27,952 bases of DNA from a virus (lineage: Duplodnaviria > Caudoviricetes): the IMG/VR virus record IMGVR_UViG_3300005573_000243, positions 1 through 27,952 of that record; one strand, 5' to 3'. The position numbers were made by a program, and so were the translations under genes. Below the pieces are notes generated by a model that saw nothing but the letters and a program-made list of their open reading frames with translations, was not told the DNA's origin and ran no database searches. Shown here piece by piece: positions 1 through 27,952 of the stretch. Positions within the stretch are counted from its first letter, which is position 1. Each line of letters starts with the position of its first letter.

Positions 1-4
1 GTAG

Positions 5-238
5 TCACTTCAAACACTCCTCCACTTTCTTTTCAGAATTAATTTTACAATCTCCACTCTTCTTTCCAATATGATAGTTTACCCAATCGTTGACTTCTGT
101 GAGCAAGAATTCATTTTTTGGCATTGCTTTCCAAGTATCAACTGGAGGAGTGTTTGAAGTGACTACCCGCCAGTTAGACCGAAAGCCAGCGCAACCAATT
201 AAAGTTAAAAATATTAGTGAAATTAATAGTTTTTTCAT
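5..238 (-). CDS. Small lipoprotein (spanin-like or exclusion-type; function uncertain)
   Basis: N-terminus MKKLLISLIFLTLIGC is a basic start, hydrophobic core and lipobox Cys. AGGAG SD upstream. Confidence 0.7.
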   Translation of the reverse strand: MKKLLISLIFLTLIGCAGFRSNWRVVTSNTPPVDTWKAMPKNEFLLTEVNDWVNYHIGKKSGDCKINSEKKVEECLK

Positions 239-250
239 ATCTTATTCTCC

Positions 251-943
251 TTAAACTCCGTATTTTGCTCTTGTGAGCTCATAAATGTTTCTGATTTCAA
301 CTGGCGATAATGCCCGGTTATAAATGTAGGCTTCACCGATGAAACCGTAATATGGTAGGGTAGTGGTTAGCCTTACACCAATATCGCAAGGGTTTGTTGG
401 AGTTGGGTAAAGACCTCCATCTGCTTGGTTACCGTCATCATTACTATTCATCCACACCAATTGGCAGTTTTCTCCATTAACAAAAAGCCTATGATGCGGA
501 GTATTATAATAATCATATGTAAAAACACCAAAATACCATTTATTTAGGTCAAGCTGAAAATTTGTTCCTGCCCTCACATCTCCAGTCGAGTTGTTAGTTT
601 GAAACATAAAACAATTAGAGGGGTCTAAGTGAATTTCATAATGAGAATATTTAGATATAATCGCTCCATATGCGTAGCTAAATTTGTAAAACCAAGCCAT
701 AAGCGTTATCCCTTTAATGATATTATTAAGAACGCTTCCTGTCCCACAACACACATAATCATTCACGCCATCAAAACTCCATCCACATATTCCGGGAATA
801 GCGCCATAGATTGCCCCGTGATTATTATATCCGCTCATATCCCAGATTTTCTGTTGTTCTCCACCATATTTATAAAAAGGTAGGTAAAGAACGCAGGAAG
901 GGTCTAAATCAATTCTATCTCTAAAAACTGACGGTTTCATCAA
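251..943 (-). CDS. LamG/concanavalin A-like domain virion protein
   Basis: Typical phage LamG motifs: DMSGYNNHG, FDGVNDYV, ITLMAWF, WYFGVFTYD, LFVNG, GFIGEAYIYNRALSPVEI. Confidence 0.85.
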   Translation of the reverse strand: MMKPSVFRDRIDLDPSCVLYLPFYKYGGEQQKIWDMSGYNNHGAIYGAIPGICGWSFDGVNDYVCCGTGSVLNNIIKGITLMAWFYKFSYAYGAIISKYSHYEIHLDPSNCFMFQTNNSTGDVRAGTNFQLDLNKWYFGVFTYDYYNTPHHRLFVNGENCQLVWMNSNDDGNQADGGLYPTPTNPCDIGVRLTTTLPYYGFIGEAYIYNRALSPVEIRNIYELTRAKYGV

Positions 944-1251
944 TAATACTCCGGGTTAATATTTATAGTTATGGCAGTGCCAGTATTTCCACTGGCAGTC
1001 ATTCCAAAACTATAATCAGGTTTTACAACTCTTTCCACAAGTAATAAGTGAGCAGTATTTTTTGCCAAATTGCTTATACTGTATCTTGTTTTTCCTAATT
1101 CATCTTGTATATCAAAAGTGAAAGTAACAACATTTACAGTATCAGGAATTATAATCTGAATTTCTTTTGTAATCTTTCTCATAAATCCTTTAGGAATAGT
1201 AACACTAACTCTTGATGTTCCTGAAGCAGGATAATTTATACTAAGTCCCAT
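940..1251 (-). CDS. Small beta-rich protein, possibly virion decoration
   Basis: 103 aa with alternating-hydrophobic beta-strand pattern; tightly coupled to neighbouring genes. Confidence 0.55.
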   Translation of the reverse strand: MGLSINYPASGTSRVSVTIPKGFMRKITKEIQIIIPDTVNVVTFTFDIQDELGKTRYSISNLAKNTAHLLLVERVVKPDYSFGMTASGNTGTAITININPEYY

Positions 1252-1254
1252 TTT

Positions 1255-1626
1255 TTATTCCTCCTTTAAATAAATATAAACTATTACCTTTGCTCCATTG
1301 ACACTATTGCCACTTATGTTCAAGGTTAGCTTTCCAGCAAACTGATACATACCATATAAGTCTTGATAAGGAAAGTAAGGCACTGTATTCCTTATTTCTG
1401 AAGCCCCTAAGTTTACAAGCGCTCCCCCCATAACATCTATTCCTAAGCCATCGGTTATGGTTATGCTATAGTTAGCAGTAGGATTAGGAGTGCCGGGAAC
1501 TACTACTACCCTTGTTACATAAGCCTTTTGGAAAGAATTTGATTGTATTGGGTCAAAAGACCCATCGCTTTTTGCCGTTGCATCAAAGGTTAATACTTTT
1601 GTTTCATAAGAATATGTTACACCCAT
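1255..1626 (-). CDS. Small beta-sandwich phage structural protein (putative)
   Basis: 123 aa, beta-rich, with PTANYSITITDGLGIDVMGG. SD lies at the end of the upstream gene. Confidence 0.55.
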   Translation of the reverse strand: MGVTYSYETKVLTFDATAKSDGSFDPIQSNSFQKAYVTRVVVVPGTPNPTANYSITITDGLGIDVMGGALVNLGASEIRNTVPYFPYQDLYGMYQFAGKLTLNISGNSVNGAKVIVYIYLKEE

Positions 1627-1630
1627 TTTT

Positions 1631-3025
1631 TTATCCCTCCAAAGTTGTTAAAATTAATTCTTTTGAAGTAACCATCATCATTGTATAAGTTGACTTTCCT
1701 TGTTCATCATAAAAATAATTAGGATAATTAAGAACAAGTAAGCAAACTTCCGGGTTTAGATATTTCATTGAAGTTATCACTCCGCAATAAAGCTTTGGAT
1801 TATACCACCTTTCAGTTAGCTTTCCTCGCCACATCATCCATTGCCTCGTATAGGCATCTCTTAAAGCATTTCCAAAGTTACCTTTCATCCAAATTGTAGA
1901 TAAGTATTTAAAAAAAGTCAACTTATTCAAGGTAGCACTGCTAATTACTGGAAATTTAAAAGTTTCCAATAGTTTATTTCTTCCACCGAACCTATCAGTT
2001 ATATCTGCCCGAATACAATCAATTAAGGTTTTTACTTCTTTATAAGAAACTACATCTTTACTATTAGCTATCTTTTCCATTGCAGTTTTGGCAACATACA
2101 ACTCAAAAGGAAACTTATACCTCTGGTCATAGCCTTTGAAAGGAATATCCTTGCTAAATAGAACTGTTTCAATAGACCTTACCCATATCGGATTTTCATA
2201 AACTATGCACCCAAACTCATAACTTTTGCTCATAAAATAATATAATGCCTTCCAAAAACTACCAAGAATAGAAATTTTGCCAAAATTGCCATTCATTTTT
2301 ACTTCATAAGGAATATTGAGATTTTTCTTAATTTTCAAGAAGTCACCATACATTCCTTGTGGTATCTGTAAGGCAGAATTTAGGTTAATTTCACTATCAA
2401 AATTTACTCCATTTCCCGTAGCCCAGGTAGCAGAATACCGATAAGGGTCACCAACATAATATACCTTTTCTGGCTGAATACACTTTTCTATTGCTTCATC
2501 TAATAAGCGGTAACTATCTTCATAACTATAAACAAATAAGTTTTTGATTTTACTTAATTTTATTCCTCTATCAATACATTCCTTAATAATATCCATTCCA
2601 GTAACAATACCTAACTTCTCAAATTGTTCCTTGAAAGTCTTGTATTCTTCTTTATCAAAGGGGGTAATATTTCCTTTTCCGTTAGCGGCAGCTTTCTCAG
2701 ATAGAATTGCTCGAACATATCGCCATATTATCGCATCTCTTTCAAAGCCTTTCTTACCAGGAAAAATTTCTGGTTGGTTTTTGACAATATTACAAATGTG
2801 ACTGGTAGTAAACCTTCGCCTATGAATTATCTTTCCGAAAAAGCCATCAGGAATATTTACTGGAACTTTGTCGCTAATTCCATATTTAGCCAAAGTCGCT
2901 ATCATTGATTGTAATGCCACACCATTGAAGACAAAAACTGCCGAATTATCAGGATTAGCTCTACATTGTTCAGCTATCCAAGAATAAGCTATATTAGAAC
3001 TATCGATTACTTTGATTCTTTTCAT
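1631..3025 (-). CDS. Degenerate UvrD/PcrA-like SF1 helicase-fold protein, probably inactive
   Basis: Ordered remnants of SF1A motifs (VFVFNGVA, TTSHIC, LFVYSYED, YYVGDPYR, CIVYEN, ITSMKYLNPEV, TMMMVTSKELIL) but no Walker A. Start moved to ATG 3025 (GGAG, 7 nt, ATG); the ORF track starts at 3040. Confidence 0.6.
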   Translation of the reverse strand: MKRIKVIDSSNIAYSWIAEQCRANPDNSAVFVFNGVALQSMIATLAKYGISDKVPVNIPDGFFGKIIHRRRFTTSHICNIVKNQPEIFPGKKGFERDAIIWRYVRAILSEKAAANGKGNITPFDKEEYKTFKEQFEKLGIVTGMDIIKECIDRGIKLSKIKNLFVYSYEDSYRLLDEAIEKCIQPEKVYYVGDPYRYSATWATGNGVNFDSEINLNSALQIPQGMYGDFLKIKKNLNIPYEVKMNGNFGKISILGSFWKALYYFMSKSYEFGCIVYENPIWVRSIETVLFSKDIPFKGYDQRYKFPFELYVAKTAMEKIANSKDVVSYKEVKTLIDCIRADITDRFGGRNKLLETFKFPVISSATLNKLTFFKYLSTIWMKGNFGNALRDAYTRQWMMWRGKLTERWYNPKLYCGVITSMKYLNPEVCLLVLNYPNYFYDEQGKSTYTMMMVTSKELILTTLEG

Positions 3026-3317
3026 AGCCATTCTCCACAAGTGGATTATAAGGCTCTAACCTTATACCGCACTTTTTTTCAAGGATATGGTTTATCATTT
3101 TTAAGTCTTGTGAATTTATAAAGGTTTCAACTGGAAAATCATATCCATATTGTTCACAAAGCATACTTAAATAGACTGCCTTTTTTATTCCAAAACCTTT
3201 CTTCTTACCAAGTATTTCAAGTAAATTCAGAGAGTCAATACCAGTAATATAGCTTAATTCGTGCAATCTAATTTTTTTACCCTGCTGGTCTTTCAATAAA
3301 GGGTTTAAGTTGCTCAT
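3000..3317 (-). CDS. Putative helix-turn-helix DNA-binding protein
   Basis: IRLHELSYITGIDSLNLLEILG resembles an HTH; overlaps the terL 3' end. Confidence 0.45.
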   Translation of the reverse strand: MSNLNPLLKDQQGKKIRLHELSYITGIDSLNLLEILGKKKGFGIKKAVYLSMLCEQYGYDFPVETFINSQDLKMINHILEKKCGIRLEPYNPLVENGYEKNQSNR

Positions 3318-5073
3318 ACATTCCTAATGCTTTTAAAAGTTGAAAGTTTTTTTCTACATTAACTGGTCTATCTGATTGTTTAGGTAGCCTATGATAAGCA
3401 TACCTTCGCCAGCTTTCCACTGCAATTGCCGCCGCAATAATTCTATCATCGTGTCTTCCTTCTTCTGCCCCTAAATGGCTTCCACTGCGGATAAAAAAGC
3501 TCATCTCTTCTACTAAGTCTTTGCTTTTAACTTCTAATAAGCCCATCTCAAACAAGCTTTTAAACTGACCTAAAAGCGCCTCTTTTGTGTCTGCAGTAGT
3601 TTGCCAGTGCCGAACATAGTTTCTTCTCAGGCTATCACTTCGATAATAAAGATATTCCTTTATGTATCTCAAATTGCTTTTGATATTTTCAACATTAATA
3701 TCCTGCTTATCAAAATTCCAGATTATTTCGCCTATATCATAAGAATTGGTCTTAAGGTTATCTATTTCCTTTAATACCATTCTTCCCGGTCCTTGAACTT
3801 CTATGTTTAGATAAGCATTCTTATAGAAACAAGCAAAGAAAATGCATAATTTAGCATATTCTATAACTCCTACTGCGTTATCTGCATATTCAGCAACCTG
3901 AATTATTTTATCGTTATAGCCTTTCCAAATAGAAATTACTGCGTTATCACTTTCTGAACTCGAACCATAAGAAGGATCAGCGCCGATAAAATAGTTTTCG
4001 TTCTCCTGCGGTAATTCAAAAATCTTTAAGGTGTGGTCTAAACTTCCCGCCTTCTCAACATATACTCCTTTAGCATTTGCAGTAATGTGAAAATAATAAG
4101 CTTTATGCTTTTGTCTCATAAGGTCAGTAAGTTTTTCTGAACTGAAATACCGATAACCAGAAAGTCTAAAAGCCTCCTCGTCATACCAAGGTAACTCTTG
4201 AAGTGCATAATTCATATCATCAGTAAAAGTAGTAGCAACTTCTTTTCTGAACCAAGCAAGTTGTTCAATATCAATATCGATATTATACAATTCCTTAACT
4301 AAGTTTATCCTGTTCTTTTCTTCTCTTGTAGGGGGATAGCCATACTCCCGGAATAAAGGATTAGTCTTTTTAATTCTGTAATCATCTCGCATATACCAGC
4401 CAACAAATATCGCCTTTTGTGACGGATTTTGTTTCGCCGCCTCCCATCTATCATAAAAACTGGTAAAGCCGTTAGCAGTGCTTTCAAGAATAGAATATCT
4501 TGCCGGGTTAGTTTTACTCAAAGAAATCATTAAGGATTTTAAAACTTCATCTGACGGGTCATTGGCAGAATAAAAAGCCGCCTCAGTTGCGTGGAGACAG
4601 GTAAGCGCCTGAGACCTTGCTACTGTCTGCTTAGATGCTTCTCTACTTGAGACGTGCATAAATTGAATTTCACTTCCATTAACAAAGTGCATCATCTCCC
4701 GGTTATCAATCAAGCAAGATACTTTCATTGGTCTTGGAAGGCTAAGATACATACTTCGTAGAATTTCTCTTAGCTTTGGTCTTGCCTCGTAACTATGGCA
4801 AAGGAAACCTAATTTTATTCCTTTGAAACACATAGTCCAGAATAAATCAAAAGCGTGAAGAACCGTAGTAATTCCTAATTGTCTTCCTTTTAAAATAACA
4901 AATTCTCTAATCTCAGAATTCTTTTCTATTTCAGACAAAATCTGATTAAGGACAAACTTCTGGCTTCTAAACCAAGTGTCTGGACTGAAAGAAGTTAATC
5001 CTTTTTCTCTTGAGATAATTTTTAGGTTTTTACTCCACTCAAAAAAATTAGATGAAATTGATGATATTGCCAT
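3277..5073 (-). CDS. terL: Terminase large subunit
   Basis: Walker A-like ILKGRQLGITT, Walker B LHATEAAFY, coupling motif ESTANG, nuclease motifs IGADPSYG and HDDRIIAAAIA. Confidence 0.95.
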   Translation of the reverse strand: MAISSISSNFFEWSKNLKIISREKGLTSFSPDTWFRSQKFVLNQILSEIEKNSEIREFVILKGRQLGITTVLHAFDLFWTMCFKGIKLGFLCHSYEARPKLREILRSMYLSLPRPMKVSCLIDNREMMHFVNGSEIQFMHVSSREASKQTVARSQALTCLHATEAAFYSANDPSDEVLKSLMISLSKTNPARYSILESTANGFTSFYDRWEAAKQNPSQKAIFVGWYMRDDYRIKKTNPLFREYGYPPTREEKNRINLVKELYNIDIDIEQLAWFRKEVATTFTDDMNYALQELPWYDEEAFRLSGYRYFSSEKLTDLMRQKHKAYYFHITANAKGVYVEKAGSLDHTLKIFELPQENENYFIGADPSYGSSSESDNAVISIWKGYNDKIIQVAEYADNAVGVIEYAKLCIFFACFYKNAYLNIEVQGPGRMVLKEIDNLKTNSYDIGEIIWNFDKQDINVENIKSNLRYIKEYLYYRSDSLRRNYVRHWQTTADTKEALLGQFKSLFEMGLLEVKSKDLVEEMSFFIRSGSHLGAEEGRHDDRIIAAAIAVESWRRYAYHRLPKQSDRPVNVEKNFQLLKALGMYEQLKPFIERPAG

Positions 5074-5482
5074 TCCTCTTTACTTCCTTCTTTTCTTTTT
5101 TGAAAAGAATTTCCGATACTTGCCTTATTACTTTCACATTGTCATAAACATTAACCAAAGCATATAAAACCAAAAACCTTGCATCTGATACCGTGTTTAG
5201 ATGATGAATTACATATTCGTGTTTATACTGGTCAATAGGAACAGTTTTAGGAATTCGTAGCTTATCAAGCAGAAAATCAAAAACCTTAACCACTGGTGCT
5301 TCTAAACATAGCAAGGAGAAAAAGAACTTCTTAATTTCATCTTTTTCTAACTTATGCAATTTCAGATATTTAAACCTTTCCCAGGCTTCTTGCGTCATAA
5401 CATCAGAGACGCCGTAAATCTGAGCTATGCTATAAGCATAAGCAGGAGCTTGCTTAGGAAAGTTTTCGTATCCGAATACCAT
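5048..5482 (-). CDS. Hypothetical protein
   Basis: 144-aa ORF with GGAGG SD, in operon; no recognisable motif. Confidence 0.6.
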   Translation of the reverse strand: MVFGYENFPKQAPAYAYSIAQIYGVSDVMTQEAWERFKYLKLHKLEKDEIKKFFFSLLCLEAPVVKVFDFLLDKLRIPKTVPIDQYKHEYVIHHLNTVSDARFLVLYALVNVYDNVKVIRQVSEILFKKEKKEVKRNGNIINFI

Positions 5483-5483
5483 C

Positions 5484-5711
5484 TTACCTCCTCTTCAAAA
5501 ATAAGATTTGTCCAGCTACACTAATAGCAAAGAAAACCAAAGAAAAAACAAGGCTTTCTTGAGAAAAAAACAAAGTTATAACAAAGATAATAGCATTTGC
5601 ACTTAGCGTGATAATCCAGGCAAGTAATCCACTAACCAACAAAAAACCTAAAAATCCTTTTTCCTTTTTCGCTTCAAGATTAACTTCTTCTGCTTCATTC
5701 TTCTTTTTCAT
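5484..5711 (-). CDS. Small membrane protein (holin-like topology possible)
   Basis: Charged N-terminus, 2-3 hydrophobic segments, basic C-terminus (KRR). Start placed at MKKK (GGAGG, 9 nt, ATG 5711). Confidence 0.6.
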   Translation of the reverse strand: MKKKNEAEEVNLEAKKEKGFLGFLLVSGLLAWIITLSANAIIFVITLFFSQESLVFSLVFFAISVAGQILFLKRR

Positions 5712-5985
5712 ATAATTCTTCCTCCAATTTGTTTGCATTTGCTAAATCTTCTATATCGAGATTTAGCAAGTCGCTTGTTTCATTACTTTTTATCTTATCA
5801 TTTACCTTAACCAAATCCTTAATTTCTTTTATAGCCAAAAGTGGTGCTTTTAAACCTTCAAAGTCAACAGCATCACCTCTTCTCCTTGCCTCATATATTT
5901 CATCAAGAACATCCAAGGCAAGGCTATTAAGTTTGGTAAGCATCTCTTTGAAGGTATCTTTACTCTGTAACTTCTTCTCCCGCAT
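5695..5985 (-). CDS. Putative terminase small subunit
   Basis: 96-aa charged helical protein shortly upstream of terL; call based on synteny and size only. Confidence 0.4.
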   Translation of the reverse strand: MREKKLQSKDTFKEMLTKLNSLALDVLDEIYEARRRGDAVDFEGLKAPLLAIKEIKDLVKVNDKIKSNETSDLLNLDIEDLANANKLEEELYEKEE

Positions 5986-8900
5986 ACTCCCTCCGATATT
6001 CTCTTTCCTTTTCTCCTATCTTGAGCCTTAAGGCTTTATCCAAATATTTAGGAAATAAAGGATAATAACTTAAGGCAGTGCCTTGGAAATCCTCAATAAC
6101 TTTTCGTGCTAAGTCATAATAACCAATCTTACCATTCTCAAAGTCTTTTATATCGCTCATTCTATTTTTATCAATTTCCTTTACTATAGCAGACATCATC
6201 GCCGCCTCAAACCATCGTTTAGGATCATCTGATTTTAGTGGCATCTTTGTTGGAACAGCTCTAACCTTTTCAGTTACCGCATTTATGGTATTCCAGTAAT
6301 TATTTAAAATCCGTGTCGCTTCTTCTCTATCTACTTTTCTTCTCAATTGAAGTTGCATATCTTCGGAAAGAGAAGATATAGCCCTGAATTTCATACCAGT
6401 GGAATAAAGCGCCATCAATAATGACCCCGGAACTTTTTCCCCTGCCTCATTAAAGGTTACATTCCTATTAAGGATAGTGTTTCCTATCGATAAAAAGATT
6501 GGCAATGGACTTGCATATAACATCCCGGTAACATCACCCCTTCGAAAGCTATTGTAAGTATCAATAGTGCTACCTGCCATAGGAGAGGTTTTGCCTGCAA
6601 AATATTTAGCCCACTTTCCAGTAGCATCTTTCGCCGCCTCCTTTACTGATTTGTTAGTAGTAAAATATTCATAAAGGAAATCATAAAAAGGCAAAACTCC
6701 TACCAATTCCATTCCTTCAATTTCAAAACCTAATAAGTTAATTTGTGTTCTCTTATATCTCCCGGTTTTTGGGTCTATTGAGACAAGTGGTATATTAAAT
6801 AAGTCCCTCCAATCTTTGGTCTCTTGAAAGTTTTCATAAGTTGTTTTCCCGGTAAGGTGATAACTTACCTCATTTGCAATCAAATAATGAAGTAAGAATA
6901 TTCTTCTAAAAAAGTCAGCAAAGAAAGGATGCCCTTCTATACTCCCAGTTAAGTGCCTTGTAAGAGTTAAATACCAGTCAGGAGCAAAAAGAAGTAATCT
7001 TATAAATTCTCTTGCTTGTGGCTTCATAAAAAGCCATTCATAATTACCGCCGAATACAGCACCTAATTTATTAAGAAAGTTTTCTGCTACTTCTTTTGTA
7101 ATTTTACCTTCTTCAAGCTCTCTTAAAATGTTCCGTGCTGAGGCACATTTTACTGTATAAAATAGCCTGTCCCATAACAGTTTATCAAAACCCGCCGCAA
7201 GCTTTAAAAAGCCAACCTTATCTACATAATAAGCAATTTTGCCTGCCAAAGTCTTCTCACCTATAAACCTTTGGATTTGTTCCCGAATATCATCATAACT
7301 GGATAAATAGAAAGTGGTCTTGATGTTATACTTTCTAATCAAATCATTAACATCTTTCTCCATAGGAACAATATGGTCTTTAAACCACTCATCACCTTTC
7401 AAGACGCTTTCCCAGGCAGTTTTAAGCTCTTTTCCTCTGCCTATTCCGTAAGCCGCAGTGGTAAGTGATTTGAAGTGGATTAAGCCAAAAAGAACCTGCA
7501 CTCTTTTAAGAAGTGTATTTACCTTTGAAAGCCCTCCCCATAAGCCTTTATCTGAAATATCGAATATGTTAACTCGCCCACTAAGCAATGGTCTAAAGGA
7601 ATGTGCAAGAAATTCATAGAAATCTTTATGAAGGTAATAGCCTCCAAGCTCTTCGGGAATTGTCCTAAATAAATTGCTATGCCCACTTATAAAGCTTTCC
7701 GCCTCTCTTAAAGGCATATTATTAAGACGAGCAGTAGTGGCAATTAAGTCTTCTCTTGATTTAGCAACATAAGGAAGATGCCAGATAGGATTAGGCTTAT
7801 ATCTCAAGTCAATATGTTCTATCGTTCTATTTTTTGTATAAAACTCATCAAGTATATTTTTCATCTCCCTTAAAGCCTGTGGCATAATGTAAGTATGAGC
7901 AACATTATCAGAAAAAGTCCTGCCCCTTGCGTAAATTGGCATTAATCCTTTTTTAAGCTCATCTGTATACTTAGTAAGAAGAAAAGGATACCTTCTTGTT
8001 TTTAAGTGCCGTAATGTTTCTATATCTTCTTGATGAAAACCTTGACTTGCAAGCATATTCCAGATACCTTCAAGCTGAGCCTCGCTTGAGACAGAAGTTG
8101 GTTCTTCTATTCCTCTACTTATCTTTGCTGGAAGTCCCGTTCGAATATAATACATCTGATGTCTCAATTCTAAGATTGGTCTTGCGTCATATGGTATAAT
8201 TTTTGCTAATAAGCCTCTTATTTCATCAGCTTTTTTCAAAGTTAAATCTTTTATCTGCTGTTTCAATAATCCTTGTTTTACAAGGCTTATCTTAGAAATA
8301 TCTTTGGATATTCTTATTAACTCATCTCCTATTGCTTCAACTTCTTTGCCAAAGGTTTTCTTATAGTGGTAATTAATGAAGGAAATAGCTTCTTTTAATC
8401 CTCTCTTAACCTCTGACAATTCCTCTTCGGTTTTAACTTTTGGTATTTTCTGGCTAATATCTTTGAGTATATCAACAACTGGAGTAAGGACTTCGTTTTC
8501 TGGTAGCTTAACTAAAACATTTTCTATATCGTAAGCAACCTTTAGAATATCGTCCTTTACCTTTACAGTTTCCTTTAGTTCAGATATTCTTACTCTTTTT
8601 AACTGGTTAACCGTAGTTTTTAAGCCGTTAATAATTTTGTTAATATCTTCTCTATTAGCTAATAACTTTTCTTCTCTTAATCCTGCTAATTCTCCAATCA
8701 ATTGTTCTGTGTCTTTAAGTTCCTTTTTCCAAACATCAGAAGTTACAAATTCCCCTCTCATTAAGCCTGAGGTTAAATTATTGAGTGTCTCAATTTTATT
8801 TGCTATCCGTTGCCTTAATTCGCTTGTTTCTTTATCCAAAGCCTCATAAAATTCTGGTGATAACTTATCAGCAATAATCTTATAGTAATCTTCGGTAGTA

Positions 8901-9781
8901 TCTTTATAGAAAGAATGAAGTTTAGATAAAACCGGATATTTATTTAGGATAGCTTTTGCTTCTGGTTCTATTTTAGGATGCTTAGCTAACTCAAAAACCA
9001 TCTGAAATCCTGCGCTTTCAGGCTCTATTGGCATTGTTCTAACATCTTCCAAAGCCATTAATGCTTCATAAGGCTTATCTACAATAAAAGGATTTGCTTT
9101 AATCTGTTCTTCTGCTATATCAATTAACTCTAAAAAATCCTTCGGGTTTTTTGAAAGTTCTTTTAGTTCTATATCTGCCTGTCTTCTGACATGGTTAGCC
9201 CGTCCCAGTAAAGGAACTATCCTTTCTTGAACAAATTTAACATCTTCAAGTGGTAATTGCCCGCCATAAAACATTCTGCTAACAAATTGAGTAGCTTTAT
9301 CAGCAACTTTCTTCTTCGCAGTTTCCATTCCTGGAATTGCCAACATTCCTTTCCCGACAACCCTAACAACTGGTGATATTGCTAATCCAACTGCTTGCGC
9401 TTCTATCGCTCCTTTTATTGCTTCTTCTGGTTTTTCTTTGCGCTGGATTATACTGCTTACAGCTAATCCTGCTGTTTCGCCTGTAATTCTTGCTATTCGC
9501 ATAGCTCTTGCCAAAGCTACAGCATTTTCTGCCAGTCTTGCTCCTAACAGTGGCTCAGCCCATTCCTGTCCTAATACCGCCCCTCCAGCCATAAACAAAA
9601 CATCAATTCCCATTTCAGCAAGCAAGCGAGGAATGGAAATTTTCTTTTTAGGAGGTTCAATGGATGGTATAGATGAAGGAACAGTAGGAGTTACAGAAGT
9701 AGATGGTTCTTCAACTGAAGGAAAAGATAATGGTGATATTTTAACAACTTTTGGTGGTGTTAACTTAATCTCACTTGCCAT
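5960..9781 (-). CDS. Large internal virion/DNA ejection protein
   Basis: 1273 aa, mostly helical with a coiled-coil middle and Pro-rich N-terminus; last and largest gene of the post-tail cluster, as in podoviruses. Confidence 0.65.
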   Translation of the reverse strand: MASEIKLTPPKVVKISPLSFPSVEEPSTSVTPTVPSSIPSIEPPKKKISIPRLLAEMGIDVLFMAGGAVLGQEWAEPLLGARLAENAVALARAMRIARITGETAGLAVSSIIQRKEKPEEAIKGAIEAQAVGLAISPVVRVVGKGMLAIPGMETAKKKVADKATQFVSRMFYGGQLPLEDVKFVQERIVPLLGRANHVRRQADIELKELSKNPKDFLELIDIAEEQIKANPFIVDKPYEALMALEDVRTMPIEPESAGFQMVFELAKHPKIEPEAKAILNKYPVLSKLHSFYKDTTEDYYKIIADKLSPEFYEALDKETSELRQRIANKIETLNNLTSGLMRGEFVTSDVWKKELKDTEQLIGELAGLREEKLLANREDINKIINGLKTTVNQLKRVRISELKETVKVKDDILKVAYDIENVLVKLPENEVLTPVVDILKDISQKIPKVKTEEELSEVKRGLKEAISFINYHYKKTFGKEVEAIGDELIRISKDISKISLVKQGLLKQQIKDLTLKKADEIRGLLAKIIPYDARPILELRHQMYYIRTGLPAKISRGIEEPTSVSSEAQLEGIWNMLASQGFHQEDIETLRHLKTRRYPFLLTKYTDELKKGLMPIYARGRTFSDNVAHTYIMPQALREMKNILDEFYTKNRTIEHIDLRYKPNPIWHLPYVAKSREDLIATTARLNNMPLREAESFISGHSNLFRTIPEELGGYYLHKDFYEFLAHSFRPLLSGRVNIFDISDKGLWGGLSKVNTLLKRVQVLFGLIHFKSLTTAAYGIGRGKELKTAWESVLKGDEWFKDHIVPMEKDVNDLIRKYNIKTTFYLSSYDDIREQIQRFIGEKTLAGKIAYYVDKVGFLKLAAGFDKLLWDRLFYTVKCASARNILRELEEGKITKEVAENFLNKLGAVFGGNYEWLFMKPQAREFIRLLLFAPDWYLTLTRHLTGSIEGHPFFADFFRRIFLLHYLIANEVSYHLTGKTTYENFQETKDWRDLFNIPLVSIDPKTGRYKRTQINLLGFEIEGMELVGVLPFYDFLYEYFTTNKSVKEAAKDATGKWAKYFAGKTSPMAGSTIDTYNSFRRGDVTGMLYASPLPIFLSIGNTILNRNVTFNEAGEKVPGSLLMALYSTGMKFRAISSLSEDMQLQLRRKVDREEATRILNNYWNTINAVTEKVRAVPTKMPLKSDDPKRWFEAAMMSAIVKEIDKNRMSDIKDFENGKIGYYDLARKVIEDFQGTALSYYPLFPKYLDKALRLKIGEKEREYRREYAGEEVTE

Positions 9782-10937
9782 ATTGTTCCATCATTTGTTG
9801 AAGTGCATTTACAACATCTTGTTTCTGTTTTATTATTGGTGCTAATTTAGGTTGAATTTTTTCCATAAATTTTATTAAATTTTCACGGTCACTTTCTGAC
9901 ACATCTTTATGTAATTCTGCAAGAGTAGCATCAACTGCATCAGCAGGGGACAATCCTTTTTCCATATATTTCATTATTGTCTGAGTAATTTTTGTTTGTT
10001 CTTTTTCACTTTCTTTTTCCTTTTTTTCGCCTATTTTCATTTTTTCTATTTCTAATTTTTGCCTTATTCCTTCTTCTTTCAGCCATATATCATACATTTT
10101 CGTTAATATCGATAACATATCCTTAAAGTTTTTTTCTGCACTTGTTAGCGCTTGCTGGTCAAGTTTAATTTCATTCAATGTAGCATTAATTTGAGCTTGA
10201 GTTGCTTTATCTTTTAAAGAAGTTAAGGATAAGGTTTTTTGCAAATCCATCTGAGCTTGTGCAAGTGCATCTTGCCTTTTCTGTTTTGCATATTCAAAAT
10301 CTATCTGCCATTGCTGTAACAACTTCTGATATTGTTCTAAATTGTTCTTTTTTATAGTATCAACCAAAGCGTTATAATAATAGTAATTGTAGCCTCCAAA
10401 CTTATCGCCCCTAAAAGCTGCAGCAATCCCTACAACTGCAGGAACAATGTTTTTAAGCAAAACTTCCTGCCAGTTTTTGGCTCTTTCTATTTCCTTTATA
10501 TCTGGTGGAGAAGGCAATTTATTCTCAGCTATAGCTTTGTTGATATTATCATAAGCAGTTTCAAGCTTCTTTCCAGTTTCCTCTAATTGTTCCCATTGCT
10601 TTTTTAGCAATTCACTTATTTGCTCATAATGTTTTTGTATTCGTTCTTGAATTGGTTTTAAGGCTTCTGCTTCTTGTTTCTGTAACCCTGTAACTTCACT
10701 TATGAAAGAAGTGGCAAGAGAAGGTGATTCTGGTATAGAAGTAGGTTTTGCTTTCGTTGCAGGCACAGGTGCAGGTGCTTGTAAAAAAAGTCCCGGTATT
10801 TTACTTTCGTCTACCGAAGGCTCAACTTTTAAAGGCTTTTGAGGCACTGCTTTTGCTCGTTCAGGTAGTTTAAAATACTCCCCCCAAGGTTCATTATAAG
10901 TAGTTACTTTGCCTTTCAAAAAATCTGAAATTCCCAT
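9771..10937 (-). CDS. Internal virion/ejection protein (coiled coil)
   Basis: Q/E/K-rich coiled coil with a central hydrophobic stretch (IVPAVVGIAAAF); synteny. Confidence 0.6.
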   Translation of the reverse strand: MGISDFLKGKVTTYNEPWGEYFKLPERAKAVPQKPLKVEPSVDESKIPGLFLQAPAPVPATKAKPTSIPESPSLATSFISEVTGLQKQEAEALKPIQERIQKHYEQISELLKKQWEQLEETGKKLETAYDNINKAIAENKLPSPPDIKEIERAKNWQEVLLKNIVPAVVGIAAAFRGDKFGGYNYYYYNALVDTIKKNNLEQYQKLLQQWQIDFEYAKQKRQDALAQAQMDLQKTLSLTSLKDKATQAQINATLNEIKLDQQALTSAEKNFKDMLSILTKMYDIWLKEEGIRQKLEIEKMKIGEKKEKESEKEQTKITQTIMKYMEKGLSPADAVDATLAELHKDVSESDRENLIKFMEKIQPKLAPIIKQKQDVVNALQQMMEQYGK

Positions 10938-10946
10938 CTTATCCTC

Positions 10947-11309
10947 CTATTTAAATTGCCAGGGTAAATAAGGAAAAGGCGATGTTGTTTCTTGCTCTTC
11001 GTAAAGAGCGGTAATAGGTGCTGTTAACTGATCCAGTGTTTCTTTTCCTACTCCAGCTTTTGTTAATTCTTCCACAGCTCGTGATGCAAATTCTTTCATC
11101 TTAGGTGCAGTCTTTTCATAAAAACTTAACCATTTAGTAGCCTTCTTATCTTGTGGATGAGACTTTACCCATCCATAAGAAGGAATTGTTTTTGCAAAAT
11201 TAGAAAATAACCATAAACCAAAGAGAAGACTAGCGTCTTTTCCTTTAAGATTAACTGATGGTTTTATTTCTTGTTGCATTTTACTAAAATATGGTATAGA
11301 AATTCCCAT
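10947..11309 (-). CDS. Hypothetical protein, possible internal virion protein
   Basis: 120 aa, AGGAG SD, within the ejection cluster. Confidence 0.5.
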   Translation of the reverse strand: MGISIPYFSKMQQEIKPSVNLKGKDASLLFGLWLFSNFAKTIPSYGWVKSHPQDKKATKWLSFYEKTAPKMKEFASRAVEELTKAGVGKETLDQLTAPITALYEEQETTSPFPYLPWQFK

Positions 11310-11318
11310 CTTTGTCTC

Positions 11319-11924
11319 CTATCCTTTTATATGCACTCCCCACTCAAATAAATCATAATAAGGCTTCATTGCTTGTTCTATTTCAGGTGAAGTAAAGCCT
11401 AAATCGCTTAAAAAGCTTTTTGTCTGCGATAAAAAGTCTTCTGCTGATTGATAAGCTTGTTTATAGTATTTCAATACTTGCCTGGCAGATTTTCCTTTGT
11501 GAGGTCTTGTTTGAGCCCACTCATAAACTCCTGCCATTCTTAATGCTTTTGAAACATCCGGATTGGCAGCTACAAATTGAGAGATTATTGACGGTTGCTG
11601 TTCCTTTAACTGCGTTAATGTTTGTTGCAGTGGTGGAGCTTTTTCTTGCCATATCTGACTAAAAGCAGTTCTTATCTTTTCAGCATAAGGATTATATTGC
11701 AAACTTCCTACTGCGTTTATTAGTGCGTTTTGTAAATTAGCCAATCTTGTTGCTTGTGCTGACTCAATATTGCTTTTTAACTCCTCAAGTGAGCCGGAAA
11801 CTTGAGACTCAAGTTGTCCATATTTAGATTGAATTGCACTAAGAAAAGGACTTATATCCGCTGGAGGAGCTTTTTTTATCTTTTTAGTAACCTTAACAAT
11901 CCAAGGAACTTTTTTCTTTCCCAT
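11319..11924 (-). CDS. Putative internal virion protein
   Basis: Lys-rich N-terminus, Q-rich helical body, AGGAGG SD. Confidence 0.5.
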   Translation of the reverse strand: MGKKKVPWIVKVTKKIKKAPPADISPFLSAIQSKYGQLESQVSGSLEELKSNIESAQATRLANLQNALINAVGSLQYNPYAEKIRTAFSQIWQEKAPPLQQTLTQLKEQQPSIISQFVAANPDVSKALRMAGVYEWAQTRPHKGKSARQVLKYYKQAYQSAEDFLSQTKSFLSDLGFTSPEIEQAMKPYYDLFEWGVHIKG

Positions 11925-11940
11925 AATTGCCTCCTATCTT

Positions 11941-12615
11941 TTAGGTATATATACCTCCATATCCATAAGCGCCAAAAGCAGATTCAGTTTCTCCAAGAGA
12001 AGTTCCGCCTGAAGTTCCACCGCTTAATGTTCCACCAAGTTGTCCAAATGAGCTTGCCAAATTACCGAAAGCCTGCCCTCGTGCTGTTCCTAATTGAGAG
12101 CTATATTGTTGAGCCTGTAACATTCCAGCAACCTGCGCCGCCTTTGCACTTAATTCTAAATTAGCTTTTTCCATTAATTCATTTACATATTCCGTGCTTA
12201 ATCCAGTCATAGAAAGTGCATCCGAAAGTTGTTTCTGCAATAAACTTGCCACATTAGAAAGATATTGTGTTTGAAGTTCAGCAAAAGCAGAAGTCGCAAT
12301 CGTAGAATTAGACAATCCCATTGCTGCCAATCGTTGAGATAATTTAGTTGCGTTCTTATTCCACCAATCATCTAACATAGCCTGATATTGCGGAGTTAGC
12401 TTTCCTTCTTGATACATTTGTAATGCTTGCTGAATATTAGCTCTTGCAGTATCAGATAAACCTTTATTAGCCTCAATAGCCGCATTTATCCGAGTTAAGT
12501 CTTCCTTTGGTATTTGTATCTTTGGAATATGAATTTTTGGCACTCTAATTGCCGAAACTGCTGCCCCTATTCCTGCTACTAAGCTTCCTATTGCTGCTAC
12601 TGCTGCCCAGCCCAT
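11941..12615 (-). CDS. DNA pilot/ejection protein
   Basis: Hydrophobic Gly/Ala N-terminus (MGWAAVAAIGSLVAGIGAAVSA), Q/A-rich helices and Gly/Ser-rich C-terminus, the usual pattern of the first podovirus ejection protein. Confidence 0.7.
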   Translation of the reverse strand: MGWAAVAAIGSLVAGIGAAVSAIRVPKIHIPKIQIPKEDLTRINAAIEANKGLSDTARANIQQALQMYQEGKLTPQYQAMLDDWWNKNATKLSQRLAAMGLSNSTIATSAFAELQTQYLSNVASLLQKQLSDALSMTGLSTEYVNELMEKANLELSAKAAQVAGMLQAQQYSSQLGTARGQAFGNLASSFGQLGGTLSGGTSGGTSLGETESAFGAYGYGGIYT

Positions 12616-12617
12616 AA

Positions 12618-13019
12618 TTACACCTCCTTTAAATAAAATTTATCTCTTTTAGTTTTAAAAAATATCATTTTTTTAGCCCCTAAAGTTTTAGCGTTTTTCA
12701 TAAAAAAGCTTTTATGAATTGGCAAAACATTACCACAAACAAGGAAAGGAAATATCACATCTCCCCTTACCTGCTTTCTCATTAAAACTTTTGCCCCTTC
12801 TAAAAAGCTTTGAGTTTTCATAATTCTTTCTGCATCATCTAAGTTACAAAAAGCATAGAACGCTACCACCCACTGTCCATTTACCGCCGCTATAAAGTAA
12901 TTTTTTACCTCATAAGCCCAAGCAATAAGATTGCATTGTTCGGTTACCTGCCAGCTATCTTTACCACAAGCTACTAAACAAAAATCTAAAATAGTGCTTA
13001 ATGGTAATCGTAACATCAT
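12618..13019 (-). CDS. Hypothetical protein (acetyltransferase-like position)
   Basis: 133 aa alpha/beta; sits between tail and ejection genes, where podoviruses often carry a GNAT-like gene. Function by synteny only. Confidence 0.4.
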   Translation of the reverse strand: MMLRLPLSTILDFCLVACGKDSWQVTEQCNLIAWAYEVKNYFIAAVNGQWVVAFYAFCNLDDAERIMKTQSFLEGAKVLMRKQVRGDVIFPFLVCGNVLPIHKSFFMKNAKTLGAKKMIFFKTKRDKFYLKEV

Positions 13020-13417
13020 AAGTTGTTCCTTATAACATCAATTGACCGCCAAAGTGTGTTGTGAATATCTTTTTCAAGCTTTAAAAAACTTTCTACATCT
13101 AAGTCCCAAACATTACTCGGATAATTTCGTGGAAAGATAAAAACTGGAATAGTTAAGCTTTTTCCTATCTGATTTAAAAAGTCATAATACATCTGATGTT
13201 GTTTCCAGTTAGTATCAAAAAAAGTTGTTATTAGTCTCTCATCTTTTGGATCAAAAGGTGGTAAATTGTAATAAGTAATTTGTAAATCTAAATTTTTAGT
13301 TTTTGCAAAAGCATTTATCCAAGATGCCATCTCTTGATGGTCAAGTGCGTGGTATCGATTATAATCATACCAAAAATTCTTATCTAATTTATCCTCAATC
13401 AGTGGCAAATTATACAT
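13016..13417 (-). CDS. Hypothetical helical protein with repeated His motif
   Basis: Three helical units ending in His (HALDHQ, WKQHQ, KDIHN); coupled to the nozzle gene. Confidence 0.55.
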   Translation of the reverse strand: MYNLPLIEDKLDKNFWYDYNRYHALDHQEMASWINAFAKTKNLDLQITYYNLPPFDPKDERLITTFFDTNWKQHQMYYDFLNQIGKSLTIPVFIFPRNYPSNVWDLDVESFLKLEKDIHNTLWRSIDVIRNNL

Positions 13418-15206
13418 ATCTTGCCCCTTTAGATCCTCTAATTCTTACATTAATAATTTCCGAATAGGCATTATCCGCTTGTTTTAACTCAATCTGAAAT
13501 TGCTTTACTCTCATCGCATAAGGAAGAGTATTTGCTGGCTTCAATACCGCATTCCAAAAATCTTCTGATTTTGTTATTTGAATAAGCTGACCGCTTGAAG
13601 TTTGAAAAATAATATTATCCTGTTGTGCGCCAAATACCAGAGTAATAAACTGCTGAAGATAGTTAAAACTTCCTCTGCCATAAATAACAACATCTTTTAT
13701 GTTATAGTAAGTATTATCAACATTGAAGAATATCTTTGATTTTACTTGCAAAGGTAAATAATTGCTACTTCCAAACAATTTATATACTTTCGTTCCATTT
13801 ACAATCCAAGCATCAGCTAAAAGGTTTGACATTATTGTTCCTTCAATATTCAAGGCAAACCATCTTTTAGTAAGCAAGTTATAGCAATATATAGCTTTCT
13901 TAGTTGCATCAATAGCACTGGTAGCAGTTATAGCAATATAAGGAATTTGCTTATAAGAAAAATAACAAATTCCAAAAATACTACCAGTCTTATCAGTAAT
14001 AGCATCATCTATCTTTTGCGGTGAAGTTGCGGTAATTTCATATAATCCGAAAGGAGTATGGAAATAAACCGTATGTTCATTAACTACATATTTCCTTATT
14101 CCAGTTATCCCTACATCTTTTACAATTTCCGTAATATACCACTGAGTCGGATCATTTGATATTGTCGTTCCAATTAAAGCTATTATACTTCTATCAGTAA
14201 AAACATAGATGCTATCTTCTTTTGGAACAAGCGCTAAAATTTGAGCAAATATTGAAACAGTTAAGGTTATAGCACCTCCTCCTTGTGATGTATCAAAAAC
14301 CTGCGCAGTTCTTTTAACTGAAACATCATCAATAGTCAAAACTGTATTATCAGAAGTAGGAACAAATTTTAAATTGCTTGTATCTATAGCGCTTATTATT
14401 TGCGTATAAGTGCCATTTGCAGAAACAGTTGTTCCTGCTTTCCCGCCAATATATGGTGTTACTCCGCCAGCAGAATAATTTTTAACAGTAAATGTAAGCG
14501 AATACATCTCACCTGCAACTGCTCCAATATTCTGTTCTAATGCGCCTGAACCAGTTGCAGATGCTTTATCTGCTTCTAAATTTGTCGAGTCATAAGACCA
14601 TCCTGTTCCAAATATCCAGCCTGTCGATGCACTAAAATTTCCATTTGTCACCTTCTCAGAACCATAGGGACCACTTTTCCCAGTCGGATCGGGATTAGGA
14701 ATTGAAAAAGCAAAAACTCTATCTTTTCCTACAAATATTCTGCCTTTCCAATAAGAAATAGCATCACCAGTAATCCCGTTAAAAGTCAAATCATAAATAC
14801 TTGTTCCATCAAAAACAATAAGAAAACTATTCTTAGCAGTTATCCAAATATATTTATTGTCTTGGATAGCATAATCACACTTACTAACTGTAGTAGCAAA
14901 AGTAGCAATCTGACTAAAAGAAGAAGAGTATAACCTTAAATAGCTACCATCAAGAATACAAAAATATTGTGAACTACCAAGATAAAAGGTAAAGAAATCT
15001 AAGATATTAGCCGAATGCGTATATACTGAAGCAATATCAGGAATATTTTCTACCGCACCAGTTAACTTTGGAAGTGCACTGCACCAGACAGAAGTATCCT
15101 CAGGAATGGTATAAGGATCTTGTGAAGTGATAATTCCATTCCACGGTTGAATATCAACTTCAAAACTTCCAACTAAATCCGTTGTTTTTCTTTTTCTTTT
15201 AGCCAT
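13410..15206 (-). CDS. Tail tubular protein B/nozzle (beta-propeller) with inserted carbohydrate-binding-like domain
   Basis: 598 aa beta-rich with blade-like segments (SYWKGRIFVG, IYVFTDRSI, YCYNLLTKRW); follows the adaptor gene. Confidence 0.75.
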   Translation of the reverse strand: MAKRKRKTTDLVGSFEVDIQPWNGIITSQDPYTIPEDTSVWCSALPKLTGAVENIPDIASVYTHSANILDFFTFYLGSSQYFCILDGSYLRLYSSSFSQIATFATTVSKCDYAIQDNKYIWITAKNSFLIVFDGTSIYDLTFNGITGDAISYWKGRIFVGKDRVFAFSIPNPDPTGKSGPYGSEKVTNGNFSASTGWIFGTGWSYDSTNLEADKASATGSGALEQNIGAVAGEMYSLTFTVKNYSAGGVTPYIGGKAGTTVSANGTYTQIISAIDTSNLKFVPTSDNTVLTIDDVSVKRTAQVFDTSQGGGAITLTVSIFAQILALVPKEDSIYVFTDRSIIALIGTTISNDPTQWYITEIVKDVGITGIRKYVVNEHTVYFHTPFGLYEITATSPQKIDDAITDKTGSIFGICYFSYKQIPYIAITATSAIDATKKAIYCYNLLTKRWFALNIEGTIMSNLLADAWIVNGTKVYKLFGSSNYLPLQVKSKIFFNVDNTYYNIKDVVIYGRGSFNYLQQFITLVFGAQQDNIIFQTSSGQLIQITKSEDFWNAVLKPANTLPYAMRVKQFQIELKQADNAYSEIINVRIRGSKGARYV

Positions 15207-15212
15207 TCATCA

Positions 15213-15782
15213 TCATATTTTTGCAATCTTTAATTGTGTATAAAACTCTTGCTCAAATAATGTAGCAAGCTCATATTTCTGATCAAATCGTGCTAAATCA
15301 CTTGCCATATCATAAGCAATAGGTTTCAGATAAATATCAGGAATAACATCATTTGTTCCAAGATTATCAGTTGTATAACTGAAATCAAGTGGAACATAGC
15401 CATATAAATATATGGGATAACCTTTGTCGGGAACAGGATATAAAGTTAATTCATTCATTGGTGTAAAAGCATATTGCACCGGAAACATAGAAAGAACTTT
15501 GTCTCTTAAAGGAAACTCTCCTTCCTTCTTTTTCTCAAGTGGAACAATAAGAGAATTTCCTATATCCACCGTTGCCCTATGGATTTCATAGAAATTTTTA
15601 TCAAGCAAATACCGCCAATATGTAGCTACTGTGGTAAAGCTATACTCGCCATAGGTTAGTTGCATAAGCTTATTTACCTTTTCTCTCGCCTGGTTTACAA
15701 ATTTAACCAGAGAAGCTTGAGACAAAAAGGTCTCTACTGAGTATATGCTTTTTGCCAGCTCGATTATATCGTTTCCGGTCAT
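15213..15782 (-). CDS. Head-tail adaptor/tail tubular protein A
   Basis: 189 aa; N-terminal helices (FVNQAREKVN), LTLYPVPDKGY, IPDIYLKPIAY and C-terminal helix; synteny. Confidence 0.8.
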   Translation of the reverse strand: MTGNDIIELAKSIYSVETFLSQASLVKFVNQAREKVNKLMQLTYGEYSFTTVATYWRYLLDKNFYEIHRATVDIGNSLIVPLEKKKEGEFPLRDKVLSMFPVQYAFTPMNELTLYPVPDKGYPIYLYGYVPLDFSYTTDNLGTNDVIPDIYLKPIAYDMASDLARFDQKYELATLFEQEFYTQLKIAKI

Positions 15783-15790
15783 AGCTTACC

Positions 15791-16090
15791 TCAGCTAATT
15801 TGAGGTGGAATTTGTTTCTTTTTCAAAATATCTTTCCCAAATATTACTTTACATATAAGGTTATCCCATATATCCTTGTCGCTCATATGAGTAAATCCCG
15901 GATTTGCAAACCTCATTCTTTCGCAACACCATTTCACAATCCTTTCATTAATATCATCCATACCATAAGCGAAGTAGAGTTTCGCAGCAATTTCCGGAAT
16001 TTCCGCAACTTCCCTCACTGGCAAAAGATATTCCTTATCTTGATAGACAACCTTAAAATCTCGGTTGCTATTGTTTTGAACTAAAACCAT
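15791..16090 (-). CDS. Hypothetical protein following the capsid gene
   Basis: 99 aa with GGAGG SD. Confidence 0.6.
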   Translation of the reverse strand: MVLVQNNSNRDFKVVYQDKEYLLPVREVAEIPEIAAKLYFAYGMDDINERIVKWCCERMRFANPGFTHMSDKDIWDNLICKVIFGKDILKKKQIPPQIS

Positions 16091-16114
16091 TTTTTATCCT
16101 CCATTAATTAGAGG

Positions 16115-17197
16115 TTAAACGCCAGTTGCAATTGGCATATTCTGCAGTCTAAAATGCGCTATTGGAGCATCGCAGAAAAGCTGAGCACCAAACAGTAAGT
16201 ATGAGAAGTAAGCAAGCTTTCCAGTAATACTCAAATCCTTCCAATCTGATGCTGTAACTGCATAACCGTCACTGAACACAAGCCTGAGGTGTGACCAGTT
16301 GATGAAGAAAATTTCAGTGCTTGAAGTGTCATCAGCTATGTATGGATCAGGAAAGATTGGAATTCCGTTTATTGCTATTCCGGTAACTTCATATTGCCTG
16401 GTCTCATCTAATTTAGCCGGGTCAGCAACAATATACCGTTCAATATTGGTAAAACTTTCCGCCAGTGCCTGGAAGCCTGCAGGAGAAGTAAAACCAACAT
16501 CAGGTAACCCCATTGTAGATGCAAGTTTTTGATATTTGCTCAACGCTCGCATCACATATATAAAATTTGCCAATCCAGTGCCAAATAAAGTTTGAGCATC
16601 CCAGATATAGGAATTCCAGTAAGTATTAGCACTTCTATCAATATTTCCATAATTAGAATTTACCGTTCCGTTATCAATTGCATCCTTAATACCATAAATC
16701 TGAGTAGTGTCTTCCGTTCCGCCACTTACTCTTGTTCCGGTTAGCCAGGTTGCAATCTGACTCATCAATCCAATCCAAGTTTCAGATGCTCGAACCTTGA
16801 CAGCATCATACAACACATTCGGATTGCCTTGCTCATATGCCTTCACTTCAAAATCAGTTGCAATGAAAGTTGACAGTGCCAGATTAAAATAGAAAGTAGC
16901 CATATCCGCAAGGTCAACATCAACCGCAGAAGGAACATTAAAGCTGGCATTATAATCTACTTTCTGCACATTATTAATTTCCTTCTTCGCAACTGGTTGA
17001 GAAATGAAAGGAAAGCTAATTGATTTAACTTCCGAATGTTCAAGCAATCTCCTGGTAAGTGGAGAAAGCTTTCCTAAGTTTTGAGCTACCACATAAGGTG
17101 GAATAGCTCTGCTTAAAGAGTTTAAGTAGTCTTTTGCCCCAGTTTGGTCAGTGGGACTATAAAATCCATAAATTGACCCATAATTAAAGTTTGGCAT
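16115..17197 (-). CDS. Major capsid protein
   Basis: 360 aa with strong AAGGAGGT SD, after the scaffold; HK97-type segments (YGNIDRSANTYWNS, INGIPIFPDPY, IFFINWSHLRL). Confidence 0.88.
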   Translation of the reverse strand: MPNFNYGSIYGFYSPTDQTGAKDYLNSLSRAIPPYVVAQNLGKLSPLTRRLLEHSEVKSISFPFISQPVAKKEINNVQKVDYNASFNVPSAVDVDLADMATFYFNLALSTFIATDFEVKAYEQGNPNVLYDAVKVRASETWIGLMSQIATWLTGTRVSGGTEDTTQIYGIKDAIDNGTVNSNYGNIDRSANTYWNSYIWDAQTLFGTGLANFIYVMRALSKYQKLASTMGLPDVGFTSPAGFQALAESFTNIERYIVADPAKLDETRQYEVTGIAINGIPIFPDPYIADDTSSTEIFFINWSHLRLVFSDGYAVTASDWKDLSITGKLAYFSYLLFGAQLFCDAPIAHFRLQNMPIATGV

Positions 17198-17227
17198 TGT
17201 TATTACCTCCTTCTATGAATTAACTTG

Positions 17228-17767
17228 TTATCGTTTAACACCCAAAGCCTGTAGATGTGCGCCAAAAAGCGCCTCTTCAGGATTCTTCCAGAATTCAGAT
17301 CCAATTCTTCCTTTGAAATCTGGCTTCTGGTAAGTTGGCTGAGCTATTTTTGCTCGCCGATAGTTTTGTAATACCGTTTCCCATCCTTCCAAAGTTGACG
17401 GGAAAATACCGGTTTCCTTTATAAATTTTTCCAGTTCCGAATATTCCGCATCTGTAATTCCATACTTGCCTAACAATTCCTGTAATGCTACTTTCTTTTT
17501 AGCCCCTTCTTCTTCCTTCTTTTTAGTCTCAATTTCCTCAATTTTCTTATTCAGCTTCTCAAGTTCTTCTTGATAGCGTTTCTCGTGTGGAGGATCGTCA
17601 ATTTTCACTCCCACTTTTTCTGCTATCTTTTTCAGATGCGGTCGCAATTCCGGGTCTTCATAAGCAGTTTTAACTGCTTGATCATAACCCAGAAAAGCTT
17701 GTTCCAGCTTCTGATATTTATCCATTAATTGTTTATATGCTTCTTCATAATCCATAATATCTTCCAT
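17228..17767 (-). CDS. Capsid scaffolding protein
   Basis: E/K-rich coiled coil immediately upstream of the major capsid gene. Confidence 0.75.
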   Translation of the reverse strand: MEDIMDYEEAYKQLMDKYQKLEQAFLGYDQAVKTAYEDPELRPHLKKIAEKVGVKIDDPPHEKRYQEELEKLNKKIEEIETKKKEEEGAKKKVALQELLGKYGITDAEYSELEKFIKETGIFPSTLEGWETVLQNYRRAKIAQPTYQKPDFKGRIGSEFWKNPEEALFGAHLQALGVKR

Positions 17768-17928
17768 TACTTTTTACCTCCCTTTTTAGCTTTTACGGTT
17801 CTTTCCTTCTTTGCAATAGAAGGATGATAGCCGATCCTTGGATCTTGGCCTAAATTAACCAAGAAGTCTCTTGCCTGGTCTGGAGTCGCAGGCATCTTCC
17901 TTGCCATTGAAGTTGCTTTCTTTAACAT
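17767..17928 (-). CDS. 53-aa basic protein (not in ORF track)
   Basis: MLKKATSMARKMPATPDQARDFLVNLGQDPRIGYHPSIAKKERTVKAKKGGKK; AAGGAGGTGA SD; TAATG overlap with the scaffold start. Confidence 0.8.
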   Translation of the reverse strand: MLKKATSMARKMPATPDQARDFLVNLGQDPRIGYHPSIAKKERTVKAKKGGKK

Positions 17929-17945
17929 CTCTTTTCACCTCCTTT

Positions 17946-19121
17946 CTATGGATATTTTTTAACTTCAGTTTGAACATAACCTTCCTTCTCAATATGAGCA
18001 GGAATATAAGTCGCTTTATTTACTGTTACTGGTTTATAACTTGCCTTATTTACTTCTACCTTCCATCTAAATAGAAATGCTTTTGCTATTGCACTTCCGC
18101 CAACTTTAACTAATCCACTTCCAATATAGCTTTTTATCTTTGAAACTAATGCTGTTCCTCCCGTTTGAATTTTACCACTGCCAACATAGGCTTTTGTTTT
18201 AGAAATTATTGCCTGTCCACTTGTCTGAATTAAACCACCACCAACATAGTTTTTTATCTTCGATACACTTGCCGTTCCACCTGTCTGTATCTGTCCTGAA
18301 CCGATATAAGCCTTTACCTTTGATAATAATGCCTGTCCGCTTACCTGAATTAAACCACCACCAATATAAGAAAATATTCTGAACTTTGAAGTCTGTGCCT
18401 GTCCACTTGTCTGAATTAAGCCACTACCTATATAAGCCTTTGTCTTAGAAACCGCCGCCTGTCCACTTGTCTGAATTAAGCCACTACCTACATAAGCTTT
18501 TGTTTTAGAAATTACCGCTTGTCCACTCGTCTGTATTTGCCCACTACCTACATAACTTTTTGTCTTTGATACGCTCGCTGACCCGCTTGTCTGTATTAAG
18601 CCTGAACCTGTATAAGTATAAGTATTAACCGCCGTGTAATAAACCGTTATCCGAATGTGGTCAATGTAAGAAATACTATTGGCCGCATAGCCTCTGCAAG
18701 CAATTGCCATTCCAAAATTAGATGCATTTATATCAGCTGCTGTCCAGCTTAGTCCCCATAAATCAGTGCTTCCGCCATAACTTTTATAAGTATCAGTTGT
18801 AGGCCAGTTATTAGTAGTATCTGCCTTATTATTTCCCGAAATAGCACCGCCTTTTACAAGTTTAACGCTATAATCTCCAATAGTTCCAGCAGCAGCTTTT
18901 CTTTCTACCTCAACCAAAATTCCATTAATAGTAGCATTAGAAGGAATAGAAAAACCAAAACCAGTAGCTTTTAAATAGTGCGAAATAATACCAGAATTAA
19001 GTGTTACACTTGCATAAACATTATCACTATACTGCGCATTAGCAGGATTACTCCAAGCAACCGTGCCTACTGAAGCATCGTCAACAAAACTACTTCCATT
19101 ATTCGGACCAGCAGAAGACAT
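17946..19121 (-). CDS. Repeat-containing virion fibre/decoration protein
   Basis: N-terminal beta-sandwich domain of about 165 aa, then nine ~20-aa repeats and a short C-terminal tail. Confidence 0.7.
   Translation of the reverse strand: MSSAGPNNGSSFVDDASVGTVAWSNPANAQYSDNVYASVTLNSGIISHYLKATGFGFSIPSNATINGILVEVERKAAAGTIGDYSVKLVKGGAISGNNKADTTNNWPTTDTYKSYGGSTDLWGLSWTAADINASNFGMAIACRGYAANSISYIDHIRITVYYTAVNTYTYTGSGLIQTSGSASVSKTKSYVGSGQIQTSGQAVISKTKAYVGSGLIQTSGQAAVSKTKAYIGSGLIQTSGQAQTSKFRIFSYIGGGLIQVSGQALLSKVKAYIGSGQIQTGGTASVSKIKNYVGGGLIQTSGQAIISKTKAYVGSGKIQTGGTALVSKIKSYIGSGLVKVGGSAIAKAFLFRWKVEVNKASYKPVTVNKATYIPAHIEKEGYVQTEVKKYP
18075..18620 (-). repeat. Intragenic tandem repeat, 9 x ~60 bp
   Basis: Consensus peptide KAY(I/V)GSGLIQTSGQAx(V/I)SKT; one unit is 2 aa longer. 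Confidence 0.9.
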
Positions 19122-19131
19122 AAATTAGCCT

Positions 19132-19314
19132 TTATAAGTTTTCGCTTACCGTGTCTTCAATCAAGCTTTCGCCTTTTGTCGCAACTATACTTTTACAAGC
19201 AGGTAAAGTAGTTTTAACTGTGCTGATAGCATTCTTTATCTTACTATACCAAGTGTCTCTATCAGTTTGGTTATCAAAGAGCAAAGTTATAACGATATTG
19301 TATTCGGTTTTCAT
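19132..19314 (-). CDS. Hypothetical 60-aa protein
   Basis: GAGGAG SD; fills the operon gap. Confidence 0.65.
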   Translation of the reverse strand: MKTEYNIVITLLFDNQTDRDTWYSKIKNAISTVKTTLPACKSIVATKGESLIEDTVSENL

Positions 19315-19351
19315 AAGTTATCTCCTCTAATTTGTCATTTTACAACTCATC

Positions 19352-19756
19352 TCAATCACACGCAATGACGGGAGTCACTTTGATACTATCGCCATTATTG
19401 ACGATCGTATATGGACCGTCTGTAAACCTTTCCGCCCAAACCAATTTTCCGCTTGTCACCTGCACTAAATAATAACCATAAATGCTTTGGTTTTGTCCAC
19501 CAGCAGTAGAAGTAAAAGTAACCTGCGGGTAACTTGCCTGTGTGGGTGCTCCTTCGGTTACTGTCCAGCTTGACGCTGTCAAAGTAACTGCACTATAGCC
19601 AGTAAAAGTTGCCTCCGTGTATGTTGCCTCAGTATCAGTTTCCGATGGTGTTACATTGTTCTGAAACAACTTCAACTTTAAATCTTGTGGTGCAGTTTTG
19701 TTAACCAATGCCTCCAGAAGAATTTTTTCTGCTTGATTTGGTAATACAAGTGCCAT
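19352..19756 (-). CDS. Small fibre/decoration-associated virion protein
   Basis: Pattern LKLKLF...EATFTGYSAVTL...W...VTF...YGYYLV...LVWAERF...GDSIKVTP, of a type common beside phage fibre genes. Confidence 0.65.
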   Translation of the reverse strand: MALVLPNQAEKILLEALVNKTAPQDLKLKLFQNNVTPSETDTEATYTEATFTGYSAVTLTASSWTVTEGAPTQASYPQVTFTSTAGGQNQSIYGYYLVQVTSGKLVWAERFTDGPYTIVNNGDSIKVTPVIACD

Positions 19757-19759
19757 ACT

Positions 19760-19951
19760 TTATTTCCTCCTGCTTCTCTTTGTTTTTCGTGTTTTTCTTT
19801 TAGTCCTCTTACCTGCTCGCCCTGTTCCAGTTATTGAGTAGGCTATGGCAGAAGCTTGAGCAGGACTCCGACCACTTCTTATCTCTTGCCTTATAATCCT
19901 GCTCCGCCAATCTTCAACTCGTTCACCTTTTCTTCTTTTAGGAATAGGCAT
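19760..19951 (-). CDS. 63-aa highly basic protein
   Basis: Core motif SPAQASAIAYS and tail GKRTKRKTRKTKRSRRK; AGGGGGA SD. Confidence 0.75.
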   Translation of the reverse strand: MPIPKRRKGERVEDWRSRIIRQEIRSGRSPAQASAIAYSITGTGRAGKRTKRKTRKTKRSRRK

Positions 19952-19962
19952 TATTATCCCCC

Positions 19963-20259
19963 CTATCTTGTTACCGTATCAGCAGTAAGACTTGCTGTCG
20001 TTCCACTTGCTACCGTTGTAGAAGGTCCAGAAGTAGAAGTAATATCAGTTGCAGTTCCGTAAACAGCACCTGTTGCACCACATTGAGCGTGCGTTATCGA
20101 GTGAGTATGAGCATTAAACTTACTTTTCATATCATTCACTAAACTAACAAGTGCATTATACTTCGTTATCAGATTATTCATATCTGATCGCAAAGTATTA
20201 TATTGTTGCCTAATTTTTTCTAAAATATCACTTGGACAATCATTAAAAGCTTTTGGCAT
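19963..20259 (-). CDS. Coiled-coil fibre-like protein with HxH motif
   Basis: Heptad region followed by FNAHTHS and a Thr/Ser-rich tail; AAGGAGGTGA SD. Confidence 0.6.
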   Translation of the reverse strand: MPKAFNDCPSDILEKIRQQYNTLRSDMNNLITKYNALVSLVNDMKSKFNAHTHSITHAQCGATGAVYGTATDITSTSGPSTTVASGTTASLTADTVTR

Positions 20260-20273
20260 TATTAATCACCTCC

Positions 20274-20447
20274 TTAAATAATTACTGGCATTGACGGTCT
20301 TCTATGTTCTGGTCTTTCTGGTTTTGACGGTCTTCCTCTTCTTTCTGGTATATCTCCTCTAACCGTCGGTTTTCCTTCCCCTCTTCCTTCCCATCTCCTC
20401 CATCCCCTCCATCCTCTTATTCTTCTTATTCTTCTTGTTTCTGGCAT
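20274..20447 (-). CDS. 57-aa Arg-rich peptide (not in ORF track)
   Basis: MPETRRIRRIRGWRGWRRWEGRGEGKPTVRGDIPERRGRPSKPERPEHRRPSMPVII; AAGGAG SD; fills the gap between neighbours. Confidence 0.75.
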   Translation of the reverse strand: MPETRRIRRIRGWRGWRRWEGRGEGKPTVRGDIPERRGRPSKPERPEHRRPSMPVII

Positions 20448-20462
20448 TGTTATCTCCTTTTT

Positions 20463-21272
20463 TTAGCCTATAAAAATAACTCTAACATAGCCACTTGTAT
20501 AAGCTATCTCACCTATAGAACCATCATCTAATCGTGTTCTTCTAACTCTGTAGGAATAATCTTCTGCTGTTCTAATAACATAAGAAGCAGTAGTAACATT
20601 AGTTACAACAGTTCCACCTTCCGGATCGTTATCAGTATATTGCGTAATAGGAAATACAGTTGAACCGTTATCAGGACTAAACCATATCCAGAAAGCAATA
20701 GGTATAACTCCAAGATTATGCGCCATTGAATATTTTGAGCCATTGCTTACTGCAACCCAGCCACTATCATAATACTTTGTAAATATTCCATTTATACTGC
20801 CAAATTTTCCACCTTCTGCGCCATCCGATTGATGGCTATGATTTCCCAATCCACCAGTATGCTGATCTTTCGCCGTTCCCCCTGCGTGAGCACTTACATC
20901 AACTCCGTCAACTTTTTCAGTGCCAGCCATAACAATATCAGCCCCGCTCATTGTAAGCGTAGCTTTAAAGGTCTTCGCTCCAGTAATATCTTGTGCAGTA
21001 GGAATTGTTATATATCCACAGGTAGACCAAGTAAATCCATCCCATTGCTTTAAAACAGGAGGACTGACAGAAGTGTCACGCCAAAATTGTCCCACATATT
21101 CAGGTATAGGTGCAGTATCAGAGACAGTTACAAGTTTAGCTAATTGTTGAAAACAAGCATCTAAATAGCTTCCGGGAACAGCCTTACCAATAACATCTTG
21201 TGCACTATCCTTCGCATCAGAAAGCTGTGATGTATCTAAATTCTGAAAACTATAAGGCAGTGGTATAGCCAT
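20463..21272 (-). CDS. Tail/head fibre protein
   Basis: Fibre-type segments (GQFWRDTS, LKQWDGFTW, AQDITGAKTF, HSHQ) and a C-terminal knob with HNLGVIP. Confidence 0.7.
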   Translation of the reverse strand: MAIPLPYSFQNLDTSQLSDAKDSAQDVIGKAVPGSYLDACFQQLAKLVTVSDTAPIPEYVGQFWRDTSVSPPVLKQWDGFTWSTCGYITIPTAQDITGAKTFKATLTMSGADIVMAGTEKVDGVDVSAHAGGTAKDQHTGGLGNHSHQSDGAEGGKFGSINGIFTKYYDSGWVAVSNGSKYSMAHNLGVIPIAFWIWFSPDNGSTVFPITQYTDNDPEGGTVVTNVTTASYVIRTAEDYSYRVRRTRLDDGSIGEIAYTSGYVRVIFIG

Positions 21273-21290
21273 AGTTAGTCTTATTAATTA

Positions 21291-21632
21291 CTAATTAGCA
21301 TTTATAATCTGCCAGTTACTACCGTCACTAATAACCTCTACTCGCTTATATTGCGATGCTAACGAATAAGTAGTAGCACCATCAATAGTTTGGCTTGAAG
21401 TTGTAGCAACCGTTACCGCATTAGCAGAATTATCTGTTTTCTTTATTGCGTATATCCTTCCCGTAATTCCCACTGCAGTAGGAAGAGTAACAGTTTTTGC
21501 CCCTCCTGATGCATTAACTAAAACCAAAAAATCATCATCAGTTAGGGTATAATTAGCACTTACACTTGTTACTGAAACCGTTAAGCTATTTATAATAGGA
21601 TTAATATTTGGACATTGTCTTGACTTTGGCAT
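21291..21632 (-). CDS. Small beta-rich virion protein
   Basis: Common phage structural domain pattern NYTLT...VNASGGAKTVTLP...IKKTD...TIDG...SDGSNW. Confidence 0.7.
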   Translation of the reverse strand: MPKSRQCPNINPIINSLTVSVTSVSANYTLTDDDFLVLVNASGGAKTVTLPTAVGITGRIYAIKKTDNSANAVTVATTSSQTIDGATTYSLASQYKRVEVISDGSNWQIINAN

Positions 21633-21658
21633 AATAATTTACCTCCTTAAATAAATTG

Positions 21659-22081
21659 TTAAACTCCTGCTGGTGCTGCTGGTGGCATTGCTGGCGGTGC
21701 TCCTGCTGGTGCTCCCGCTGGTGCTCCCGTAGGTGGCATAGCAGGAATTCCTCCACCACTTAACATAGCCCCCAACTGCCCCTGCACTTCTTTAATTTTA
21801 GACTCAGGAACTACTTTCATTAAATTATCGATTGCTTTGGTTATATTTTTCCCCTCTTCGGTAGTATAACCATAAATTCCAACAACCTGCTCTAAAGCAG
21901 CTACAGCCCCTGCTACAATAGTATCGGCAATTTCCTTTGAAGATCCTAAATTAGCAGATGCATTTGCTTCTGCTACTGGTGCTGCTCCCACAGTTTGCCC
22001 TTCCGGTGTAATACCTGGTGCTCCTCCTGCTGGCGGAGTTAAGCTTGTATCAATTCCTAATTGTTCTAAAATACTTGGCAT
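21659..22081 (-). CDS. Pro/Ala/Gly-rich head-module protein
   Basis: Helical core flanked by low-complexity PAGA repeats; AAGGAGGT SD. Confidence 0.7.
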   Translation of the reverse strand: MPSILEQLGIDTSLTPPAGGAPGITPEGQTVGAAPVAEANASANLGSSKEIADTIVAGAVAALEQVVGIYGYTTEEGKNITKAIDNLMKVVPESKIKEVQGQLGAMLSGGGIPAMPPTGAPAGAPAGAPPAMPPAAPAGV

Positions 22082-22136
22082 TTTTACCTCCTTTAAAAAA
22101 AGTTAATCAAAACACTCCGGCAAGGTAGGCTATTAG

Positions 22137-22190
22137 TTACTTACGATGAATCCGGCGAACCCTTTTAACTTTGCGTCCTCTTCGTGCCAT
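22137..22190 (-). CDS. 17-aa protamine-like micropeptide MARRGRKVKRVRRIHRK
   Basis: GAGGTGA SD, ATG, TAA; first 12 nt identical to the neighbouring micro-ORF. Confidence 0.75.
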   Translation of the reverse strand: MARRGRKVKRVRRIHRK

Positions 22191-22227
22191 AGTTTTTCAC
22201 CTCGCTTTCTTTTTTTTAGATTAGTTA

Positions 22228-22272
22228 TTACTTTTTCGCTCTTTTAGTTTTCCGACCTTTTCTTCGTGCCAT
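22228..22272 (-). CDS. 14-aa protamine-like micropeptide MARRKGRKTKRAKK
   Basis: AAGGAG SD, ATG, double TAA stop. Confidence 0.75.
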   Translation of the reverse strand: MARRKGRKTKRAKK

Positions 22273-22329
22273 TGCTTTTTCTCCTTTCTTCCACTAAAAA
22301 GTGGATTAAATTTAATAGCAAACTACTCC

Positions 22330-22398
22330 TTACCGGAGTGTTTTTGCTCTTTGCAATCTTCGATAATATCTCCTAAAGTCTCGCTTATTTCTTTTCAC
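22330..22398 (-). CDS. 22-aa basic micropeptide (M)KRNKRDFRRYYRRLQRAKTLR
   Basis: GTG start 8 nt after the portal stop, preceded by GAGGAG with short spacing; stop lies inside the inverted-repeat arm. Confidence 0.5.
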   Translation of the reverse strand: MKRNKRDFRRYYRRLQRAKTLR

Positions 22399-22405
22399 TG
22401 CTCCT

Positions 22406-23971
22406 CTATTCGTTCTCCGAGCCCTTCGGGGTTTCACGTGAAACCTCCTTTTGCATTTCCTGCAAAGCTTTTGTAGCCATAAACTTCTTTATCTTTTCCT
22501 TCTTTGGTAGTGGTAACATATCAATTACAACATCCGGTGGTATGATATTATTTTCGGCAAGTGCCATTACCATTTCTTGATAAGCAAGTGCAGTTATCGG
22601 TGAAGAAGTATGAGCAAATACATCAACCCGGAATGGTATATTTAGAAGTTCTTTATATTCAATCCGAGAATTTACTATGCAATTAGCATAAGTAGTCATT
22701 ACTTCTTCTAAGAAAGCCTCTGTCCTAAGTGCCTTTTTCTTTAAAACAGTAGAAGCAAACTGAGCTAAAATACTTGCGTAAGATGCACTTCTAACATTTG
22801 CCATCGGCTTTCCAGTAAAAACTCCGATTATTCCTGATTGTTCCTTAAAGGACTCCTCATAGTATTTAATCATCTCAAAAACAAGTGCAGGTTCTAATTT
22901 TGGTAAATAAAAATCAAATTTAGCAGTAGGATCAAAAATTTCTATAACTTCACCGGGTGTCTGAAGCTTTCCTTGCATTTCGTTACTTGCAACTTGTCCT
23001 TGAAGTCCATAAACGATAAGTGGTGGTCTGGTTAACATATTTTCGATATGATCCAGTTTTTCAACCTGAGCCTTAATTTTCAAATAAAGGTTCGTGAGAA
23101 AGTGAAGTTCACTTAAGCCCCAAAAGTAGCCTTCTATTGGATTAGGAGTAAATTTGATAAATGGATGTTCACCAGGAATAAAAGGATTAACTGATTTAAT
23201 GGCAATCTGGTCACCTATAATTTGTGCCATATACCAGTCTTTTTTATCGTAGTCATACATCCATAGTTCATAAATCTCCGCATATTCACCTATTTTTTTA
23301 GGCTCAAGTGTTTCGACAATTTCCCTTTTAATTGGAGTTGCAGTAAAAGTTTTAGTTTGCTGATTCTGACTTATAACTATATCAAGAAAAGACTCAGTTC
23401 TTGATGGTGGTGGGGTTATCCTTAACTCTATATTAGGATATTTTTTTCTTGCTAAGTGAAGTGGAATTCTTGCAATATGACAAAATACTTGGTCTTTATC
23501 TAAATTTGGATTATCCTCGTAATATACTGCAAAATCGTAAGGACAAACTGGCTTAAAGTTTATCTTTCTGCCATCAAATATCGTCTTAACAATATATGAG
23601 CCATAAACAAAACTCCAGAATAGCCACTCATAGAATTCTATATCAAGGCAATCATAAATAAACTTTTCGCTTAAAACCCGTCCAAGTTTATCGAGTAGTT
23701 TTTGCGTATTATCATCAATTGTGTATTCAGGATTAGGGACTATATCAAAGATGATATTATCAGGAAGGTAAATTAGACTAACAATATCTTCGAGAGTTTT
23801 AAAGATGTGGTTCTTTATTTCGTTATTAAAAAGAATATTCCTTAATTCCTTATATCTTTCCTGTCTCAATTCAATATTGGAAAGGCAACCATCCCTGAAG
23901 TCAAGAATTTCCTGGTCAGAATAAGGAAATCCATTTTTATTTTCAGTGATTTTTTGTTTTTTATTTCTCAA
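22406..23971 (-). CDS. Portal protein
   Basis: 521 aa at the head of the virion operon; portal-like segments (FVYGSYIVK, HPFIKFTPNPIEGYFWGLS, SGIIGVFTG). Confidence 0.88.
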   Translation of the reverse strand: MRNKKQKITENKNGFPYSDQEILDFRDGCLSNIELRQERYKELRNILFNNEIKNHIFKTLEDIVSLIYLPDNIIFDIVPNPEYTIDDNTQKLLDKLGRVLSEKFIYDCLDIEFYEWLFWSFVYGSYIVKTIFDGRKINFKPVCPYDFAVYYEDNPNLDKDQVFCHIARIPLHLARKKYPNIELRITPPPSRTESFLDIVISQNQQTKTFTATPIKREIVETLEPKKIGEYAEIYELWMYDYDKKDWYMAQIIGDQIAIKSVNPFIPGEHPFIKFTPNPIEGYFWGLSELHFLTNLYLKIKAQVEKLDHIENMLTRPPLIVYGLQGQVASNEMQGKLQTPGEVIEIFDPTAKFDFYLPKLEPALVFEMIKYYEESFKEQSGIIGVFTGKPMANVRSASYASILAQFASTVLKKKALRTEAFLEEVMTTYANCIVNSRIEYKELLNIPFRVDVFAHTSSPITALAYQEMVMALAENNIIPPDVVIDMLPLPKKEKIKKFMATKALQEMQKEVSRETPKGSENE

Positions 23972-24306
23972 ATCTTTCTATAGCCTCCAATTTTCACATC
24001 TTGATAATTTTTAGGATTAATTTGAATATCGATACAATTATCTTTTTTAGCCTTTGCCATTTCGCTAATTTCCTTTGCTACCTCTTCCCCTACTATTCTT
24101 CCTGCTACATCTAAGTCAGTAGGGTTTCTAACTTCAATCTTCTTTAACATTTCAAGCCCCGCTTCTTTTAAAAGTTTTTCTTTTTCCCGGCTTTTCCTGA
24201 CAATATCGTCATAACTCCGGGTATTTCTTTCGATAATTTCCTCTACCGCCCTTGTCTGAATTCTTTTCTTTTTTAAATCTTTAATGATATAAACCAATTT
24301 TATCAC
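23968..24306 (-). CDS. Hypothetical protein upstream of portal
   Basis: 112-aa charged ORF with ATGA overlap with portal. Start is GTG 24306, or a TTG three codons later that has an AGGTGA SD. Confidence 0.65.
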   Translation of the reverse strand: MIKLVYIIKDLKKKRIQTRAVEEIIERNTRSYDDIVRKSREKEKLLKEAGLEMLKKIEVRNPTDLDVAGRIVGEEVAKEISEMAKAKKDNCIDIQINPKNYQDVKIGGYRKI

Positions 24307-24411
24307 CTATAAGAATGATAATTATTCTTAATATCACTTAGACATAAAAAAATATATTTGTCAAGTATTTTTTGGTATAAAAATTGCATTTTTTATCACC
24401 TTTTTTACAAC

Positions 24412-24440
24412 TTGATTTTTTGAATAAGGTTTGTTAAGAT
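24412..24440 (+). promoter_or_regulatory. Sigma70-type promoter (candidate sRNA promoter)
   Basis: TTGATT, 17 nt, TAAGAT with a TG extended -10. Confidence 0.55.
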
Positions 24441-24445
24441 AAAAC

Positions 24446-24515
24446 TACCCTCCTCTCATAACTTCCTCCTTTGCGGAAGCCTTTCCATAGTTTCCCAGCT
24501 ATGGGAAGGCTTTTT
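24446..24515 (+). ncRNA. Candidate ~70-nt small RNA with two anti-SD motifs
   Basis: Lies between a promoter and an intrinsic terminator, has no ORF, and carries CCUCCU at 24449 and CCUCCUUU at 24465. Confidence 0.5.
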
Positions 24516-24524
24516 ATTTTTTTT
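24479..24524 (+). terminator. Rho-independent terminator
   Basis: 12-bp stem GCCTTTCCATAG/CTATGGGAAGGC (one U-G pair on the plus strand) followed by a long T tract. Confidence 0.8.
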
Positions 24525-24538
24525 GGTATTTTTTTTGT

Positions 24539-24566
24539 TTGACTTAAGGAAAAAGCTTGATAAAAT
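24539..24566 (+). promoter_or_regulatory. Sigma70-type promoter, copy 1
   Basis: TTGACT, 16 nt, TAAAAT with TGn extension; similar to 27521-27548. Confidence 0.75.
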
Positions 24567-24583
24567 GGTAAGAAAAACAAACA

Positions 24584-24704
24584 AAGGTGGTGCGAGTATG
24601 CAAAAATTCCAAAGAAAATTAGATAGTTTAGCCAGTAAAGCCCTTGCGGAAAAACCCACCAAAGGCTCGCACTACCTTATCGCAAGGGTTTTTACTGGCT
24701 TTTT
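24584..24704 (+). promoter_or_regulatory. Structured leader RNA, copy 1 (hairpin plus loop-to-RBS pairing)
   Basis: Stem 24630-24648/24681-24700 plus T tract; loop segment 24665-24678 is complementary to 24584-24597. Confidence 0.75.
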
Positions 24705-24732
24705 GGAGGTAATTTATGGAGATAGAAATTGA
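24598..24732 (+). CDS. Putative 44-aa leader peptide (MQKFQRKL...)
   Basis: AAGGTGGT SD-like sequence; runs through the hairpin and overlaps the ParB-MTase start. Confidence 0.45.
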   Translation: MQKFQRKLDSLASKALAEKPTKGSHYLIARVFTGFLEVIYGDRN

Positions 24733-25789
24733 AAAAATAAAAGACACCGCACCAAGAAGAGAACACGGAAATATTGAAGAGTTAAAGAATTCTATCAAGG
24801 AAGTTGGTCTCATTAATCCACTTACAATTAACCAGAATTATCGCTTACTTGCAGGTAGAAGGCGCTTTCAAGCTCTAAAAGAACTTGGTTTCAAAACCGT
24901 TCCGGTCCGAGTGCTTGAAAGTGAAGATGAGCTTTTCGATTTCCGGGTTGCACTGATTGAGAATATCCAAAGGAAAAACCTGAGCGATCCGGAGTTAGCG
25001 GCGGCGATCAAGGAATATGATGAGATGATGAGGAGGCTAAAAGGATCAAAACCAAAAGGAAACATAGAGACCTTAAAACAATTTACCGATTTACCACAGT
25101 GTAATAAATCGGAAGGTTGGACTCAAGAGCAAACCGCCAAAAACCTGAATATCTCTCAACCGGCAGTAAGCAAAGCCATCCAAATAGCCACTGCCATTGA
25201 AGAGTATCCGGAATTAGCAAAAGAGAGGAAGGGAAATGTAATTATCAAGAAATATAAAAGAAAAAAAGATGAAGAGAAAATTAAAAATAAAAAATTTCCG
25301 GTAATTGAAGGAAAATATAAAACAATTTTAATTGATCCACCCTGGGATTATGAACTTAATCTCGACGGCAGGGCAAAGCCTGAATATGCAACAATGGATT
25401 TAGAAGAACTGAAAAAAATGCATATAGAGAAATATGCGGAAGAAAATTGCCATCTTTATATTTGGAGCACAAATAATAATATTCCACTCGCTTTGGAACT
25501 TGGTTCTTATTGGGGTTTTTCTTATAAAACCTTAATTACCTGGGTCAAACCATCAATAGGTATGGGTTCTTATTTTAGAAACAGCACAGAACAACTTTTA
25601 TTTTTTGTTAAGGGGAAATTATCTACAAGAACAAAAGATATTGAAACTCATTTTGAAGCCCCCCGTGGAAAGCATTCTGAGAAACCAGAATATTCATACC
25701 AATTAATTGAAAAAGCTTCATATCCAGCTTATTTAGAAATATTTGGCAGAAAGAAAAGAGAAGGTTGGAATGTATGGGGAAATTTTTAA
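24716..25789 (+). CDS. ParB-like domain fused to MT-A70 family adenine methyltransferase
   Basis: ParB motifs GLINPL, LLAGRRR, ENIQRKNL; HTH WTQEQTAKNLNISQPAVS; MT-A70 motifs ILIDPPW, HSEKP, LEIFGR. Confidence 0.9.
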   Translation: MEIEIEKIKDTAPRREHGNIEELKNSIKEVGLINPLTINQNYRLLAGRRRFQALKELGFKTVPVRVLESEDELFDFRVALIENIQRKNLSDPELAAAIKEYDEMMRRLKGSKPKGNIETLKQFTDLPQCNKSEGWTQEQTAKNLNISQPAVSKAIQIATAIEEYPELAKERKGNVIIKKYKRKKDEEKIKNKKFPVIEGKYKTILIDPPWDYELNLDGRAKPEYATMDLEELKKMHIEKYAEENCHLYIWSTNNNIPLALELGSYWGFSYKTLITWVKPSIGMGSYFRNSTEQLLFFVKGKLSTRTKDIETHFEAPRGKHSEKPEYSYQLIEKASYPAYLEIFGRKKREGWNVWGNF

Positions 25790-26283
25790 TTGACGACGAA
25801 TGGTCAAGAAAATGTGATAGAAAATTAAAAAAATTTTGGAAGCAAATTAGCTATGAAGGGCGTTTTATTTTTGCTGGGTCCAGCTTATTGCAAAAGACCC
25901 TCGGAATCGATGTTATATTACAATCTCAAAATGACGACAAAGATATTACCATAGATACAAAACATATAAGACCAAGAAAACAACAGCTTAATTGTTTTTT
26001 TCTTGAAGAAGAAAGTTGTCCCGATAAAAAGACTTTAGGATGGATTTTAAAAGAAAATGGTTGGCCCGATTATATTTTTTATTGTTTCTGGATAAATGAA
26101 AATGAATGTAAGGCTTATATTATTCCTTTCATTCCATTAAGAGAATGGTTTATCAAAAATAGAGAGAAATATCCTTTATTTCAAAATATTGATACAATAA
26201 ATAAAACCACTGGAAGACTTGTCCCAATTAACCAGCTTTCCAAGGAAATAAAAATTATAGAAAAGTATATTAAAATTCAATAA
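25765..26283 (+). CDS. Putative PD-(D/E)XK nuclease-fold protein
   Basis: GID...IDTK spacing followed by FFLEEES...GW; overlaps the MTase 3' end. Confidence 0.6.
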   Translation: MECMGKFLIDDEWSRKCDRKLKKFWKQISYEGRFIFAGSSLLQKTLGIDVILQSQNDDKDITIDTKHIRPRKQQLNCFFLEEESCPDKKTLGWILKENGWPDYIFYCFWINENECKAYIIPFIPLREWFIKNREKYPLFQNIDTINKTTGRLVPINQLSKEIKIIEKYIKIQ

Positions 26284-26315
26284 CTTACTAAAATTTAAAA
26301 CGAGAAAGATAACCT

Positions 26316-26636
26316 ATGAACAACATTCATAAAAAATTACTATTATCACATTTTTGCCTGAAAGATTGCACTCTTTCCTGGAGTGCAAAAGGATTATATT
26401 CATACATTCTTGACCTTCCAAAAGATAAAGTCACACTCAAAGAATTAGAAGAATATACATCTACCGATATACTTGAAGATAGACAACTTGCTAATATTCT
26501 TGAAGAATTAGTTAAACAAGGATACCTTAAACAGCGCAACAAGAATGGAAAAGTTGAATATAGAATAAATGAAATGCCACCTTTGCTTAAAGAAGCCTGC
26601 CAGTTAGTTGGAAAATGGCAATGTGAAAAAAGGTAA
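26316..26636 (+). CDS. Winged-helix protein resembling the N-terminal domain of phage replication initiators
   Basis: LSWSAKGLYSYILDLP...LEELVKQGYL. Confidence 0.7.
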   Translation: MNNIHKKLLLSHFCLKDCTLSWSAKGLYSYILDLPKDKVTLKELEEYTSTDILEDRQLANILEELVKQGYLKQRNKNGKVEYRINEMPPLLKEACQLVGKWQCEKR

Positions 26637-26638
26637 AA

Positions 26639-27499
26639 ATGCGATCTCCTATTATCTGGTTCGGTGGTAAAGGAAATATGGTTAAAAAACTACTAAAATT
26701 AATACCTTCACACAAAATCTATGTAGAGGTATTTGGGGGAGGAGGAAGCTTGCTTTTTGCCAAAAAACCATCTCCAATTGAAATATATAATGATTTAGAT
26801 AGCGGATTAGTTAATTTTTTCCGTGTTCTGCGTGATCAAGAAAAATTTAAGGAATTCCATCGATTAGTATCTCTTACCCCTTATAGCAGGGAAGAGTATT
26901 ATTTTTACCGTGAAACCTGGAAGGAATGTGAAAATGATATAGAGCGCGCTTATCGGTGGTTTATAGTAGCAAGAATGAGTTTTAGTGGAAGATTTGGGGG
27001 TGGTTGGAATTTTATAATTACCAGAAGCAATCGTAATATGGCGGGTACCTGCTCCCAATATCTAAGTATAATTGAAGAATTACCAGAAATTCATCAACGG
27101 ATAATGCGAGTGCAAATTGAGCATAAAGATTTCCGGGAATTAATTCCTATTTATGATACATCAGAAACACTATTCTATTGTGACCCACCTTATATATCAG
27201 AAACACGCAATAATGAAAAATATTACAAATGCGAAATGAGTATAGAAGATCATAAATATCTTGTTGATTTACTCTTGCAAATTAAAGGTAAAGCACTTCT
27301 TTCTGGGTATCAACATCCTATTTATAAACCGCTTGAAGATGCCGGATGGATAAGAAAAGATTATAAAACAGCCTGTCACGCAGCAGGTAGAACACGATAT
27401 ACTAAAATTTTAGGCAAAGGTTCAGGTATGGAAATGCAACCACGCATAGAAAGCGTCTGGATTTCACCCAACGCTTGTATTCAACCTACTTTGCTATAA
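26639..27499 (+). CDS. Dam-family (D12 class) N6-adenine DNA methyltransferase
   Basis: WFGGKG, YVEVFGGGGS, IYNDLD, FYCDPPY, LSGY. Target sequence cannot be inferred. Confidence 0.93.
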   Translation: MRSPIIWFGGKGNMVKKLLKLIPSHKIYVEVFGGGGSLLFAKKPSPIEIYNDLDSGLVNFFRVLRDQEKFKEFHRLVSLTPYSREEYYFYRETWKECENDIERAYRWFIVARMSFSGRFGGGWNFIITRSNRNMAGTCSQYLSIIEELPEIHQRIMRVQIEHKDFRELIPIYDTSETLFYCDPPYISETRNNEKYYKCEMSIEDHKYLVDLLLQIKGKALLSGYQHPIYKPLEDAGWIRKDYKTACHAAGRTRYTKILGKGSGMEMQPRIESVWISPNACIQPTLL

Positions 27500-27520
27500 A
27501 TACAAAATGAATTTTTCCCC

Positions 27521-27548
27521 TTGACTATTAGGAAAAGATTGGTAAAGT
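27521..27548 (+). promoter_or_regulatory. Sigma70-type promoter, copy 2
   Basis: TTGACT, 16 nt, TAAAGT with TGn extension. Confidence 0.7.
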
Positions 27549-27557
27549 TGAAGAAAA

Positions 27558-27661
27558 ACGGAGGCGCAATTATGAGGAAATATCAAAAAATTAAAATAAT
27601 AAAAAGCCCTTACGGTTCCCACCTAATAACTGCGCCTCCGTGTCCGTAAGGGCTTTTATTT
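27558..27661 (+). promoter_or_regulatory. Structured leader RNA, copy 2
   Basis: Perfect 14-bp stem 27602-27615/27644-27657; loop segment 27626-27641 is complementary to 27558-27573 (15 of 16). Confidence 0.78.
27572..27649 (+). CDS. Putative 25-aa leader peptide MRKYQKIKIIKSPYGSHLITAPPCP
   Basis: GGAGG, 7 nt, ATG; stop lies within the 3' arm of the hairpin. Confidence 0.45.
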   Translation: MRKYQKIKIIKSPYGSHLITAPPCP

Positions 27662-27684
27662 AAAACAAAGAAGGAGAATGAGCT

Positions 27685-27952
27685 ATGAAATTCTTTAATC
27701 CTTACAAAAACTTTGTAGGTAGTTTCATCCCTAATTGCTTATTACAATACCGAGAATTATCTTCGAGTGCTAAACTTTTATGGGCAAGATTAGCGCAATA
27801 CGCAGGAGAAAATGGCTATTGCTATCCTTCCCAGCAAACATTAGCCGATGAATTAGGATTATCCAAACAGCAAATTTTAAATCTTCTTCAAGAATTAGAA
27901 AAAAAACAGTTCATATACCGAGAAGTCCCCAAAGGAAAGGATAGGTTATTTC
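27685..27952 (+). CDS. Replication-initiator-like winged-helix protein (partial; runs off window)
   Basis: MKFFNPY...LSSSAKLLWARLAQYAGENGYCYPSQQTLADELGLS...LQELEKKQFI; AAGGAG SD. Confidence 0.8.
   Translation, partial: MKFFNPYKNFVGSFIPNCLLQYRELSSSAKLLWARLAQYAGENGYCYPSQQTLADELGLSKQQILNLLQELEKKQFIYREVPKGKDRLF

Follow-up and report, generated by a model that had tools for sequence, protein, structure and literature searches.

The window, by which we mean the whole stretch of 27,952 nucleotides analyzed here, is an IMG/VR virus record with a CheckV completeness of 68%, and its DNA originates from hot-spring metagenome runs; of the six runs listed for the sequence, none is an RNA run. No match was returned when the window was compared with a phage nucleotide collection. 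The structural operon is encoded on the minus strand, where a portal gene is followed by a small cassette, a gene for a 140-aa protein and, further on, the gene of the major head protein (16115-17197, minus strand; phrog_9953). The portal gene (22406-23971, minus strand; phrog_1216, E 6.8e-4) lies 5' of the cassette, and a profile search recovered 311 relatives of it. The next gene (21659-22081, minus strand) encodes the 140-aa protein, which has no assigned function and an Ala/Pro-rich C-terminus, and its SD sequence, AAAGGAGGU, is located about 15 nt past the 3' arm of the helix described below. The PAGA repeats of this C-terminus are encoded by a 12-nt periodic repeat (21664-21749, minus strand), and the length of the tail differs between relatives. 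Two more small and very basic ORFs are found in the structural module, one of 63 aa (19760-19951, minus strand) that matches phrog_2423, a family of unknown function (E 5.8e-7), and one of 57 aa (20274-20447, minus strand); similar small basic ORFs occur at 7262-7527 of the related locus L011. A strong terminator-like hairpin of 18 pairs followed by a T run (24475-24514, plus strand) is located where the structural operon and the plus-strand genes diverge, in the intergenic region that separates them. On the plus strand, a gene at 24716-25789 encodes a ParB N-terminal domain fused to an MT-A70 DNA methyltransferase (PF02195, E 4.1e-14; PF05063, E 7.1e-23).

ORF0 is an unannotated, Arg-rich ORF of 35 aa (MKPRRARRTNRGAVKRNKRDFRRYYRRLQRAKTLR; 22330-22437, minus strand) whose GTG start, 6 nt after AAGGAGG, lies in the +1 frame inside the 3' end of the portal gene and whose stop falls within the 5' arm of the helix. 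This overlap between the coding end of ORF0 and the 5' arm is newly recognized here and was absent from the earlier note on this DNA. Homologues of ORF0 are present in lineages B, C, E, F, G and H of the relatives defined below: the window sequence reads MKPRRARRTNRG...AKTLR, those of lineages B and C end in KGTLR, and those of lineages E-H begin with MRPRKARKRPK. Between L036 and L038, the ORF0 frame is kept while the overlapping portal tail varies freely. Among the codons that differ between close pairs, the ratio of synonymous to non-synonymous changes is 17/27 in the ORF0 frame and 7/38 and 11/34 in the other frames, so the coding signal is modest. In lineage D, the frame is open and lacks an ATG, GTG or TTG start, and it may represent a frameshift extension of the portal protein.

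Downstream of ORF0, micro-ORF1 encodes a 14-aa peptide (MARRKGRKTKRAKK; 22228-22272, minus strand) and is preceded by the SD sequence AAAGGAG. Differing codons within the micro-ORF1 family give a clear coding signature, with synonymous to non-synonymous counts of 11/4 in frame and of 0/15 and 3/13 out of frame. Micro-ORF2 (17 aa, MARRGRKVKRVRRIHRK; 22137-22190, minus strand) is a tandem duplicate of micro-ORF1 that is likewise led by an SD sequence, and a direct repeat of 19 nt (22179-22197 and 22261-22279) covers both micro-ORF starts. The tandem pair is limited to the lineage of the window, while relatives carry one micro-ORF. The ORF0 and ORF1 peptides consist of 47-71% Lys and Arg. Neither matched any family in Pfam or PHROGs, and no match at or above 0.9 was found for them in a protein atlas. 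In a search of genome contigs, the sole match was a PAS-domain sensor sharing YGYTTEE, which was dismissed as a chance match.

In the minus-strand RNA, the flanks of the two micro-ORFs pair with each other to form a long-range helix. Its core consists of a 17-nt 5' arm (AAAACACUCCGGUAAGG; 22328-22344, minus strand), which includes the last codons and the UAA stop (22332-22330) of ORF0, and a non-coding 17-nt 3' arm (CCUUGCCGGAGUGUUUU; 22109-22125, minus strand); positions 22344-22328 pair with 22125-22109 in 17 bp, of which 16 are Watson-Crick pairs and one is U.G (U22332.G22121). Inward of this core, an AG bulge is followed by UAG/CUA (3 bp), a UUU bulge and GCUAUUA/UAAUAGC (7 bp), which brings the helix of the window to 27 bp. 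The 5' side of the inner extension (22313-22325, minus strand), with UAG at 22325-22323, the UUU bulge and GCUAUUA at 22319-22313, is restricted to the window's lineage. The 3' side (22126-22135, minus strand), with UAAUAGC at 22135-22129 and CUA at 22128-22126, begins 1 nt past the stop of micro-ORF2. The enclosed loop (22312-22136) is 177 nt long and contains both micro-ORFs. The earlier note had described this stem on the minus strand as 17 bp, a 2-nt bulge, 3 bp, a 3-nt bulge and 7 bp around a loop of about 175 nt holding two micro-ORFs, with U.G on the transcribed strand as the sole non-Watson-Crick position, and both descriptions proved accurate. A 6-bp hairpin and U tracts past the 3' arm, which it had also listed, are both present; the hairpin (UCCACU/AGUGGA; 22290-22305, minus strand) lies 5' of the micro-ORF1 SD sequence and occurs in the window's lineage only, not in lineages B-D. 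Folding of the reverse complement of 22090-22410 with RNAfold, proposed there as a check, placed the entire helix in both the minimum free energy (MFE) structure and the centroid.

The helix stands out against chance pairing at the level of its arms. An inverted-repeat search recovered the arms as a 17-nt inverted repeat of 94%, and the 17-mer, with up to 3 mismatches allowed, matched at the two arms only, at least two matches being reached in 0/100 shuffles. The flank-to-flank duplex of the window (dG -36.5, z -5.6) was equaled by none of 200 shuffles, and the MFE of the whole 321-nt region is modestly unusual (z -2.38; 2/100 shuffles as good). No comparable helix was found around other genes of the window among the 25 longest of 55 inverted pairs inspected. 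A second helix, corresponding to a 27-nt inverted repeat (1-27/140-166) that shares AAACACUCC with the stem, was set aside: in two runs, the contigs depart from the window sequence ahead of position 22, so positions 1-21 are probably an assembly fold-back artefact. The motif AAACACUCC occurs once only in the complete relative G001.

Related loci were gathered with the portal protein, portal profiles and the 140-aa protein, and the DNA past the portal gene was inspected in each. Ten lineages were defined by a MAR(R/K)K-type micro-ORF: A (the window, L001 and L002), B (L003 and L004), C (L011, L012, L013, L014, L017, L018 and L029), D (L010, L021 and L022), E (L036-L040), F (L041-L044), G (L045), H (L046 and L047), I (L064) and J (L057). 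Portals of lineages B-D share 64-66% identity with that of the window, and those of lineages E-H share 71-100% identity with P0002, which is itself 47% identical to the window portal; the portals of lineages I and J are 30% and 34% identical to P0002, respectively. The helix was found in the same position in all ten lineages that carry the micro-ORF and in all 12 representative sequences. When the 70-75 nt before the micro-ORF were tested for pairing with the 45-50 nt after its stop, the 12 representatives formed duplexes of 17-39 bp, with dG values from -27 to -51 kcal/mol and z scores from -2.9 to -9.5, and 0-2 of 200 shuffles reached them. The enclosed loops range from 53 to 177 nt across lineages, and the arms flank a cassette with one micro-ORF or with two.

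The sequences of the arms are unrelated between clades, as seen in L036 (GCAGGUCAAGGGUA / UACCUUUGACCUGC), L041 (GAAGGGUAGAGAAA / UUUCUCUACCCUUC), L046 (GGCGGGGGGCAUA / UAUGCCCCCUGCC), L064 (AAUAGACGGAGUAAA / UUUACUCCGUCUAUU) and L057 (AGCCCAGCCCAGCCG / CGGCUGGGCUGGGU). The location of the arms relative to the reading frames follows a regular pattern. The ORF0 stop falls within the 5' arm in seven lineages (A, B, C, E, F, G and J) and 9-12 nt past it in lineages H and I, and in lineage D the portal stop abuts the 5' arm. At the other end, the micro-ORF stop lies 0-7 nt 5' of the 3' arm, and the heptamer UAACUAA follows or overlaps this stop in eight of ten lineages, being replaced by UAAUUAC in D and by UGACAAA in G. 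The cassette adjoins the portal gene in all lineages except that of L057. In five further loci (L059-L062 and L066), the 450 nt past the portal match contain no basic micro-ORF, and L063 has a 14-aa ORF that lacks a flanking helix; the loci that lack the cassette thus also lack the helix; L065, a portal fragment at a contig end, was left out of this cassette-less comparison.

Pairing in the arms is maintained by compensatory change. For lineages A-D, a MAFFT alignment of 7 distinct sequences provided 16 well-aligned pairs, 2 pairs having been omitted where a 4-column gap was misplaced. In this clade, 95.5% of the cells are paired, compared with 34-49% when the partner is slid by 1-3 columns, and 7 of the 16 pairs have changed on both sides; the observed values were reached by 0/500 shuffles. 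The double changes replace A-U with G-C at four positions and alternate between U-A, U.G and C-G at one. For lineages E-H, RNAalifold predicted 17 consensus pairs from 9 sequences, 6 of them with compensatory changes, in an alignment in which lineage H is misaligned. Compensatory changes are thus frequent, and the absence of stem covariation among relatives, which the earlier note had named as an observation that would speak against its reading, was not what the alignments gave.

Since an A.C mismatch on one strand corresponds to a wobble on the opposite strand, the distribution of wobbles indicates on which strand pairing is maintained. On the sense strand, 23 G.U wobbles were counted against 1 A.C, the latter among seven 1x1 mismatches (12 sequences from 9 lineages, whose counts are not independent of one another); per lineage, at least one G.U is present in 7/9 and an A.C in 1/9. 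Lineages A, D, E, F and H have a duplex that is more stable in the sense than in the antisense orientation; in C the two orientations are about equally stable, and in B and G the sense duplex is slightly the weaker one. In predicted folds, the helix is kept in the MFE structure at both 37 and 65 °C in 10/10 representatives, and its persistence at 65 °C matters because the DNA comes from hot-spring metagenomes. Wobbles confined almost entirely to the sense strand argue that the element acts as RNA rather than as a DNA switch, and the comparative evidence indicates that the helix is selected for pairing as sense-strand RNA. The RNA-level function on the transcribed strand that had been proposed from the window alone is strongly supported by the recurrence of the helix in 10/10 lineages, by the 7/16 compensated pairs and by the bias of 23 G.U against 1 A.C.

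The predicted folds also bear on how the enclosed cistron might be translated. The ribosome-binding sites of the micro-ORF and the next gene are located outside the helix. With the helix formed, the SD sequences and starts of both are predicted to be mostly unpaired in 9/10 representatives, so the loop could be translated while closed. The predicted accessibility of the micro-ORF ribosome-binding site is 0.33-0.93 in these nine and 0.06-0.07 in L064, where the 3' flank is predicted to pair with the SD sequence and AUG of the micro-ORF in a coaxial arrangement with the outer helix (positions ~4220-4360). Pairing of the SD sequence or start, as expected for start-site sequestration of the MS2 or hok type, is therefore predicted in L064 only and not in the other 9/10. 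In lineages E-G, the inner 5' arm recurs as UUAACUAA at the micro-ORF stop (UAACUAA; L036 ~2215-2245, L041 ~4195-4225), so a local hairpin with the inner 3' arm can replace the inner part of the long-range helix. A ribosome-binding-site switch was examined by constrained folding with the 5' arm blocked and was rejected, as accessibility did not shift consistently across lineages at the ribosome-binding site of either the micro-ORF or the next gene.

The reading that we grade highest, and hold tentatively, is that the helix likely serves as a processing stalk of the RNase III type, setting the boundaries of a stable micro-cistron. In the late mRNA transcribed from the minus strand, the 3' end of ORF0 would pair with the sequence just past the micro-ORF stop and thereby close the micropeptide cistron or cistrons into a loop. 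A host double-strand-specific RNase would then release the micro-cistron from the polycistronic transcript as a stable, base-paired mini-mRNA, and a ribosome completing ORF0 would melt the 5' arm, so that translation of ORF0 would compete with formation or cleavage of the helix. Cleavage by RNase III is plausible, and we infer that the excised micro-cistron would have higher stability or output. A review puts the idealized RNase III substrate at 22 bp and the shortest at about 11 bp, and states that most T7 transcripts have an RNase III site that is required for optimal protein yield. Measured against these lengths, all 12 representatives lie above the minimum with 17-39 bp, although lineages B, C and H, with just 17-22 bp interrupted by a mismatch or bulge, are borderline two-turn substrates. 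The RNase III domain PF14622 was found in neither of two records searched (the window record and one complete relative); a host enzyme would therefore be needed, and its presence in the host is assumed.

Several observations count against simple excision. A cut within the helix would remove the ORF0 stop in seven lineages, which looks costly unless it is regulatory. The predicted pairing of the SD sequence and AUG in L064 points to translational control instead, and the length of the helix may be no more than what closing a large loop stably requires at high temperature. A more elaborate version of the processing stalk, which we consider unlikely, is a closed-loop micro-cistron in which ORF0 contributes its coding end to part of the helix and the helix holds the start and stop of ORF1 together. 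Such a tiny message would be excised by a double-strand RNase, resist nucleases and be self-recycling, mass-producing protamine-like peptides that are perhaps packaged with the DNA of a thermophilic tailed phage.

The main rival to the processing stalk, possible but to our judgment less probable, is a helix that is never cleaved and is linked to translation instead. A ribosome on ORF0, or on the portal gene in lineage D, would melt the 5' arm, and the re-formed helix could bring the stop of the micro-cistron beside its start, setting the ORF0:ORF1 ratio, favoring re-initiation or acting as a gate, all without a nuclease. The placement of the arms agrees with this, given the ORF0 stop within the 5' arm in seven lineages or 9-12 nt past it in two, the portal stop abutting the arm in D and the micro-ORF stop 0-7 nt before the 3' arm. 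So do two predicted features, namely the pairing of the 3' flank with the micro-ORF SD sequence and AUG in L064 (accessibility 0.06-0.07, versus 0.33-0.93 elsewhere) and the local hairpin of lineages E-G, which can substitute for the inner helix when the 5' arm is blocked. Against it, blocking the 5' arm in silico produced no consistent change in accessibility across lineages, and start sites are predicted to be sequestered in just 1/10 lineages. The helix might alternatively be a passive stabilizer or insulator, which shields the late mRNA from single-strand RNases and heat and keeps an A-rich loop with a strong SD sequence unstructured, and which would act neither as a switch nor as a cleavage site. 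Its predicted persistence at 65 °C, the A-rich loops, the open ribosome-binding sites and the hot-spring source would all fit; we nevertheless regard this as unlikely, as it leaves unexplained why the 5' arm is always found where the upstream cistron ends and the 3' arm immediately past the micro-ORF stop, and other genes of the window lack a comparable bracketing helix (25 longest of 55 inverted pairs).

Two further explanations are graded lower. Because arginine-rich motifs bind RNA hairpins, the Arg-rich ORF0 peptide, the ORF1 peptide or both might bind the helix and feed back on their own synthesis, and these peptides, with 47-71% Lys and Arg, are always encoded alongside it. The arms are nevertheless unrelated between clades although the peptides stay similar; sequence-specific contact between peptide and RNA is therefore unlikely, and autoregulation of this kind appears improbable. 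An inverted repeat that functions in DNA, as an invertible segment, as the ends of a mobile cassette or as a protein-binding palindrome or cruciform, is the least probable of the explanations, and very much so. Inverted repeats do flank a small cassette here, and covariation alone does not distinguish DNA from RNA. Mismatches in a DNA element would be expected to be unbiased between strands, with G.T as common as A.C, however, which is at odds with the 23 G.U against 1 A.C on the sense strand, and the cassette occupies the same site, where ORF0 overlaps the end of the portal gene, in clades that share just 47% portal identity. An invertible or mobile segment would be expected to show both orientations or empty sites in DNA. 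An inversion check, which the earlier note had suggested for reads, was made here on contigs: those of two runs cover 21800-22700 in collinear order, and none of 4 runs lists an inversion joint, a comparison in which contigs cannot prove absence.

That note had also offered a long-range terminator as an alternative, and this part of it was not supported. The U tract past the 3' arm exists in the window's lineage only, its place being taken by CCCUUAAAUAAAAA in lineages B and C, and the loops measure 53-177 nt. An intrinsic terminator would have a G+C-rich stem, a short loop and a conserved U tract directly after it, so the lack of U-tract conservation and the great size of the loops led to the rejection of this reading. 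A terminator scan likewise listed no site for the long-range stem. Retrons, ribozymes and the archaeal bulge-helix-bulge motif were considered and rejected, as there was no Rfam match and both bulges lie on the same strand, and translational bypass between the arms was rejected on account of the lack of matching take-off and landing codons in lineage B. At the gathering score, Rfam gave no match in the window, and a permissive scan of 21950-22550 returned only InvR, on the other strand, at 20.8 bits, where the gathering score is 60 (E 0.17).

In bacterial rRNA operons, RNase III processing stalks are long-range helices around the 16S and 23S sequences. The phage helix resembles them in that flanks separated by tens to hundreds of nucleotides pair around a functional unit, and in that covariation keeps the helix and not the sequence; it differs in enclosing a translated cistron of 14-24 codons, in having one protein-coding arm and in that its cleavage is putative. 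In the coat-replicase interaction of the RNA phage MS2, a helix hides a downstream start site. Similarly, translation through one partner would open the phage helix, whereas hiding of the start site is predicted here in L064 only. In the arfA mRNA of E. coli, a local hairpin near the 3' end of a small coding region is cut by RNase III and serves in the sensing of ribosome rescue. Both helices cover the 3' end and stop of a small ORF, where a cut would yield a non-stop message, but the hairpin is local in arfA and long-range here, and a logic of ribosome rescue is not in evidence in the phage.

The RNase III sites of T7 are local hairpins with internal loops, whereas the helix described here forms over a long range, has an entire cistron within it and shares sequence with the end of an ORF. 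They share with it the position of a double-stranded RNA element between genes of a phage polycistronic mRNA and a proposed role in stability or yield. Type I toxin mRNAs, including the hok/mok fold-back and AapA1 of H. pylori, are also alike in that a long-range helix closes the mRNA of a very small protein and an overlapping or upstream frame is present. Those helices render the mRNA translationally inert and the peptides are hydrophobic toxins; the phage cassette, by contrast, belongs to a structural operon and encodes poly-basic peptides, its ribosome-binding site is predicted to be open in 9/10 lineages, and there is no evident antisense RNA. None of these four systems, the rRNA stalk, the T7 site, the type I fold-back and MS2 coupling, is matched in full in the defining features that were tested. 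In the literature consulted, largely consisting of abstracts, no description was found of a helix-bracketed basic micro-ORF beside a phage portal gene.

Long-range mRNA helices and RNase III sites are already known as such. What is distinctive here is that a translated micro-cistron is bracketed, that one arm is shared with a second micro-ORF and that the helix is conserved despite complete divergence of its arms. Beside the portal gene of hot-spring phages, the cassette defines an RNA element and two families of micro-proteins, ORF0 with about 30-35 aa and ORF1 with 14-24 aa, none of them annotated before. If the micro-cistron is indeed processed or kept as a closed loop, the arrangement would be a compact, naturally evolved way of making short peptides in very large amounts at high temperature, and one would have to ask whether poly-basic peptides are packaged along with the DNA of tailed dsDNA phages.

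Variation close to the window was also recorded. The strain variant X3 differs across 22095-22375 by 6 substitutions and one 1-nt deletion, none of which falls in the arms, numbers that are too small for significance. In run X2, a probable source run, one contig matches both flanks of the cassette and has 387 other letters in place of the 511 at 22081-22593, which fits a related phage lineage with a different cassette that co-occurs in the same sample.

Follow-up and report, generated by a model that had tools for sequence, protein, structure and literature searches.

Host polyamines and metal ions are usually held to balance the charge of packed tailed-phage DNA, and protamine-like proteins are known from eukaryotic dsDNA viruses, where they include baculovirus P6.9 and adenovirus mu. 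The J/VP8 peptides of the Microviridae (phiX174, SpV4) are very short, K/R-rich phage products encoded beside head genes, and the passages of PMC11281519 that deal with them describe a likely role in neutralising the packaged DNA. The internal proteins IPI-III of phage T4 are tailed-phage products present at about 1000 per head and dispensable for assembly (passages in PMC3012670 and PMC9958956); the same passages report that IPI* inhibits a restriction enzyme. According to the relevant part of PMC3012670, lysines of these internal proteins contact DNA phosphates and balance part of the DNA charge, so that an earlier note on the DNA studied here, which held that tailed phages rely mainly on cations and polyamines, has to be corrected on this point.

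The window analysed here is a whole virus record of 27,952 bases, in which the late region lies on the minus strand and encodes the portal, small genes, a probable scaffold, the major head protein, an SU10-type adaptor, later structural genes and the large terminase. The earlier note had placed its genes of interest directly after a portal gene, and this identification held: the predicted model (pLDDT 67) of the 521-aa product of 22406-23971 (minus strand) best matches the podovirus-type portals of Pan3 (E 3e-13) and SU10 (E 8e-12), and its PHROG match is weak (phrog_1216, E 7e-4). Near portal relatives are labelled as Thermodesulfovibrio and Caldisericum bins, and the portal composition leans thermophilic (IVYWREL 0.42 vs 0.39); the host is likely to be a thermophilic bacterium. 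Downstream of the micro-genes lies an acidic, Pro-rich gene of 140 aa (21659-22081, minus strand), which is their most constant neighbour, with family members in 83 of 91 loci. The protein has a three-helix core with no PDB match, and fold and atlas searches gave no function; it may interact with the peptides in the prohead.

Several other features of the window were noted in passing. Small basic ORFs on the minus strand of the head region encode 57 aa (20274-20447, net +11), 63 aa (19760-19951, net +19; phrog_2423, E 6e-7) and, directly before the scaffold, 53 aa (about 17770-17930, net +10), the last with basic-tailed counterparts in relatives. An 11-aa candidate micro-ORF at 20394 was rejected as it is nested in the 57-aa ORF, which has its own Shine-Dalgarno sequence (SD). 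A 391-aa protein with about ten repeats of 20-21 residues is encoded at 17946-19121 (minus strand), and a ParB/MT-A70 fusion and a Dam-like (D12) methyltransferase lie beside the late region on the plus strand (24716-27499). A 77-aa ORF at the contig start contains a 27-nt inverted repeat (1-27 and 140-166, 96% complementary), which may be real or an assembly effect.

Two basic micro-ORFs are present on the minus strand where the earlier note had reported them. ORF-A (22228-22272; 14 aa, 9 K/R) starts 133 nt after the portal stop and is followed by ORF-B (22137-22190; 17 aa, 10 K/R). Both had been credited with a strong SD of their own; measured as pairing energy with a generic anti-SD, this proved correct for B (22197-22203, -13.6 kcal/mol, the same as the -13.6 of the capsid gene), whereas the SD of A (22281-22286, -9.0 kcal/mol) is moderate. 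A small local hairpin is predicted just 5' of the latter (22290-22305). When the 324-nt gap was shuffled with its dinucleotides preserved, one such ORF arose in 11 of 2000 shuffles and two in 0 of 2000, and shuffled strands of the whole window contained 0.06 such ORFs on average; the pair is far beyond chance.

As had also been described, A and B have their first 12 nt in common and end in a common stop context, TAACTAA (22133-22139 for B, with a second copy at 22221-22227, three nt past the ORF-A stop). The 12-nt start is confined to A and B among 19 distinct near-clade micro-ORF sequences, and the A-B alignment scores above 2000 of 2000 shuffles. In a quick tree of 39 rows picked from 88 loci, the window, the sole near-clade locus with two copies, sits among single-copy rows. 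The tandem pair is thus most likely a duplication within the lineage of the window, in keeping with the local duplication proposed before. The stop context is found at 19 of 23 near-clade micro-ORF stops and at 0 of 13 other genes of the window. It provides a stop in each of two frames, and some lineages could pair it with the 3' arm of the stem described below as an alternative hairpin. A reading of TAACTAA as a promoter-like signal was rejected, as the window contains 9 copies against 9.3 expected.

Portal searches for near relatives gave 51 loci, of which 38 were used for gap comparison after repeated and cut contigs had been left out. With portal identities ranging from 100% down to 35%, these yielded 23 distinct gaps, and 21 of them contain an SD-led K/R micro-ORF. 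A profile search for distant relatives gave 502 portal relatives, and the alignment of a clade at about 25% identity matched about 2300 viral stretches, from which 80 loci were kept; the sample thus consists of the near clade and this far clade, the mid-distance alignment having had no searchable block, which leaves that range unsampled. Among far-clade loci with 500 nt downstream, 65 of 70 carry a micro-ORF, and two copies are present in 41 of 64. A second, stricter DNA pattern search returned 0 matches. Removal of duplicates reduced 127 loci to 88 distinct ones, 42 with two micro-ORFs, 39 with one and 7 with none. The conservation in related phages on which the earlier note had staked its proposal is therefore present, in 81 of 88 loci down to about 25% portal identity, together with the coding signature given below. 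The density is specific to this position: 44 kb of post-portal DNA holds 123 micro-ORFs and 1.43 Mb of flanking DNA holds 7, with 0 antisense.

The exceptions indicate where the genes belong. In L268-L270 the micro-gene has moved off the portal and still stands before the 140-aa gene, and in L272 it stands before the scaffold region. L051, a near-clade blank, has a micro-ORF of 14 aa with 7 Lys elsewhere, before the scaffold region; none was found in the 10.5 kb examined of L049. Of the five far-clade blanks, four carry an ORF of 18-20 aa at 35-40% K/R. The association with the portal therefore stands as a matter of position in most loci, but judged by the rearranged relatives the link is to the head-gene block and not to the portal itself.

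Searches of 50,697 phage records with portal and capsid found as relatives two environmental genomes only; two GenBank genomes carry two micro-ORFs each, unannotated, with antisense hypotheticals annotated over them. No such head-region micro-ORF was found in the cultured phages Mx8, Mx9, BUCT555, ppBjS10J-1 and Mwe-JY13 or in two uncultured ones, all with capsids 21-29% identical; a scan of these seven records gave only three matches, all in Mx9, at no more than 36% K/R and none post-portal. The peptides are thus not a general need. A genome collection added one locus, labelled as an archaeal bin, a label that we doubt because the locus carries a gene that by resemblance is lysozyme-like. Side observations among the relatives include a mildly basic ORF of 50-60 aa with conserved motifs over the portal stop in 61 of 64 far-clade loci. 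In L025 (about 11700-11740) a sigma-70-like promoter and a hairpin were seen by eye between portal and micro-gene, and the cassette of that lineage may have its own promoter. A Betaproteobacteria-1 RNA (RF02932) at 594-711 (minus strand) of the far-clade phage L172 is a hint of a betaproteobacterial host.

The micro-ORFs evolve as coding sequences. The 100 distinct DNA sequences encode 68 different peptides, 16 of which are each encoded by more than one DNA sequence; among close pairs, which are not independent of one another, differences at codon positions 1, 2 and 3 number 148, 131 and 519, with 465 silent codon changes against 166 non-silent. Indels occur in multiples of three. The order of K and R varies freely between peptides while about 60% K/R is kept. 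Their 1250 residues include 0 Asp/Glu and no Phe, Trp or Leu, a composition that the filter used to define micro-ORFs (K/R of 45% or more) itself favours. In the far clade, CGT and CGC make up 89% of Arg codons in the micro-genes, 80% in the capsid gene and 60% in the portal gene; in the near clade, micro-genes and portal cannot be told apart by their codons. Peptides of the near clade exceed those of the far clade in length and in charge, with means of 10.1 and 7.5 K/R. Judged by these substitution patterns, the micro-ORFs are real coding frames, selected for charge and not for one sequence. The notion that they are no genes at all, but purine-rich spacers that read as K/R by chance, can draw on the fact that A-rich DNA inflates Lys and Arg codons; shuffles, background rate and substitution pattern all oppose it, and we give it next to no weight.

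The end of the portal gene and the gap after it probably contain a third polycation gene, ORF-X (22330-22437, minus strand), with a GTG start and 35 codons, 17 of them for K/R (net +16). It overlaps the last 32 nt of the portal gene in the +1 frame, and its SD (22443-22450, -13.0 kcal/mol) lies within the last portal codons; an SD of -9 or stronger precedes only 0.6% of 348 out-of-frame control starts. Counterparts of 28-35 aa are present in 18 of 24 near-clade loci, several with TAACTAA at their stops. In the overlap the +1 frame is conserved at 60% and the portal frame at 38%, in an alignment anchored on the +1 motif, which favours +1, and variation peaks at third positions of the +1 frame. 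Beyond the portal stop, ORF-X is open and basic above shuffles in 9 of 9 lineages tested. Against it count that the E/K-rich portal tail by itself yields K/R in the +1 frame, that 8 of 15 counterparts have a weak SD and that L007 has no ORF-X start. In the far clade, the place of ORF-X is taken by the mildly basic ORF of 50-60 aa noted above. Production of ORF-X as a +1 frameshift fusion to the portal was considered and set aside: the loci have no slippery site in common, and 18 of 24 retain a start codon. A PDB search with the sequence gave 0 matches, and its atlas matches were all below 0.9.

The last codons and stop of ORF-X form the 5' arm of a long-range RNA stem that encloses A and B. 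On the minus strand, the 5' arm spans 22313-22346, with a core at 22328-22344 and an inner extension to 22313, and the 3' arm spans 22108-22135; the core pairs with 22109-22125, U-G wobble works on the mRNA strand and the inner helix reaches the ORF-B stop. A duplex is predicted in 22 of 22 near-clade loci with a post-portal micro-ORF (z -3.5 to -9.8 vs base shuffles), and arms pair best with the partner of their own or a close lineage, no sequence being common across lineages. In seven aligned related sequences, 98% of cells pair, against 39-54% in slid controls, and both sides have changed in 7 of 14 stem pairs. This covariation shows that the flanks are selected to pair. In three rearranged relatives the stem has travelled with the micro-ORF, off the portal and directly before the 140-aa gene (z -9.4, -6.3 and -4.8); the displaced micro-ORF of L051 has no stem. 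The entire 336-nt region folds at only z -1.9. The prediction has the arms still paired at 65 C, with the sequence around both micro-gene starts mostly open (0.53-0.77 unpaired). A bulge-helix-bulge reading was dropped, as both bulges are on one arm. Rfam gave 0 matches in the window at E 1 and none at the cassette in 17 loci.

Far-clade loci present a different picture, as the near-type duplex occurs in 0 of 59. Instead, a pseudoknot-like motif precedes the last micro-ORF in 29 of 59 (strict pattern), against 0 of 2950 shuffles and 0 of 22 near-clade loci, and examples such as those in L171, L173, L185 and L251 had no Rfam match. Two unrelated RNA structures thus flank one kind of gene. Within 130 nt after the last micro-ORF, TTGAC or TTGAT was seen in 51 of 59 far-clade loci, a count without a control, which suggests a new promoter after the far-clade cassette.

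The micro-genes are real, and their function we infer. In the reading that we prefer, and which we regard as evenly poised, the micro-peptides would be bulk-made counter-ions for head DNA, produced from a stem-stabilised mini-mRNA. Its first two steps are those shown above: SD-led frames whose coding selection acts on charge and not on any particular sequence, and flanks selected to pair. The stem would then free or protect a short mRNA, possibly through RNase III cleavage of the kind that occurs at rRNA processing stalks, so that peptide output might be uncoupled from that of the portal, a low-copy protein; translation of ORF-X would open the 5' arm. Together with the acidic scaffold and coat, or via prohead openings, the peptides would get into the prohead and there screen phosphate charge and lower DNA self-repulsion. 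By arithmetic, 820-910 copies, at less than 2 MDa against 27 MDa of DNA, suffice for 10% of the phosphates in a genome of 41 kb. A DNA-neutralising role, such as the earlier note had proposed, is favoured because conservation is of charge only and the place among head genes is constant, and bulk output because far-clade Arg codons are capsid-like, B has an SD as strong as that of the capsid gene and two copies are found in the window and in 41 of 64 far-clade loci. More tentatively, and at somewhat less than even confidence, a widespread tailed-phage lineage may make an encoded polyamine substitute: polycations of 10-35 residues, made in quantity from mini-mRNAs of their own and carried into the head, where they would adjust the DNA pressure. 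Each clade would shield these mRNAs by an RNA structure peculiar to it, the heat-adapted clade by a long clamp and the distant clade by a pseudoknot-like fold, and the heat-adapted clade would supply the larger amount of charge.

The main weakness of the counter-ion reading is that no head-targeting signal is seen in the peptides, which have no aromatic C-terminus and no room for a T4-type sequence. The terminase motor strips bound protein off DNA, and strongly condensing polycations can stall packaging, a point for which no paper was found; both count against it. Because of the missing signal, the first rival is that the polycations act in the cytoplasm, outside the virion, where they would cover or compact phage DNA that is replicating and not yet packaged, keep nucleases and DNA sensors away from it, or cause the host nucleoid to collapse. 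Such a role needs no signal, and charge-only conservation and the signs of high output fit it equally well; yet the genes are always among head genes, even after rearrangement, and never among early or replication genes, and condensed DNA is a poorer terminase substrate. We consider it unlikely. Alternatively, the peptides may bind RNA or ribosomes, through an arginine-rich motif of the lambda N/Nun kind acting on the flanking structure, or as small basic ribosome binders that steer host translation. Arg-rich peptides of such size do bind RNA, and in each clade the ORFs lie next to conserved RNA structures, but the stems have no common sequence between lineages, the far clade has its pseudoknot-like motif in place of the stem and yet similar peptides, and residue order varies freely. 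Lambda N/Nun has a conserved small hairpin as target, a terminator to read through and its arginine-rich motif inside a larger protein; here the only terminator-like site between portal and next gene in the window is one of 5 bp in the 5' arm, at chance level. This makes an RNA or ribosome target quite unlikely.

The position of the ORFs relative to the stem raises another explanation, in which they are cis-acting leaders: the ribosomes that translate them would switch the stem between open and closed and so adjust the gene that follows, and the peptide would be a by-product. This would fit with ORF stops that abut the 3' arm, with an ORF-X that runs into the 5' arm and with the conserved stop context. 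Arg codons are common ones, however, and not rare; the SD of the next gene is outside the stem and that gene differs between lineages; and duplication raises dose, not control, while selection keeps about 60% K/R, so that we hold a leader function to be very improbable. A place for the peptides at the cell envelope, where they would displace divalent ions from LPS and aid lysis or entry, is suggested by L268 and L270, in which a lysozyme gene precedes the micro-gene (the L126 copy matches PF00959). Several near-clade phages have lysozyme-like genes among their head genes in any case, elsewhere micro-genes follow the portal, and peptides with no F, W or L have no hydrophobic face; envelope activity seems to us very improbable as well. 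The counter-ion reading remains the one that we carry forward.

A catalogue of phage small genes has reportedly been published by Fremin et al. in 2022. No description of the micro-genes or the stem was found in the titles, abstract openings and some passages of the literature, although that catalogue or the supplements of PMC10690425 may list the families. What is added here is the tested clamp, the travel of the stem with the cassette, ORF-X and the independent duplication; the earlier note on A and B had mentioned neither the stem around them nor ORF-X. If the counter-ion reading is true, a dedicated, dose-tuned peptide gene makes DNA charge balance a genetic variable. Micro-genes of this size are invisible to gene callers and to tryptic proteomics and so may be overlooked more widely; the distant clade alone is estimated, from the portal motif scan, at about 2300 viral stretches. 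A stem-clamped micro-cistron may also offer a natural design for high-yield peptide expression.

Set beside known systems, the cassette resembles several in part. Type I toxin-antitoxin mRNAs encode a hydrophobic membrane peptide whose SD is hidden by fold-back; the micro-peptides have no hydrophobic core, and the start regions of A and B are predicted to be largely accessible. Lambda N/Nun is likewise set apart by its conserved hairpin, the arms of the present stem having no cross-lineage sequence. RNase III processes stems of phage T7 mRNA as well as those of pre-rRNA, and its cuts are staggered, leaving 3' overhangs of 2 nt. In the RNase III stems of Aquifex pre-rRNA, as treated in passages of PMC3074117, distant flanks likewise pair and enclose a whole functional unit, and proximal-box pairs are determinants of the cut site. 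The stem of the window shares the long duplex formed from flanks around a unit, with cutting itself suggested by analogy; it differs in enclosing micro-mRNA cistrons and in a core of 14-30 bp, against about 33 and about 44 bp for the pre-rRNA stems in those passages.

For the peptides, viral protamine-like proteins are likewise small basic DNA condensers (PMC6163548), and ORF-X, at 28-35 aa and rich in Arg and Tyr, is the most similar to them; unlike the window phage, the viruses that encode them infect eukaryotes. At a threshold of E 1, ORF-X and two relatives of 20-21 aa had 0 matches in Pfam and 0 in PHROG, peptides below 20 aa not being searchable. The T4 internal proteins share the tailed-phage setting and the lysine-phosphate contacts, but in the sections of PMC3012670 and PMC9958956 concerned they are larger (IPI* 76 aa) and co-assembled with the core, whereas the micro-peptides are of 10-20 aa and almost pure charge. 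A cleaved N-terminal targeting sequence of about 10 aa, described for IPII and IPIII in a passage of PMC9958956, has no parallel in the micro-peptides, which have no shared non-basic leader. J/VP8 carries an aromatic C-terminal anchor that is buried in the coat protein (the corresponding passages of PMC11281519), in contrast to the family of the window with no F or W in its 1250 residues, and it comes from an ssDNA virus with a 60-subunit shell, whereas the window phage is a dsDNA phage with portal, terminase and tailed-phage head-protein matches. The micro-peptides thus lie outside both the J/VP8 and the T4 internal-protein families, and it is J/VP8 that they resemble most in how they would work.

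Follow-up and report, generated by a model that had tools for sequence, protein, structure and literature searches.

Leader RNAs with two crossed helices as a likely uncatalogued on/off switch for phage methyltransferase and replication genes

In the trp, his and pyrBI leader-peptide attenuators a short ORF overlaps an intrinsic terminator, as it does in the phage leaders that we describe here. Their mechanisms differ in sign from the one proposed below for these leaders, in which initiation would bring about termination through occupancy of the ribosome-binding site (RBS). In the IncI-alpha plasmid ColIb-P9 and in IncB plasmids, which have a leader peptide, the pseudoknot partner adjoins the Shine-Dalgarno (SD) sequence of rep. 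ColIb-P9 repZ and IncB further resemble the leaders in having a leader ORF, a hairpin loop engaged in a long-range helix and a replication initiator downstream (in the parts of PMC8383071 and PMC3753616 used here), and the same part of PMC8383071 places the pT181 and pIP501 attenuators before a replication initiator, with two alternative folds of which one is a terminator, again as in the leaders. In P4 CI (seqA-cI-seqC), P1/P7 c4 and Gifsy-1 IsrK, according to the sections of PMC4825925 that concern them, a short RNA heads an operon with replication genes, has a complementary site upstream and acts by premature termination, and the leaders share this plan. They also share with c4 a loop element that stays constant beside one that varies, the latter determining specificity in c4 (part of PMC5320573).

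The leaders lie in a phage record of 27,952 bp, with completeness rated 68%, that was analyzed over its whole length and is called the window here. This phage is present in two hot-spring metagenome runs. Its minus strand carries the terminase, portal and major head genes, and from 24539 the plus strand carries, in order, a ParB_N-MT-A70 gene, an unknown gene, a short wHTH gene, a D12 methyltransferase gene and an HTH_36 initiator gene (Table 1). Contigs from both runs contain population joints of 24704 to 26309, 26600 to 27504 and 27557 to 27672, and the ParB-methyltransferase pair, the D12 methyltransferase and the leader-plus-wHTH unit are optional, swappable modules. A search for ParB-MT-A70 homologues gave 917, and homologues of the methyltransferases point to scattered phyla and to no single host group. 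GGAGG ribosome sites are typical of the other genes in the window (22 before an ATG).

An earlier note, made from the letters alone, had proposed that one architecture occurs at 24539-24732 and again at 27521-27661, and every feature that it named was found in both copies. Each has a promoter-like site, AAGAAAAAC, an arm (arm A), a leader ATG, a 10-bp hairpin, the motif CCCACC, the complement of arm A (A'), a U tract and the RBS of the next gene. Since the promoter pattern occurs at 56 sites in the window against 59 expected, a match by itself is not above chance, and the putative promoters are supported instead by their recurring position. In both copies the first base of the arm helix lies exactly 14 nt ahead of the leader AUG. 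Only 1-2 nt separate the end of A' from the 3' strand of the hairpin, whose loop measures 30 nt in copy 1 and 28 nt in copy 2. The helix had been given as 9 bp, which was too short: it has 14 bp (two of them G-U) in copy 1 and 11 bp plus 4 in copy 2. That it is crossed with the hairpin stem holds in both copies, and the two have no stem bases in common. The U tract lies 82-92 nt past the leader AUG in the three full versions (the third is described below), and all three have predicted leader ORFs of 25-44 codons with an SD. The leader peptides differ in length and frame and contain no run of regulatory codons; searched as a protein family, they matched only the same cassettes and two long repetitive proteins. 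No conserved cis partner was found for CCCACC, and GGTGGG occurs once on the plus strand, inside the region of the minus-strand portal gene. The longer motif CCCACC-WAA might serve an antisense RNA as a toehold, bind a protein or act as a generic anti-SD sequence.

Table 1. Positions in the window of the two leader copies and of the genes around them
Feature	Position	Strand	Remarks
Copy 1 promoter-like site, sigma70 type, TTGACT-16-TAAAAT, TG extended -10	24539..24566	+	-10 kept, -35 changed in L126
Copy 1 arm A, the 14 nt before the leader AUG, contains Shine-Dalgarno	24584..24597	+	pairs with 24665-24678
Copy 1 leader ORF, 44 aa, ATG 24598	24598..24732	+	runs through the hairpin; 17 nt overlap with the ParB-methyltransferase start
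Copy 1 hairpin extension, absent in copy 2	24630..24639	+	10 bp, pairs with 24691-24700
Copy 1 terminator-like stem, 5' strand	24640..24649	+	10 bp with 24680-24689
Copy 1 loop motif CCCACC-WAA	24655..24663	+	kept in 3/3 full versions
Copy 1 A', complement of arm A inside the loop	24665..24678	+	14 bp, 2 G-U
Copy 1 stem 3' strand (24680-24689), first U tract, extension partner, second U tract	24680..24704	+	
RBS GGAGGT and start codon of the ParB-MT-A70 gene	24705..24718	+	
ParB_N + MT-A70 methyltransferase	24716..25789	+	missing with the next gene in one population variant
Short wHTH gene, resembles the N-terminus of phage replication initiators	26316..26636	+	phrog_270, E 7.6e-6
D12-class adenine methyltransferase	26639..27499	+	optional insert; L336 lacks it
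Copy 2 promoter-like site, TTGACT-16-TAAAGT, TG extension	27521..27548	+	identical in L336
Copy 2 arm A	27558..27573	+	11 bp Watson-Crick, 27558-27568 with 27631-27641; 4 bp over the AUG past one mismatch
Copy 2 leader ORF, 25 aa, ATG 27572	27572..27649	+	stop inside the 3' stem strand, same place as in L336
Copy 2 hairpin	27606..27661	+	5' strand 27606-27615, CCCACC 27618, A' 27626-27641, 3' strand 27644-27653, U tract
Replication initiator with HTH_36 domain, truncated by the contig end	27685..27952	+	phrog_270, E 5.5e-18

Used alone as a metagenome query, the copy-1 hairpin returned 35 stretches, five of which had CCCACC with an arm helix; two of the five were the window's own record. Another of the five was a sister phage (L336) that is identical at copy 1, and a generic scan showed that L336 has a third version behind the copy-2 promoter. 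The third version has an 18-bp Watson-Crick arm helix over the SD and AUG, a stem with altered letters that still pair, the retained CCCACC, a 31-nt loop and a 27-aa leader, and it precedes another O-like wHTH gene. Its leader stops at the same place as that of copy 2 despite a 3-nt indel in the loop and a UAA/UAG change. Conservation of the pairing between arm A and the loop in homologues was a check named by the earlier note, and in L336 this pairing is kept with new letters. A fourth variant, seen in contigs of both runs, has the copy-1 promoter and 3' flank around a replaced interior with a different arm and a leader starting MKKFQ; its interior is known from the first 30 letters, and the loop lies outside them. 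The copy-1 cassette is also carried, beside packaging genes, by a phage with a different terminase and different neighbouring genes (L126). From this cassette and the interior swap in variant 4, it follows that the leader elements move as modules. Three of the four versions (copy 2, L336 and variant 4) sit directly before replication-initiator-type wHTH genes, in variant 4 the same short wHTH gene as at 26316..26636; copy 1 is separated from the wHTH gene by two inserted genes.

When the three full versions were aligned on the AUG without gaps, 41/42 cells paired with the loop over the 14 nt that cover the SD, and letters had changed on both sides in 10/14 columns of the arm helix. Because there are only three full versions, from closely related phages, these counts are not independent events. 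With L126 as a fourth row, 97.9% of 96 cells were paired, a level reached in none of 500 shuffles and compared with 33-50% in slid registers; as counts on a few related sequences, these do not amount to a formal covariation test. Dinucleotide-shuffled 5' segments reached the observed helix length against the loop in 0, 4 and 0 of 5000 trials for copy 1, copy 2 and L336. G-U pairs, possible on one strand only, number five on the plus strand versus one on the minus strand over the three versions. Cognate arm-loop duplexes were predicted at -25.7 to -29.5 kcal/mol versus -6.5 to -15.2 kcal/mol for non-cognate ones, a difference of 10-23 kcal/mol, and in register 7-10 of 14 positions of a non-cognate arm still pair. 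The note's claim that compensatory changes keep both helices thus stands for the arm helix; for the hairpin it amounts, between the window copies, to one two-sided change in 10 pairs and G-U/G-C swaps at the ends. These comparisons are strong sequence evidence for the two crossed helices, with a covarying arm helix, and the leaders form a real, structured RNA family. The arm helix diverged more than the stem (10/14 versus 2/10, Fisher p 0.036, post hoc). Faster change in the arm would suit selection for specificity, which in turn would imply a role in trans, but looser constraint would look identical.

The leader family is narrow, with three full versions in closely related phages. A helix over the SD and ATG was found for 16 of 889 terminator-like hairpins (506 sequences) versus 0/558 in shuffled DNA, and these 16 comprise four distinct family sequences, duplicates of these, and one further, weak case. 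Scans of viral contigs with DNA patterns listed at least 120 loci from 11 of 64 parts in one case and at least 120 from 10 of 64 parts in another, in both cases chance matches; a further scan gave 0 matches. A scan with 40 matches contained two members (L371 and L395), both with the copy-1 cassette, and one with 72 loci returned the same two records (as L446 and L492), again with the copy-1 cassette. No new member was among the matches listed by the viral scans. Among 31 matches of a GTDB pattern scan there were 0 members. A covariance model built on four sequences (R1) was searched against two phylum samples, each with 151 genomes, and matched one genome per sample, neither match being a member: one was rejected as it sits inside a polA-like ORF and the other as an ordinary terminator. 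We found no third copy in the window, only A-rich matches at 21% cover with blastn of copy 1 against phage records, and none with blastn of copy 2 against plasmids. MT-A70 neighbourhoods in two phylum samples and four phage stretches (58 loci, including two from genomes marked unpublished, G552 and G580) held 189 promoter-plus-ATG sites and no new member.

Against this background the leaders can be compared with the described systems. The upstream target of P4 CI, P1 c4 and IsrK (seqA, a1/b1) has its counterpart in arm A, with 11-18 bp. A second, downstream target over the next RBS (seqC, a2/b2) was not among the best 10 duplexes of either loop in a scan of both strands of the window. The leaders form a single hairpin in place of the three-stem c4 fold. 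Their upstream site serves as the RBS of a leader ORF; for P4, by contrast, a primary transcript that is not translated has been described. Genes of the icd/kil/ash or antirepressor type were not recognized; the next genes are ParB-MT-A70 or replication-initiator-type wHTH genes. Unlike pT181 and pIP501, the leaders have no consistent counter-transcript promoter (sites occur in two of the three full versions, at unlike distances), and their putative antiterminator pairs with the loop instead of the stem and is itself an RBS. Terminator and arm helix exclude each other in nested folding only, where crossed pairs cannot be scored, and they have no stem bases in common. The ColIb-P9 pseudoknot activates rep translation, whereas here the partner lies upstream, where it covers the SD of the leader itself, and the hairpin is followed by a U tract. 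Loop pairing just before the rep SD, as in IncI-alpha/IncB, was not found, the covarying partner being upstream on the leader RBS. By comparison with trp, his and pyrBI, there is no regulatory codon run and no conserved peptide, and the antiterminator borrows no terminator strand. A type I toxin-antitoxin mRNA was considered and rejected; the peptides are Lys-rich and polar by inspection, and copy 1 has no stop before the terminator. Rfam covariance models, which the earlier note had suggested running, gave 0 matches at E<=1 in the window, L336 and three further loci described below (L247, L330 and L358), that is, no catalogued family. Given that no second target ranked among the best duplexes, that c4 fold, Rfam match and consistent counter-transcript are missing, and that the partner lies upstream, the leaders are a member of none of P4 CI/P1 c4, pT181/pIP501 or IncI-alpha/IncB. 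Earlier caution about assigning them to IncI/IncB, P4 CI or P1 C4 was well placed, as the defining features of each fail. By analogy, they would seem to work most like P4 CI/P1 c4, the plasmid rep attenuators and the pseudoknot of ColIb-P9.

Nested folding at 37 °C up to the first U tract gave 0.96-1.00 for the arm helix and 0.00 for the terminator when arm A was free, and 0.93-1.00 for the terminator when arm A was blocked; results at 65 °C were similar. This two-state outcome is partly forced because ViennaRNA cannot score both crossed helices together. In growing transcripts the arm helix was complete before the 3' stem strand emerged. When copy 1 was folded to its second U tract with arm A free, the extended hairpin won (terminator 0.91, arm helix 0.00), so that an ON state in copy 1 would need to be kinetic.

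We propose that the leaders are attenuators in which a ribosome, or a copy of the loop acting in trans, sits on the leader ribosome site and causes termination, and we put the probability of this at roughly one half. Free arm A would pair into the terminator loop, so that polymerase could continue into the methyltransferase and replication genes; once arm A was covered by a ribosome or another RNA, the terminator would close. The arm helix would form ahead of synthesis of the 3' stem strand and hinder stem closure, a hindrance that we take to be steric because helix and stem share no stem bases. As arm A is the leader RBS, a ribosome can block it, and the usual occupant would be an initiating ribosome loaded before A' is made. 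Such a ribosome would be too far behind polymerase to melt a terminator at the observed distance from the AUG. Terminators of E. coli that lie no further than 100 nt into an ORF retain most of their efficiency despite translation (in the part of PMC4824070 on this point), and it is from this and the position of the U tract that occupancy is taken to favour termination, an argument built on E. coli data from which the phage host may differ. Efficient leader initiation would then mean OFF and poor initiation ON. Once its own arm has let go, the loop of the terminated short RNA could act in trans and occupy arm A on newly made transcripts, which might provide variant-specific negative feedback, like immunity or copy-number control. 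That leader translation or a trans RNA decides between termination and read-through had been suggested before; the full version in L336, the fixed AUG register and the two-state folding support an attenuator of this kind, whichever input acts and in whichever direction leader translation works, and are compatible with a pseudoknot as well as with exclusive folds. Judged by their sequences, it is likely that these leaders switch the methyltransferase and replication genes that follow them on and off, in a form not yet catalogued.

Several observations count against this attenuator or fit another reading equally well. A loop of 28-31 nt is unusual for an efficient terminator, CCCACC-WAA is not accounted for, and L247, an analogue, folds into the terminator at 37 °C while its arm is free. 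The conserved stop in the 3' strand (copy 2 and L336) and the gene overlap of copy 1 would equally fit translation-driven read-through. Under this opposite sign, which we consider doubtful, the two helices exist together as a pseudoknot and transcription terminates by default; leader translation brings read-through or coupling in the manner of pyrBI, and the leader is silenced by the arm helix, formed in cis or with a short RNA in trans. It would be in keeping with the absence of common stem bases, with the fixed place of the stop codon, with the overlap of the copy-1 and L247 leaders with the next start codon, and with the repression of terminators by ribosomes near stop codons (PMC4824070, in part). 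The terminator nevertheless lies 82-92 nt past the AUG, within the distance over which the E. coli ribosome did not catch polymerase (PMC4824070, in part). In addition, a ribosome could load before A' exists, the 18-bp helix within the 31-nt loop of L336 would be sterically tight, and copy 1 keeps neither frame nor stop.

The remaining explanations assign the element to other molecules. A counter-transcribed antisense RNA that ends at the same hairpin could use CCCACC as a toehold, block the arm helix and cause termination, as in pT181/pIP501 or by the pseudoknot competition of ColIb-P9. The position before replication initiators would suit it, and the reverse complement of CCCACC-WAA starts with a YUNR motif in 3/3 versions, a motif read through the U-turn rule. 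Minus-strand promoter-like sites follow the copy-1 hairpin at distances of 86 and 105 nt and the L336 hairpin at 11 and 46 nt, but there is none within 170 nt in copy 2 or L247, their positions are not conserved, and such sites are common in AT-rich DNA. Because an antisense RNA spanning the whole hairpin would also tend to destroy the terminator, we think this mechanism improbable. We give just as little credit to the idea that the terminated 110-125-nt RNA is a trans-acting sRNA whose C-rich loop blocks the SD sites of further genes, in the phage or the host, with arm A serving only to keep the RNA inactive. LhrC RNAs use C-rich terminator loops as anti-SD seeds (in a part of PMC8079631), and the copy-2 loop was predicted to pair with the RBS of the minus-strand gene 11941-12615 at -27.4 kcal/mol, compared with -29.5 for its own arm. 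A coding-region site scores better, however (-30.7, among the ten best copy-2 duplexes), which places these energies near background; the duplex scan of the window gave no matching RBS target for copy 1, and the arm helix covaries in cis. Very improbable, finally, is a DNA-level feature, either a recombination site or a single-strand origin, that marks cassette swaps. Joints at the element edges (24580 to 24680 and 27557 to 27672) and the same copy-1 cassette in the different phage L126 would be expected of one, but the joints are also where sequence likeness simply stops. Moreover, the helix is registered on the AUG and covers the SD, G-U pairs favour one strand, and a promoter and a U tract flank the element.

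If the sign of the proposed attenuator holds, the leaders would sense ribosome loading directly and inversely, through an antiterminator that acts on the terminator loop and takes no stem strand; in the open-access literature we found no description of an inverse ribosome-loading attenuator with a loop-acting antiterminator. Uncultured hot-spring phages would thereby gain an RNA-only gate on replication and methylation genes. As a tentative and rather speculative extension, the leader may be a self-contained cassette of ~120 nt for phage immunity or copy control that includes neither a protein regulator nor a separate antisense gene. In it the RBS would be the antiterminator, ribosome loading would turn the operon OFF, the loop of the terminated RNA would lock new transcripts off in trans, and a swap of the 14-nt arm/loop pair would create a new orthogonal specificity. 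Such a swap would insulate co-occurring phages, or two operons in one genome, from each other. The three natural, nearly orthogonal versions would be compact and possibly heat-tolerant regulator parts, and they make action in cis versus in trans testable.

Crossed designs that resemble the leaders were also seen in unrelated phages, and we regard them as analogous. In L247 the promoter-like site reads TTGACA-16-TAAACT, and a 12-bp helix, which stops 1 nt short of the leader AUG, is crossed with a 14-bp stem that has a U-rich tail; the 46-aa leader overlaps a 92-aa ORF, which is followed by ParB-MT-A70. The 92-aa ORF may resemble the N-termini of replisome organisers, a lead short of a confident match. 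Against the leader family L247 scores 18.8 bits (E 0.29), which does not establish homology. In L330 and L358 a 5' arm pairs into the hairpin loop and there is no SD. A' is at the 5' side of the loop in L247 and in L330/L358, and CCCACC is absent from them. The element of L247, in an unrelated phage, spans 2014-2210 with promoter, masked RBS and a crossed terminator with a branched loop; at 1215-1345 of L330 and ~745-870 of L358 (minus strand) a 12-14-nt arm lies directly behind the promoter, with letters that differ between the loci.

Some further observations concern the phages themselves. The copy-1 cassette of L126 (2743-3088) is divergent to the packaging genes and has a changed -35 box with the extended -10 kept. 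On the minus strand of L336, 3307-3360 contains a perfect extended -10 just inside the downstream wHTH gene, with none seen in copy 2, and this site would yield an antisense RNA of ~90 nt across the RBS and hairpin. At 12593-12632 (minus strand) of the window, the RBS of gene 11941-12615 resembles arm A of copy 2, which may be chance. Just upstream of copy 1, 24414-24522 (plus strand) may encode a separate small RNA, with a promoter-like TTGATT-17-TAAGAT followed by ~28 unpaired C/U-rich nt with two CCTCC motifs and an 18-bp terminator; read on the minus strand, the same region has a hairpin, an SD and a four-codon ORF, and it is missing from L126. At the contig start a 27-nt inverted repeat (1-27 and 140-166, 96% complementary, 112 nt apart) overlaps a 77-aa ORF. 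A degenerate 60-nt coding repeat occupies 18108-18616 within the 391-aa minus-strand gene 17946-19121. Between the portal gene and the next gene, 22160-22450 (minus strand) holds three hairpins and two very short Arg/Lys-rich ORFs starting MARR, which are like the 63-aa basic ORF at 19760-19951 and possibly encode DNA-condensing peptides.

Follow-up and report, generated by a model that had tools for sequence, protein, structure and literature searches.

The window, a 27,952-nt virus record representing a 28-kb fragment, ends within a replication-initiator-like gene that lies directly behind the second copy of a hairpin-forming element, which raises the question of whether the leader RNA of this gene controls its own transcription, and by what means. 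The first-pass annotation had placed an RNA-level switch at this position, and this view is supported by covariation between the pairing segments, by the family match of the initiator and by the persistence of the element in a related metagenome locus (L049) from which the Dam-type methylase gene is missing.

Genome context and architecture of the element

The minus strand of the window carries the terminase, portal and capsid genes. The plus strand carries, in order, a ParB-MT-A70 fusion, a 172-aa unknown, a 106-aa wHTH protein and a Dam-type methylase, which make up the operon after copy 1 of the element (24716..27499), followed by the replication-initiator-like gene (27685..27952, plus strand; HTH_36, PHROG 270), which is cut by the contig end. 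A database protein identical to the window initiator, P0001, has 373 aa when whole and matches PHROG 270 (E = 1e-18) as well as PF13730; its N-terminal wHTH and its internal repeats with QINL units resemble lambda-O-type initiators, and the repeats may be readable as iterons. The combination of wHTH and internal repeats in a protein of approximately 300–370 aa marks the gene after copy 2 as a putative lambda-O-like phage replication initiator. Searches with P0001 returned no match in phages and three weak matches in plasmids. Elsewhere in the window, a 27-nt, 96% inverted repeat (1–27 and 140–166) lies inside a 77-aa ORF at the contig end and could be an assembly artefact. A 17-nt, 94% inverted repeat (22109–22125 and 22328–22344) flanks the intergenic region after the portal gene, possibly reflecting long-range RNA pairing or a structured RNA, and 60-nt (20-residue) repeats at 18108–18616 fall in a 391-aa minus-strand ORF that likely encodes a tail or surface protein.

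Copy 2 comprises, in order, a promoter-like site, a segment A, a segment B, a loop containing CCCACC and the segment A′, a segment B′, a U-tract and the initiator gene, all on the plus strand. The sigma70-type promoter-like site (27521..27548) consists of TTGACT, 16 nt and the extended −10 TAAAGT (9 of 12 positions, TG present) and is identical in L049; the promoter scan finds no more sites than in shuffled sequence, so that the site is not evidence alone. Arm A (27558..27573) occupies the first approximately 16 nt past the predicted start, and contains a Shine–Dalgarno sequence (SD, GGAGG) and the AU of the AUG of a 25-aa leader ORF (27572..27649). The 5′ arm B (27602..27615), the CCCACC motif (27618..27623), the antisense segment A′ (27626..27641) and B′ (27644–27657) follow, the last of these running into U4AU3 (B′ and U-tract together 27644..27661). 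B and B′ form a 14-bp terminator-like stem with an A-run on its 5′ side, and its 28-nt loop holds A′. A and A′ pair at 15 of 16 positions with a single A–C mismatch; A, which ends at the AU of the AUG, is extendable to 20 nt at 90% pairing. The annotation's coordinates for copy 2 and its 15-of-16 pairing were reproduced exactly on recheck.

Copy 1 (24539–24732) shows the same order of parts, with a promoter-like site at 24539..24566 (10 of 12 positions, TG present) and the switch itself at 24584..24704 on the plus strand (A, 24584–24597; B, 24630–24648; CCCACC, 24655–24660; A′, 24665–24678; B′ and U-tract, 24681–24704). Its leader ORF of 44 aa (24598..24732, plus strand) overlaps the ParB-MT-A70 gene, and the copy-2 leader runs open through B and the loop to stop inside B′; both endings are as the annotation had described them. 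A 94%-identical copy 1 is present in a phage with a different terminase (L002/L074), indicating that the module moves between phages. The whole record of L002 (L023, with another terminase and another portal) has copy 1 and the start of the ParB-MT-A70 gene in common with the window at 94%, and several tail-region blocks besides, in a pattern of mosaic exchange. Just upstream of copy 1, the plus strand also holds a candidate small RNA (24412–24514), composed of a promoter-like TTGATT-N17-TAAGAT, a stretch of approximately 75 nt and a strong terminator. It presents two unpaired anti-SD-like pyrimidine tracts (24448–24459 and 24462–24472), and its predicted pairing with the A arms is no more than weak. 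L013 and L049 carry an identical version; none was found in L023.

Covariation and predicted folding of the two helices

A scanner designed to detect terminator-like stems with a loop complementary to sequence further upstream gave exactly two matches in the window, copies 2 and 1 (scores of 35 and 33), whereas 3 of 117 block-wise dinucleotide shuffles contained any match, with a best score of 32. The folding z-score by itself is modest (−2.31). Further copies, which the annotation had suggested looking for, were absent from the window by both the scanner and a covariance model. Rfam yielded no match at E ≤ 5 for window positions 22000–27952 and none at E ≤ 2 for L049 or for three further loci with the same layout (L037, L099 and L035, described below). 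The terminator listing of the promoter/terminator scan omits the copy-2 hairpin, the 28-nt loop of which is atypical for an intrinsic terminator.

In copy 2, A:A′ is part of the best predicted fold (−32.1 kcal/mol), and the B:B′ hairpin wins when A is blocked (−23.5 kcal/mol). In copy 1, A:A′ is predicted to lead up to a length of 124 nt, with the longer B:B′ stem prevailing at full length. Co-transcriptional folding prediction places the formation of A:A′ before B′ is made in both copies. The helices interleave in the order A-B-A′-B′ and each exceeds one turn, so that A:A′ and B:B′ are likely to be mutually exclusive on the nascent RNA.

A hairpin pattern search found 87 metagenome loci and 36 genome loci, among them L049, which is 99.87% identical to window positions 23470–26600 (3.1 kb). 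In L049 the Dam gene is missing. The copy-2 promoter is unchanged there, the leader behind it is different, and further downstream come an additional O-like wHTH gene of 105 aa and the beginning of the same initiator. Its A:A′ helix is fully Watson–Crick (18 of 18 pairs). Relative to window copy 2, 7 of 14 positions in A differ and all seven are compensated in A′, against a two-sided change at only 1 of 13 positions in B:B′ (Fisher p = 0.02); A:A′ thus turns over faster, as expected of a specificity determinant. Across four rows, representing three alleles (copy 1, copy 2 and L049), two-sided changes affect 10 of 16 A:A′ pairs and 2 of 13 B:B′ pairs. None of 500 shuffles reaches the observed level, and in slid controls pairing drops to 32–52%. 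The sample is small, three alleles having been found, and relatedness inflates such tests, but the compensation is plain cell by cell. Scans for more alleles among viral sequences returned only relatives of copy 1 or chance matches; among 50,697 phage records, blastn matches were all short and attributable to chance, and a separate pattern search covering 401 genomes from a single guessed host phylum returned 7 matches vs 6 control matches, with the B arm in none of the seven.

These features make it very probable that copy 2 is a real, conserved two-state RNA element. The contrary reading, a constitutive terminator for the upstream operon combined with inverted repeats at the DNA level (operator sites or template-switch products), finds some support in the perfect A:A′ match of L049, as inverted copying would give. 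We nevertheless judge it extremely improbable: other alleles have G-U pairs on the sense strand, the absence of Dam leaves the element and its promoter in place, and a protein operator would not tolerate 7 changes in 14 positions. In copy 1, L049, L099 and L037 the strand favoured by the G-U pairs is the plus strand; in copy 2, by contrast, the single mismatch would become a G-U pair on the minus strand. The persistence of the element without Dam likewise argues against a mere constitutive terminator of the methylase operon, the outcome that the annotation had named as fatal to its proposal, and no convergent gene is in view for the bidirectional termination that it had allowed for. The divergence of A is no faster than that of the neighbouring spacer (7 of 14 vs 12 of 28), so that drift with compensation, or inverted copying, could yield the same picture.

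Predicted duplexes between cognate segments range from −19 to −30 kcal/mol and non-cognate ones are no stronger than −15 kcal/mol, except for the near-identical pair L099/L035 at −21 kcal/mol; the alleles are accordingly predicted by the energy model not to cross-pair. The CCCACC motif is present in both loops (27618 and 24655), invariant in all three alleles, and thus unchanged between L049 and window copy 2. It had been proposed as a possible means of co-regulating the initiator with the methylation operon, and a search for a GGUGGG-bearing RNA had been suggested. GGTGGG occurs in the window at chance level (4 sites vs 4.0 expected), and the only one of these sites on the plus strand falls within the portal gene, which is encoded on the other strand. 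The copy-2 loop pairs only weakly with the copy-1 arm, at −15.2 kcal/mol vs −29.5 kcal/mol for the cognate pair. The proposed co-regulation through CCCACC is accordingly not supported within this 28-kb fragment, a partner being conceivable in the rest of the genome. Elsewhere in the window, the strongest trans pairing partners for the loops are G-rich stretches that match with gaps. The pairing with the copy-1 arm through CCCACC is predicted to be weak for both the window copy-2 loop and the L049 loop (−12.8 kcal/mol for the latter), and weak cross-talk between copies is one option for the motif; a protein or nuclease site is equally possible.

A putative self-antisense attenuator and competing readings

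We hold with about even confidence that copy 2 may be a self-antisense transcription attenuator of the replication genes, in which the loops of earlier leader RNAs would trigger termination in trans. On the nascent RNA, A would pair with A′ first, the terminator would be blocked and the polymerase would read into the initiator gene. Read-through is the predicted outcome without outside input, since A:A′ should have formed by the time B′ appears and B or B′ would in addition be covered by any coupled ribosome; for the terminator to form, A would have to be occupied by something else. The A′ segments in the loops of earlier leader RNAs would then bind A in trans, blocking both A:A′ and ribosome loading, and the terminator would form; A lies at the free 5′ end, where loop-to-strand pairing should be easiest. 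A stable hairpin RNA would presumably build up, probably needing removal of its own A. The result would be negative feedback on the replication genes, on first and then off, with an allele specificity like that of phage immunity or plasmid incompatibility, and leader translation would serve as a second input to read-through. This reading is built on the layout, the alternative helices, the covariation and the initiator, and on the predictions that A:A′ forms first, that the terminator is the best fold when A is blocked and that alleles do not cross-pair; transcription, termination, the build-up of hairpin RNA and action in trans are the steps that it would add. Against it, the released copy-2 and L049 RNAs of approximately 105 nt are predicted to refold into A:A′ (for L049, −31.2 kcal/mol vs −19.5 kcal/mol for the terminator), hiding A′ unless the 5′ end is processed, and the large loop would be unusual for the terminator on which it depends.

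The leader ORF bears on a second reading. Relative to an AUG, A spans −14 to −1 in all three alleles, with the GG of the SD retained at −9/−8. The frame that starts at this AUG stays open as far as B′ (chance of about 0.2 each), whereas the other two frames stop early. The L049 leader, at 27 aa, differs in length from that of window copy 2, yet both end at the same point in B′. A translatable leader overlapping alternative structures, the defining feature of leader-peptide attenuators, is thus found in three of three alleles. The main rival to the self-antisense attenuator is a ribosome-gated attenuator acting only in cis, in which a lagging ribosome on A would block A:A′ and allow the terminator to form, and the lack of loading (translation stress) or tight coupling would lead to read-through, so that the element would sense host translation for the induction of replication. 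The conserved placement of A, the SD, the open frame and the common stop of both copy-2 alleles all fit this rival, and the retention of SD, AUG and frame therefore does not single out the self-antisense attenuator. The rival is on balance unlikely, though to be taken seriously: L099 and L035 have the layout without an SD in A, the leader peptides are unrelated, and the faster turnover of A:A′ than of B:B′ is left unexplained. No regulatory codon run or stalling peptide is common to the three leader peptides, in which CCCACC is read in different frames. The leader is likely translated, and the peptide itself is probably not the point, as judged from sequence. A type I toxin was considered and ruled out, the leader peptides being neither hydrophobic nor conserved.

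Control could also operate at the level of translation with little termination, A:A′ sequestering the leader SD, leader translation being coupled to or opening the downstream gene, and B:B′ serving as a stability or processing hairpin. The 17-nt overlap of the copy-1 leader with the next gene and the large loop, which may make termination less efficient, speak for this reading, and IsrK/orf45 and C4/icd are precedents for action via translation. We regard such control as improbable, given that the copy-2 leader stops 35 nt before the initiator, whose own SD is unpaired, and that a U-tract is present after B′ in every allele as well as in L099, L035 and L037.

The annotation had described the arrangement as plasmid-style RNA control, and a reading of the pT181/pIP501 type would have a separate minus-strand countertranscript cover A and trigger the terminator, with A′ as an internal 'pre-emptor' partner only. 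The same cis logic is described for pT181 (in part of PMC5703833), and weak minus-strand promoter-like sites (7 of 12 positions) lie within both window copies. These sites are poor (7–8 of 12 across the leaders, not conserved in place across the three alleles), none is above the promoter-scan threshold, L049 is without one at the matching place, and no minus-strand terminator is listed behind A, making this reading decidedly improbable. Plasmid-style control in the form proposed is therefore not borne out, since pT181 and pIP501 use a separate antisense RNA, and the P4 CI and P1 C4 systems are closer.

Comparison with known systems and wider occurrence

The P4 CI RNA ends transcription of the replication genes by pairing with seqA and seqC, and variation in the C4 loops underlies the heteroimmunity of P1 and P7, according to sections of PMC4825925 and of PMC12197685 and PMC5320573, respectively. 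By analogy, the self-antisense attenuator would in its working be most like P4 CI/seqA, in which termination ahead of replication genes is brought about by RNA from the same leader, but within one hairpin. As in P4, the antisense is part of the same transcript, downstream of a promoter-proximal target, and premature termination would take place ahead of replication genes (PMC4825925, in part). P4 CI differs in being a separate processed RNA and an RNase P substrate with a second target, seqC; here a single antisense stretch of 14–18 nt lies in the loop of a terminator-like hairpin and is directed against a leader-ORF SD. Downstream second targets of the seqC or a2/b2 type were not found in the window copies (pairing scores of 13 and 17 vs 35 and 33 upstream), and the covariance model built from the element (R1) had no match in the P4 or P1 stretches.

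The C4 RNA of P1/P7 (Rfam RF01695) shares the order of promoter, target (a1, b1) and antisense in one transcript, the presentation of antisense against a ribosome-binding site in a loop, and a variable loop that confers specificity and heteroimmunity (sections of PMC5320573 and PMC12197685). It differs, in the same sections, in having three stems and two short loops of 7–8 nt, in acting on icd-ant translation via a2/b2, and in controlling an antirepressor. Compared with the C4 family, as represented by the P1 annotation, the sections cited above and entries of PMC2864571, the element has the antisense in the same transcript; the C4 covariance model and the multi-stem fold with two short antisense loops were not recovered (no Rfam match, single hairpin). 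On sequence grounds the element is not a member of the P4 CI family or of the P1/P7 C4 family.

IsrK of Gifsy-1 resembles the element in that a short terminated leader exists beside a read-through form, with alternative structures and a small ORF, and in that the short form regulates its own message in trans; unlike here, where the terminator loop would repress, IsrK is an activator of translation with its antisense part in the 5′ portion (both from portions of PMC4825925). As with pT181 and pIP501, the element combines an antiterminator pairing, open to pre-emption by antisense RNA, with a terminator that precedes a replication initiator, whereas their antisense RNA is separate with its own promoter, and here the anti-A segment lies in the sense strand with no conserved minus-strand promoter (compared with parts of PMC5703833). 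A terminator ahead of rep that is pre-empted by alternative pairing is indicated here by the predicted folds and by the covariation of both helices. No description of the one-hairpin layout was found in the open-access literature.

The 123 loci of the pattern search yielded 77 distinct hairpins, most of them ordinary pattern matches, of which six scored at least 28: two copy-1 variants, window copy 2, L099, L035 and L037. L099 and L035 display the same layout with a promoter-like site and an arm A that lies right at the start but contains no SD; the core logic therefore need not involve the ribosome. Their frame is not conserved, and one pair is lost on both sides between the two. L037 is flanked by an integrase upstream and a primase-like gene downstream, and 7 nt of its A are repeated at the downstream start, like P4 seqC or P1 a2/b2. 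The B sequence common to L099, L035 and L037 is an artefact of the search pattern. L099/L035 and L037 are unrelated mobile elements that share the layout. One GC-rich locus, L033, reached 28 only when the upstream search range was lengthened, and we regard it as a chance match. The pattern also matched L072, L085, L060, L062 and L042, which appear to resemble the stem of the cyclic-di-GMP-I riboswitch and which we take to be unrelated to the switch.

We tentatively propose, with less confidence than for copy 2 itself, that the layout may constitute a minimal, portable immunity or incompatibility module made of RNA only, with promoter, target and antisense in approximately 105 nt and a terminator that would be its own trans-acting repressor. 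Its 14-nt address would be swapped between near-identical phages, such that each replicon or operon is shut off only by its own kind, and its recurrence in unrelated phages and integrative elements would define an undescribed class beside P4 CI and C4. If true, RNA-based control of replication and immunity would be wider and simpler than in P4, P1/P7 and a few relatives in Enterobacteria, the main systems in which it has been described, and could explain how replication is tuned without a protein repressor in some phages and integrative elements. The three natural alleles, predicted to be orthogonal, offer ready-made specificity controls and, if the trans model holds, compact orthogonal attenuator parts.

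The element is not fixed to this initiator family, as none of 12 distant initiator loci (L009–L011 and L149–L157) passed the scanner ahead of the gene. By eye, a 7-bp version is discernible at two of these distant homologues, each behind a primase-like ORF (L149, approximately 2410–2540; L150, approximately 2720–2890), where a terminator-like hairpin has a loop of 7–9 nt that is complementary over 7 nt to an upstream motif. One of the two has CCCAC in the loop and its complement upstream, and in L150 both motifs lie in the loops of two hairpins, which may form a kissing pair.
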